This document shows positions 1 to 35,318 of a DNA stretch of 35,318 nt, in pieces; position 1 is the stretch's first letter, and the number at the start of each line of letters is the position of its first letter. The position numbers were made by a program, and so were the translations under genes. Source of the DNA: a virus. Under the pieces are notes generated by a model. That model worked only from the letters and a program-made list of their open reading frames with translations. It had not been told where the DNA came from and did not search any database. Location: the IMG/VR virus record IMGVR_UViG_3300009423_000003. One strand, written 5' to 3'.

Positions 1-123
1 GGTGTTTATTCTTTCTTGCGCTCCTAATGTTATGGGCAATAGAATATTAGACAACAAAGATATTTCTCATGTTTACTTAATAGACGAGATTTATAACGGA
101 AAAAGTTATTGGTGCATAAAACA
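1..123. repeat. Terminal direct repeat, copy A (exact duplicate of 35196..35318)
   Basis: Bases 1-123 (ggtgtttattctttcttgcg...ggtgcataaaaca) recur base for base at the 3' end of the window. This implies a 35,195-bp unit genome. Confidence 0.95.
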
Positions 124-181
124 TAGAATAATGGAAACAGTAGAAATTAAAAATCCAACTGTATCAATGAAAAATGACTAA
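1..181 (+). CDS. 3' part of a 72-aa lipobox-containing small protein whose ATG is at 35158 (wraps through the terminal overlap)
   Basis: Reading frame 2 from base 2 continues the ORF that starts at 35158 and stops at TAA 179-181. The joined product is MVVIRIAFVITAWVFILSCAPNVMGNRILDNKDISHVYLIDEIYNGKSYWCIKHRIMETVEIKNPTVSMKND. Confidence 0.5.
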   Translation, partial: VFILSCAPNVMGNRILDNKDISHVYLIDEIYNGKSYWCIKHRIMETVEIKNPTVSMKND

Positions 182-458
182 ACCAATAGGGCAAGATTCA
201 AGCCTTAATATATCATTACCTATGCTTTTTCAAGCAGTAGGAATTATTGGTGCTATGGTCTGGGGTTATGGTGAGCTAAATGGTCGTATATCTTTTCTTG
301 AGTATCAGGTAAAGATAAATGAAGAACATATTACAGCTATAGAAGAAGATGCAAAGACTAGTCAAAACGCTGAGATTCCTGCTGACATAAGACAGAATGA
401 AAAGATTGAAGTTCTTGAAAGAGAAGTAGAAAGATTAAGAAATGGCCAAACTAAATGA
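174..458 (+). CDS. Small bitopic membrane protein with an N-terminal TM and a coiled coil (holin or i-spanin-like, paralog set)
   Basis: ORF track. Hydrophobic segment LPMLFQAVGIIGAMVWGY followed by a charged heptad-like tail. Its start overlaps the upstream stop. Confidence 0.6.
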   Translation: MTKPIGQDSSLNISLPMLFQAVGIIGAMVWGYGELNGRISFLEYQVKINEEHITAIEEDAKTSQNAEIPADIRQNEKIEVLEREVERLRNGQTK

Positions 459-705
459 TGACCTTGCTATCACGATTAATATTAAATGGCTCGTGCAGAT
501 TGTGGTGCTGGTTGCAATTATCGTTGGTAGCTATTACCAGGCACAAAAGCGCATGGCAGACAACCAGAGACATATACAGATAATAGAGCAAGATTTAAGC
601 GATCTAAAAAGTCGTGTTAGTACAATAGAAGCAAAGCGTACAAAAAGATTAGAGGATGAAAATAAATCCCTAATAGAAAAAGTAAACATTTTCAAAAAAC
701 GATAA
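442..705 (+). CDS. Small bitopic membrane protein with an N-terminal TM and a coiled coil (paralog of 174..458)
   Basis: TM segment WLVQIVVLVAIIVGSYY followed by a coiled-coil-like region (IIEQDLSDLKSRVSTIEAK). Overlaps the upstream gene by 17 nt. Same architecture and N-terminal pattern as 174..458. Confidence 0.6.
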   Translation: MAKLNDDLAITINIKWLVQIVVLVAIIVGSYYQAQKRMADNQRHIQIIEQDLSDLKSRVSTIEAKRTKRLEDENKSLIEKVNIFKKR

Positions 706-720
706 ACACAGGAGTCTAAA

Positions 721-939
721 ATGGCTAAAAAAGAAGAACAAAAAGAACCAACTCTTGTACTCGATGAAAAAGAGTATAAGATCAATAGTATGAAAGATGA
801 GGAGAAATTAGTAGTCGCTCATATTAACGACCTTAATCGCAAGATTGACAACGCAAAGTTCAATCTACAGCAGATGGAAATGGGTAGGCAGAGCTTTGTT
901 TCTAACTTAAAAAATAGTTTAGAAGCAGAAGAAGCATAA
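721..939 (+). CDS. Small acidic coiled-coil protein with no TM
   Basis: ORF preceded by the SD-like caggagtctaaaATG. A strong terminator follows it. Confidence 0.55.
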   Translation: MAKKEEQKEPTLVLDEKEYKINSMKDEEKLVVAHINDLNRKIDNAKFNLQQMEMGRQSFVSNLKNSLEAEEA

Positions 940-946
940 GAACCTA

Positions 947-976
947 AAGGGGGAGCTTAGTCTCCCCCTTATTTTT
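947..976 (+). terminator. Rho-independent terminator
   Basis: 9-bp stem AAGGGGGAG/CTCCCCCTT, 6-nt loop, then ATTTTT. Confidence 0.75.
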
Positions 977-987
977 AGAGGAGAAAA

Positions 988-1248
988 ATGGTGGAGAATT
1001 GGACAGAAGTTGGATTTGCTGGTTTAGCAGCAGGAATACTATGGATGACATTTAAGTGGATGACATCTGAGCTAAATAAAAAGATTGATGACCTACATCA
1101 AATCATAATAAAGCTAATTGACTCTAAGAACGTAATGATTGAGAAGTTCGCAGAGCTTAATGATGAGCTAACTGACCAGTTAAATTATATCGAAGCTAAG
1201 ATCGGTAACGGTCGCGGATCTAAACAAAGTAGAAGGTCATCCAAATGA
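988..1248 (+). CDS. Small bitopic membrane protein with an N-terminal TM and a coiled coil
   Basis: SD gaggagaaaaATG. TM segment VGFAGLAAGILWMTFKW followed by a helical charged region. Confidence 0.6.
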   Translation: MVENWTEVGFAGLAAGILWMTFKWMTSELNKKIDDLHQIIIKLIDSKNVMIEKFAELNDELTDQLNYIEAKIGNGRGSKQSRRSSK

Positions 1249-1469
1249 AAGTAGAAGCCTATCGCGGTGAGATACTAGAACGCCTAACAAGACTCGAAGA
1301 AAAGAGTCAGGCGCATTTTGAGGTTACAAAAGAAATTAGAGTAGATGTTAAGGCACAGAATGGCAGAGTAAGAGCCTTAGAGAATAAACAAGCGTGGTTC
1401 ACAGGAATACTAGCAACCGTCACTTTTGTTTTTAGTAGTCTTTTTGCATGGATTAAAGGAGTTAATTAA
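1245..1469 (+). CDS. Small tail-anchored membrane protein with an N-terminal coiled coil and a C-terminal TM
   Basis: ATGA start/stop overlap with the upstream gene. C-terminal TM segment WFTGILATVTFVFSSLFAWI. Confidence 0.6.
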   Translation: MKVEAYRGEILERLTRLEEKSQAHFEVTKEIRVDVKAQNGRVRALENKQAWFTGILATVTFVFSSLFAWIKGVN

Positions 1470-1471
1470 TT

Positions 1472-1615
1472 ATGGAAATCTTTACACAAAATTGGGAATG
1501 GTTTTTACTAGGATTTATGGTTTGTGAAAAACTAGTAAAATTAAGCCCTACAGATAAAGACGATATCTTGTTAGATGTCGTATGGACTAGTATTAAGAAA
1601 GTAGCAGGGAAATAA
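1472..1615 (+). CDS. 47-aa small membrane protein, not in the ORF track (MEIFTQNWEWFLLGFMVCEKLVKLSPTDKDDILLDVVWTSIKKVAGK)
   Basis: Translated by hand. It fills the gap exactly, with the ATG 2 nt after the upstream stop. It has a hydrophobic N-terminus and shares a KDDxI/L motif with the next small ORF. Confidence 0.45.
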   Translation: MEIFTQNWEWFLLGFMVCEKLVKLSPTDKDDILLDVVWTSIKKVAGK

Positions 1616-1616
1616 T

Positions 1617-1772
1617 ATGCTTAAACGATTAGTAGGTAGACTTGTAAGAAAACATGGCATGAAAAAGCTTATGATTATGATTGGTGACTTTGCAGTCAAG
1701 CAAAGCAGAGGCAAAGACGATGATAAAATATGGAACGATGAAGTAAAGCCATTTATTGAAAACAACTTTTAA
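1617..1772 (+). CDS. 51-aa small protein, not in the ORF track (MLKRLVGRLVRKHGMKKLMIMIGDFAVKQSRGKDDDKIWNDEVKPFIENNF)
   Basis: Translated by hand. It abuts both neighbours, and its stop at 1770-1772 is directly followed by the ATG at 1773. Confidence 0.45.
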   Translation: MLKRLVGRLVRKHGMKKLMIMIGDFAVKQSRGKDDDKIWNDEVKPFIENNF

Positions 1773-2258
1773 ATGGTCAGCATAAAGCAAATGCGCTCGC
1801 TAATACAGCGCACCTGTAGTGCAATGGGAGATAAGTATGGCTCTGAAAGTGCTGTAGATATGGTATTAGCTACAGGCATAATAGAGTCACGCTATGAGTA
1901 TATTACGCAGATGAATGATGGCCCAGCAAAATCTTTCTTCCAGGTAGAACCAGCAACAGCCGTTGACAACTGTATGCACTATTTAAAACATAGGCCAGAG
2001 CTTATGCAAAAATGTGCAGAGGCTAGTCTGGTTGATTTAAAGTATTGGCAGATGTATGATAATAAAGTCTGGGCTGAGATCTTAGAAAAGAATATTGCAG
2101 CAGGCATAGTACATTGCCGTATTAAATACTGGAGAATACCTAAACGTATGCCGAGCGGTGTTGAAGGAATGTCGCACTACTGGAAAGATTATTATAACGC
2201 TGGTGGCAAAGGCAATGCTGACGAGTTCGTTGAACAGGTTACTAAGTGGCTACGTTAA
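1773..2258 (+). CDS. Lysozyme-like / SLT-type lytic transglycosylase (candidate endolysin)
   Basis: ATGIIESRYEY (catalytic Glu-Ser context) and GPAKSFFQVEPATAVD resemble the SLT motifs ES...GA.GLMQ. It follows a run of small membrane proteins. Confidence 0.55.
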   Translation: MVSIKQMRSLIQRTCSAMGDKYGSESAVDMVLATGIIESRYEYITQMNDGPAKSFFQVEPATAVDNCMHYLKHRPELMQKCAEASLVDLKYWQMYDNKVWAEILEKNIAAGIVHCRIKYWRIPKRMPSGVEGMSHYWKDYYNAGGKGNADEFVEQVTKWLR

Positions 2259-2280
2259 GTAGTCGAAAAGGGTTTAAGTA

Positions 2281-2511
2281 ATGGATTTAGCGGAAAGAAT
2301 GCAAATACTAATGGATGAGGTTCGTGCTATTAAATTATTTAGCAGAGCTATGAAAAGAGATTTTGAGACAGATATGTCTTTAACCTCTTTGAAGAAAATT
2401 GCAAACCTAATGTCAATGATTGATGGTTTAGATGTACCTGAGATAGTCTGTTCGTTTGAATCTGTAGAGGAACAAGAACTTATAAACAGTAAACAAAGTG
2501 GACTTGCATAA
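2281..2511 (+). CDS. Hypothetical protein
   Basis: ORF track. It is coupled to the next gene through a TAATG overlap. Confidence 0.5.
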   Translation: MDLAERMQILMDEVRAIKLFSRAMKRDFETDMSLTSLKKIANLMSMIDGLDVPEIVCSFESVEEQELINSKQSGLA

Positions 2512-3488
2512 TGGGTACAAGACTTGAAGCTTTTTGCAATATCAATACCGACCTTCAAGGTGTTGAGCCAAATATAGATAACTACGATCGAAAGAGACTG
2601 GTACAAAACTTTCAAAGCTATTCAACGAATGTATACGCTGCCTATAACTCTGGATATGTAAGCATGAGTTATGTTGACGGTAAAGAGATGAATATGCAGA
2701 CATCACTTGGAGCTGTAGACTCTTCAGATGATGCGTTTTATGATTCTGCACAAGATGCTCTATATGTATACAGCTCAGTAGACCCAGACAACCTAACCTA
2801 TGAAGCAGGAGAGGACTGGGCCACAGTAAAACAGCGTGTGATAAACGAACAGGCAGACCGCATACGCTCTTTTATCAATAGACCCATATTTAAACGTACA
2901 AAGTCAGAAGACCAGGGCGCTGCAAGTAGAGATTATGACTTCGTACTTATTAGCTCTAATGCAGGACTAGCTTGTGCTGAACTGATGCGACCTGTAGATC
3001 CTGAGAGAGCTTTGGAAATAGAACAGCGCTACATCTCACCTGATGGTGATGGTATGCTAGACCTTTTAAAACGAGGCGAATATGCACTATGGCATGAGTC
3101 TAGCTATGAAAAGAATGAAGGAAGAATTGTACCTGTAGCTGTTAATGCGAATACTACTGGCGGTATTTTAGACACAAAGTCAATCGCACTACCAGCCGTA
3201 GACTATGACGATGTTCGTGTAAAAATCACAGCAGGCGGTACGTTTACAGCAGGAACAGAAAACACCAGCGTAAAGTATAGTGTCTTTGTTAAGAACGACA
3301 AAGGACTAGCAATGGAAGAAGTGATACAGTCAGAAGAGATCAATGGCGATTATCAAGGCTTGGCGTACGGAATGTATATACGCTTTGGTGAAGGGGTCTA
3401 TACGACCAACGATGCATGGAGTATTATAGTCATGGGCTTACCAGAAGAACATGGCGAAGTAAAATCAGAACAAATTTCTAGGAGATAA
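2511..3488 (+). CDS. Virion structural protein (neck or head-associated, by position only)
   Basis: 325-aa ORF upstream of the head-tail joining and tail genes. No diagnostic motif was recognised. Confidence 0.5.
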   Translation: MGTRLEAFCNINTDLQGVEPNIDNYDRKRLVQNFQSYSTNVYAAYNSGYVSMSYVDGKEMNMQTSLGAVDSSDDAFYDSAQDALYVYSSVDPDNLTYEAGEDWATVKQRVINEQADRIRSFINRPIFKRTKSEDQGAASRDYDFVLISSNAGLACAELMRPVDPERALEIEQRYISPDGDGMLDLLKRGEYALWHESSYEKNEGRIVPVAVNANTTGGILDTKSIALPAVDYDDVRVKITAGGTFTAGTENTSVKYSVFVKNDKGLAMEEVIQSEEINGDYQGLAYGMYIRFGEGVYTTNDAWSIIVMGLPEEHGEVKSEQISRR

Positions 3489-3491
3489 GAT

Positions 3492-3575
3492 ATGCCAAAA
3501 GGTAAAGGTTACGGTTACGCTGTAAAAAAGAAAAAGAAGAAGAAGAAGAAAGTGCGCGTTAAAAGGCGTAAGTAG
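3492..3575 (+). CDS. 27-aa polybasic micro-ORF (MPKGKGYGYAVKKKKKKKKKVRVKRRK)
   Basis: Translated by hand. SD-like taggagataagatATG. It fills the gap between two structural genes. Confidence 0.35.
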   Translation: MPKGKGYGYAVKKKKKKKKKVRVKRRK

Positions 3576-3581
3576 AGTTTT

Positions 3582-4025
3582 GTGGCTACCCAATACACCG
3601 CAGTTATCAAAGACAATGTTATTGACCCACTTGAATCACTAATTAAGGGTGAGTTCGATAAGCTACCTGTATTCTATGACATTGATTTCAAAAGTCGTGG
3701 GAATTTCTTTCTGCGATTTATCCCTACACAAGACGAATTAGACCAACCTACTACAGAAGACCAGATTAGATTATACGGTGTACTCTTGCGACTGTATAGA
3801 CGTACTCCTGGAATCTACTCACGCAGAAACAATCTAGAGCAATTAATGAATTACTCAGATAGAATAAAGCGACTGGTTGGCAACAATTCAAACTACAGCC
3901 CCTCATCTAGTTATAAATGGAATGATGCTGTCATCACTTTTGTTAATTATGAGCCAGAGCTTGAAGATGCAGAGAACGCATATCAAGTGGTAGAGCTTTT
4001 ATTTAACTGCAATGTATTGATATGA
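3582..4025 (+). CDS. Head-tail joining / tail completion protein candidate (paralog A)
   Basis: GTG start. The N-terminus V.D.L..LI..EF...P..YD...RGN.FF shows the same pattern as 4022..4609. It lies upstream of the tail tube gene. Confidence 0.55.
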   Translation: MATQYTAVIKDNVIDPLESLIKGEFDKLPVFYDIDFKSRGNFFLRFIPTQDELDQPTTEDQIRLYGVLLRLYRRTPGIYSRRNNLEQLMNYSDRIKRLVGNNSNYSPSSSYKWNDAVITFVNYEPELEDAENAYQVVELLFNCNVLI

Positions 4026-4609
4026 TTAGCTACAATAAAACATTTAATCAAAACGTATTGGATAACTTGAGACTATTGATTGCTCAAGAATTTCGGAATA
4101 TTCCTATACGCTATGATAGTGTGTACAGAGGTAACTCGTTCTTTCATTTAACGCCTAGAAGGGATGAAATCATTGAATTACGCTCAGATGGCGCGATTCG
4201 TGAATACTCGATACTTATCACCTATAATGAAAAAGAACGCGGTAGATACGTCAAAAATCGCAGTTTAGATAGCCGTATTAACATTGTAGAGAGATTGAAG
4301 GAAATTATCAGGGTAAATGTAGCAAGTATTGATGATTTTTTATACTTTGTTGATTCTGGTGGTAATAATTTTTTAACTAGCGATTCTGAGGAGTTGCGTA
4401 TTTTAAAAAGACCTATTCTTATCACAAGCACCGATCAGTTTTTTATTACTTCAGATGACAAAGCGTTTACAGTATTCCCTGCTGACTTTAGCTATGAGTG
4501 GCATAACGCCAGATTGCAATCTGTAAACTATGATTTAGAAAGAGAGAATGCTAATTACTTATCATCTAGTATGGAGTTTCTATGCGTAGTTGAAGAGGTA
4601 TATGCGTAA
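4022..4609 (+). CDS. Head-tail joining / tail completion protein candidate (paralog B, with an insertion)
   Basis: ATGA overlap with 3582..4025. It shares the N-terminal pattern (NVLDNLRLLIAQEFRNIPIRYDSVYRGNSFFHL). Confidence 0.55.
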   Translation: MISYNKTFNQNVLDNLRLLIAQEFRNIPIRYDSVYRGNSFFHLTPRRDEIIELRSDGAIREYSILITYNEKERGRYVKNRSLDSRINIVERLKEIIRVNVASIDDFLYFVDSGGNNFLTSDSEELRILKRPILITSTDQFFITSDDKAFTVFPADFSYEWHNARLQSVNYDLERENANYLSSSMEFLCVVEEVYA

Positions 4610-4624
4610 ACCATTAAGGTATAA

Positions 4625-4801
4625 ATGATGGCAAAATATAAAGCAAAAAAACCAATAAGTTCATTTGGCAGTTACAAAGGTCTGACAACTGAAGATTGGA
4701 ACGCATTGAATAACGGCAAATCTGTAGACTTAGATAAAGTGCCAGAGGCAGCCAAAGAATTTTTAGAAAAAGTAACACCTAGTAAGAAGGAGTCTAAGTA
4801 A
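4625..4801 (+). CDS. 58-aa hypothetical protein, not in the ORF track (MMAKYKAKKPISSFGSYKGLTTEDWNALNNGKSVDLDKVPEAAKEFLEKVTPSKKESK)
   Basis: Translated by hand. TAATG overlap with the tail tube gene start at 4801. Confidence 0.45.
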   Translation: MMAKYKAKKPISSFGSYKGLTTEDWNALNNGKSVDLDKVPEAAKEFLEKVTPSKKESK

Positions 4802-5832
4802 TGGCTTTAGACGGACAAGCATTTAGCCCAAAACAATTTCAATTAGCAATACAGGGTGAGGCTGCAATAGGTACAGCAGACATAGATGGCCCAATGAATC
4901 TAGTTAATATAGATAGTATTGAAATGCCTAATCTTAACCTAACACAAGTATTTGATGTACGAAGTGGATCAAGTGGTAGGGTTGCCGATGCAGATGATGT
5001 ACTTATAGATGAAAAAGGCGTTACAAAAGAAATTACTTTTTCTGGAGTCTTTGATCAAGTGATTGCCCCAATACTGCTTGGCAACGTACTAGGTGGTGCG
5101 ACTGTATCTACAGACTTAATAACCGTACCTTATAATTACACACCAGATGAGCTTCAAACTGGCGTAAGTGGAGATGCTACTAAAACATTAACACTTGCTG
5201 TGGTTAACCCTAAAACAAATGATGGGTCAAGCGATGAACATAGATCTATGATTTTTCCAGGGTGCGTTATTACCTCACTAGCAATTAGTGGTGATATGTC
5301 TAACGAATCAGGTCGCTTACGTTTTACAGCAACAGCAAGGACTGGCTATATATCTAATTTTGATGAGGCAGATCCAAGTGTGGCTAATGCTTTTACAGCT
5401 TACGGATCAGCCTACTATTCACTTGCTACAATGAGTGCAGGAGTAAAAAGAACTATAGCTGGCGCTGAAAATTCTGTTATACAAAGCTTTAGTTTAAATA
5501 TAGAAAATCCAGCAGAATTTGTAGGACAAAGCACAAACGGTAACCCAGATGCCATTGTTAGAGCTGTTCCAGAACTTTCAGTAACCTTAGATGCAACCGT
5601 AAAATATGATAGCAATACAGCAGATTATTTTGAAGCGCACAAAGCTAACTCTCATGTAATATCAAATGTAGCTGATAACGCTACAATAGCTAATGCTAGT
5701 AGTTTTGGCTTTATTGGAAGTTATGGAAGAATAACGAATGTTGCTTATAACGAAGCAAACGCAATGATGCTTGATGTATCGACTAAGTTCTTTGCATCCG
5801 CAGCAAATCCCCTTATTGCAATTACAACCTAA
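4801..5832 (+). CDS. Major tail (tube) protein candidate
   Basis: 343-aa ORF directly upstream of the chaperone pair and the tape measure. The call is based on synteny only. Confidence 0.5.
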   Translation: MALDGQAFSPKQFQLAIQGEAAIGTADIDGPMNLVNIDSIEMPNLNLTQVFDVRSGSSGRVADADDVLIDEKGVTKEITFSGVFDQVIAPILLGNVLGGATVSTDLITVPYNYTPDELQTGVSGDATKTLTLAVVNPKTNDGSSDEHRSMIFPGCVITSLAISGDMSNESGRLRFTATARTGYISNFDEADPSVANAFTAYGSAYYSLATMSAGVKRTIAGAENSVIQSFSLNIENPAEFVGQSTNGNPDAIVRAVPELSVTLDATVKYDSNTADYFEAHKANSHVISNVADNATIANASSFGFIGSYGRITNVAYNEANAMMLDVSTKFFASAANPLIAITT

Positions 5833-5838
5833 TAAAAT

Positions 5839-6108
5839 ATGATAAAAACAAAGCATGGTGAATTTGAGATTCGCCCTATCACTTTTGGTGAGCGTAGAGA
5901 ACTCCATCGTTTGGAGATGAAGGTGTTTTGGGATGAAAACACTATTGAAAAAGACGCTTACTTTGATCTGTTAAACTGGTGCATGGAAAAAGCTTTTCCT
6001 AACCCAGAAGAAACCCTAGAGAAATTTGATGATGCACAGATAGACGAAGTATTGAATGATGTCTATAGACATTACAAGGGTTTAGATCAAAAAAAAACTG
6101 TCAAGTAA
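5839..6108 (+). CDS. Tail assembly chaperone, short (G-like) product
   Basis: 89-aa ORF immediately upstream of the tape-measure gene. It ends just after an A9 run. Confidence 0.8.
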   Translation: MIKTKHGEFEIRPITFGERRELHRLEMKVFWDENTIEKDAYFDLLNWCMEKAFPNPEETLEKFDDAQIDEVLNDVYRHYKGLDQKKTVK

Positions 6109-6512
6109 GAATCTCAACTTGGGCTAATTACTTTGGGTGGGGTAATAGTCTGTATCCTTCTAAAGTCACTACCTACGAAGCACAAAGCCCTACCCTGGGC
6201 AAGATAATCACATTTACAGAAGATGAGATATGGGATGAGTGCGCTCGTATCGTAGAAGAAGACAAGCACAATAAGTTCTCTATTGGGCAGAATCTTTACT
6301 ACAACCTCAACTTCTTCTGCAACCCTAAGTTCTTTTTAGACAATGAGATAGAAGGATACATTGACGATTACTTTGTCTCTAACAAGTTTAACCTACCGCT
6401 ATCAGACACGCTATACAATGCCGATGCAAAAACGATTGACATCTTTCGTGTTATTAGTGAAGAGCTTACCGCTTGTGAAAAAAGATCAAGGGAAATGAAT
6501 AATGGCAAATAA
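5839..6512 (+). CDS. Tail assembly chaperone, -1 frameshifted long (GT-like) product
   Basis: I translated frame 3 codon by codon from 6090 to TAA 6510-6512. It is open for about 139 codons with no start codon near its 5' end, and it ends 11 nt into the tape-measure gene. Entry is only possible from frame 1 by a -1 slip on the A9 run. Confidence 0.75.
6089..6097 (+). promoter_or_regulatory. Slippery site (A9) for programmed -1 ribosomal frameshift
   Basis: gat caa aaa aaa act in the zero frame, which contains an A AAA AAA heptamer. The position matches the lambda G/GT paradigm. Confidence 0.7.
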
Positions 6513-8361
6513 ATTTGTAATAGAAGTCAGAGCTAAAGGTTTTACAAACCTTCAGGGTCAGTTAAATAAAGCTGACGGAGCTATGAAGAACTTTGACAAT
6601 ACTGGTGGTAGAGTTCGTGGCACTACTGCTGGTATACGAAGAGAAATAGGAGCCTTACGAAACAATCTTCTGTTATACACATTTGCTCTTGGCGCTGCTG
6701 CTAGAACAATGGGTGGTTTTTTAAAAGCTGCATCTTCAATGCAAGAACAGGTGAGTCAATTCAAAGTTGTATTTGGAGATGCTTCAGATGAAGCATTTAG
6801 ATTTGCTGATACATTGGCAATTAGCTTTCAAAGGTCAGAAACATCTATTATAGCTCTTATGGCCTCATTGCAAGACACTTTTGTACCGCTAGGATTTTCA
6901 AGGCAAGAAGCTAGTAAGCTTTCAAAGGCATTAACTCAACTTACTTTTGACATATCCTCATTTAAAGACAAGTCTACTGATGAAGTATCAAGAGCGTTAA
7001 CCTCTGCTATTGTAGGTAACCATGAAGCTGTCAGAGGGCTTGGCATTATTCTTACTGAGGCACAGTTAAAACAAGCAGCTTTTAATTCAGGAATTTTTAA
7101 AGGCACAGGTGAATTAAGTTCGCAACAGAAGGTTCTTGCTAGGCTTGCTGTTATACTAAATAGTACAAAGGATGCTCAAGGCGATCTTATTAGGACACAG
7201 GATGAATTTGCAAATCAAACTAGAAGACTTCAAGAACAGTTAAAAGATTTACAAGTAGAGATTGGTCAATTACTTATACCAATAGCAGCAGTTGGTTTAG
7301 AATTTTTAAAGATTGAACGCATTAAGGCATATTCGGCTGCTATTGGCGGAGTTGCTGTTATCTATGGAGTTGCCAGAGCAAAGGCTCTTTTATTTGCACT
7401 ATCGTTAGCATCTGTAAAAGTTGCTTTAGCTAGAACTGGGATTGGATTGGGAGTTATAGCTCTAGGAGAGCTTGGGACTATGTTTTTATCGGCTGGAAAA
7501 GATGCAGACAGCGGTAAAGATGCTTTAGTTGACTATCAAAAAACTCTAGAAGAATTAGCTAATTTTGCAAACAAAACCGATGCTCCTGGTACTGTAGTTA
7601 AAATGCTTTTGCAGCAAAAAGGATTTGCAATTAAAGCAGATAAAGAAATTTTAGATGAAATAAAGAAACGAGAAAAAGAGCGTAAAGATTTAAGAGACAA
7701 GCGCTTTGGAGAACAGCAAGTACAAGCTGAACTTATTAAGCAAATGCAAGAAAAACAGCATATAGCAGAAATTTTTAGACAGGATGAGCGTAGGGCTTCT
7801 TTTTTAAAAGCAAAAGAAGAGCTTAAGAAGTTAGCTGATGAAGAATCCTTAAGGCTTGAAAAACTATCTGCTCCATTCCAAGTGTTATCTCAAACTCTAT
7901 CACAGGCTATCTTGCAAACTGATAATTTAGGCGATGCTTTCACAAAAACTTTTGAAATACTTAGAGCGCAAGTTGCTGCAAAAGCATTTGAAATCCTTAT
8001 ACTATCTATGCTTGGAGTACCTGTAGGTGGTCAAGGAGCAACTCCTGGTGGAATTTTTGGAAGAATTTTTGGTGTAGCTCATAAAGGCGGTAAAATTACA
8101 AAAAATGGCGTTCAATCTTTTAATTCAGGTGGAATGGTGCAAGGTAGAGATAATGTTCCTATACTAGCTCAAGCTGGAGAATTTGTTATTAAAAGAGATT
8201 CGGCTGAATCTATAGGTTTAAATACCTTAAATCAGATAAATGAAACTGGACAAGCAGGAAATCTAAATCTACATTTTTCTGGGCCAATTACAAACGCAGA
8301 CTATGTTAGAGATGTCATCGTTCCAGAAATACAAAAAGCAACTGGAAGCAACCTAGCGTGA
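6502..8361 (+). CDS. Tail tape measure protein
   Basis: 619 aa, helix-rich, with hydrophobic central segments. The N-terminal region resembles the TP901-type tape-measure domain (SMQEQVSQFKVVFGDASDEA...VGNHEAVRGLGI). It follows the chaperone frameshift pair. Confidence 0.9.
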   Translation: MANKFVIEVRAKGFTNLQGQLNKADGAMKNFDNTGGRVRGTTAGIRREIGALRNNLLLYTFALGAAARTMGGFLKAASSMQEQVSQFKVVFGDASDEAFRFADTLAISFQRSETSIIALMASLQDTFVPLGFSRQEASKLSKALTQLTFDISSFKDKSTDEVSRALTSAIVGNHEAVRGLGIILTEAQLKQAAFNSGIFKGTGELSSQQKVLARLAVILNSTKDAQGDLIRTQDEFANQTRRLQEQLKDLQVEIGQLLIPIAAVGLEFLKIERIKAYSAAIGGVAVIYGVARAKALLFALSLASVKVALARTGIGLGVIALGELGTMFLSAGKDADSGKDALVDYQKTLEELANFANKTDAPGTVVKMLLQQKGFAIKADKEILDEIKKREKERKDLRDKRFGEQQVQAELIKQMQEKQHIAEIFRQDERRASFLKAKEELKKLADEESLRLEKLSAPFQVLSQTLSQAILQTDNLGDAFTKTFEILRAQVAAKAFEILILSMLGVPVGGQGATPGGIFGRIFGVAHKGGKITKNGVQSFNSGGMVQGRDNVPILAQAGEFVIKRDSAESIGLNTLNQINETGQAGNLNLHFSGPITNADYVRDVIVPEIQKATGSNLA

Positions 8362-10529
8362 GTTTAAGCCCACACGCTGATTATACTACCTATACAAAGT
8401 CTAATTCTTTAAAAGAGAATTGGCTAGTACAGCTTTACTATGGAGATGAATCTAGTTTTACAGGATTAGCATTCAAAGATTGCGATGTTAGTAGTAATCA
8501 TTACTATGGCGCTGTTTTAAATAAGCCTACAATACGATCTTCTATAAACCTGTCTAGTTCAACTGCTAAAACTGCAAACGTAACACTAGAAGTAGCTAAT
8601 TTTGAGTTTCTTGGTGCAGACTTTAGTGCTGAACTTTTATCTGGAACAAGAACGTATATAAATCGCTCAATAAAAATATACTCACAACTAAAAGATGATA
8701 CTGACTTATCACACGCTAGTCAAATCTATGAAGGTAGGTTAATAAGCGTTAGTCACAATCATTCACAAGTTGTGCTAGGCGTAGAAGAGAAAAGACCCTG
8801 GGATTTTATTACTTTTCCACAGGCTAAAGCAGCGCAAAAGAATGTGTACATACCAGTTGTCTATGGTGACTACGCTGCTAACACAATAGGAGAAGAAGTA
8901 AGAGATATGGAAAAGTTTGTATTTCCAGCTCCTGTTTTACGAATCGGTGACACAAATATACTTGTGACTATGCCAAAGTCTGAAAGCAATATACTTCCAC
9001 ATTACTATGAACCAAACTTAGATGCCTTTATTCCTTTAGAGACTAGCGAATATACTAGTGCTACTCAAAGTAATATAAAATACGATTCTTCTGCTGACGT
9101 TGCCTTGATAAGTAAAACGCTAGAACGATCTTTTAAAACAGATCCTATATCTGTAGGCGCAACAGATGAAGCAGTAGCAAACACTTCTGATAATATTTTG
9201 TTATATAGCCATAGTGGTTTTGCGGCTATATCAAACACAAGAACCGCATTAGACACAGCAGGATCTTTTAGTTCTAAAAAAATTGAATACAGTTTTCCTG
9301 TAATTACTGGCAAAGTAACAGCTTTAAGTGCTGTAGTTAATGCTGATGTAAGTATAGCTGCTAATAATAGCACTAGCGGTAACTATGTCTCTTCATTGTC
9401 TTTATTGCGAGGTGGTAACTCCACACAAATTACAGAGTTTAATAACAACTCTTCAGGTTCAAGTCTGACTATACCGCTTAATGACGGAGATACATTTGAT
9501 TTTGATATTCTATCGGTAGCTTATACAAATAACGACAATCAACTGCAAACACCATTTGGTATTATGGGTACTGTTGATTTAGCTAGTGGTATACAGGCAA
9601 ACATAACTGCTCAACATCAGATAAATAAATTTCAATTATTTATGAAAGTCAAAAACAACTTTGATGACCCAGAAAGATCTGCAACTGAAAAAGACTTAGA
9701 AAAGCTAGAGTATATATACTTTGGACACGATGGCAATACAAATGATTTTTCTGGAGGTAGTGGAACTGCTGACTGTGGACTTGAAATACATAGAAGTCTT
9801 TTAGCTAGGTTTACAAATGTAGATGAAACACCGTATAACTATTCCTCTAATCTAGATATAGCAAGCGCAAGAATATCGACTGCTTGGAAAGGTAGGCTCT
9901 GGGCATTAGAGCCAGTAGAATTAAAAAAAGTTCTAGAGAGATTGCAGTATGAGTTTGGATTTATCTACAAATTTAGAGCGGATGGTACTGGTAGCTATTG
10001 GTATGTAAAAGATTCGTATGCTAGTGGCGATGTAGCTGCAACCTTAACCAAAGAAGATATTGCAAATATAAATGTAAGCAATACTCCATTCAGCGAGCTA
10101 CAGACAAAAATGATTATTAATTATCAAAAGCATCCTGCTAAAGAAAGTGAATATGGAGTTACACAAACATCAACAAACGCTGAAAGTACAGGTGCTAGAA
10201 CTGTCTATAATATTCAAAGTAAAGAAAATATAAGTAATATTAACTTAGATTACAATTACGATAAGCCTGGAAACACCGATCTTAGTGGTGGTGACCCCAA
10301 TGATGGGTTTGCAGATTATTATTATAATATCTTTGGGGATGTTAAAAAGATTGTTAGCTGTGATATTATTAACGCATCACTAGGATATATTTTAGAAACT
10401 GGTGACATAATAAAGTTTGACTCTATGCCTTTTAACCCATTTGGCAGTAATTGGAATGGGTACTATATGATTACAAGCCTAAATAGATCGCCTGGTAAAG
10501 TCAACATAATTTGTCGTGAAGTCGGCTAA
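8358..10529 (+). CDS. Tail tip / distal tail protein (Dit/Tal-like, by position)
   Basis: 723-aa ORF with a GTGA overlap onto the tape-measure stop. No motif was recognised. Confidence 0.5.
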   Translation: MSLSPHADYTTYTKSNSLKENWLVQLYYGDESSFTGLAFKDCDVSSNHYYGAVLNKPTIRSSINLSSSTAKTANVTLEVANFEFLGADFSAELLSGTRTYINRSIKIYSQLKDDTDLSHASQIYEGRLISVSHNHSQVVLGVEEKRPWDFITFPQAKAAQKNVYIPVVYGDYAANTIGEEVRDMEKFVFPAPVLRIGDTNILVTMPKSESNILPHYYEPNLDAFIPLETSEYTSATQSNIKYDSSADVALISKTLERSFKTDPISVGATDEAVANTSDNILLYSHSGFAAISNTRTALDTAGSFSSKKIEYSFPVITGKVTALSAVVNADVSIAANNSTSGNYVSSLSLLRGGNSTQITEFNNNSSGSSLTIPLNDGDTFDFDILSVAYTNNDNQLQTPFGIMGTVDLASGIQANITAQHQINKFQLFMKVKNNFDDPERSATEKDLEKLEYIYFGHDGNTNDFSGGSGTADCGLEIHRSLLARFTNVDETPYNYSSNLDIASARISTAWKGRLWALEPVELKKVLERLQYEFGFIYKFRADGTGSYWYVKDSYASGDVAATLTKEDIANINVSNTPFSELQTKMIINYQKHPAKESEYGVTQTSTNAESTGARTVYNIQSKENISNINLDYNYDKPGNTDLSGGDPNDGFADYYYNIFGDVKKIVSCDIINASLGYILETGDIIKFDSMPFNPFGSNWNGYYMITSLNRSPGKVNIICREVG

Positions 10530-10554
10530 ACCTATATAATTAAAGGGAATATAT

Positions 10555-11361
10555 ATGGCCAAATATTTTATCTATCCAAACGCAAATCTTTATTCAGCAG
10601 ACCCAGTAGGGGGCGATCGTACAGGTAGTACTAACAATTTTGCTGTTAGTGCAAATGTAACGAATGAAACAAGGCTTACTGATGTTTCTATAGCTACGGC
10701 TGCAAGTATACCTCAGTATGATGCAGTGCGCTTTGACATGGGCGGAACAATAACAGCTATTAATGCAGTTGCAATTTATGTCAATGCAGTAAATACTAAC
10801 GATGTGCATTTTTTTAATAGTAGTAGCGCTACAACAGGGGCTTTTGGAGCCTCATCAAATGATGACACCTTTATTACTGGAACAAGCTATACTGATTTTA
10901 CATCAGTAGGTTGGCAAGTTAAAATAGACCTTGCAAATACTACTGCTGGAAATGCTGCAACACAACGCTATTTTTATATGTATGGAAATATAGCAACCCA
11001 AAGCACAATTACTGAAGTTATGATTGGAAACAAACTTGACTTAACTAACGTAAAGCTAACAGGTGCTGAAGGTATAAACTACGGCAATGACCTAATGGTA
11101 AGTCATGGTGGCAATGAGTTCTCTAATCAAAGACATGGTGGTAAGAAGTTCTGGAACTTTAGCCTGGGTCATTGTAGCTCTACATATAAAGCAAGCCTAG
11201 AGGCAATGCGTGAGGCAGTCGATGGCGCACATTATAAGTTTTTATATTACGATGGATCTGCTTATAATTATGTGCGGATGAGTGGTGATAGCTTACGATT
11301 TAAAGAAATTGCATATGGGGTCTACGATACTACCATTAAACTTACAGAGCAGTTAAGCTAA
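10555..11361 (+). CDS. Tail-associated protein (possible baseplate or receptor-binding component)
   Basis: 268-aa ORF that is the last gene of the tail operon. Its stop overlaps the integrase stop convergently. Confidence 0.45.
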   Translation: MAKYFIYPNANLYSADPVGGDRTGSTNNFAVSANVTNETRLTDVSIATAASIPQYDAVRFDMGGTITAINAVAIYVNAVNTNDVHFFNSSSATTGAFGASSNDDTFITGTSYTDFTSVGWQVKIDLANTTAGNAATQRYFYMYGNIATQSTITEVMIGNKLDLTNVKLTGAEGINYGNDLMVSHGGNEFSNQRHGGKKFWNFSLGHCSSTYKASLEAMREAVDGAHYKFLYYDGSAYNYVRMSGDSLRFKEIAYGVYDTTIKLTEQLS

Positions 11362-12455
11362 CTATAAAAAGAATTAACGATCATCTCTGATGATTTCTTC
11401 TTATCATCCCTAATCCAATCTGCATAAGCGTTCTCAGTATCTTTTACATTTGCATGGCCTAGATGCTCTTTGACCGCATAGATATTCCCTGATTCCCTTA
11501 ATAATATAGTTGCAGAAGTATCTCTCAGGTCATGGGGTGTGAATATAACACCAGATATCTTACTCGCTACAGTTATTCTACTGCGAATGCGTGTCTGGCT
11601 GATAGGTATAGGATATACATCAGCTTCATCGTGTGTCAGTTTAAAATAATCATTAATCTTTTTCAACAGCCTTTGATGATGGTCTTTAAGAAATGGTATC
11701 TCAAGCGGTTCATCAAACTCGCGCTTATGCCCTTTGTTTTTTATATAAGCCACTTCGCCCTCAACATCTATTTGTTCCCAGGTAAAGTCAGGCCTACATA
11801 ATTCACTTATGCGACATCCAGTTAATATATACAGCTCAATAATATTTTTAGTGATAGGACAGATATCTGGATGGTTAAATATAGAGTCTAATTGATGCTG
11901 TTTTAAGGCGTTCTTTTTACTCTTTATAGTCTTAGGTAGCTTAATTGGTTTTGCGTTGATTGTACCCCTAATTTTGCCCTCAGAAACCTGTTCCCTGGCC
12001 CAGTTTCCTATATGATTTAAGCATCGGAGTGCAGTAATGCCAGAGTTCTTCTTATCTGGGTTTCCGTAACGCTTGTAATAGAACTCATAATCTATTTTGC
12101 TAAAGTGTAAATCACTACCTAAATCATCTTCTAGCTTTTTCATTAAAGACGTGTAGCGCTTTACAGTTTTAGTCGCATACTGCTTATACGGTATAGCGTT
12201 AACAGTAAATGCCTTGAACACCATACCTATAGTAAGCTCTGGTACAGTAATGTTAACAGAATTTATCTTACCGTTAAGCTTACTGTTAATCCTGTCTCTT
12301 TCCTCTACTAATAAAGCATCATTATAGATAACATTAGCCTGGACTTTGTTATTAATTGTTATAGATCTATAGGGATTCTTATATAAATCCCTGTATCCCT
12401 CTGGGATATACTTAATTAAGTATTTATTGCTCTCTAATCTAGTAATTGTTGCCAT
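11358..12455 (-). CDS. int: Tyrosine recombinase / integrase
   Basis: Catalytic signature TGCRISEL (Arg I), HDLRDT (His-x-x-Arg) and LGHANVKDTENAY (His...Tyr). 365 aa. Confidence 0.9.
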   Translation of the reverse strand: MATITRLESNKYLIKYIPEGYRDLYKNPYRSITINNKVQANVIYNDALLVEERDRINSKLNGKINSVNITVPELTIGMVFKAFTVNAIPYKQYATKTVKRYTSLMKKLEDDLGSDLHFSKIDYEFYYKRYGNPDKKNSGITALRCLNHIGNWAREQVSEGKIRGTINAKPIKLPKTIKSKKNALKQHQLDSIFNHPDICPITKNIIELYILTGCRISELCRPDFTWEQIDVEGEVAYIKNKGHKREFDEPLEIPFLKDHHQRLLKKINDYFKLTHDEADVYPIPISQTRIRSRITVASKISGVIFTPHDLRDTSATILLRESGNIYAVKEHLGHANVKDTENAYADWIRDDKKKSSEMIVNSFYS

Positions 12456-12540
12456 ACTGGTTAAATCCTTTCGTCTTACAGAATAAAAAGTAATAATACA
12501 TATTACATTTATGCAAGGTATATTTTTGTAAAAAAACCCT

Positions 12541-12569
12541 TTGCATTTATATAGTAATTGTAATAAAAT
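12541..12569 (+). promoter_or_regulatory. Sigma70-type promoter candidate (TTGCAT-17 nt-TAAAAT)
   Basis: -35 at 12541-12546, a 17-nt spacer and -10 at 12564-12569, counted by hand. This argues that the GTG at 12570 is not the start. Confidence 0.5.
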
Positions 12570-12596
12570 GTGAAACCAAAACAGGGATATATATTA

Positions 12597-12836
12597 ATGG
12601 GAAGACCTAAAATAAACACACCAATCCAACCTCAACTAAAAATTAATGAAGTTTTAAAGAGGCCGAATGTACAGCGGACATTATATTGGTTGTCTAAGCA
12701 AACCGACATCAATCACACGTTATTACATCAGATTGTAAATGGAAAGCGTAGATTGCAGGACTACCAAGCTGATAAGATTTTTCACACACTACAAAGATTT
12801 AATATAGACGTAACACGCGAAGAGGTCTTTATTTGA
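12597..12836 (+). CDS. XRE/Cro-like HTH DNA-binding protein (regulator or excisionase candidate)
   Basis: HTH-like segment TLYWLSKQTDINHTLLHQIVNGKRRL. The start was moved to ATG 12597 (MGRPKIN...), downstream of the predicted promoter, with SD cAGGGA. Confidence 0.55.
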   Translation: MGRPKINTPIQPQLKINEVLKRPNVQRTLYWLSKQTDINHTLLHQIVNGKRRLQDYQADKIFHTLQRFNIDVTREEVFI

Positions 12837-12885
12837 TCTGTAGCAAATTAGATTATAACTTATAAAATGAGGTACTCCACATACC

Positions 12886-13110
12886 ATGAGTCAAGTCAAG
12901 CTAATCAAGAATAATAGTTTTAGTAAAAAAGAATTTCTTTCCTACATAGGGTCATTAGGGGCAACCTTTCGTCATACAAGGCCTTCTGACCCTATGTCAT
13001 CTGATGCATTCGACATCTACACACAATCAGAAATACATAAATATCACATTATTACCGAAGTATGTAGAAAACTTGATACAATGAACATAAAATATGAGGT
13101 AATAGATTGA
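12886..13110 (+). CDS. Hypothetical protein
   Basis: ORF track only. Confidence 0.45.
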   Translation: MSQVKLIKNNSFSKKEFLSYIGSLGATFRHTRPSDPMSSDAFDIYTQSEIHKYHIITEVCRKLDTMNIKYEVID

Positions 13111-13201
13111 AGCATTTATTGTGGTATTTAAGAGAGTATTGCATAGAAATTATAATTTTAACAATGCTAATAGCAGTTTTAATTAACAATAGGAGTATAA
13201 T

Positions 13202-13729
13202 ATGGCCGTAAATAAAAAAACAGGTACAATGAAAAACCCTGTAAAGATGGGCGCACAAATGATTAAAGGTTTAAAGGTTAAGTGGTCACACTTAGCAAAG
13301 CCTGATCTAGAGTATAACTCTGGACATAGTGTTACCGTAGAAATGAACGATGAACTAAAAAAACTGCATAAAGAAATGCAGGCACAGACTGGCGTTAAAC
13401 ATATAAATGGCTTAAGTGAATACGAAGGAGTAGAAACTGCTAAGTTTTCTACAAAAGTATATGTAAACGAAGGTGTTGAAAAGTTCCCTAGTATTTTTGA
13501 TACAGATGGTCAAAAGACAATGGATATACCTTTTGGTGGTGACGTAGTGAATCTTGTGTTTAAACCTAGAGAATGGGATAAGCCTAAGAAATCAATTAGT
13601 TGCTATTTACAAGAAATACAGGTGGTTGAAAAGAACGGTGGTGAGTCAGTTACATTTGCAAAGGTACAAGATAAGTCTAATGAGGTCACGTTTAGTGAAC
13701 AAAAAGATGAAGAAGCTCTACCGTTCTAA
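13202..13729 (+). CDS. ssDNA-binding protein (T7 gp2.5-like / DUF2815-like) with an acidic C-terminal tail
   Basis: SD taggagtataatATG. The C-terminus ...SEQKDEEALPF resembles the acidic SSB tail that ends in an aromatic residue (E. coli SSB DDDIPF, T7 gp2.5 ...DF). It sits in the replication/recombination module. Confidence 0.6.
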   Translation: MAVNKKTGTMKNPVKMGAQMIKGLKVKWSHLAKPDLEYNSGHSVTVEMNDELKKLHKEMQAQTGVKHINGLSEYEGVETAKFSTKVYVNEGVEKFPSIFDTDGQKTMDIPFGGDVVNLVFKPREWDKPKKSISCYLQEIQVVEKNGGESVTFAKVQDKSNEVTFSEQKDEEALPF

Positions 13730-14087
13730 ATTAGACGGTAAAGATAAGTTACATATTCAAAAACTACAACAGAAGTGGGATGAAGAAGTGAATAGTAAAG
13801 CAAAAGGTACAGGGTACGAGAACGAACTTGTAAAGAAGCTACAGGATGCTGGCTTTAAGAATGTTAAAAGAGCCTGGGGGTCGGATGGGCGTAGCTTTGG
13901 GGAAGCGCCTGATGTCGATATCAAAGCGGATGATATTTTAGTGCAAGCTAAAAGACGTAAGTCGATCCCTAAATGGCTCTCTTTAGGTAATTGTGATGCG
14001 GTCATGTTTCGAGAAGACAGGGGTATCACATTTGTATGTATGACTTTTGATGATTGGGTAGAATGTTTGAAAAATGTCCGCTTGTAG
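13707..14087 (+). CDS. Hjc/PD-(D/E)XK-type Holliday junction resolvase-like nuclease
   Basis: GTGYENELVKKLQDAGFKNVKRAWGS...PDVDIKADDILVQAKRRK fits the Hjc-like layout (G..E..L...L...G..V.R...S...D....(E/Q).K). The start was trimmed to ATG 13707. The longer track ORF overlaps the SSB gene. Confidence 0.55.
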   Translation: MKKLYRSKLDGKDKLHIQKLQQKWDEEVNSKAKGTGYENELVKKLQDAGFKNVKRAWGSDGRSFGEAPDVDIKADDILVQAKRRKSIPKWLSLGNCDAVMFREDRGITFVCMTFDDWVECLKNVRL

Positions 14088-14227
14088 AAAACAGACAATG
14101 TGCTTATGCAGGATATGATAAAGAGCGAAGATTACGCTGTGGTTTTGCCACACATCCAAATTTGGTTTCGGATTTAAAGGTATGTGGTCTGAAACTAAAG
14201 AAGGCGAGAAAGAGAAAAAGACGATAA
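14063..14227 (+). CDS. Possible 54-aa Cys-containing basic protein (MFEKCPLVENRQCAYAGYDKERRLRCGFATHPNLVSDLKVCGLKLKKARKRKRR)
   Basis: Translated by hand in frame 2. It overlaps both neighbours, so it is weakly supported. Confidence 0.25.
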   Translation: MFEKCPLVENRQCAYAGYDKERRLRCGFATHPNLVSDLKVCGLKLKKARKRKRR

Positions 14228-14451
14228 ACTTAGTTTGGCAAAAACTGGTTGACTTTCTCGCCTATGTTTTAACAGAAGTGTGCGATACGATCCTTTCGTT
14301 CTTACCTCGAGCAACACATAGCAAAAATGTGTCGCGCACTTCTAATAAATGTCAACATGAAAAGCTTATCCATCTATTCGATGGTTACGACTATCGAACG
14401 GATATATGGGAATGTGAAAGTTGCGGAATAGATATACAAGAGGAGTTTTAA
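14182..14451 (+). CDS. Hypothetical protein with a C-terminal zinc-ribbon-like motif
   Basis: KCQHEKL...WECESCG (C-x-H ... C-x-x-C). Confidence 0.45.
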   Translation: MWSETKEGEKEKKTINLVWQKLVDFLAYVLTEVCDTILSFLPRATHSKNVSRTSNKCQHEKLIHLFDGYDYRTDIWECESCGIDIQEEF

Positions 14452-14590
14452 CTAATGATGATTAAATGGTTTTTTATATATCTATATCGTTACTTCAAAG
14501 ACGGTCGCAGCGATAAGCAAAAAGAGAACGTGGATTGGCTTTTAAGGGTTAACGGAAATAAAACATTATTAAGAATATGGAGATATTTAA

Positions 14591-14953
14591 ATGGCTGATA
14601 AAACATTAGAAAAAATTAAGATTACGGAAAAGATGGAAAATGAATATCCTGTAATGACAAAAAGATTTAAACAGCTACAGCGAGAGCAGTACGAATTGTT
14701 CTGTAGAAAACAGCACGATTACGGTAGTGGTAATATTTCTGTAGGTACGAACCTGGAAACAGCAGAAGAAGTGCATATGTCACTATCTGGTATATGGTTT
14801 CGTATGAACGATAAAATAGAACGAGCAAAGAACCTTATTATGCGGAAGGGTAGTTCTGCCGTTGAAGATGAGCCTTTAGAAGATGCGTTCTTAGATTTAA
14901 GCAATTATGGTATTATGGCCACACTTGTAAAAGAACAAATCTGGGGGAGATAA
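14591..14953 (+). CDS. DUF1599-like all-alpha (MazG-like fold) protein
   Basis: Motifs KQHDYGSGN, RMNDKIERAKN and DAFLDLSNYG match my recollection of the DUF1599 family pattern (K..DYG, R..DK..R, D..D..NY). Confidence 0.55.
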   Translation: MADKTLEKIKITEKMENEYPVMTKRFKQLQREQYELFCRKQHDYGSGNISVGTNLETAEEVHMSLSGIWFRMNDKIERAKNLIMRKGSSAVEDEPLEDAFLDLSNYGIMATLVKEQIWGR

Positions 14954-15357
14954 TGTGGAGAAAATTCAACCCTAAAAAACGCGGAAACTTTACTGGTATA
15001 TATGCTTTATACCAAGACCATAATCTTGTATACATTGGTTACACAACAAATGTCTACAGTCGATTAAGAAAGCACGAGATAAGTTATGACCTGGCAAAAT
15101 ATAAACAGGTTGATGACCACAATATAGCGAAAGCTCTGGAAGAAAAACTTATTAAGAGGCTTACTCCAACTTTTAACAAAGATTTTATAAAGCCTGATGT
15201 AGAAACAAAGGCATTTTCCTGTCAATTAGAGCTTGACGTATGGAAAGCATTAAAGATTAAACACGCGATCAAAGACAAACCTGTTGCGGACATTGTGAAT
15301 GAGGCATTGCGTGAACAACTAAAAAGGTGGGTGGAAATTGGAAACCAAGCTAGTTAG
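14953..15357 (+). CDS. GIY-YIG nuclease with a C-terminal ribbon-helix-helix-like domain
   Basis: GIYALYQDHNLVYIGYTTNVYSRLRKHE contains GIY, a 9-aa spacer, YIG and a conserved Arg. The C-terminus FSCQLELDVWKALKIKHAIKDKPVADIVNEALREQL looks like an RHH domain. Confidence 0.8.
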   Translation: MWRKFNPKKRGNFTGIYALYQDHNLVYIGYTTNVYSRLRKHEISYDLAKYKQVDDHNIAKALEEKLIKRLTPTFNKDFIKPDVETKAFSCQLELDVWKALKIKHAIKDKPVADIVNEALREQLKRWVEIGNQAS

Positions 15358-15461
15358 ATACTATCAAGTTATAGAGGTCTATAAGAAATTAATTAAAAGA
15401 AAAACAGAAGAAGGAAAGGATAGTATGCGACTTAAAAAACGGTTGCTTGCTATAATGGTAC

Positions 15462-16109
15462 ATGGCAAAAACAAAAGCACATACAGCGTATAAGTTAAAA
15501 GACGGCTCTAGGGCAAAAGGGGTTACAACCATTCTAAATAACTTAGGGTGGAATAAGAATATACTAGTGGCCTGGGCCAGGAGAACTGCACTAGCAGGAG
15601 AAGACCCAGAGGCAGTATTAAAAGAGGCAGGCACGATCGGTACATTGGCGCATTATTTATGCGAAAGTCATATTAAAGGTGAAAAGCCTGAGATGTCTGA
15701 TTATTCTGCGGAGCAAATAGAAAAAGCTGAGAATGCTTTTTTAGGATACCTTGAGTGGGAGAAGATGACTAAGCCAAAGTATGAAGCGATTGAGCTTAAG
15801 ATGGTATCGGAAAAGTATAGAGTAGGTGGTACTGCGGACTTTATAGCCAGGATAAATGGCACATTGGTTTTGGGAGATTTTAAGACGAGCAAGGGTATCT
15901 ATCCAGAAATGACGGCTCAACTCGCAGCCTATCGGAAGATGTACCTGGAATTACAGCCTAAAGCGAAGATTGAGTCGGCTATGATACTCAAGCTTGATAA
16001 GAACTCTGGTGCATTCTCGCATCACTTTGTAGGGAAATCACAGCTTGACTGGGGATGGAGAGTGTTTAAGTGTTGTATGGAGCTTGATAAATTACAGAAG
16101 GAGATATAG
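15462..16109 (+). CDS. RecB/Cas4-like PD-(D/E)XK exonuclease
   Basis: GTLAHYLCE, GGTADFIARINGTLVLGDFKTSK (D...D-x-K) and QLAAYRKM (the QxxxY motif typical of the RecB nuclease family). Confidence 0.75.
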   Translation: MAKTKAHTAYKLKDGSRAKGVTTILNNLGWNKNILVAWARRTALAGEDPEAVLKEAGTIGTLAHYLCESHIKGEKPEMSDYSAEQIEKAENAFLGYLEWEKMTKPKYEAIELKMVSEKYRVGGTADFIARINGTLVLGDFKTSKGIYPEMTAQLAAYRKMYLELQPKAKIESAMILKLDKNSGAFSHHFVGKSQLDWGWRVFKCCMELDKLQKEI

Positions 16110-16642
16110 TGAAAGAAAAAAGATACATTACTTTAAATAAGCAGTTAAAAAACTGGAAAACTAAAAACTCATATCACGATATTTTAAAATTTCAAATGAT
16201 TTACAGAAATAAAAGCGCTCACATAACTCAAGAAACACATGATTTAAAAATAGAATCTGCACTTAAAGTTTATAATGATTTTCCTGGGGTTAGGTTTTAT
16301 GGCTTTCATAATTCCGCAAAAGAATTTGGAGTTAAAAACTACTATTTTGATGCAGAAGATTATGATAGTGACTGTGGTATTCCTGATGGGTATTTGTTTT
16401 CAGAGGATTATGGTATATTTATAATTGAGATAGAAAATACATCAAGAGTAACTAAAGAAAGATTACAAAACTATTCTTGGTGGTGGACTAAGTTTGATAA
16501 TATTGATTATACGCCTATATATATAATGGAGTTTAATAGGTTTGGCGTATATCAGCGAGATCTTTTAAGAGAGTCTGGTTTTGATAGGCCTTCTGATGAG
16601 ATATTAAGAGAAGCTTGCGATAGATTGAAGAAGGAAATATAA
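16109..16642 (+). CDS. Hypothetical protein with a possible PD-(D/E)XK-like core (PDGYLF...IFIIEIENTS)
   Basis: GTG start overlapping the upstream stop. It is translationally chained to the micro-ORF and the methyltransferase downstream. The nuclease assignment is speculative. Confidence 0.5.
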   Translation: MKEKRYITLNKQLKNWKTKNSYHDILKFQMIYRNKSAHITQETHDLKIESALKVYNDFPGVRFYGFHNSAKEFGVKNYYFDAEDYDSDCGIPDGYLFSEDYGIFIIEIENTSRVTKERLQNYSWWWTKFDNIDYTPIYIMEFNRFGVYQRDLLRESGFDRPSDEILREACDRLKKEI

Positions 16643-16731
16643 TGAAAGACGAGAGCACTTGCTGTAATGCACCTATAATTTTGACTGACATATGCTCAGA
16701 TTGTAAAGAGCATTGTGATAAGGAGAACTAA
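16642..16731 (+). CDS. 29-aa Cys-rich micro-ORF (MKDESTCCNAPIILTDICSDCKEHCDKEN)
   Basis: Translated by hand. ATAATG overlap with the upstream stop. Its TAA shares bases with the ATG at 16731. It contains 5 Cys. Confidence 0.3.
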   Translation: MKDESTCCNAPIILTDICSDCKEHCDKEN

Positions 16732-17278
16732 TGTGGATCATACCCAAGAACTTACCCACCTATCTCTATGTACAGGATACGAAGGGATTGGTAGAGGACT
16801 CAGAAGAATTTTTCCAAATGTCAGAGAAATCGCTTATGTGGAGATCGAAGCCTTCGCAATCGCAAACTTGGTCGCGAAGATGGAAGAGGATGTCATACAT
16901 CCGACACCTGTCTATACGGACCTTAAAACTTTCCCATTCGCAGAGTTTCGTGGAGTCGTGGACTTCCTTAGTGCAGGATTTCCATGTCAACCTTTCTCTG
17001 CCGCTGGTCGCAGAGCTTCCACAGAAGATCCTCGACATTTATATCCCTACATCGCTAGAGGAATCACAGAGTGCAGACCAACTTATGTTATTCTTGAAAA
17101 TGTCGAAGGGATTATCAGTAGTAAAACAGCCGATGGCGAGTCGGTACTCAAGTATGTCCTCGGAGATTTGGAAGAAAGAGGTTATAAAACAGCGTGGACT
17201 TTGGTCTCAGCGAGTGAAGTTGGCGCTCCACACCAGCGGAAGAGAGTTTTTATCTTGGCCCACAGCGAGACTAAGTGA
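16715..17278 (+). CDS. DNA (cytosine-5) methyltransferase, N-terminal catalytic half (motifs I-VIII, frame 2)
   Basis: Motif I LSLCTGYEGIG, motif IV GFPCQPFS (16979-17002), motif VI ENV (17096-17104) and motif VIII QRKRVFILAH. The start is probably GTG 16733, downstream of AAGGAG. The ORF stops at TGA 17276-17278 with no TRD or motifs IX-X. Confidence 0.9.
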   Translation: MIRRTNVDHTQELTHLSLCTGYEGIGRGLRRIFPNVREIAYVEIEAFAIANLVAKMEEDVIHPTPVYTDLKTFPFAEFRGVVDFLSAGFPCQPFSAAGRRASTEDPRHLYPYIARGITECRPTYVILENVEGIISSKTADGESVLKYVLGDLEERGYKTAWTLVSASEVGAPHQRKRVFILAHSETK

Positions 17279-17897
17279 TGGTGAGGGTGGTAGAATTGAA
17301 ACCGTTCTTAATAAAACTGGATTTAAAAGCAAAAGAAAAGCATCTAATCAATTTTTTGGTGCAAAATTAAGGGATGCAGTAGAGACTTATGAGAATTGGC
17401 CTACAGCAGATGCGACCAATATTAGCGATGGAGTACCCTGGGAAATATCTGGAAAACAGCTTGAGGAAAGAAGAGCTAGAGTTAAAAAGGCGGTCAAAGA
17501 GGGAAAAACTAAAGCTGGGAGTGGCAGATCGGTCAATTTGGCGATGGCGGTACAGAGGGAAATGTCTTGGTCTACACCAAACACAATGGATCACTTACCA
17601 CCAAAAGAAAGAGAGGCAATGGAAAGAATTTATGAAACGCATAGGAAAGGAGAAAAATCATGTCTAAAAATTGGCCTGCAAGACCAAAACAAGAGCAATA
17701 TAGATGGGAAGAACCAAGAGTCGTGGGGAACACCGAAAGAACAAGACAGTCGAGCGGCAATGAGCGACAGGAAAAAAAGCAACTTAGGAGAACAGGCTCA
17801 GAACAAGACCGGAAAAAAGCTCAATCCGAATTGGGTGGAACAATTGATGGGTCTACCAGTAGGGTGGACTCAACTACCAACCGAGTGGACAGATTGA
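17256..17897 (+). CDS. C5-methyltransferase target-recognition region, in frame 3
   Basis: Repeated W-P/S/G-T-P/A modules (SWPTARLSDGEGG, NWPTADATNISDG, SWSTPNTMD, SWGTPKEQD) and LNPNWVEQLMGLPVGWT are typical of the C-terminal half of phage C5-MTases. It is out of frame with the catalytic half, and no convincing start of its own was found. Confidence 0.65.
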   Translation, partial: WPTARLSDGEGGRIETVLNKTGFKSKRKASNQFFGAKLRDAVETYENWPTADATNISDGVPWEISGKQLEERRARVKKAVKEGKTKAGSGRSVNLAMAVQREMSWSTPNTMDHLPPKEREAMERIYETHRKGEKSCLKIGLQDQNKSNIDGKNQESWGTPKEQDSRAAMSDRKKSNLGEQAQNKTGKKLNPNWVEQLMGLPVGWTQLPTEWTD

Positions 17898-17977
17898 GAT
17901 TGTTAGGAAATGGCGTAGTGCCGCAGATGTGTGAACGCGCGTTGCGAATACTATTGAGGGATGTTCATGCCAAATAA
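17882..17977 (+). other. C5-methyltransferase motif X segment, back in frame 2 (RVDRLRLLGNGVVPQMCERALRILL...)
   Basis: The (R)LxxLGNxVVP motif X lies in frame 2, just past the frame-3 stop at 17895-17897. Confidence 0.65.
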
Positions 17978-18063
17978 GGAAGCCAAGAATCGTAAGCGTT
18001 TAAAACGCAAAAAGACGTTAGAGATAAAGCAATATAAAGCACAAAAAAGAAGAGAAAGAAAAG

Positions 18064-18249
18064 ATGCCAAAAAAGATTAAAAAAGCACTACAGCAAGACG
18101 ATTGGAAGAGATGGAAGCGTAAATGGCCGTACAAAAGCATAGAGGATCCAAAGTATATACGCGAGAAAAAAGCTACATTGATTAAAAACGGCAATGGGTG
18201 GTGGTACGATAAAGGATATAGAAGGTCTTTAGTTGAACAGTATAGTTAA
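18064..18249 (+). CDS. Small basic hypothetical protein
   Basis: ORF track. An alternative 37-aa basic ORF at 17967..18080 overlaps it, so the choice between them is uncertain. Confidence 0.4.
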   Translation: MPKKIKKALQQDDWKRWKRKWPYKSIEDPKYIREKKATLIKNGNGWWYDKGYRRSLVEQYS

Positions 18250-18307
18250 CACTCTAAATAAATGCTTAATAGATAATAAAGAGGTCTATGTGTAATAATT
18301 GATTTAG

Positions 18308-18368
18308 GGCTAGACAGAAAAGATTGTTTAATAGTTAATTAGTTATCTAAACAAAAAACCGTCTAGCC
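18308..18368. repeat. Nested inverted repeat upstream of the primase gene
   Basis: Outer arms GGCTAGAC (18308-18315) and GTCTAGCC (18361-18368). Inner arms TTGTTTA (18324-18330) and TAAACAA (18348-18354). The core is AGTTAATTAGTTA. Confidence 0.5.
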
Positions 18369-18392
18369 TTAATTCAACTAAGAGGAATATGT

Positions 18393-19154
18393 ATGATAGA
18401 TAATGTGTTTAATTTATTTGAAAGCTATGTAAAAAACATAAGAAAGGCTAGTAAGCCTGGTAATTGGGTAGGCCTATGTCCTTTTCACGAAGAGAAAACA
18501 CCAAGCTTTTATTTTGATGAAGAGGGGCTATATAATTGTTTTGGCTGCAATACGAAGGGAAATGCGATAACTTTTGCAAAAGCGTTCGGAGAAGAGGCTC
18601 TAGAATTGCCCAAAATAGAGAGATCTAAACGTAAGGTGAAGGAATGGTCACCTCCAAAACCGCTAGATCCTCATAGATGGTTTGATGTATTAAATCAGGC
18701 CGTTGACAATTTACTGTTTAATTACGATGATATTGTAGGTGATTTTCCCTGGGATAAGCGTATTGTTAAGAAATTATACATAGGTTACGATGAAGGTACG
18801 TTCTTGTTTCCATATTTTAACCATGAGGGGCGCTTGGTCAACATAAAATGGCACAAAAAGAAACAGGTGACTGGTCACGCGACTACATATATCTATCCGA
18901 TGTGGCATATGCTCCGAAAATATAGAGGTGACAAGACATTGTATATTGTTGAAGGTGAAAAAGATTGTGTTTCTATGATTTCTAGTGGCAAACAGGCGAT
19001 ATCTTTTAGCAATGGAGCCAATTGCACCCCTGCGGATGAGTTATTGGGTATGGTTACAAGTAAATTTAGCGATATTTCGGTTATTTTTGATGATGATGAG
19101 GCAGGAAAGAAAGCGGAAGCTAAGATGATTGAGTATGGTAATGCCAAAGTTTAG
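18393..19154 (+). CDS. DNA primase (CHC2 zinc finger + TOPRIM), truncated within TOPRIM
   Basis: CPFHEEKTPSFYFDEEGLYNCFGC (CHC2). TOPRIM Glu YIVEGEKDC and DxD FDDDEAG. The ORF ends 15 codons after the DxD motif. Confidence 0.9.
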   Translation: MIDNVFNLFESYVKNIRKASKPGNWVGLCPFHEEKTPSFYFDEEGLYNCFGCNTKGNAITFAKAFGEEALELPKIERSKRKVKEWSPPKPLDPHRWFDVLNQAVDNLLFNYDDIVGDFPWDKRIVKKLYIGYDEGTFLFPYFNHEGRLVNIKWHKKKQVTGHATTYIYPMWHMLRKYRGDKTLYIVEGEKDCVSMISSGKQAISFSNGANCTPADELLGMVTSKFSDISVIFDDDEAGKKAEAKMIEYGNAKV

Positions 19155-20253
19155 AAAATCAGATATAGAATTGCAGAATGGGGAAGATTTGACCGATTTT
19201 TTACAGCGTAATGGTAAAATTACCGATGAAAAGGTAGTCAAGAACGGCACAAGTGTATTGCAGGGTATGGATATATGGGATACTCCAAGCCGAGATGTAG
19301 AGTGGGCGGTTAAGGATATGATTCCGATGCGTAAAAAGACAGTAGCTGTTGGTGATTTCGAGGCAGGGAAGAGCTATTTGTACCTGGGGGCAGCCTTATC
19401 TATTGCAGGAGGGAAGACTGGGTATATCGGATTTGAGATACCAAAGATGCGTAAAGTGTTGTATGTGGATCTAGAGAATGGTATCGATGAAACACTTGGC
19501 AGGATACGGAAGTTAACTGTTGGGCATCAGATTGATAAGTTAAAAGCATCAGATAATCTAACGCTTATTACGAAGCCAGGTGATTTTGAAGAGGTATTTC
19601 CGCTTATAGAGACACAAGTTTTAGTGCAAAAGCCAGATGTGATAATTATAGACAACCTCTATCAGCTTTCTGGCGCAAGTAATATATCGGATGCAGATAA
19701 GATAAAGCCGTTGTTGACTAAGATAGAGAGATTAAAGGAAAAGAGCGATGCTGCGCTAGTGGTGATACATCATTTTAACAAGAATACACAAGACCAGGGG
19801 GTTGCTGAAGAGAGAATGGCAGGGTCAAGTGTGCTTAATTGGTGGTATGAGCATTGTTTGCTTTTGTGTAAGACAAATCAAGACTTTAGTTTACTTGCGA
19901 TAGGCAAGAGTCGTATGGGTTCTAAGAATCCTGGAGTCTATGGTATAGAGATAAACGATCAACCACAAGGTGGTGTAGCGGTAGAGTGCGGTGGCCTGGT
20001 TTCTAGTGATAAGATCAAGGGTCTGGTCATTCCAGAGCCTCGCAAGACAAAGTGGGAGCATCACTTGAGTAGAATGGCGGATGATTTTGAGACATACGAG
20101 TGGTTAAATGTCTGTGGGGATACTCAGGATGACAAAGTGTCTGATGGTACAGCGCATAGGTGGTTAGGGGAGATGGCAGCGGTTGGAATAGTTAAAAAAT
20201 TGTCTCATGGTAGGTATAAAAAGACCAAAATGACCTTTTATGAGACAGATTAG
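19129..20253 (+). CDS. RecA-fold replicative helicase (RepA/DnaB-like) whose N-terminus carries the last TOPRIM motif
   Basis: N-terminus ...DIELQNGEDLTDFLQRNGK. Walker A GDFEAGKSY and Walker B PDVIIIDNL. Frame 1 opens right after TGA 19126-19128. Confidence 0.85.
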   Translation: MSMVMPKFRKSDIELQNGEDLTDFLQRNGKITDEKVVKNGTSVLQGMDIWDTPSRDVEWAVKDMIPMRKKTVAVGDFEAGKSYLYLGAALSIAGGKTGYIGFEIPKMRKVLYVDLENGIDETLGRIRKLTVGHQIDKLKASDNLTLITKPGDFEEVFPLIETQVLVQKPDVIIIDNLYQLSGASNISDADKIKPLLTKIERLKEKSDAALVVIHHFNKNTQDQGVAEERMAGSSVLNWWYEHCLLLCKTNQDFSLLAIGKSRMGSKNPGVYGIEINDQPQGGVAVECGGLVSSDKIKGLVIPEPRKTKWEHHLSRMADDFETYEWLNVCGDTQDDKVSDGTAHRWLGEMAAVGIVKKLSHGRYKKTKMTFYETD

Positions 20254-20449
20254 GCCTGGGGGGAGGGTATGAGAGTTTTGATAGTTTTGATAGTTTCAAG
20301 CCTCCAAACTCTCAATACTCTCAATACTAACGCACCCTCACTCCCTATTTTCTACCTTTTTAGTAGAATTTTTGGGAAAAACCCTCATTCAAACTCACAT
20401 TCAAACTATCATTACCCTTACCCTGTAGATATAAATATAAAAATACCCT
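20254..20449. repeat. Non-coding repeat field (candidate replication origin or regulatory region)
   Basis: Tandem 9-mers AGTTTTGAT x2 plus AGTTTCAAG (20274-20300). CTCAATACT x2 (20311-20328). CATTCAAACT x2 (20386-20407), which are roughly the reverse complement of the first set. Hairpin TTCTAC/GTAGAA. An iteron-like copy lies at 20413-20447. Confidence 0.45.
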
Positions 20450-20794
20450 ATGTCAGATAATATAGAAGACCCTTTAAGCAGTATTATAGATAAGTTAGAT
20501 CTGAAGTTGACTGACCCTTTGTCAGATGATATAAAAGAGTATCTAAGTGATAAGTATCATCATAATCAATGCAACTTAGGTAGGCCAGAGTTAGACTATT
20601 ATTGTATGTTAGCTTATAAAGATGAGAACGATAAGCTACTATGTGGTGCTATCTTAAATTGGTCAAAACATCTTCAGGTAGAGGGGCTGCGTAAGTGCTT
20701 CTTGCTTATGAAGTATGAGCATAAGTTGGCTGAAGCGAATCGTAGGCGCAAGGGTAACTTTACAGGTCCTAAACACAAGAAGCTTAATAGATAG
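20450..20794 (+). CDS. Hypothetical protein
   Basis: ORF track. No clear SD. Confidence 0.45.
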   Translation: MSDNIEDPLSSIIDKLDLKLTDPLSDDIKEYLSDKYHHNQCNLGRPELDYYCMLAYKDENDKLLCGAILNWSKHLQVEGLRKCFLLMKYEHKLAEANRRRKGNFTGPKHKKLNR

Positions 20795-20822
20795 TTACCC
20801 TTTCGATCTTATTATAAGATTT

Positions 20823-20975
20823 CTAAGCCTCACTCTCTTTTACAATATCCATATAGCAACCTGGAATATCATCGATACTAATTTTATTATTTTCCAAGTC
20901 TCCAATAATATTGTAAATATTCAAAGCTTCTTGCTCTAAAGCTTCTATGATTTTTGTTTTTTCGTTTATTATCAT
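20823..20975 (-). CDS. 50-aa hypothetical protein, not in the ORF track (MIINEKTKIIEALEQEALNIYNIIGDLENNKISIDDIPGCYMDIVKESEA)
   Basis: Translated by hand from the reverse complement. ATGA overlap with the stop of 20972..21193. Confidence 0.45.
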   Translation of the reverse strand: MIINEKTKIIEALEQEALNIYNIIGDLENNKISIDDIPGCYMDIVKESEA

Positions 20976-21193
20976 AGCTGCACCTCGCTTTCTTTTATTA
21001 ACTCAACTCGTTCGTTGTCGTATAAAGTCCAATCCACTTGATCACTACCCTCATCGCATTTATCCCAGGCGCTTATGCCTTTCATTACAGCCGAATTTTC
21101 AATATAATAACATCTACCCTTTATAGTGATATATAAAGAATCTTCTGATGTTATATTGACAATTACCCCCCTATGTTTTATTGTTTTACTCAT
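20972..21193 (-). CDS. Hypothetical 73-aa protein
   Basis: ORF track. SD context AACGAAAGGGTAATAAAATG. Confidence 0.6.
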   Translation of the reverse strand: MSKTIKHRGVIVNITSEDSLYITIKGRCYYIENSAVMKGISAWDKCDEGSDQVDWTLYDNERVELIKESEVQL

Positions 21194-21194
21194 T

Positions 21195-21326
21195 TTATTA
21201 CCCTTTCGTTATTAATATAAAAATCAATTATTACCCTTTATAGAATAATATAAAAATCAATTATTACCCTTTGTAGAATAATATAAAAATCAATTATTAC
21301 CCTTTGTAGAATAATATAAAAAATTA
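21195..21326. repeat. Four tandem 33-bp direct repeats (iteron-like)
   Basis: Units start at 21195, 21228, 21261 and 21294, with an exact 33-bp period. Consensus on the plus strand is TTATTACCCTTTGTAGAATAATATAAAAATCAA. The first unit is degenerate and the last is truncated at the stop of the upstream ORF. Confidence 0.9.
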
Positions 21327-21470
21327 AACCTGGTTTTGGTTAATTTTAACTTTTGAACGTCTTTTAATTTCGTTCTCGCATTGCCTTCTAAATGATATAG
21401 AATATTTTTTAATACCATATATGACAATTACAAGTTGTAAGCCGTTAAGCTGCGCAACGGTTTTATTCAT
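21324..21470 (-). CDS. 48-aa basic hypothetical protein, not in the ORF track (MNKTVAQLNGLQLVIVIYGIKKYSISFRRQCENEIKRRSKVKINQNQV)
   Basis: Translated by hand. SD AAAGAGGTTGATTTATG. Confidence 0.4.
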   Translation of the reverse strand: MNKTVAQLNGLQLVIVIYGIKKYSISFRRQCENEIKRRSKVKINQNQV

Positions 21471-21564
21471 AAATCAACCTCTTTAAATGTTAAAAAATAT
21501 TAACATAAAAATCCATACGCTCATGATAAATACAAGCGTAATAAATTCTTTAAATAATCTAAAT

Positions 21565-21786
21565 TTATTCATTTTCTAACCTGTTATTTAATGGATTAAA
21601 ATATTTGACTGTCTTCAGTATTTGCGACCAATTCGCTCCACTTTTAGCGCTTATTTTATAACGGCCGTCACTTTGCTTAGATACTTTAAAGTCGCTTAAT
21701 TTTTGTCCAAAAAAACGCATTGTATCATCGCTAAAAAAATAAGGTGCTGTTTTAAGTGTTCTCTCTTTTATTTCTTGTATAGTCAT
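21565..21786 (-). CDS. Hypothetical 73-aa protein
   Basis: ORF track. Its start context is supplied by conserved element copy 1. Confidence 0.6.
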   Translation of the reverse strand: MTIQEIKERTLKTAPYFFSDDTMRFFGQKLSDFKVSKQSDGRYKISAKSGANWSQILKTVKYFNPLNNRLENE

Positions 21787-21868
21787 TTTTAGATTCCTTT
21801 CGTTTTAACCTAAGACACTTCAACAGATCCGTTGAAGTGTTTCGTTCTTCTAAACTCTTTAGTTAGGG
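21784..21868 (-). promoter_or_regulatory. Conserved structured intergenic element, copy 1 (putative cis-regulatory RNA or processing site)
   Basis: The flanks are nearly identical to 22658..22740. 10-bp stem 21815-21824/21831-21840, a small 4-bp hairpin at 21844-21855 and closing CCTAA/TTAGG pairs. It ends in the SD and ATG of gene 21786<-21565. Confidence 0.7.
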
Positions 21869-21869
21869 T

Positions 21870-22472
21870 TTAATGAATTATAAGACCTACATTTTTCGTT
21901 GAATTATACCACCTGGTTGCATATAAATCGAATTCTGAGCTGTCCGTATAATTAGCTTTTTTCAATGCCTCAAGGCTCTCAAATATTTTTGCGTGCCTGT
22001 CCGTTTTTTGGTCAACGAATTTATTTTGCTTACCACTATCCGAAAATATAAAATCAAAATTAATTGGAATTGATTTTAAATTCTTAATCATGGTTATGTT
22101 ATTAGTGTAGGAATAGAATTTAACATCAGGATTATCTTGAGCAATTTGAAACCATTTTAAAAGATATTGTTTGCTGTAATAGTCGCCTGAATCGTGCACC
22201 CTGATATATTCGGCCTTCTTGTCTTTTATATCCTTATTCATAGCCTCAACAAAGTCATTTTTTAAAGTGGCTTTAAGTTTTAATTCCATCCACTTAGACG
22301 CCATTTTGTACATACCTTTTTGAGCATAACAAAATTTAATACAGGCGTCCGCCATTGGACAAGTTACCATACCACTTTTAGATTTATAGGCAGGAATTGA
22401 AAAATTATACAGGCGTACATTAAAATGTTTACCTGTCTTTTTTATCTTGCTGTTTTGTGTCAATAAGTTCAT
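21870..22472 (-). CDS. GP88-like domain protein (Cys cluster CPMADACIKFCYA, HDSGD motif), function unknown
   Basis: The pattern TCP...C...CYA ... vHDSGDyys ... FYsYT matches my recollection of the phage gene-product-88 family. Confidence 0.6.
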   Translation of the reverse strand: MNLLTQNSKIKKTGKHFNVRLYNFSIPAYKSKSGMVTCPMADACIKFCYAQKGMYKMASKWMELKLKATLKNDFVEAMNKDIKDKKAEYIRVHDSGDYYSKQYLLKWFQIAQDNPDVKFYSYTNNITMIKNLKSIPINFDFIFSDSGKQNKFVDQKTDRHAKIFESLEALKKANYTDSSEFDLYATRWYNSTKNVGLIIH

Positions 22473-22660
22473 TATTTACCTCTCTTTTCAAATGACAACT
22501 CAGAGCGCAGCTTACACGCTTCTAATATAGCGCTAACATCCTCTAATATACTTTCGTCTGTGTAGTCATTGCCCGTTGCATAAATTTCAGATGTTAAAAA
22601 TTCCTCAATTAATTGTAGCGAGTGGTATTGTTCATGTGTTATGGTAATTGATTTATTCAT
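22472..22660 (-). CDS. Small acidic protein (paralog of 22735..22932)
   Basis: ITHEQYHSLQLIEEFLTSEIYATG aligns without gaps to ISKKECNALAEIRDHINGCIYENG in the neighbouring gene. Confidence 0.6.
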   Translation of the reverse strand: MNKSITITHEQYHSLQLIEEFLTSEIYATGNDYTDESILEDVSAILEACKLRSELSFEKRGK

Positions 22661-22740
22661 TTTAGATTTCCTTTCGTTTTAACCTAAGACCCTCTACAGA
22701 TCTGTAGAGGGTTTCGTTCTTTCGAACTCTTCAGTTAGGA
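22658..22740 (-). promoter_or_regulatory. Conserved structured intergenic element, copy 2
   Basis: Perfect 24-bp palindrome 22689-22712 (ACCCTCTACAGATCTGTAGAGGGT), GTTC-GAAA-GAAC hairpin and the same flanks as copy 1. Its 5' (sense) end overlaps the stop codon of 22735..22932. Confidence 0.7.
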
Positions 22741-22932
22741 TTTTTTAACTTCAATCCATTTTTTAATTAAGCCGTTTAAAGTTTCCGAAAGCTCATAGTC
22801 ATCAAATTCTATTTGGCCTGCCTCTTTCATTTCGTCTTCAAATCCATTCTCATAAATACAGCCGTTAATATGGTCTCTAATTTCGGCTAAAGCGTTACAT
22901 TCTTTTTTGCTAATTTTAATTTTTCTACTCAT
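22735..22932 (-). CDS. Small acidic protein (paralog of 22472..22660)
   Basis: ORF track. Its ATG lies 2 nt downstream of the stop of the upstream gene (22934..23407). Confidence 0.6.
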   Translation of the reverse strand: MSRKIKISKKECNALAEIRDHINGCIYENGFEDEMKEAGQIEFDDYELSETLNGLIKKWIEVKKS

Positions 22933-22933
22933 T

Positions 22934-23407
22934 TTAATTTCTTTCCTTTATTTTTTTAATTAGTTTATAATCATCATCCTCAAAAACTATATGCTCTTCA
23001 ATCTTATGAATTAGAAAATATTCAGTAGGTAATTGATTCTTTTTATTAACTTCTGTCCAATATTCTCTTTCAAGCTTTAAAGACTTTTTAGTTCTTTTAA
23101 ATGGATTTTCTTTAGTCTTTAATCCATAAGCCGTTAGCGTGTATTTACCGTCCTTATTTTTTTTAATTCTAGGCTTATCGCATTTATAACTTGATGCCCC
23201 AAACTTTAATAGAACTAAATTAGTATTTCCGTAACCTTGATAGTCTGTTCTAGTCCTCCACTTATCATTCTTAAATTCTTTAGTGATTTCATAAAACCCT
23301 TTATTGTTAAGCTTAACAGATTTTAAAAGCCTATTCATATCTGAATATTTTAACGGCTCTTTCTCTAGCCAATTCATTAAAAAAGTATATTTATTTTTAT
23401 GTTTCAT
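22934..23407 (-). CDS. Hypothetical basic 157-aa protein, first gene of the minus-strand island
   Basis: The start was moved to Met16 of the track ORF (MKHKNKY...). It has a strong SD (AGAAGGAAATACTATG) and lies downstream of the predicted promoter. Confidence 0.55.
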   Translation of the reverse strand: MKHKNKYTFLMNWLEKEPLKYSDMNRLLKSVKLNNKGFYEITKEFKNDKWRTRTDYQGYGNTNLVLLKFGASSYKCDKPRIKKNKDGKYTLTAYGLKTKENPFKRTKKSLKLEREYWTEVNKKNQLPTEYFLIHKIEEHIVFEDDDYKLIKKIKERN

Positions 23408-23443
23408 AGTATTTCCTTCTATTTGTTTGCTTGTCATGGTTAT

Positions 23444-23472
23444 ATAATACACAATAATTATATTAAATGCAA
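23444..23472 (-). promoter_or_regulatory. Sigma70-type promoter candidate for the minus-strand island (TTGCAT-17 nt-TATTAT)
   Basis: In minus sense, the -35 TTGCAT is the complement of 23467-23472. A 17-nt spacer follows, and the -10 TATTAT is the complement of 23444-23449. Confidence 0.45.
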
Positions 23473-23701
23473 TACTTTATATTACATTAACTATCAATAA
23501 CACCTTATATATATATATTTTTTGAGTGCGTCCAATCAAACACACTAAGCCGAGAAAAGCTATTTACGATTTTTACGATTGAATTTGCGTATTATCTACC
23601 GATTATATATTTTTGCCTCAATGGTATGCGAACAAATGAATCTATTTAAATCAAAACCTGGTTTTTTATCGTGAATAAAGCCGAGCCACAAGGACAGTTT
23701 T

Positions 23702-23730
23702 TTGCTTGCGACATACATCGCGTCTAAAAT
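23702..23730 (+). promoter_or_regulatory. Sigma70-type promoter candidate for the packaging/structural operon (TTGCTT-17 nt-TAAAAT)
   Basis: -35 at 23702-23707, a 17-nt spacer and -10 at 23725-23730. It has the same architecture as the promoter at 12541. Confidence 0.5.
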
Positions 23731-23767
23731 TTTTTTTTATTTTTAAGCACCAACATATGTTACAATA

Positions 23768-24079
23768 ATGGACTGGCCAATAATCACCGAAGCTGACTAC
23801 GAAAGACTCATCGAATCCATCGATCTCGGTGACGAGTTCTTTCGCAAACTAGCGATCTTCCGCTCTGGACTCATCGAGCCACATATGAGGCATTGGCAAC
23901 TCTCGGCTCACGAGGCCTACGATAAACTATCTGAGCGTGAACTTCAGGTCTTCAAGATGCGCTTAAAATCACACAGCTTCCCACTCATAGCAGAAAACCT
24001 GGAAATATCTGAATCATCAGCTAAAACCTACTGGCGCAGAGCCATACGCAAGTGTTGGGTTCTATTTGATGTAGTCTAA
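23768..24079 (+). CDS. Sigma-70 region-4 / LuxR-like HTH protein (candidate late regulator)
   Basis: LSERELQVFKMRLKSHSFPLIAENLEISESSAKTYWRRAIRK resembles ECF sigma region 4.2. Confidence 0.6.
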   Translation: MDWPIITEADYERLIESIDLGDEFFRKLAIFRSGLIEPHMRHWQLSAHEAYDKLSERELQVFKMRLKSHSFPLIAENLEISESSAKTYWRRAIRKCWVLFDVV

Positions 24080-24110
24080 TCTGTAGTTTTTGAAAGACTA
24101 TAGGAATCTT

Positions 24111-24509
24111 ATGGACAAAAAGAAAAAACTAGGCAGACCCAAGCTAAACATCGATGCTGAAAAAGTAGAGATGCTCTCAAGCTTTGGTTGTTCTACGGTA
24201 GAAATAGCAAAGCTTCATAATTGCGATGAGCAAACCATTCGCACACGCTTCAAGCCAGAGATACAACGCGGTAGAGAAAGCATGAAGATCAAGCTACGTC
24301 AGCTTCAATGGAAGACTGCCGAGCAAGGCTCAAACGCAATGTTGATATTTTTAGGGAAACAATATTTAGGTCAAAGTGATCGTAATGAACTAGAACTAGT
24401 AGGCAATCTTGAGGGATTACTCAAAGAGTGTGGCTACGAAGATTCACCCATTGAAAAGAAAAGTATTAAACAAACAGAAGCTCTGGAAAGCCCTAGAATA
24501 CTCGCCTAG
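24111..24509 (+). CDS. terS: Terminase small subunit
   Basis: N-terminal HTH (KLGRPKLNIDAEKVEMLSSFGCSTVEIAKLHNCDEQTIRTRF) and LIFLGKQYLGQSD. It lies directly upstream of TerL. The start was set to ATG 24111, which has the SD AGGAA. Confidence 0.65.
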   Translation: MDKKKKLGRPKLNIDAEKVEMLSSFGCSTVEIAKLHNCDEQTIRTRFKPEIQRGRESMKIKLRQLQWKTAEQGSNAMLIFLGKQYLGQSDRNELELVGNLEGLLKECGYEDSPIEKKSIKQTEALESPRILA

Positions 24510-25749
24510 CCCTAATCAACTTTCCGTACATAATTCGACAGCACGCTTTCGAGTGAACGTACAGGGAAGAAGGTCAGGCAAAAGCTATAGTGCTGCTAAA
24601 GAAATCTTGCCCTACATCCTTACTCCGAATACGAGAACCTGGATAGTTGGCCCAACGCTTGATTTAGCAGACAAGATTATGCGAGAGGTCAAGATAGACA
24701 TCATCACAAAGCTCAGACTTCCGATCGCATACAAGAAAGAGATTAGCGGTGCAGTACACTATATGAAGCTAGCTGGTCTAAACAGCGAAGTATCGGTCAA
24801 GTCAGCAGACAGACCTGAGTCATTAGTTGGTGATGGCATAGACCACTTAGTAGTAGAAGAAGCAGCAAAGATAAGGAAAATCGTATGGGAGCAGTATCTC
24901 AGACCAACACTAGCCGACAAGCAAGGCTGGGCGCTCTTTACAACAACACCAGAAGGATACAACTGGGTATATGATTTATGGCAACGCGGAAAGTCGGAAG
25001 AATTTCCAGACTGGGATTCCTGGCAACACCCAAGCTGGGAGTCTCCATTTTTCAAAGATGACATTGAAGAGCTAAAGAAGACACTTACATATGAAACATG
25101 GCAACAAGAGTTCGGAGCGCAATTCACCAGCTTTTCAGGGAGGGTTTTTCCGTTTGATCGCACCATACACATCCAAAAACTCAAGTATAACCCAGATCTT
25201 CCAACCTATGTGGGTATCGACTTTGGATACCGCACAAGTGCAGCAGGATTTTTTCAAGTCGAACAACATCCAAGTAAAGATAAAATTTATCTCATAGATG
25301 AAGTGTGGGAAGAGAATATCAAGACCGAAGACTTTGCAGATAAGATTAAAGCAAAAAGATACCCTATTATCCGTTATTTCGGTGATCCAGCAGGAGGAGG
25401 AGTACAAGCGCAGAGTGGAATTGGAGACATAGAGATTTTTAGGAAGAAAGGCATTAACGTTGAATACAGAAGAGATAAGGTCTCACGCAACATTCCAAAC
25501 GGTATTAGTCATATGCGTACTTGGTTTGAGGATGCTTCTGGAAATACCCATTTTTACGCAGACTCCAGAGCAGAAAAGTTTATATCTAGCTTTGAGAACT
25601 ACCGCTATCCAGAGAAGAAGAAAGACCAAAGACTTAAAGAAGAACCTCTAAAAGATGGACTCAATGATCACGCCTGTGATGCCAGTAGATATTTCTGGTG
25701 TAATCTTTTTCCAATTAAAAGTAGAACCGCAGGAACGGTAGATTGGTAA
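24409..25749 (+). CDS. terL: Terminase large subunit
   Basis: Walker A VQGRRSGKSY and Walker B DHLVVEEAA. Nuclease acidic motifs GIDFGY and NDHACDASRY. The start is uncertain (TTG 24409 or TTG 24451). Confidence 0.92.
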   Translation: MRDYSKSVATKIHPLKRKVLNKQKLWKALEYSPSPNQLSVHNSTARFRVNVQGRRSGKSYSAAKEILPYILTPNTRTWIVGPTLDLADKIMREVKIDIITKLRLPIAYKKEISGAVHYMKLAGLNSEVSVKSADRPESLVGDGIDHLVVEEAAKIRKIVWEQYLRPTLADKQGWALFTTTPEGYNWVYDLWQRGKSEEFPDWDSWQHPSWESPFFKDDIEELKKTLTYETWQQEFGAQFTSFSGRVFPFDRTIHIQKLKYNPDLPTYVGIDFGYRTSAAGFFQVEQHPSKDKIYLIDEVWEENIKTEDFADKIKAKRYPIIRYFGDPAGGGVQAQSGIGDIEIFRKKGINVEYRRDKVSRNIPNGISHMRTWFEDASGNTHFYADSRAEKFISSFENYRYPEKKKDQRLKEEPLKDGLNDHACDASRYFWCNLFPIKSRTAGTVDW

Positions 25750-25753
25750 ATAA

Positions 25754-27076
25754 ATGATAATACAAGATCTTTCAGAACAACTAATAATAGATAGTCTAGC
25801 AGATTATCTAAGCAACATAGAGACAAGGCGCACTAAAGAGCGTGAATACCTTCTAGATTTCTACGAAGGCTTTAATATCGAGGAATATGTAGGAGAATAC
25901 TTTGGCTCAGAAAGCCTCCAGCAAGTTCCAACGTACACGCAGAACCTAACGCGCAGAGTATGCAAGGCCAGAGGACAAGCCTACAAAAGACCTCCACGCA
26001 TAAGTGCAGACCCTAGATACAATGAACTTGCAGACCTACAAGGTCTTAATTCTAAGCGTAGGCAATTAGAGCAGACTACATTTTTGCTAGGAACGATGGC
26101 TTACCGCAGTTTATGGAACGAGAAGAAAAATAGAGTAGAGTATGAACTACTTCCATTCTTTGAACCGTTATTCTTACCAGGAGAGAAAGAGCCGTTTGGC
26201 GTTATTTATGCTATTGAAAACGAAGGAATGTCTAAGCTTGCAAATCAAGAGTATATTGTATGGACAGCAGACAGAGATGGTATGCCTGGTAAGCACTTCG
26301 GTATTGATGCACATGGTGACAAGTATTCGTTTAATGAAGGGGATGTCAACCCCTACGGAATTTTACCAGTATCCTTCTGCCATCGCTACTCTCCAATTCG
26401 AGACTTTTGGGTTGGGGATGCTAGTGATGTCGTAAATGCTGACCTAGCACTTTCAGTAGCAGCTATGGAAATATCGTTGTGCATCAGGCTTGGTGCTATC
26501 GGTGTCAAGTTCGTAACAGGTGTAGATGATCGCTCACGCATTTCTATGGGTGTAGATAAGATTTTATATCTTCCAGAAGGCGCTAACTTTGGTGTCACAG
26601 GCCCAAGTGCTAGTATCGATGATTTAATTAAAGGTGCTAAGTATCTTGTAGAGACTACTCTAAACAATAATCAGTTAAGAGTAAAGTTCATTGATTCTCA
26701 TGGTAACGCAGAATCAGCAGAAGCTTTGAGAGTACAAGAGATTGACAACTACTCAGAGGTACAAGCCAATATCGAAGACACTTGGAGAGCATGGGAACAC
26801 AATCGGTATGACATAGACCGCAGAATTATTGAAGTGCAGACAGGTCAGAAACTAAGTGCAGACTATCTAGTAGATTTTGAAGAGCCACAGATTCTATCAC
26901 CGTCAGAAGAACGCGAGATGTTTACCTGGTTGTTCCAGAACAAACTTGCTACGCGCAAGTCATATCTTATGCTAAAGAATCCAGATATGCTACCAGAGGA
27001 TGCTGAAAAGCTACTCGAAGAAGTAGATGACTCAGAAGGATCAGGGAATAGGCTTTTAGATAGACTGCAAAGCTAA
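25754..27076 (+). CDS. Portal protein
   Basis: 440-aa ORF immediately after TerL and before the MuF-like gene. The call rests on synteny and size. Confidence 0.75.
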   Translation: MIIQDLSEQLIIDSLADYLSNIETRRTKEREYLLDFYEGFNIEEYVGEYFGSESLQQVPTYTQNLTRRVCKARGQAYKRPPRISADPRYNELADLQGLNSKRRQLEQTTFLLGTMAYRSLWNEKKNRVEYELLPFFEPLFLPGEKEPFGVIYAIENEGMSKLANQEYIVWTADRDGMPGKHFGIDAHGDKYSFNEGDVNPYGILPVSFCHRYSPIRDFWVGDASDVVNADLALSVAAMEISLCIRLGAIGVKFVTGVDDRSRISMGVDKILYLPEGANFGVTGPSASIDDLIKGAKYLVETTLNNNQLRVKFIDSHGNAESAEALRVQEIDNYSEVQANIEDTWRAWEHNRYDIDRRIIEVQTGQKLSADYLVDFEEPQILSPSEEREMFTWLFQNKLATRKSYLMLKNPDMLPEDAEKLLEEVDDSEGSGNRLLDRLQS

Positions 27077-27873
27077 TGCCTTTAGACAGTACGATCGACC
27101 AAGCGGTCGCAGACTTTGAGTCTAGACTTACCGAGGCTCAAAATCAATTCACAGAAGATGTAGAAAATTTAAGGGAGCAGGGGCTATCCACAGAAGAGAT
27201 ACTGATTATTATAGGCGGTATCTCTATGGTCGATTACTGGCTAATTGACCTTCAGATGCAACAAGCGGTCAATAGACTAATGATGTCATTCGACACACTA
27301 CTTGACGATGCAGTATTCTTTGGTCAAGTATCAGAACCACAACTAGTAGCACTTCGCAGGATGCAACAAGCATCTATCTTGCGTTATGCGAATGACATCG
27401 GAGAAAGGGTCAGGCTATCTTTAGTGCAAGGCGTTCTACAGAAGATGCCTCAAAAAGACATTAGAGCAATGCTACTGCGAGACCTATCGATCAAACCGTA
27501 TCAAGTAGACACGATTATTACTACTTCAATGGCTACTTACTCTAGGTCGCTTACGCTTTTACAGTTAGAGGATAATCCAGAGCAACGCCTGATTTATCAA
27601 GGCCCAATGGATTCTAATACTAGACCTGTCTGTATACGGATGTTAAAAGAGAATGGGTTGACACAATCTCTAGTAGAATCTAAATATCCAGGCGCTTTAC
27701 GAGATGGCGGTGGTTTTAATTGTAGGCATCAATGGGTCGCTTTGTCACCTAAAACGCAAAATAGAGACATACAGCAAAAAGCTAAAGTAGCTTATCAAGG
27801 TATGCAGGATAAGGCAAAGAAGAAAGGCAGGGCATTTAAAGTGCCAAAAACATTAGAAGAGTATTACGGATGA
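27076..27873 (+). CDS. Minor head protein (Mu gpF / SPP1 gp7-like)
   Basis: The C-terminal GGFNCRHQW motif is typical of the Mu-F family, and the gene lies after the portal. ATGA-type coupling. Confidence 0.7.
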   Translation: MPLDSTIDQAVADFESRLTEAQNQFTEDVENLREQGLSTEEILIIIGGISMVDYWLIDLQMQQAVNRLMMSFDTLLDDAVFFGQVSEPQLVALRRMQQASILRYANDIGERVRLSLVQGVLQKMPQKDIRAMLLRDLSIKPYQVDTIITTSMATYSRSLTLLQLEDNPEQRLIYQGPMDSNTRPVCIRMLKENGLTQSLVESKYPGALRDGGGFNCRHQWVALSPKTQNRDIQQKAKVAYQGMQDKAKKKGRAFKVPKTLEEYYG

Positions 27874-28361
27874 TTAATTTTCAAAAAGCATTTAAGTTTG
27901 GCAGACCATTTTTTGAGAGTGTTGGTCGCACAGTTTTAAAATTACATAAAAGAAGAATCTTTAATGAAGGGCGAAATCCAGCAATGAAGCCCTTTGCTCC
28001 TTATACCGAAGCCTATAGAAAACGTAAAATGGCTGGTAAGGCTGCTAAAAATCAAGTAAGTAGAAGCGGTAAGCCTGATTTAACCTTAACAGGAAGAATG
28101 AAAAAAGCTTTTAATTATATAAAGTCTTCTTCACATGGATTTGAATATGGAATTATTGAACCAGATATGGCGGAACGTATGGAATTTCAAGGCCCTAAGA
28201 AAAAGAAGAAAGCTAGAGTAAGATTTGTATCAACTAAACTAAATCCTTTACCCATAAATGAACAAAAGCTTATTGCCAGAGAAATGGAAAATGAGCTTAT
28301 TAAGAATTTCAAAAAAGAAATTCGCAAAAACGGCATGGGTTATAAGGTATACACCATATAG
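27870..28361 (+). CDS. Basic virion morphogenesis protein candidate
   Basis: YTEAYRKRK...GKPDLTLTGRMKKAF is reminiscent of Mu gpG-like morphogenesis proteins. Weak. Confidence 0.45.
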   Translation: MINFQKAFKFGRPFFESVGRTVLKLHKRRIFNEGRNPAMKPFAPYTEAYRKRKMAGKAAKNQVSRSGKPDLTLTGRMKKAFNYIKSSSHGFEYGIIEPDMAERMEFQGPKKKKKARVRFVSTKLNPLPINEQKLIAREMENELIKNFKKEIRKNGMGYKVYTI

Positions 28362-28369
28362 GAGAAATT

Positions 28370-28900
28370 ATGGAAACGGACTCTAAAGTAGTCGCTCAGA
28401 AAGAGCAACCTGTAGAACAAGGCAATGTTCAAGAAAGTACCGACAGCAGCGCTGATGTTGGACAACTTATCGCAGATGCGAAAAAATACAGACACCAGCG
28501 CCAGGAAGCTGAAGCAAAGGTAAAGGAATTGCAAGGTCAACTCGATGAAAAAGATGAAGTAGAGATGCAGAAGAACAACGAGTGGCAGGACTTAGCTACC
28601 AAGTACAAGTCTGAACGAGACGAGTACAAATCTCAGGCAGAAGAAGGCGCGCAGATTAAAGAATCTGTACGAAAAGACCTTCTGAATCAGCTATCTGACG
28701 AAGATAAAGAGTTTGCGATAGATCTGGATACTTCAAAACTCCAGAAATTCGTAACTCGATCATTTAATCAGAAAGTTAAAACGAATGAATCGTACTCTAC
28801 ACCAATGCCAGACCGCTCTGTCAATCCGTTCGCGGAAATGAACAAAGACGAGAGGCAAAGGAATTGGAATAAGGTTCTTTCAAATTACGCTAAAAAATAG
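28370..28900 (+). CDS. Scaffolding protein
   Basis: Acidic, coiled-coil-rich 176-aa ORF directly upstream of the capsid gene. Confidence 0.7.
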   Translation: METDSKVVAQKEQPVEQGNVQESTDSSADVGQLIADAKKYRHQRQEAEAKVKELQGQLDEKDEVEMQKNNEWQDLATKYKSERDEYKSQAEEGAQIKESVRKDLLNQLSDEDKEFAIDLDTSKLQKFVTRSFNQKVKTNESYSTPMPDRSVNPFAEMNKDERQRNWNKVLSNYAKK

Positions 28901-28921
28901 CGTGGAAAGTAGATAACCACT

Positions 28922-29794
28922 ATGGCATTATCAGAAAATTTTGCTGGCGCATCGGTTACCACTACCACCGCTGCTAATTTTATACCTGAAATTTGGACTG
29001 ATGGAATAAAAGCATATTTAGAACGCAATCTTGTGTTCGAACAATGTGTTGATACTTCCCTCAATGGCCTTGTTAAAGGTAATAAAGGTGATACATATCA
29101 TATCCCTAAATTAGCAGAGGTTAGTGATGCCGCTAAAGCAGCAGAAACACTCGTAACTTACGCAGCTTCAACGCATGCAAAGGCCGATCTTACGATTGAC
29201 CAGCATCGTTACGCTGCAAAACTCGTTGAAGACATAGCATCTGTACAATCAATCCCAGGTCTTTTTGAAAAAGAAGTATCAGGTATGGCGTACGCGCTTG
29301 CTAAGACTTATGACGCATTTATTGAGTCTAAAGTTGAAGCAGCAACTACAAATAGTACAGCGCTAGCAGCAGACAACACAATCACAGCAGCAGAAATCAG
29401 AGGCGGAATGAAGACTTTGATGGAAGCTGATGTAGACACGAATGAGTGTCACTTTGTTGTTTCTCCTGCATTGTATACTGCAATGCTCGGAATCAGCGAT
29501 TTCGTAGATGCTTCTAAAATGGGCGCAGGCCCATCTGGATTGAAGAATGGTCAAATAGGAATGCTTTACGGTATGCCTGTTCTCCACTCAACAGTCATGG
29601 GAGCTGCAACTGGAACTGGTACCGAAGTTGGATACATTTTTCATCCTTCAGCCGTTTCCGCAGCTAGACAATTAGAGCCAAGAGTACAGAGCGAATATTC
29701 TGTAGACTTCTTGGGTACTAAAGTCGTAGCTGATATGCTTTACGGAGCAGTCACAGTTTTTGAGGGTAGAATCCAAGAGTTCAAGAATCCTTAA
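28922..29794 (+). CDS. Major capsid protein (HK97-fold expected)
   Basis: 290-aa ORF after the scaffold gene, followed by a strong terminator. The N-terminus FIPEIWTD... is typical of phage coat proteins. Confidence 0.8.
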   Translation: MALSENFAGASVTTTTAANFIPEIWTDGIKAYLERNLVFEQCVDTSLNGLVKGNKGDTYHIPKLAEVSDAAKAAETLVTYAASTHAKADLTIDQHRYAAKLVEDIASVQSIPGLFEKEVSGMAYALAKTYDAFIESKVEAATTNSTALAADNTITAAEIRGGMKTLMEADVDTNECHFVVSPALYTAMLGISDFVDASKMGAGPSGLKNGQIGMLYGMPVLHSTVMGAATGTGTEVGYIFHPSAVSAARQLEPRVQSEYSVDFLGTKVVADMLYGAVTVFEGRIQEFKNP

Positions 29795-29811
29795 TCACTA
29801 ATAGGAGTTAT

Positions 29812-29846
29812 ATGGGGGCTTTCATTAGCCCCCATTCCTTTTTTAA
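29812..29846 (+). terminator. Rho-independent terminator after the capsid gene
   Basis: 9-bp stem ATGGGGGCT/AGCCCCCAT, 6-nt loop, then TCCTTTTTT. Confidence 0.8.
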
Positions 29847-29864
29847 ATCCAGGGTAATATATAA

Positions 29865-30044
29865 ATGGCTACAAATCTAAAAGGCATAAATCTAAAAGGC
29901 TTAACATCAAGACAAAAAAGCCAAATGCAGAGGCATAAAACGCATCACACTAAAAGGCATTTATCAAAAATGGCTACAGTAATGCGTAAAGGCAAAACTT
30001 TCGCACAGAGCCATAGGATTGCACAAAGAGCCGTAGGTAGATAA
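29865..30044 (+). CDS. 59-aa basic His-rich protein, not in the ORF track (MATNLKGINLKGLTSRQKSQMQRHKTHHTKRHLSKMATVMRKGKTFAQSHRIAQRAVGR)
   Basis: Translated by hand. TAATG overlap with the next gene. Confidence 0.45.
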   Translation: MATNLKGINLKGLTSRQKSQMQRHKTHHTKRHLSKMATVMRKGKTFAQSHRIAQRAVGR

Positions 30045-30316
30045 TGGCTATAAATTATAGAGGTGTAAAATTCTCTGGTTACAATAAACCAAAAAGAACG
30101 CCAGCGCACAAAACAAAAAGTCACGCAGTTCTAGCAAAGTCAGGGTCTAAAGTAAAATTGATTCGCTTTGGACAGCAAGGCGTTAAGGGTGCTGGTAAGA
30201 ATCCAAGATCAAAAGCACAAAAAGCAAGGCGTAAATCATTTTTAGCTAGACATCGTAAGAACATAGCTAAAGGCAAGATGAGCGCAGCATATTGGGCTGC
30301 AAAGGTTAAATGGTAA
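30044..30316 (+). CDS. Small basic protein
   Basis: ORF track. YNKPKRTPAHKTKSHAVLAK...IRFGQQG pattern. Confidence 0.55.
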   Translation: MAINYRGVKFSGYNKPKRTPAHKTKSHAVLAKSGSKVKLIRFGQQGVKGAGKNPRSKAQKARRKSFLARHRKNIAKGKMSAAYWAAKVKW

Positions 30317-30531
30317 TGTTTAGAACTTTCGATTATGAATGCAGTAAATGCGAAGACATCTTTGAGATAATGACTAAAGTAGATGAAACTGCTACTTGTA
30401 AATGTGGCAACGTGAATTTAAAAAAACTTATGAGTGGGCCTTTATTTAAACTTAAAGGTGGCGGTTGGCCTGGAAAAGAGTTCAAAGCACAATCTGACTG
30501 CAAGCGAATGGCTAACGGTCAAAAGATATAG
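30310..30531 (+). CDS. FmdB-like zinc-ribbon protein
   Basis: FDYECSKCEDIFEI ... CKCG (CxxC ... CxC zinc ribbon). Confidence 0.6.
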   Translation: MVMFRTFDYECSKCEDIFEIMTKVDETATCKCGNVNLKKLMSGPLFKLKGGGWPGKEFKAQSDCKRMANGQKI

Positions 30532-30580
30532 ATGTAGTCTAATTCCCATTTAATTGAAGTCTATTAACAGGGGAACATAA

Positions 30581-33500
30581 ATGGCTAATTATAATTCAGA
30601 TTATACTGGCGCTCAAATTGACAGCGCAGTATCCAGAGCAAATTCAAGCGATGTGACCGCAGGAACGGTTGCAGCTAGTAAAGCTGTTGTTGTCGATTCT
30701 AACAAAGATATCACAGGATTTCGGCACATTGTCGCTTCTGGCACAGTCACAGCAGCAAACGTATCACTTACTGGCAACGTAGATCTAGGAGATGCTTCTG
30801 GAGATACGGTCACCATAACAGGGTCAATTGATTCAAACTTAATTCCAGCAGCAGATGACACCTACGACATTGGTTCGTCTAGCTATGCTTGGCAAGATCT
30901 CTTCTTAGAAGGAGACATAAATTTTTCAGATGGAGCGCAAATAGACGTAGCTAGTGGTGATTTTACACTAGACGTAGCAGGAGATATAGAATTTAACGCA
31001 GATGGCGGAGACTTTAGTTTTAAAGATGATTCGTCTACTTTAGCTACAATTAGTAGCTCTGGCGTAGTAACAGGCACAATGACCATTACTTCAGCTAGTA
31101 TTACAGATAGTAGTGGCTCTATTTCGTTTGGTAACGAAAACCTTACCACTAGCGGAACTATACAATACGGCAGTATTTCTGACGGATCTATAACCATCAC
31201 AGCTTTTGTAGATGAAGATGGTATGGACTCTAACTCTGCCACACTCGTACCTACACAACAATCAGTTAAGGCCTATGTAGATGCCCAAGTAACAGCCCAA
31301 GATTTAGACTTCCAGGGTGACTCAGGTGGTGCATTAAACATTGACTTAGATTCAGAAACACTAACTATAGCTGGTGGAGAAGGAATTGATACCTCTGGTT
31401 CCTCTAACACAATAACGATTGCTGGTGAAGATGCGACTACATCTAATAAAGGTATCGCATCATTTAGCTCAGATAATTTCTCAGTAAGCTCTGGAGCTGT
31501 AACAATTAAAGACGATGGTGTGATTCTTGCCACCGAAACTACTGGAGACTATGTACAGAATATTACTGGGGGAACTGGTATTGATTCAACTGGTGCAACT
31601 TCTGGTGAGAATATAGCACATACTTTATCAGTAGATTTAAACGAACTCACAACCGAAACAAGCATAGCAGATGCAGACTTTATTGCTATGGTGGATGCTA
31701 CGGATGATGCCTCTGGTAAAATAACTTTTGAAAACTTAGAAGATGCAATATTTGCTTCTGTATCTGGTGATATAGCAATAGCAGAAGATGGAACTGCAAC
31801 TATTCAAGCTAATAGTGTTGCGATGGCTACCGATACTACTGGTGATTTTGTAAACAGCATAACGGCTGGAACTGGCTTAACATCTACTGGAGCAACAAGT
31901 GGTGAGAATATTTCTCACTCATTAAGTGTTGATGCAGCTCAAACTCAGATAACAAGCGTTGGAACTTTAAATGCTGGAGCAATAAGCTCTGGATTTGGTG
32001 CGATTGATATTGGATCAAGCAACTTTACAACAACTGGAACGATTGATATATCTGGAGGAACTTTAACTTTAGCAGATAATCAAATATCTGGAAACAAAGT
32101 AGAAGGTGGCACGATAGCAGCTGTTACAATCTCAGCTTTAACTACTGCTGGAATATCTGCTTCAACAGATTTAGATATTGGCTCTCATGGATTTAGAGCT
32201 TCAACATTAACAGCCGATTCACAGACTTCTGGCAGAGTAGCAATCTATGGTACAAATGGTTTATTAACAGAAGATTCTGATTTAAGTTTTTCTGGATCAA
32301 CTCTATCAGCTACAAATGTAAATATTAGTGGAACATTAACTACAACAGGAACTGTTCAAGAAGTTTCTACAACAAATCTTAACGTAGAAGATCCATTAAT
32401 CCTTTTAAATAAATACGATTCACAACCTAGCAATAACGCATTCGATGCTGGTATTGTAATTAAAAGAGGTTCTAGTGATTCAACCCCAGCAAATGTCGCT
32501 TTTATATTTGATGAATCTGCTAATCAGTTTGCATTAATTGATACGGATGAAGATGGCACAACTGCTGGAAATGTTACTATAACAGATTATGAAAATTTAA
32601 GAATCGGTGCTTTAACGGCAGATGATGCTTCTACATTTACGAGCACAATCTCAGCAGCAACAGGATCTACGATTGGCAACCTTACTTTAGCCAACGGATC
32701 AATAACAGACTCATCTGGAGCAATAAGTTTTGGTAATGAGAATTTATCAACCTCTGGAACACTAGGGGCTGGAGCAATTACTGGTACAAGTTTTGTTATT
32801 GGTTCTGCTAATATAAATGAAGCTGAGCTTGAGATTATAGATGGGGGAACAATAACAACGTCTGAATTAAATATTTTAGATGGAGATACATCTGCAACCT
32901 CAACAACTGTAGCCGATGCTGATCGTGTAGTGATGAACGACAACGGAACAATGGTTCAAGTGGCTGTTACAGACCTGTCAGCGTACTTTGATGACGAGAT
33001 TACTGCAATGCCTAACCTAGCTTCAGTCGGAACATTAACTGCCCTTCAGGTGGATAATATTAACATCAATGGTAATACTATTATTTCTTCAGATACCAAT
33101 GGGCATATTAATCTTACACCAAATGGTAGTGGTGAAGTAAATATCTCTAAAGTAGATATTGACTCTGGAACAATAGATGGTACAACAATAGCTACCTCGG
33201 ATGTTACTGTAGGTTCAGGAAAAACGTTAGATGTATCAGGTGGTACATTGACTTTAGCAGATGACCAAATTCCAATGGCAAAGACTGCCATAGTAGCAGG
33301 AACTGGAATATCCCTTTCAACTAATACACTAAATGTGGATGCCTCGCAAACTCAAATAACTTCAGTAGGTACTCTCACAGGATTGACTATTGAAAACGCA
33401 ACTAATCCACTTATAGTTGGAGATGGTACTAAAAAATTATTCTTTGACCCTGACAGTAGTGGAGTAATAGTATCAACTGCTACTTCTCAAGGTGGCGAAG

Positions 33501-34921
33501 GTCATTATTACAATGATGCACTTGGTGAAGTGTGGACAACAATAGATGGGACTGCTAAAGTCAAAGTAAAAGCAAGTGCATTTGAAGTAACTCCTAATGC
33601 TACTTTTGCAGGGGATATAGATGTAGATGGTACAACCAATCTTGATGCAGTTGATATTGATGGTGCTGTGCATATAAAAAATACTGGGGATACTTACATA
33701 ACAGTAGAAGCAGGTGCTTCTGATGGTAATGTTGGATTCTTGTTTGATGATAGTGGTAGCAATCAACATGGTGCTATTCTTTATGATACAGATGATTTAA
33801 TTCTTTTACTTGATTCTGATGGTGTAATTAGGCTTGATGCAGATGGTGGTCAAATACAATTCTTAGATGGTGGAACTGAAATTGGTGTTATTGAAAATAG
33901 TAGTTCCAATCTTGTAATAGAATCAAAAGTACAAGACAAAGATATTGTATTTAAAGGGAATGATGGTGGTTCAGGAATAACTGCACTTACACTTGATATG
34001 TCTGATGGTGGTAATGCTACTTTTGCAGGTGATGTAAATGTTACAGCAGATGGAGCAAGGTTCTTTGTTAGCTCTGCTGATTATGAACTTGTTTCTATTG
34101 GTAGAGCAGGTTCATCAGGCTCTGCTCTTGACCAAGCTTATATAAGACTAAAAAATGCAGGAACAAATACTGTCGCTATACATACAGCAGGAGATTCTTA
34201 TTTTAATGGTGGAAGGGTTGGTATAGGTGATTCAAGTCCTGGCGCTCCTCTTGATGTGAAAAGTGGAGAAGCTGCTAATACAGCTAATTTTAATTCTACA
34301 AGTGGTGCTACAAATATAACTCTTGAAAGCTCTGGCTCATTAATAGGTCAAATGGAATTTGTATCATCTGGCACATCTAAAATCGTTACAAGAACATCTG
34401 CAAGTTTAGCACTTGGCTCTAATAATGTAAGAACACTTTACATAACAGATGATGACAGAGTTGGTATAGGAACTGCAAGTCCAACTCACACTTTAGATGT
34501 TCAGAAAGCTGATGCTGTAACAGCTTCTTTTAATAGAACAGGCTCAAGTGGTGAAGTTGTATTAATTCAAGATGATGGTTCAACTGTTGCTGAATTAAGG
34601 ACAGACCAAACATATAACTATACTTCAGATTATAGATTAAAAGAAAATATTGAAGATTTAGATGTAGATGCTTTAGCAAGAGTTAATGCTTTAAAGCCAA
34701 GAATATATAATTTTAAAAAATCTCCTACTATTAAAAGAGAAGGATTTATAGCTCACGAACTTCAAGGAGTTATTGCAAAAGCTGTGCAATATGAAAAAGA
34801 TGGAGTTGATGAAGAAGGAAAACCAAAATACCAAATGATGAACGATGGTGCTATAATTCCTACACTTGTAAAAGCAATACAAGAACTATCAGCAAAAGTA
34901 GAAGCGTTAGAAAATGCGTAG
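30581..34921 (+). CDS. Tail fibre / spike protein with internal repeats and a C-terminal intramolecular chaperone
   Basis: 1446 aa, Gly/Thr/Ser-rich. Repeated modules include ITDSSG(S/A)ISFGNENL(T/S)TSGT x2, TSGENI(A/S)H(T/S)LSVD x2, SQTQITSVGTL x2 and SGGTLTLAD(N/D)QI x2. Confidence 0.9.
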   Translation: MANYNSDYTGAQIDSAVSRANSSDVTAGTVAASKAVVVDSNKDITGFRHIVASGTVTAANVSLTGNVDLGDASGDTVTITGSIDSNLIPAADDTYDIGSSSYAWQDLFLEGDINFSDGAQIDVASGDFTLDVAGDIEFNADGGDFSFKDDSSTLATISSSGVVTGTMTITSASITDSSGSISFGNENLTTSGTIQYGSISDGSITITAFVDEDGMDSNSATLVPTQQSVKAYVDAQVTAQDLDFQGDSGGALNIDLDSETLTIAGGEGIDTSGSSNTITIAGEDATTSNKGIASFSSDNFSVSSGAVTIKDDGVILATETTGDYVQNITGGTGIDSTGATSGENIAHTLSVDLNELTTETSIADADFIAMVDATDDASGKITFENLEDAIFASVSGDIAIAEDGTATIQANSVAMATDTTGDFVNSITAGTGLTSTGATSGENISHSLSVDAAQTQITSVGTLNAGAISSGFGAIDIGSSNFTTTGTIDISGGTLTLADNQISGNKVEGGTIAAVTISALTTAGISASTDLDIGSHGFRASTLTADSQTSGRVAIYGTNGLLTEDSDLSFSGSTLSATNVNISGTLTTTGTVQEVSTTNLNVEDPLILLNKYDSQPSNNAFDAGIVIKRGSSDSTPANVAFIFDESANQFALIDTDEDGTTAGNVTITDYENLRIGALTADDASTFTSTISAATGSTIGNLTLANGSITDSSGAISFGNENLSTSGTLGAGAITGTSFVIGSANINEAELEIIDGGTITTSELNILDGDTSATSTTVADADRVVMNDNGTMVQVAVTDLSAYFDDEITAMPNLASVGTLTALQVDNININGNTIISSDTNGHINLTPNGSGEVNISKVDIDSGTIDGTTIATSDVTVGSGKTLDVSGGTLTLADDQIPMAKTAIVAGTGISLSTNTLNVDASQTQITSVGTLTGLTIENATNPLIVGDGTKKLFFDPDSSGVIVSTATSQGGEGHYYNDALGEVWTTIDGTAKVKVKASAFEVTPNATFAGDIDVDGTTNLDAVDIDGAVHIKNTGDTYITVEAGASDGNVGFLFDDSGSNQHGAILYDTDDLILLLDSDGVIRLDADGGQIQFLDGGTEIGVIENSSSNLVIESKVQDKDIVFKGNDGGSGITALTLDMSDGGNATFAGDVNVTADGARFFVSSADYELVSIGRAGSSGSALDQAYIRLKNAGTNTVAIHTAGDSYFNGGRVGIGDSSPGAPLDVKSGEAANTANFNSTSGATNITLESSGSLIGQMEFVSSGTSKIVTRTSASLALGSNNVRTLYITDDDRVGIGTASPTHTLDVQKADAVTASFNRTGSSGEVVLIQDDGSTVAELRTDQTYNYTSDYRLKENIEDLDVDALARVNALKPRIYNFKKSPTIKREGFIAHELQGVIAKAVQYEKDGVDEEGKPKYQMMNDGAIIPTLVKAIQELSAKVEALENA
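34625..34918 (+). other. Peptidase S74-type intramolecular chaperone autoprocessing domain of the fibre
   Basis: TSDYRLKENIEDL...LKPRIYNFK...GFIAHELQ...LVKAIQELSAKVEALE matches the endosialidase-chaperone signature (SD.R.K.NI ... Y.y ... G.iAqE). Confidence 0.75.
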
Positions 34922-35171
34922 AAAATTAAACGAATGGGCAGATGCTAGTAAAGCTTTACACGCACTTGTTATAGTAGGATTTATGATAGCATTTATGTTT
35001 AGCATATTTAGCTGTCAGGATTATTACATAGGCAAGACACGAGAAGAACTATCGCAAGAAATGTTTGAGATAGATAGTTTAATGAGAAAGGTTATTTGGA
35101 AAGCAGATAGCTTGGGCATATATAATGATTTGTATATAGACGCTTATAGGATCAACAATGGTAGTAATTAG
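34914..35171 (+). CDS. Small membrane or lipobox-like protein
   Basis: The start overlaps the fibre stop. Hydrophobic segment ALVIVGFMIAFMFSIFSC followed by Cys (lipobox-like IFSC). Confidence 0.5.
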   Translation: MRRKLNEWADASKALHALVIVGFMIAFMFSIFSCQDYYIGKTREELSQEMFEIDSLMRKVIWKADSLGIYNDLYIDAYRINNGSN

Positions 35172-35318
35172 AATAGCATTTGTAATTACAGCTTGGGTGT
35201 TTATTCTTTCTTGCGCTCCTAATGTTATGGGCAATAGAATATTAGACAACAAAGATATTTCTCATGTTTACTTAATAGACGAGATTTATAACGGAAAAAG
35301 TTATTGGTGCATAAAACA
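35158..35318 (+). CDS. 5' part of the 72-aa lipobox-containing protein (continues at base 124 of the circularised genome, ends at 181)
   Basis: SD tAGGAtcaacaATG. Signal-like MVVIRIAFVITAWVFILSC with lipobox-like ILSC. It runs off the window end inside the terminal repeat. Confidence 0.5.
   Translation, partial: MVVIRIAFVITAWVFILSCAPNVMGNRILDNKDISHVYLIDEIYNGKSYWCIK
35196..35318. repeat. Terminal direct repeat, copy B (exact duplicate of 1..123)
   Basis: Same 123 nt as the window start. It lies inside an ORF, which fits a circular-assembly overlap or terminal redundancy. Confidence 0.95.

Follow-up and report, generated by a model that had tools for sequence, protein, structure and literature searches.

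The catalytic domain of a marine phage DNA primase is shared out over the primase gene and an overlapping helicase gene

Primase-helicases of the T7 gp4/Twinkle type are single polypeptides in which a zinc ribbon, a TOPRIM primase domain, a linker and a superfamily 4 helicase follow one another. In T7, residues D207, D209 and D237 hold two Mg2+ ions (PMC12839067). A TOPRIM metal site lying on two polypeptides is known from the T4 topoisomerase II proteins gp39 and gp60, which still assemble the active enzyme, and T2 and T6 have the fused form of these proteins (bioRxiv 10.1101/2022.08.31.505936; PMC11461880). Among open-access papers and bioRxiv preprints, we found none that describes a split DnaG-type TOPRIM domain. 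Here, we analyzed a stretch of marine phage DNA of 35,318 nt (IMG/VR record IMGVR_UViG_3300009423_000003), called the window below, in which the catalytic domain of the DNA primase is shared out over the primase gene and an overlapping helicase gene. The features of this locus are as follows.

18393..19154, plus strand: primase gene (ORF1), 253 aa, ending with TAG at 19152-19154; zinc ribbon, N-terminal RNA-polymerase subdomain and TOPRIM β1-α3
18477..18548, plus strand: CHC2 zinc-binding motif (CPFH...CFGC; C29-C52), which aligns with the zinc-binding domains of 1d0q and 2au3
18939..18965, plus strand: TOPRIM β1 and catalytic Glu (LYIVEGEKD, residues 183-191), from Pfam, the family profile and the AF2 strand 183-186
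19086..19106, plus strand: TOPRIM β3 and DxD metal-binding motif (FDDDEAG, residues 232-238), from Pfam, the family profile and the AF2 strand 228-231
19107..19139, plus strand: TOPRIM helix α3 (KKAEAKMIEYG; AF2 helix 236-248), the final structural element of the primase gene
19141..19154, plus strand: 14-nt stop/start overlap, from the helicase ATG at 19141 to the primase TAG at 19152-19154; likely site of primase/helicase translational coupling
19141..20253, plus strand: helicase gene (ORF2), 370 aa counted from the conserved ATG, in the +1 frame relative to the primase
19159..19215, plus strand: TOPRIM β4 (SDIEL), acidic loop (NGEDLTD) and α4 (TDFLQRNG), all in the helicase gene; Asp16 codon at 19186-19188
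19351..19374, plus strand: Walker A (GDFEAGKS) of the RecA-fold helicase core, from Pfam and conservation
20149..20226, plus strand: possible C-terminal helix-turn-helix or winged-helix-like region of the helicase (weak evidence: sub-threshold Pfam DIP2311-like_C and Cdc6_C, and AF2 helical elements)

The first-pass annotation had described a primase ORF with a CHC2 motif, the Glu of YIVEGEKD and the DxD of FDDDEAG, ending in KMIEYGNAKV before its stop codon, and a +1 frame that opens at 19129 after the TGA at 19126-19128, carries the final acidic TOPRIM motif and runs into a RecA-fold helicase. The coordinates and motifs of the primase ORF were all confirmed, and its end falls within the α3-β4 loop. 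The +1 frame does open at 19129, reading LSMVMPKFRKSDIELQNGEDLTDFLQRNGK before the helicase, and it also has an ATG at 19135 and a TTG at 19129 upstream of the ATG at 19141, neither of which is conserved. The product of the primase gene has no helicase-binding domain.

The split of the TOPRIM domain over two reading frames is real and goes well beyond chance. In ORF1, Pfam finds Zn_ribbon_DnaG (1.1e-15), which together with the alignments to 1d0q and 2au3 identifies the N-terminal CHC2 zinc ribbon of a DnaG-type primase, and Toprim_2 is matched at profile positions 1-64 of 88 only. In a virtual +1 fusion, Toprim_2 becomes complete (1-88/88) and its score rises from 24.8 to 30.4 bits, and Toprim_3 is covered at profile positions 2-94 of 95. 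The family profile matches T7 gp4 across the junction (E 1.5e-17), and the invariant Asp16 of the helicase falls on T7 D237. Against the T7 gp4 structures 6n7i, 5ikn and 1q57, the profile gives E values of about 1e-17 in both domains; its match to Twinkle (8e2l) is a single stretch over the junction (positions 125-486), and the alignment with Aquifex DnaG (2au3) is collinear over the junction. In a DnaG-type primase, the whole TOPRIM domain (β1-α1-β2-α2-β3-α3-β4-α4, with the Glu, the DxD and the third acidic motif) lies on one polypeptide; here the fold is complete only over both gene products, with β4, Asp16 and α4 belonging to ORF2.

An AF2 model of an artificial single-chain fusion, with an overall pLDDT of 83, places helicase residues ~3-21 as TOPRIM β4 and α4 (strand 252-254, helix 265-270; pLDDT 81-86), followed by a disordered linker. 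As a control, the helicase modelled alone gave a poor model (overall pLDDT 59.8), and its contrast with the fusion in N-terminal confidence is weak evidence. When the fusion model was searched with Foldseek, T7 gp4 came top (9e-19 over 482 columns) and Twinkle was also among the first.

The downstream ORF is a RecA-fold helicase, as had been proposed: ORF2 matches AAA_25 (3.4e-24), and its RecA core has the Walker A GDFEAGKS and the Walker B IIIDNLYQL of the RepA/AAA_25 group, both conserved. RSF1010 RepA (1g8y) matches the family profile (E 1.9e-11), and Foldseek gives TMt values of 0.70-0.73 against 1nlf and 1olo (1nlf 0.70). The primase and superfamily 4 helicase domains are collinear with those of gp4 and homologous to them; in the window and in relatives to ~30% identity, the two activities are encoded not on a single polypeptide, as in T7 gp4/Twinkle, but by two ORFs in different frames.

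The same arrangement was found in the relatives. Primase homologues form 36 clusters (242-262 aa, 32-97% identity; the 36 include three shorter, apparently partial clusters outside this length range) and helicase homologues form 12 (367-373 aa, 51-95% identity), and the boundary between the two genes is identical throughout. JGI, ENA, Logan and Tara assemblies contain hundreds of contigs with the identical boundary, and junctions were inspected at the nucleotide level in about 27 loci from independent metagenomes. No fused form occurs among relatives above roughly 30% identity in the helicase and primase clusters, and among more distant relatives the fused form is the commonest state. Fused T7 gp4-like relatives do exist, as had been anticipated, and include P0013, P0105, P0107, P0109 and the L022 ORF; the N-terminal motif of the helicase is homologous to the TOPRIM C-terminal motif of fused proteins, among them P0013, P0107, P0109 and the L022 ORF. 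Four short primase ORFs (L005, L006, L014 and L016) are due to non-ATG starts and not to internal stops. The loci for P0106, P0309 and P0296 were obtained by exact contig look-up; the relatives of P0106 in the metagenome collection are helicase-only genes, and no viral-contig loci were found for P0106, P0132 and P0221. A DNA search of positions 17500-21500 against 50,697 phage records had as its sole match a 50-nt methyltransferase stretch, and there is no cultured or annotated close relative in these records.

Both genes are under purifying selection: over dS values from 0.2 to saturation, ω is 0.11-0.30 in the primase and 0.05-0.14 in the helicase. The motif at the N-terminus of the helicase is under purifying selection as well; in it, Asp16 and Leu11 never vary, and Gly14, Thr18 and Leu21 hardly do. 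We consider it likely that these are two real, translationally coupled genes, and that the helicase supplies the end of the TOPRIM domain and its third metal-binding Asp in trans, so that the primase is probably complete only once it is bound to the helicase. Assembly in trans would be consistent with this conservation and with the single-chain AF2 model of the artificial fusion.

The strongest alternative is that the genes are separate and nothing is completed in trans. The truncated primase would then work, or not, alone, and the helicase motif would be a vestige or have another use, such as a simple primase-docking tag or a non-catalytic role in helicase loading. The core TOPRIM triad (Glu and DxD) is indeed whole within ORF1, and the helicase core can do without the motif, given that helicase-only relatives are known that have neither the motif nor an adjacent primase. 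However, a vestige would not preserve an invariant Asp16 and near-invariant Gly14, Thr18 and Leu21 at saturated dS, and the motif is kept in every split lineage and is missing exactly where the primase is not adjacent. Moreover, the TOPRIM sheet has only four strands, of which β4 is one, the T7 counterpart of Asp16, D237, coordinates catalytic Mg2+ (PMC12839067), and the primase has no other domain with which to bind the helicase. We regard this alternative as unlikely, at perhaps one chance in several.

Completion of the domain by the helicase in trans also has to be weighed against programmed +1 ribosomal frameshifting in 19129-19151, which would yield a T7 gp4-like fusion of ~619 aa, possibly beside the separate products. 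Such a fusion would make the TOPRIM domain whole again and give a gp4-like architecture, the +1 relation is kept in every clade related to the window, tRNA-Lys could re-pair at AAA-G in the window and at AAA-A in L001, and the GGG-UAG of L024 weakly resembles a shift at a stop codon. In spite of this, we hold frameshifting to be very improbable. The four +1 junction sequences ATGCCAAAGTTTAG, ATGGCAAAAGCTAG, ATGCGTAA and ATGGGTAG and a fifth form, ATGCGATTAGTTAA, have no slippery sequence in common, and all that they share is an ATG with an overlapping stop (8- or 14-nt overlap). At frameshift sites of this kind, a conserved shift-prone codon is paired with a slow A-site codon or a stop, in some cases with a Shine-Dalgarno sequence about 3 nt upstream, whereas these junctions differ clade by clade: the AAA-G that the first-pass annotation had put forward as a possible slip site is not conserved, with AAA-A, GAA-G, CAA-A or GCG-T at the equivalent positions in relatives. 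Nor is the downstream ORF without a start of its own, since the ATG is conserved in all five +1 junction forms; in the primase frame it is kept as xAT-Gxx, and the adjoining tail residues vary.

The space that is left for a shift is small. In most loci, the helicase frame is open for 0-5 codons ahead of the ATG (20 codons in L024); in L001-type loci it opens at the ATG itself, and in L028 one codon earlier. In L001 the permissive window measures just 11 nt, in L028 about 8 nt, and its start is always the conserved ATG. The L028 junction had at one point been taken as non-overlapping, with the helicase called 13 nt past the primase stop; this call had missed an upstream ATG, and the locus has the usual 8-nt overlap. 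No RNA structure was found at the junction in six representative loci, where signals for a stimulatory structure are absent (z -1.6 to +0.6), and the stop is not preceded by a Shine-Dalgarno sequence at prfB-like spacing. A conserved Shine-Dalgarno sequence upstream of the helicase ATG (GAGGA, AGGA or AAGG) was also considered and rejected, as the duplex energy is strong only in some loci. Measured against the local background, it reaches -6.1 and -5.6 kcal/mol in such loci, and it is at background in the window (-2.2 kcal/mol) and likewise in the L029 group. Since the signal in the window does not rise above background, helicase initiation there must depend on coupling.

In a neighbouring clade (L040-L043), whose nearest relatives are fused, the cut falls at the same place in the fold, but the two genes overlap there by 4 nt (ATGA/TTGA), and the helicase lies in the -1 frame, which has a single open codon upstream. 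The conserved +1 relation of the other clades is to be expected anyway from the inheritance of one 1-nt fission event; because all +1 clades could share such a single event, the shared relation is not independent evidence. In individual lineages, low-level frameshifting may occur, for example at the AAA-A of L001 or the GGG-UAG of L024. In the helicase tree (neighbour-joining, without support values), split and fused forms interleave. The division of the domain is old and conserved, and it recurs.

That the gene is really a fused primase-helicase, cut by a 1-nt error of assembly or sequencing or by a recent inactivating mutation, has almost no probability left: although one indel would suffice for the observed geometry and fusion is the commonest state in more distant relatives, the boundary is identical in hundreds of JGI, ENA, Logan and Tara contigs and in about 27 loci with diverged junctions, both genes show purifying selection at dS up to saturation, and relatives above roughly 30% identity have no fused form, so that the comparative data exclude it.

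Of the three explanations that the first-pass annotation had offered for the change of frame, recoding thus finds neither a common slip site nor an RNA structure and is contradicted by the -1 split of the sister clade, and an assembly error is contradicted by the same boundary in all close and moderately distant relatives. The third, a splitting mutation, stands as an ancient event and falls as an inactivating one, as the split is fixed, under selection and evidently functional. The annotation had also named what would speak against its fusion: close relatives that uniformly encode separate ORFs with the same boundary and a primase lacking the motif. This is largely what we find, because in all close and moderately distant relatives the primase and the helicase are separate ORFs divided at the same boundary; the motif, on the other hand, was moved to the helicase and not lost.

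We propose that the two genes arose by fission of a T7 gp4/Twinkle-type primase-helicase within its TOPRIM domain, in the α3-β4 loop. The 253-aa primase polypeptide retains the zinc ribbon, TOPRIM β1-α3 and the Glu and DxD residues. In the 370-aa helicase polypeptide, starting from the ATG at 19141, the first ~25 residues would form β4, the third acidic loop (Asp16) and α4, followed by a flexible linker and the RepA-like hexameric core. Ribosomes ending at the primase stop would probably restart at the overlapping ATG, giving roughly equal amounts of the two proteins. The N-terminal peptide of the helicase would then dock as an edge strand into the incomplete TOPRIM domain of the primase, and this docking would both tether the primase to the helicase and complete the catalytic metal site, such that priming activity arises only in the complex. 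Coupling by reinitiation, assembly in trans and the dependence of catalysis on the complex are the parts of this proposal that we infer.

To a bolder version of this proposal we give an even chance. In it, the active site is an obligate two-chain assembly to which the helicase peptide gives β4 and the third Mg2+-binding Asp, so that a primase not plugged onto the helicase could not physically make primers; this built-in switch would confine priming to loaded replication forks. Phages would have made repeated use of the α3-β4 loop as a naturally permissive point for fission and fusion (+1 and -1 types), and helicase modules would also be swapped there.

If the site is completed in trans, the locus would encode a gp4/Twinkle primosome in the form of a natural split enzyme, with one peptide serving both catalysis and helicase tethering. 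Primase-helicase coupling could then be studied in a simple system of two small proteins, or of the primase and a 25-residue peptide, and the locus would identify a permissive split site in DnaG-type TOPRIM domains of possible use in protein engineering. For annotation, the 250-aa "truncated" primases and 370-aa helicases of marine phage metagenomes should not be taken as pseudogenes, fusions or recoding events. Elsewhere in the window, the ORFs 13202..13729 and 13554..14087 were considered as another frame split; they are two ordinary genes, for a single-stranded DNA-binding protein and a RusA-like resolvase.

Among the known systems, the +1 frameshifting of prfB, antizyme and Ty1/Ty3 likewise involves two overlapping ORFs in a +1 relation that give a sensible fusion. 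In contrast to these, the junction described here has no conserved shift-prone codon, hungry or stop context, stimulatory Shine-Dalgarno sequence or structure; it has a conserved start codon, and a sister clade stands in the -1 relation. RSF1010 RepA with its separate primase, T4 gp61/gp41 and DnaG/DnaB also have the primase and the hexameric helicase as separate polypeptides, and there each protein has complete domains and dedicated interaction domains such as the C-terminal domain of DnaG. The primase studied here has no interaction domain, and the interface is proposed to be the part that its own catalytic fold lacks.

The phage primase and helicase match T7 gp4/Twinkle in domain order and in all catalytic motifs, and a Gp2.5-like single-stranded DNA-binding protein is encoded nearby, as in T7. 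Unlike T7 gp4/Twinkle, the chain is cut between α3 and β4, which leaves one β-strand of the four and the third metal-binding Asp on the helicase chain, and the helicase core resembles RepA/AAA_25 more than DnaB_C and carries a putative winged-helix-like extension at its C-terminus.

By analogy, we regard T4 gp39/gp60 as the closest precedent for a split TOPRIM domain. As there, the metal site lies over two polypeptides (Glu and DxD on ORF1, the D237 equivalent on ORF2) and fused orthologues exist. The T4 split is caused by the insertion of a MobA homing endonuclease, which brings with it extension tails at the C- and N-termini and a cassette for translational bypass, whereas the phage locus has neither insert nor tails, and its closest GIY-YIG ORF lies ~3 kb upstream. 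It differs further from gp39/gp60 in its ORF overlap of 4-14 nt, in that the enzyme is a DnaG-type primase, and in that the second fragment is fused to the partner helicase. As in T4, the split fragments may well form an active enzyme, which is suggested by the purifying selection on both parts.

The primase gene of the window (18393-19154, +, 253 aa) encodes a CHC2 zinc ribbon and the TOPRIM motifs LYIVEGEKD and FDDDEAG, and it ends at the TAG at 19152-19154, 15 codons past FDDDEAG. The +1 frame, open from 19129 directly after a TGA, reads LSMVMPKFRKSDIELQNGEDLTDFLQRNGK and runs on into a RecA-fold helicase with the Walker A motif GDFEAGKS (19141-20253, +). In Pfam searches, the primase matched Zn_ribbon_DnaG and part of Toprim_2 (profile positions 1-64 of 88), and the helicase matched AAA_25. 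When the two products were joined in silico by a +1 change (virtual fusion), Toprim_2 was matched in full (1-88 of 88), scoring 30.4 instead of 24.8 bits, and the Toprim_3 match covered 2-94 of 95. The two gene sequences and this completion confirm that the TOPRIM domain is split across two frames, as the first-pass annotation had noticed. Judged against relatives, some with a stop codon directly before it, ATG 19141 is the conserved helicase start (370 aa); the source annotation (P0275) starts at ATG 19135 (372 aa).

Four independent lines of evidence show that the helicase N-terminus is the end of the TOPRIM domain, which bears out the earlier alignment of the +1 ORF with the final TOPRIM motif. 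The alignment with Aquifex DnaG (2au3) is collinear through the gene junction. A profile made from virtual fusions and truly fused homologs matched T7 gp4 with an E value of 1.5e-17 in both domains; the TOPRIM alignment extended beyond the gene boundary, and helicase Asp16 fell on T7 D237. The same profile matched Twinkle in one stretch spanning the junction and RSF1010 RepA in the helicase core. The fused relatives P0013, P0107, P0109 and the ORF of locus L022, which reads ...DND...EKSDIYNIILPDEIGEKGDITDFF..., carry the same motif in the same place. With the virtual fusion modelled by AF2 (mean pLDDT 83), β1 (183-186), α1, β2, α2, β3 (228-231) and α3 (236-248) precede the gene boundary, while β4 (252-254) and α4 (265-270) follow it with pLDDT 81-86, and a disordered linker leads to the helicase; Foldseek with this model ranked T7 gp4 and Twinkle first. 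The motif is thus homologous to TOPRIM β4, the acidic loop and α4. Since the two catalytic Mg2+ ions of T7 primase are held by D207, D209 and D237 (PMC12839067), the helicase gene encodes one metal ligand and one of the four TOPRIM β-strands.

Recoding by a +1 frameshift, with AAA-G as a slip site for tRNA-Lys, had been offered as an explanation. At the nucleotide level, the +1 junctions have five different forms.

Primase/helicase junctions in the +1 arrangement
Window: ATGCCAAAGTTTAG, 14 nt overlap
L001 group: ATGGCAAAAGCTAG, 14 nt overlap
L005/L007 group: ATGCGTAA, 8 nt overlap
L024/L028 group: ATGGGTAG, 8 nt overlap
L029 group: ATGCGATTAGTTAA, 14 nt overlap

The five have nothing in common except a helicase-opening ATG and an overlap between this start and the primase stop. 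Where the window has AAA-G, relatives have AAA-A, GAA-G, CAA-A or GCG-T. L001-type loci have a helicase frame that is open only from the ATG onward, and in L028 it opens one codon earlier. No RNA structure was found at the junction in six representative loci (z -1.6 to +0.6). The decisive comparison comes from a neighbouring clade (P0106, P0296 and P0309; loci L040-L043), in which the primase ends with ...DNDNAGKVGIKKLAERLFIEI and a stop codon and the helicase begins MKKIKIAQWREGLPEGYDISD via a 4-nt ATGA overlap (TTGA in L040); this helicase frame is -1 and is open for just one codon before the start. With one structural split point but two different frames, the +1 and -1 splits cannot share a +1 shift as their mechanism, and programmed frameshifting is not supported. 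Stop/start coupling between two genes could account for both splits. A conserved Shine-Dalgarno sequence before the helicase ATG was considered and withdrawn after a background test (good in some loci, background level in the window); such a sequence is also absent from many other genes of this phage.

A 1-nt assembly error or a recent mutation is contradicted by the same boundary in 12 helicase and 36 primase clusters, whose contigs number in the hundreds (JGI, ENA, Logan and Tara collections), and by purifying selection. All 12 helicase clusters (51-95% identity) have 367-373 aa, with RKxDIxLxxGxDxTDFL starting 3-6 residues past Met, and the primase clusters (32-97% identity) have 242-262 aa save three shorter, apparently partial ones. 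The helicase is +1 relative to the primase in 17 of 17 IMG/VR loci. Purifying selection is seen in both genes: the primase has ω 0.11-0.30 and the helicase 0.05-0.14 (dS 0.2 to saturation).

Whether relatives are fused in a single frame, a check named in the first-pass annotation, depends on distance: no fused form was found in these clusters above roughly 30% identity, whereas the nearest outgroups in an exhaustive profile search are mostly fused proteins of 615-665 aa, with split and helicase-only forms interspersed. A rough neighbour-joining tree built on the helicase domain keeps the window's clade together as a single group and puts the -1 split forms beside fused ones. In the L029 clade (L029-L033), the primase shares about 55% identity with that of the window, but its partner helicase has diverged strongly (family-profile match at only 1.6e-25), which suggests that helicase modules were exchanged with their β4/α4 peptide and that the gene junction was the recombination breakpoint. 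Taken together, these patterns suggest that fission, fusion or recombination has recurred at the α3-β4 loop.

The window is a 35.3-kb, 37% G+C temperate tailed phage from a marine metagenome, with genes for an integrase, large terminase, major head protein, tape-measure-like protein and tail fibre. The exact repeat at its ends is either terminal and direct in the molecule itself or an overlap left when a circular or circularly permuted molecule was assembled; under either origin, the window probably holds an entire phage genome.

Repeat, and replication/recombination module upstream of the primase
1-123 and 35196-35318: 123-nt direct repeat
13202-13729: T7 Gp2.5-like ssDNA-binding/annealing protein
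14953-15357: GIY-YIG domain ORF, possibly a homing endonuclease
15462-16109: PD-(D/E)XK exonuclease

No DNA polymerase was recognised in the subset of window ORFs scanned. The order GIY-YIG, exonuclease, primase also occurs in the distant L024 clade, there without the methyltransferase. Downstream of the helicase lies a GP88 ORF (21870-22472, -; PF17338, 9.7e-32).

Just upstream of the primase, a C5-cytosine DNA methyltransferase (16715-17977, +) occupies three overlapping ORFs.

Methyltransferase ORFs
mA: 16715-17278, frame f; Pfam DNA_methylase positions 3-163, 1.7e-33
mB: 16731-17897, frame f+1, 388 aa; has SWPTARLSDG..., ends ...LMGLPVGWT
mC: open 17645 to 17977, frame f; has LLGNGVVPQ (motif X)

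The gene is interrupted by two conserved frame changes and appears to be dual-coding over 183 codons. Joining the ORFs by a +1 change at about 17250-17276 and a -1 change at about 17870-17895 gives a 422-aa product that aligns as a single piece with single-ORF mycobacteriophage methyltransferases (30% identity, E 2e-34), and the layout is kept in six relatives (L005, L006, L008, L009, L013 and L017). Over the whole of mA, the +1 frame has zero stops in five divergent sequences, against 4.5-6.6 expected from synonymous-codon shuffles (P <= 0.002 each), and dS is 0.2-0.3 in the overlap, compared with 0.9-1.5 where mB is the only ORF. The conserved TAAGGAG-N6-7-ATG is that of mB, and the sole conserved candidate start of mA is a GTG overlapping the mB ATG (ATGTG). 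These results point to real dual coding or to an enzyme made of several polypeptides, for which M.AquI and M.EcoHK31I are comparison cases. In the cultured Paenibacillus phages Bloom, Jacopo and others, the homologous cytosine methyltransferase carries a two-gene annotation and aligns with the joined product in three pieces, so split or frame-interrupted versions may be widespread beyond the marine clade.

The observation in the first-pass annotation therefore stands and its interpretation is partly supported: the split is neither recoding nor an artefact. There are two genes with a conserved ATG overlapping the stop, and selection acts on both genes and the motif. After the primase stop, ribosomes would reinitiate at the overlapping helicase ATG. 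The helicase N-terminal peptide could then dock on the primase TOPRIM sheet and form its edge strand, tethering a primase that otherwise has no helicase-binding domain and completing its metal site. The system is apparently an undescribed, conserved split variant of the gp4/Twinkle-type primase-helicase; no earlier description of a split DnaG-type TOPRIM was found in open-access papers and bioRxiv. The precedent is T4 topoisomerase II, in which the TOPRIM domain and a key metal site are split between gp39 and gp60 and the enzyme is still active. While nothing is inserted between the window's primase and helicase, the T4 split goes back to a mobile endonuclease cassette, which added extension tails, and the T4 relatives T2 and T6 have the fused form of the topoisomerase.

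Follow-up and report, generated by a model that had tools for sequence, protein, structure and literature searches.

What is the role of a short tandem array that lies ahead of a small gene, beside the replication genes, in the genome of an uncultured phage? A first-pass annotation had likened this array (21195-21326) to iteron origins with a second, distant cluster, such as P4 ori/crr, or else to an amplified translation-initiation region. We surveyed the motif carried by the array in the window (i.e. the whole stretch of 35,318 nucleotides analysed here) and in its relatives. The motif most likely serves to turn transcription on or off, and not as a second replication origin.

The window looks like the genome of a temperate tailed phage of about 35 kb. 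Genes of a DnaG-type primase (18393-19154) and an AAA_25 helicase (19129-20253) are followed, directly past the helicase stop, by a field of short repeats that is the probable replication origin. A block of small minus-strand genes extends over 20823-23452 and, past it, are found the genes of a 103-aa sigma-70-region-4 protein (23768-24079), the terminase, portal and capsid proteins, and the fibre and tail genes. A T7-gp2.5-like SSB, nucleases and a methyltransferase are also encoded, and the ORF 11358-12455 (minus strand) was taken for a putative integrase by its position only. Near and distant DNA searches of a cultured-phage collection returned nothing similar to the window, and its terminase is at most about 33 % identical to those of isolates. 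No prophage relative was found in two scans of species-representative genomes; one 498-kb contig with a 47 %-identical terminase carried a terminase-portal remnant only and lacked the motif. Relatives were obtained largely from ocean metagenomes, TARA Oceans included.

Structure of the array and copies of its motif in the window

The features of the region are given below (coordinates, strand, description).

20270-20413, unstranded: probable replication origin, with inverted 9-mer sets (TGATAGTTT x3, ACTCTCAAT x2.3) and 12-mers (TCATTCAAACTA x2.4)
20354-20380, minus strand: degenerate motif copy within the origin region, with an intact counterpart in the relatives L008 (at 6233) and L015
20414-20534, minus strand: origin-proximal cluster of four to five motif copies (20414/20420-20440, 20445-20465, 20469-20489, 20514-20534)
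20450-20794, plus strand: gene of a 114-aa protein with four invariant cysteines (Cys4) and a basic tail, conserved beside the origin in phage groups G1-G3, with motif copies on both sides
20797-20817, minus strand: single motif copy (TTATAATAAGATCGAAAGGGT), directly past the stop of the plus-strand Cys4 gene, at a homology breakpoint
20823-20975, minus strand: 50-aa gene, in ATGA overlap with the stop of the 73-aa gene and without a motif of its own
20972-21193, minus strand: 73-aa gene headed by the array, with homologues 72-77 % identical in relatives
21116-21136, minus strand: single motif copy within the 73-aa gene (TTATATATCACTATAAAGGGT), kept in relatives and coinciding with a homology breakpoint
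21195-21326, minus strand: tandem array of four 33-bp units in register (Tandem Repeats Finder score 219)
21200-21220, minus strand: gene-proximal motif copy of the array, TTATATTAATAACGAAAGGGT
21233-21253, minus strand: motif copy 3, TTATATTATTCTATAAAGGGT
21266-21286, minus strand: motif copy 2, TTATATTATTCTACAAAGGGT
21299-21319, minus strand: motif copy 1, the most upstream in minus sense, TTATATTATTCTACAAAGGGT
21324-21470, minus strand: 48-aa ORF between terminator and array, a doubtful gene
21516-21540, minus strand: terminator-like hairpin and T run, about 190 nt upstream of the array in minus sense

Tandem Repeats Finder delimited the array at 21195-21322 (period 33, 3.9 copies, 93 % matches, score 219) and, together with the repeat register, bore out the four 33-bp units described earlier, which start at 21195, 21228, 21261 and 21294. 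On the minus strand, each unit consists of a linker (AATAATTGATTT), an AT box (TTATATT), a spacer of 9-10 nt and an AGGGT box, and the codon-wise reading that had been proposed for it (TTG ATT TTT ATA TTA TTC TAC AAA GGG TAA TAA) was found to be right. So was the single-base difference between units: counted from the gene, units 3 and 4 are identical and unit 2 carries TAT for TAC (minus sense). The first unit, which adjoins the gene, has a diverged spacer (AATAACGAA), and its AAAGGGT lies 6 nt 5' of the ATG at 21193; as the first-pass annotation had stated, the array thus ends in the ribosome-binding site of the gene running from 21193 to 20972. That the array is in frame with the stop of the upstream ORF is a trivial consequence of 33 nt being 11 codons. 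The 48-aa ORF that separates array and terminator (21324-21470) had no family match, and a homologue was absent from the 28 further motif-bearing contigs tested.

The 21-nt bipartite motif contained in every unit (TTATAW-N10-AGGGT, minus-strand reading) has nine matches in the window, every one on the minus strand between 20414 and 21319 and none elsewhere, while 100 dinucleotide-preserving shuffles of the window gave a chance expectation of 0.02 (sd 0.14). Two more copies have a C in place of the initial T. Four copies belong to the array, one lies within the 73-aa gene, one at 20797-20817 (with no minus-strand gene behind it), four to five are origin-proximal and one is degenerate. The origin-proximal cluster is directed at the origin and overlaps the 5' end of the plus-strand Cys4 gene. 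The looser copies noticed earlier at about 20420 are real members of the motif (20420-20440, 20445-20465, 20469-20489), and the motif does, as had been reported, form two clusters beside the primase and helicase genes, some 0.8 kb from each other; the copy placed at about 20350 is degenerate in the window and intact only in relatives (L008 and L015). Copies at 20514-20534, 20797-20817 and 21116-21136 add to that earlier list.

The repeats of the probable origin are of another kind. Its 9-mers, of form TGNNAGT, occupy 20270-20328 and its 12-mers 20385-20413, and neither occurs within 21195-21326. The corresponding field of relatives consists of two clean 9-mer sets, inverted to one another (e.g. 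2x ATTGATAGT then 3x AAACTATCA), the 9-mers of which differ from one relative to another (GATAGT, GAGAGT, GTTAGT, GAAGTAAGT, AGTATCAAT) while the array motif is unchanged.

Conservation, polarity and contexts of the motif in relatives

Relatives were collected via the 73-aa protein, via the helicase and by a scan for two tandem units. At least 120 matching stretches, most but not all of this phage family, were retrieved from public metagenomes; the loose pattern used in the metagenome scan also gave unrelated tandem repeats that fitted by chance. Among 170 related contigs or loci with at least two copies (1.1 Mb), 1009 copies were found on one strand and 0 on the opposite one, the motif strand being always that of the neighbouring small genes. 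All copies sit in the stretch that leads from the origin to the packaging genes. In those helicase relatives that reach past the helicase gene, the motif was present only on the strand opposite to it, 0.1-2.9 kb downstream of the helicase stop. What was observed directly is the motif itself, along with its polarity, where it stands and how it is conserved.

Arrays comprise 2-7 units (copy number overall 1-7), with periods of 22-26 or 32-33 bp. Adjacent copies are most often 24 nt apart, start to start (95 cases), then 23 (46), 25 (45) and 26 (16), and a minority type, with a longer linker (AATAAYTGATYT), shows 33 (15 cases) or 32 (9). The 33-bp period of the window is a local variant with this longer linker, the usual tandem period being 23-25 bp; the argument for phasing by three helical turns, which had been drawn from the window alone, fails for this reason. 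A comparison of copy number in relatives, also called for by the first-pass annotation, thus recovered a conserved motif in arrays of varying length.

A position matrix was anchored on GGGT alone in the arrays, leaving the AT box unforced. The AT box emerged nonetheless (T-17 97 %, T-16 100 %, A-15 97 %, T-14 100 %, A-13 100 %, T-12 100 %, T-11 81 % with C 13 %), followed by a free spacer, C or A at -2, A-1 in 100 % and then GGGT. Neither the boxes nor the distance between them change, whereas spacer sequence, period and copy number are free to vary; selection therefore acts on the unit and not on the geometry of the array.

Four phage groups carry the motif: G1, i.e. that of the window, with split primase and helicase; G2 and G3, with a fused primase-helicase only 24-40 % identical to the proteins of the window; and G4, of 20-32 % G+C and another genome layout, with a DnaD-type replication-initiator gene. 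Common to G1-G3 are the 103-aa sigma-region-4 protein, which co-occurs with the motif in these groups, the terminase and the small Cys4 protein beside the origin. G4 contigs, which are partial, share with the window only the terminase, portal, capsid and a DUF7447-like protein; neither the sigma-region-4 protein nor the Cys4 protein was found in them.

The contexts of the motif fall at gene starts, past terminators and beside the origin. Thirty-six unique copies lie 5-6 nt 5' of the ATG of unrelated small genes, with the consensus TTTATAWT-WAMWAMG-AAAGGGT-AAnAAA-ATG. When an ATG-led ORF of at least 35 codons was sought at 3-8 nt, these represented 36 of 491 unique contexts (about 7 %), the other 455 preceding no gene. 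A -10-like hexamer (TATATT or TATAAT) is present in the units, its T, A, T, A, T being 97-100 % conserved, and its last position is T in 34 of the 36 gene-proximal copies. TATAAT was found in 13 of the 36 proximal copies vs 17 of the 455 distal ones (Fisher p = 1e-8). The would-be -7 position is C in about 11 % of distal units, and the core TTATAT is invariant. The units have no conserved -35 hexamer at 16-18 bp and no TG extension, and a promoter consensus scan gave only weak TTTATA-16-AATAAT matches.

Arrays of G2, G3 and G4 begin 2-150 nt past strong intrinsic terminators, first units abutting the GC-rich terminator stems. In the relative L066, one array occupies the entire interval from the terminator to the SD/ATG of the next operon, so that any promoter there must lie inside the array. 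In G4, a single unit pair about 85 nt past a terminator lies directly upstream, at about -47 to -91, of a canonical promoter (TTGGAT or TTGCAT -17- TATACT) that heads an operon with replication genes. In all G1-G3 genomes examined, copies separate the 9-mer field from the Cys4 gene or lie shortly beyond the latter; they are directed into the origin, antisense to the Cys4 gene and without an ORF behind them. Only origin-proximal copies are left in L080, the minus-strand genes of which form a tight overlapping operon without copies inside. Some arrays precede a separate canonical AGGAG, and in L008 the last unit lacks both boxes, yet the SD of the gene is kept. Finally, the breakpoints of homology between the window and the relatives nearest to it (20798, 21140 and 21190/21262) all fall on motif copies, and the gene-proximal 33-nt unit is common to the window and L006, in which upstream units and downstream genes differ.

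Candidate functions of the unit

Units that stand after terminators and before genes, that are co-directional with them, portable, and absent where genes overlap fit best with a transcription-control element. The reading that we prefer, at a rough probability of 0.45 (i.e. a little short of an even chance), is that of a lineage-specific promoter/leader cassette, stacked by slippage and also used as a recombination joint. The array would then be a four-fold local amplification of a one-directional cis-regulatory unit, (G-R-T-Y)TTTATAWT - 9 nt - AGGGT, on the minus strand. The host RNA polymerase would use its AT box like a -10, with no -35 element involved, and transcription would start at, or just ahead of, the invariant A of AGGGT. 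The leader would begin at or near AGGGU and, where a unit abuts a gene, AGGGT would be the Shine-Dalgarno sequence, 5-6 nt before the ATG. Units would be put ahead of small accessory-gene cassettes in the variable region from the origin to the packaging genes, those on the origin side firing into the origin, antisense to the small Cys4 gene. Arrays of 2-7 units would arise through slippage or unequal crossing-over, and the units may double as joints for cassette exchange. At 21195-21326, four stacked copies would drive the 73-aa and 50-aa genes past the upstream terminator. We infer promoter activity, as well as the start site and a possible requirement for an auxiliary factor.

Several observations argue for the promoter/leader cassette. 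The polarity is absolute (1009 vs 0) and follows the strand of the adjacent small genes; arrays come after terminators (in G2-G4, in L066 and at 21516-21540 in the window); and 36 unique copies precede the ATG of unrelated genes by the same 5-6 nt. Gene-proximal copies are closer to TATAAT than distal ones, and a pyrimidine followed by the invariant A is found about as far from the AT box as a start site plausibly would be. Boxes and spacing are constant, period and copy number being free. Portability points the same way (the differing genes behind the unit shared with L006, the breakpoints on motif copies), as does the tight operon of L080, devoid of internal copies and with only the origin-proximal ones kept. 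Viral intergenic repeats proven to be promoters offer precedents, i.e. the PeSLs (PMC2839356) and the repeats of halovirus HF2 (PMC8707807).

Other observations fit this reading less well. The units lack a -35 and a TG extension while the promoter-like sequences of G4 have the canonical -35/17/-10 arrangement, and a helper factor may therefore be required. The sigma-70 holoenzyme is not known to recognise a box such as AGGGT, invariant and set at a constant distance past the -10. Nor does it fit well that about 11 % of distal units have C at what would be -7, next to an invariant TTATAT; seven promoters 24 bp apart could not be occupied simultaneously; and the proximal enrichment in TATAAT may partly reflect the shared ancestry of a few leader families. 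The missing -35 and TG, the invariant AGGGT and the C at -7 weigh toward a second reading, in which the units are polar operators.

According to this alternative, which we consider rather unlikely but the most serious, a sequence-specific protein of phage or host origin would recognise the bipartite unit of 21 bp, either as a monomer with two domains or as a filament formed cooperatively, would repress, block or activate the cassettes, and would act at the origin too, in the manner of stoperators or of Cox/Xis-type direct repeats. The rigid geometry, with two invariant boxes at one spacing around a free spacer, speaks for such a protein, and the arrays, of 2-7 units repeated every 23-25 bp, look like those on which proteins bind cooperatively. 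Absolute polarity relative to transcription is a further point in its favour, and the G4 units, at about -47 to -91, occupy a typical activator or repressor position. A monomeric two-domain repressor acting on an asymmetric site is known (PMC9283540). In G1-G3, the conserved basic-tailed Cys4 protein, encoded between motif clusters, would be a candidate binder; it has no PDB, Pfam, PHROG or NCBIfam match, and its AlphaFold model (pLDDT 50) is too poor for use. The 103-aa sigma-region-4 protein was considered as a binder too; it accompanies the motif in G1-G3, but no counterpart was found among the partial G4 contigs. Against polar operators, no candidate binder is common to all four groups (among partial contigs), the sites are confined to 3 kb at most, unlike genome-wide stoperators, and the array of L066 leaves no room for another promoter between terminator and gene. 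Promoter and operator can be combined in one model, that of a factor-dependent promoter.

The 21-bp unit could also be the docking site of a dedicated factor, the array coupling origin firing to the expression of accessory cassettes, which seems unlikely. The Cys4 basic-tailed protein is one candidate factor and a T7-gp4-like primase-helicase another; the T7-gp4 primase-helicase family reads GGGT-type sites. If this docking-site reading were true, the motif would unite the roles of iteron, polar operator and ribosome-binding site, and an abundant lineage of marine phages would have a single regulon built on it.

The analogy with P4 that had been drawn from the window leads to a further reading, in which the helicase, or some other initiator, would bind the units and so control firing or copy number, the units being replication iterons or else an enhancer of the origin (like P4 crr or P1 incA). 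P4 ori/crr and plasmid iterons are direct repeats of one orientation with a second, distant cluster and a helicase-primase that has a C-terminal DNA-binding domain, and P4 crr carries the same iterons as ori. The likeness lies in the single-orientation direct repeats, in a cluster apart from the origin and in the helicase-primase. The origin-proximal copies are the most conserved in location, retained even in L080, all copies share one orientation at an iteron-like period, and the C-terminal winged-helix-like segment of the helicase is, like the motif, nearly invariant among relatives. The recognition helix of that segment showed no co-variation with the origin 9-mers. Unlike in P4, the array motif differs from the origin repeats: the 9-mers and 12-mers of the origin are missing from the array, and the 9-mers change between relatives while the motif stays constant. 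The motif is moreover independent of the type of replication module, being found with the unrelated DnaD-type one, and many copies stand exactly 5-6 nt before the start codons of unrelated small genes and move with those genes. On these grounds the P4 analogy is not supported and iterons are very unlikely.

Just as improbable is a purely translational role, whereby the unit would be an RNA leader made of an AU-rich enhancer and an SD-like AGGGU, offering ribosomes standby sites, or a translational regulator its targets, and the array an amplified initiation region. AGGGT does occupy the SD position in 36 unique copies, and the proximal leader (UUAUAUUAAUAACGAAAGG) is similar to the one that hammerhead cleavage leaves elsewhere in the same gene block (UUAGGUUAAAACGAAAGG). 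The 9-codon TTG mini-ORF that the first-pass annotation had proposed, however, exists only with the window's version of the spacer and is missing from the arrays of relatives, and 455 of the 491 unique contexts have no gene behind them. Arrays just past terminators, or antisense to a gene and aimed into the origin, are likewise at odds with a translation leader, as are the separate canonical AGGAG after some arrays and the SD kept in L008 though the last unit lost both boxes. No Rfam match was found over the array at E <= 5 (hits in the region were the hammerhead at 22683-22762 and weak chance matches), the units have no stem-loop, and no RNA fold signal was detected at the array on either strand (z = -0.5 and +1.7), on which grounds a structured RNA or ribozyme was rejected as well.

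That the array is a neutral by-product, i.e. that recent replication slippage of the promoter/RBS region of the 73-aa gene left extra, idle copies, is suggested by the near identity of units 2-4 and by copy numbers that differ among close relatives, but is extremely unlikely given boxes invariant at a fixed spacing between randomised spacers across diverged phages, and arrays kept at equivalent places in all four groups.

Other candidates were rejected. A plus-strand promoter would have only 11-12 nt between ACCCT and TATAAA, which is too short for a -35/-10 pair. As to a promoter for a single-subunit phage RNA polymerase, one copy (ATCACTATAAAGGGTAGA) has the look of a T7/T3 promoter, but the spacer is not conserved and the window has no polymerase gene, its large ORFs encoding a tape-measure-like protein, a fibre and a third protein of unknown function. 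The likeness to a CRISPR-like repeat was limited to a single copy, a weak chance match (21 bits, E = 1.4), and attP arm sites or a pac site do not suit the location, int being 9 kb and terS about 3 kb away.

Known repeated phage elements and significance of the motif

No description of this motif was found in the literature searched, and we compared it to four repeated viral elements. The promoter-early stem-loops (PeSLs) of T4-type phages, which associate a sigma-70 promoter with a terminator stem-loop and are not tandem (PMC2839356, PMC4122927), are likewise short conserved cassettes, co-oriented and repeated among small non-essential genes of a hyperplastic region, and both elements are located at the junctions of insertions, deletions or replacements between close relatives. 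Our motif differs from them by the lack of a -35 and of a stem-loop in the unit, the terminators being separate and upstream, and by its invariant downstream AGGGT, its tandem arrays of up to 7 units and its copies at the replication origin. The SAS/ESAS of Cluster K mycobacteriophages are 13-mers with a canonical AGGAG, virtually all of them start-associated (PMC3203893). They share with our motif an asymmetric sequence, a single orientation, a restriction to the non-structural part of the genome and a place ahead of unrelated genes, 3-8 nt before start codons and over the SD position. In contrast, only about 7 % of unique motif copies are start-associated, the rest being mostly tandem or at the origin, and the motif has two parts, one of which is an AT box.

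Cluster A stoperators, 13-bp sites spread over the whole genome and with a known repressor (PMC9283540, PMC6550527), resemble the motif as asymmetric sites in short intergenic gaps, with one orientation relative to transcription. Motif sites are instead tandem and gathered within 3 kb at most (20414-21319 in the window), G4 having a single pair at an early promoter, and no binder or repressor candidate is shared across the motif groups among the contigs compared, those of G4 being partial. The intergenic repeats of halovirus HF2, shown to be promoters by reporter assays (PMC8707807), are also conserved and AT-rich, but belong to an archaeal virus with its own promoter architecture, and these 29- and 58-bp repeats do not form tandem arrays. 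As the motif shares features with PeSLs, SAS, stoperators and the HF2 repeats, and lacks at least one defining feature of each, we place it as a variant among repeated phage regulatory cassettes.

The function proposed for the motif is read from its genomic context. The motif itself marks a widespread lineage of uncultured marine phages, with at least 120 matching stretches, many of them in TARA Oceans or other ocean samples. It provides a sequence handle to locate the boundaries of accessory cassettes, to follow cassette shuffling and to test a regulatory element that is unusual in having no -35 and an invariant downstream box, in being absolutely polar and tandem-stackable, and in occurring both at gene starts and at the replication origin. 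If the units are protein-binding sites, they would define a new polar operator system; if they are promoters, they would widen the mobile-cassette idea derived from PeSLs to temperate marine siphophage-like viruses.

Repeats of the probable origin and the adjacent Cys4 gene

The probable replication origin follows the helicase stop and, in several relatives carrying the motif (i.e. the 21-nt bipartite unit TTATAW-N10-AGGGT, minus strand), its inverted 9-mers could be compared together with the neighbouring gene.

20270-20413: origin field, inverted 9-mer sets (in relatives, e.g. L006 6120-6290, L064 3870-3945 and L080 5180-5370)
20450-20794, plus strand: 114-aa protein with four invariant Cys and a basic C-terminal tail (Cys4 protein)

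Central bases of the origin 9-mers vary among relatives (TGATAGT, TGAGAGT, TGTTAGT, GAAGTAAGT and AGTATCAAT), and the recognition helix at the helicase C terminus, TA[HY]RWL[GK]E, is nearly constant despite these differing 9-mers. Directly past the origin, the Cys4 gene is kept in three of the motif-carrying phage groups (G1, that of the window, to G3). Its product, in which C41, C52, C65, C83 and W71 are invariant, showed no match to any known family. Roughly the first 35 codons of the gene are motif repeats read from the opposite strand (DPLS..I.. repeated), and this motif-derived N-terminal part is absent from G2 homologues.

A helix-turn-helix protein next to terS and an isolated terminase-portal pair

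23768-24079, plus strand: 103-aa protein made up entirely of a sigma-70 region 4 / GerE-type helix-turn-helix
L077 10001-12582 (498-kb JGI contig): terminase-portal pair, terminase 47 % identical

The gene for the 103-aa protein lies just 5' of terS and its product, 49-99 % identical across G1-G3, is possibly a late-gene activator. The L077 pair, at a locus where no motif was found, is isolated among cellular genes, one of which codes for a protein with a CHU_C domain. The pair is probably what is left of a prophage and offers no firm clue to the host.

Motif-like and unrelated sequences

12535-12553, minus strand: motif-like TATATAAATGCAAAGGGT with a shorter spacer (N8)
11358-12455, minus strand: presumed integrase gene
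21326-21337 and 23653-23664: near-palindrome AAACCTGGTTTT

TATATAAATGCAAAGGGT is located about 80 nt 5' of the presumed integrase gene start, in the intergenic region ahead of the first early gene, and may be due to chance. One AAACCTGGTTTT site lies at the upstream edge of the array (four motif units, 21195-21326), the other in the divergent region that precedes the packaging genes. A separate family, unrelated to the motif and retrieved solely because its sequence satisfies the loose search pattern, consists of a pair of 23-bp direct repeats, CGATATATTAYCGATGATAGGGT, which often follows a (TA)n run. It was found at metagenome loci L087, L091, L115, L127, L128, L133, L137, L148, L153, L169, L179, L187, L188 and L192; in L148 and L192 the pair is present twice, ~3.2 kb apart.

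Ribozyme matches and a natural control for the motif

22683-22762 and 21784-21870, minus strand: hammerhead (RAGATH-1-like) ribozyme matches, 38.7 bits, below the gathering score
L080 5171-8606: region of a G1-like TARA/ENA contig with a minus-strand operon

Both hammerhead matches are intergenic, within the same minus-strand block as the array-headed genes, and the leader left after cleavage, UUAGGUUAAAACGAAAGG, is similar to the gene-proximal motif leader UUAUAUUAAUAACGAAAGG. The minus-strand genes of L080 form a single, tightly overlapping operon. Since no motif copy occurs within it and only two are retained, both adjoining the origin, L080 provides a natural control for the association of the motif with cassette boundaries.

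Follow-up and report, generated by a model that had tools for sequence, protein, structure and literature searches.

The two repeated intergenic elements described here are very probably type I hammerhead ribozymes of the minus strand, through which the transcript of a leftward phage operon would cleave itself between genes, and the downstream one (copy B) is probably crippled. Neither the ribozyme class nor the arrangement is new, as hammerheads on either side of phage genes have been on record since 2011 (PMC3088659); the two elements add unannotated members to the class. What is known of the hammerhead class is unchanged by these findings.

The window, which is the whole stretch of 35,318 nucleotides that was analysed, represents a complete phage genome, about 35.2 kb long, with 37% G+C and an exact terminal redundancy of 123 nt. 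A DNA search with positions 20000-25000 gave 0 matches to GenBank phages, protein searches with the terminase and GP88 found only distant cultured relatives with at most 34% identity, and a scan of the window for tRNA and tmRNA genes found none. Both elements lie between cistrons, and the first-pass annotation was right that they bracket exactly two open reading frames, the second of which encodes a GP88-family protein (Table 1). The terminator-like hairpin after the DUF7447-like gene is likely the end of the operon, which places both ribozymes within one leftward operon of about 2 kb. Searches of PADLOC and of PDB sequences with the ribozyme-flanked proteins found nothing.

Table 1. Coordinates of the operon, its genes and the parts of the two ribozymes in the window (SD, Shine-Dalgarno sequence)
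Feature	Position	Strand	Evidence or detail
Leftward operon with both ribozymes	~23452 to ~21516	-	172-aa gene, 65-aa gene, ribozyme A, 62-aa gene, GP88, ribozyme B, DUF7447-like gene, terminator-like hairpin
65-aa ORF, upstream of ribozyme A	22735..22932	-	Stop UAA 22737-22735 within stem I of A
Ribozyme A, type I, consensus core	22683..22739	-	Rfam, models R1/R2, MFE fold
A stem I 5' strand CCUAA	22739-22735	-	
A core C3-A9 CUGAAGA	22734-22728	-	
A stem II GUUC-GAAA-GAAC	22727-22716	-	
A G12-A14	22715-22713	-	
A stem III, 10 bp, loop GAUC	22712-22689	-	
A C17	22688	-	
A stem I 3' strand UUAGG	22687-22683	-	
27-nt leader left by predicted A cleavage	22661..22687	-	5'-OH-UUAGGUUAAAACGAAAGGAAAUCUAAA; SD AAGGA 22673-22669; AUG 22660-22658
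62-aa acidic ORF, first gene between ribozymes	22472..22660	-	Without family match
GP88-family gene, 200 aa, second gene between ribozymes	21870..22472	-	Pfam PF17338, E 8.2e-32
Ribozyme B, type I core variant	21809..21867	-	Models R1/R2
B stem I 5' strand CCUAA	21867-21863	-	
B core CUAAAGA, A for G5 at 21860	21862-21856	-	
B stem II GUUU-AGAA-GAAC, one U.G	21855-21844	-	
B GAA	21843-21841	-	
B stem III, 11 bp, one of them G.U	21840-21815	-	
B C17	21814	-	
B stem I 3' strand UUAGG	21813-21809	-	
27-nt leader downstream of B	21787..21813	-	SD AAGGA 21799-21795; AUG 21786-21784
DUF7447-like gene, 73 aa, downstream of ribozyme B	21565..21786	-	Pfam PF24239, E 2.6e-5
Terminator-like hairpin and U tract after the DUF7447-like gene	21516..21540	-	Consensus scan only

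In the minus sense, the elements form two direct repeats of about 85 nt (A, 22742..22658; B, 21870..21784). These had been reported in the first-pass annotation and are real: the window contains precisely two copies of the 3' flank CTTAGGTTAAAACGAAAGGAA (21 nt) and two of the 29-nt 5' flank, all on the minus strand, and no such flank repeats are expected by chance (100 shuffles). A repeat search returned the two halves of the elements as families D15 and D18, with 85% and 83% identity, and in a pairwise alignment the flanks of A and B are about 95% identical. The central stem is compensated, as had been claimed. Five of the 10 positions have changed between ACACTTCAAC and ACCCTCTACA while the arms of both are complementary, which gives a perfect stem of 10 bp in A and of 11 bp including one G.U pair in B. 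Both stems carry a GAUC loop, and the earlier emphasis on this loop holds for the two window copies but not for the family, since GATC is absent from most relatives. With no conservation in the family to support it, the loop sequence was not taken as meaningful.

Read in the mRNA sense, each element consists of CCUAA, CUGANGA, a 4-bp hairpin, GAAA, a variable hairpin closed by A-U and then C-G, UC and UUAGG, with B departing from the CUGANGA core by reading CUAAAGA. This is the order of the parts of a hammerhead. CCUAA and UUAGG form an open stem I, followed by the core nucleotides C3-A9, the small hairpin as stem II, G12-A14 and the variable stem as stem III, which is closed by A15.1-U16.1; the cleavage triplet is GUC, with C17 as the cleavage nucleotide. 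Both copies read CGAAAC...GUC, and these columns do not vary in alignments A2 and A3. The three-way junction closed by CCUAA/UUAGG and ending just before the Shine-Dalgarno sequence, which had been drawn from the letters, is exactly the hammerhead junction and the MFE fold of each isolated element (57 nt for A, 59 nt for B). The suggestion of a new RNA motif therefore falls, because the hammerhead core and stem I, with CUGANGA, GAAA and a GUC that runs into UUAGG, make up the invariant flanks. A related proposal, that the elements are processing sites, is plausible as far as the site is concerned, but the agent would be the predicted self-cleavage and not RNase III or RNase E. It had also been stated correctly that the elements are not terminators in the sense direction: no U tract follows the stems, the sense strand continuing as CUUAGGUUAAAAC, so that the G+C-rich hairpin with a U tract of an intrinsic terminator is not found there.

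Standard annotation with Rfam at gathering thresholds gave no match in the window and misses both ribozymes. At an E-value threshold, copy A matched RF03152 (RAGATH-1-hammerhead) with 38.7 bits and an E-value of 1.7e-4 (cut-off 56.3), and RF00163 (Hammerhead_1) with 21 bits and an E-value of 0.053 (cut-off 34). A gathering cut-off is set by curators and does not describe structure. Copy B had no Rfam match at E-values up to 10, and no further ribozyme class was found in the whole window at the E-value threshold. With the models built for this family, copy A scores 58.8 bits with model R1 and 53.7 bits (E 3.4e-11) with R2, a covariance model from which the window and its closest relatives were excluded, and copy B scores 51.9 bits with R1 and 43.3 bits (E 1.3e-8) with R2. 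Since R2 has no other match in the window at E-values up to 1, the window contains exactly two hammerheads. Fast cleavage at the Mg2+ levels of cells usually requires, in natural hammerheads, that stem I makes a tertiary contact with loop II. Stem I stops at 5-6 bp in this family (5 bp in both window copies), and by reading the sequences no obvious pseudoknot partner of loop II or tertiary contact between stem I and loop II was seen.

A hammerhead pattern in which stem I is fixed as CCUAA/UUAGG was searched in the window and in 39 IMG/VR contigs of uncultivated viruses, and it yielded 47 instances, 38 of them unique. Each variable position of stem II shows at least four pair types, and stem III has 4 to 14 consecutive pairs (simple stem count) with many different sequences. 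In the aligned subset, stems II and III are paired in 99.8% of cells. The covariation score is 0.526 compared with 0.098 in shuffles, none of 500 shuffles reaches the observed value, and pairing falls to 29-47% when the partners are shifted by 1-3 columns. Changes on both sides were found in 6 of the 14 pairs of the whole structure, namely 3 of 4 in stem II and 3 of the 5 scored in stem III. Stem I itself covaries in relatives found with the model, with GACAUA/UAUGUC in one contig (L024) and CCUAU/AUAGG in another (L060).

The strand of the functional molecule can be read from the wobble pairs. The 4-bp hairpin, reported earlier as differing between the copies, is indeed GUUC-GAAA-GAAC in A and GUUU-AGAA-GAAC in B, where the last pair is a U.G that is possible only in minus-sense RNA. 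Across the family, 41 G.U pairs would read as A.C mismatches in RNA of the other strand, and the functional molecule is therefore the gene-sense RNA, in agreement with the earlier proposal of an RNA acting on the gene strand. An upstream stop codon is at most 11 nt away or overlapped in all 48 distinct instances, the UAA within stem I is the stop of the upstream ORF in 28 of the 48, copy A included, and an ATG that opens an ORF follows the cleavage site by 24-67 nt in 41 of the 48.

Copy B differs from the consensus by an A in place of G5 (G5A), and it is alone in this among the 47 pattern instances. A metagenome scan for G5A variants with the same stem I gave 0 matches, and a scan of species-representative genomes returned one unrelated MAG. 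In the closely related contig L045, the ortholog of B has an intact CUGAAGA core, stem II GUUC-AAAA-GAAC and the triplet GUA (still H17), so the G5A change of the window is recent. In work by Ruffner et al. in 1990, substitutions of G5 reportedly slowed cleavage by two to three orders of magnitude. Copy B is classed as a core variant of hammerhead origin, and most likely it has lost all or nearly all of its cleavage activity. If it were active, its predicted cleavage position would lie between 21814 and 21813; if it is inactive, the 62-aa, GP88 and DUF7447-like genes would stay on one RNA in this phage. G5 contacts A15.1 (PMC3088659), and Perreault et al. rejected candidates with deviant cores unless their activity was measured (PMC3088659).

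The comparison with relatives shows how these elements are distributed over genes. L045 is a contig of 34,953 bp whose proteins are mostly 98-100% identical to those of the window. At the DNA level the two are about 95-100% identical, except from ~22935 to ~21980, where the identity is 50-85%; this divergent block starts at the start of the 65-aa gene and ends inside GP88, and is not bounded by the ribozymes. The 62-aa ORF is only 55% identical to its counterpart in L045. The two copies belong to separate stem III lineages, with A-type stems in L045 and B-type stems in both L045 and L046. In two contigs with a GP88 82% identical to that of the window (L041, L042), the same GP88|DUF7447 junction keeps a similar leader but cleanly lacks the ribozyme, and at other GP88 loci the junction holds either a ribosome-binding site only or a classical terminator. 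The gene order can also differ: L046 has GP88, a ribozyme, a homolog of the 65-aa protein and a B-type ribozyme, a permutation of the order in the window. Two identical hammerheads bracket GP88 alone in L010, and a different 70-aa gene is bracketed in L001. Copies within one genome share identical flanks of 23-30 nt, and in L010 and L033 the whole ribozymes are identical.

GP88 was considered as a general hammerhead-associated gene and rejected. Among 80 listed IMG/VR loci with GP88 orthologs of 54-89% identity, only 6 have a hammerhead within 2.5 kb (model R1), and 20 further loci contain no ribozyme according to Rfam. The association between hammerheads and GP88 is limited to one clade.

A rival explanation is that these modules act primarily as DNA. 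Stem-loop modules that flank small variable genes in the plastic early region of T4-type phages were reportedly described as promoter-early stem-loop (PeSL) cassettes by Arbiol et al. in 2010. In the same manner, the flanks of the window elements could be homology patches by which small genes are inserted, deleted or permuted in a hypervariable early region, with any RNA activity being secondary. The repeated intergenic stem-loop modules and the differing gene content between them resemble the T4 case, and the identical flanks and ribozymes within genomes, the clean absence of the ribozyme in L041 and L042, the permuted order in L046, the differing bracketed genes in L010 and L001 and the diverged stretch from 22935 to 21980 in a comparison that is otherwise about 95-99% identical would all fit. 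As the main explanation it is nevertheless unlikely. Covariation, G.U pairs that fit one strand and an invariant core indicate selection on RNA and not on DNA homology only; the conserved parts are the ribozyme core, with selection on RNA pairing. The block that diverges from L045 does not begin and end at ribozymes, and mosaic gene borders are common in phages without any special element. The specific analogy with T4-type promoter/stem-loop cassettes, drawn in the first-pass annotation, fails at the promoter: a PeSL element contains an early sigma-70 promoter, and a scan of 21784-21870 and 22658-22742 revealed no promoter-like site within the elements. Its broader idea of a cassette boundary finds indirect support in the clean presence or absence of the ribozyme and in the permuted gene order, but the bracketed pair is not a conserved unit and the divergent block is not ribozyme-bounded. 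A role as a cassette boundary could be additional to the hammerhead activity rather than an alternative to it.

The elements would be extremely improbable as a functionless recent local duplication: the near identity of the A and B flanks is what such a duplication would leave, but each copy has its own ortholog lineage (A-type in L045, B-type in L045 and L046), and compensatory change keeps stems II and III paired across the 38 unique sequences. The same two observations contradict the possibility, named in the first-pass annotation, that the repeats are merely recent and local. Intrinsic terminators on the plus strand, which would block read-through from the converging replication genes into the leftward operon, are suggested by the scan, which flagged both copies as terminator-like in this direction, with a 12-bp stem followed by TTTCGTTCTT (in the antisense, the stems are followed by UUUCGUUCUU), and by plus-strand genes that end at 20794 and face the leftward block. 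This explanation is highly improbable, given that the conserved GAAAC, which reads GUUUC on the other strand, and stem II produce the T-rich tail, so that any reversed hammerhead resembles a terminator, that the tract is broken by C and G, that the 41 G.U pairs of the family become A.C mismatches, and that the invariant core and stem I would have no role. An equally small chance is given to the leading idea of the first-pass annotation, a new protein-dependent processing or regulatory motif for example a palindrome around GATC that acts like an operator, or a cleavage site of RNase III or RNase E. Long, perfect palindromes centred on GATC in both window copies and the location of the elements directly upstream of ribosome-binding sites speak for it. 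Against it, the hammerhead core accounts for all conserved single-stranded nucleotides, GATC and the stem sequence vary across the family, at 7-14 bp the stems would be short substrates for RNase III, and no unexplained remainder calls for a new motif.

The hammerhead reading places the elements close to systems that are already known. In prophages, multiple hammerheads flank single genes or short gene blocks (PMC3088659; PMC6155905; PMC6765202). Among clustered phage hammerheads, three arrays were shown to cleave in vitro and one in vivo, and the processing of long phage transcripts was proposed as their function (PMC3088659). The type I hammerheads of phages and prophages (RF00163; Perreault et al. 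2011, PMC3088659) have the same core, three-helix junction, open stem I and GUC triplet as the window copies, as well as the same habit of lying close together around genes of unknown function. Natural core variants with reduced activity occur there too, G5A not being among the variants listed (PMC3088659). Compared to RF00163, the window copies have a long stem III, and the stem I of the model differs. A stem I of CCUAA/UUAGG in which UAA often is the upstream stop codon is characteristic of this subfamily, and this detail was not found in the hammerhead literature examined. RAGATH-1 (RF03152) is similar in its type I topology, its stem I (ucuua/uaaga in the model), its long stem III and the A-rich linker that precedes stem I. 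However, its consensus structure adds a 5' hairpin and reduces stem II, whereas copy A has a full 4-bp stem II with a tetraloop, and the region of the window that aligns with the 5' hairpin is coding sequence with non-standard pairs. RiboJ is said to be a synthetic ribozyme insulator with an added hairpin that exposes the ribosome-binding site (Lou et al. in 2012). The window elements resemble it in that a hammerhead lies just upstream of a ribosome-binding site and cleavage would give a defined short 5' leader whatever lies upstream; RiboJ is engineered, whereas the window elements are natural and their leader appears unstructured.

The match to hammerheads in sequence and structure, the strand, the covariation and the position between cistrons are shown by the data; we infer that the transcript cleaves itself in vivo and that this affects the fate of the mRNA. 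During transcription, stems I (CCUAA/UUAGG), II and III would fold around the core, and the 2'-OH of C17 would attack the adjacent phosphate, with the predicted cut in copy A falling between 22688 and 22687. Cleavage would leave the upstream mRNA with the stable stem III hairpin and a 2',3'-cyclic phosphate at its 3' end, and the downstream mRNA would carry a 5'-OH on the 27-nt unstructured leader that holds the Shine-Dalgarno sequence. The expected effect would be that the stability and the translation of one cistron no longer depend on those of its neighbour, with the ribozyme serving as intercistronic punctuation or as an insulator. The fate of RNA with a 5'-OH depends on the host; in Bacillus, the 5'-OH product of the glmS ribozyme is reportedly degraded by RNase J1 (Collins et al. 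in 2007). Because reviews have yet to agree on what hammerheads do in bacteria and phages (PMC6765202; PMC6155905), an insulator or stability effect of the phage hammerheads is here something that we infer.

The relatives described above provide a natural experiment on this role, which reviews call open. Useful contrasts are the intact ortholog and the G5A copy in near-identical genomes, the presence of a ribozyme, of nothing or of a terminator at the same junction, and the stop codon within stem I.

A further and very unlikely outcome is that the RNA excised between two active copies is ligated, by a rebuilt ribozyme or by host RtcB, into a circular, gene-sized mRNA in the manner of retrozymes, for example one encoding GP88. 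Since paired hammerheads have stem I in common, the 5'-OH UUAGG of the excised RNA could pair with its own 3' CCUAA and thereby rebuild a hammerhead across the junction. In the window, such a circle could form only if the G5A copy B still cleaves to some extent. It would fit L045 and L010 better, where both flanking copies have intact cores.

The upstream open reading frame terminates at the UAA of stem I (CCUAA) in 28 of the 48 distinct predicted hammerheads found in the window and its relatives (loci L001-L046), including ribozyme A, the copy that follows the 65-aa gene. Because the UAA of stem I is the upstream stop codon, a terminating ribosome would cover both stem I and the core. This arrangement may be the reason for the strong conservation of the CCUAA sequence of stem I, and it could couple translation to hammerhead cleavage.

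At the junction 3' of the GP88 gene, the window carries a hammerhead, whereas the relatives L055, L057-L059 and L063 have a classical terminator consisting of a G+C-rich hairpin and a T tract. This difference suggests that hammerhead and terminator are interchangeable punctuation at this site. Further natural core variants occur in the relatives at L032 and L001, where one hammerhead combines a U10.1.U11.1 mismatch with a UUA cleavage triplet and another has a C3 to U change.

Compared with the nearest relative contig (L045, VTLG01005856.1), the block covering the 65-aa gene, ribozyme A, the 62-aa gene and GP88 shows only 50-85% identity, in contrast to about 95-99% outside it. The block is a patch that has undergone recombination or replacement locally. 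In the GP88-family protein, the three cysteines C38, C44 and C48 are invariant and lie within TCPxADxCxxFCYA; searches of the PDB and for defence systems returned no match for it.

Coordinates of the features discussed (window unless a locus is named)
Feature	Position	Strand	E-value
Stem I with upstream stop codon (ribozyme A)	22735-22739		
Divergent block	~21980-22935		
Counterpart of the block, L045	6829-7900		
GP88-family protein	21870-22472	-	
TTACCCT(T/G)T-N9-TATAA copies	20412-21319	+	
Tandem 33-nt units	21195-21322		
Core variant, L032	10480-10537		
Core variant, L001	4718-4775		
Terminal direct repeat	1-123 and 35196-35318		
103-aa protein, sigma-70 region 4 / LuxR-type helix-turn-helix	23768-24079	+	1.7e-7

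The genes for primase and helicase lie just upstream of an array in which the motif TTACCCT(T/G)T-N9-TATAA occurs in nine copies, with a chance expectation of 0.11, and these include 3.9 tandem units. The array looks like either an iteron/origin array or a tandem promoter array. The exact 123-nt direct repeat at the termini indicates a complete genome that was circularly assembled or is terminally redundant. The helix-turn-helix gene lies just upstream of the terminase genes and is divergent from the ribozyme-containing operon.
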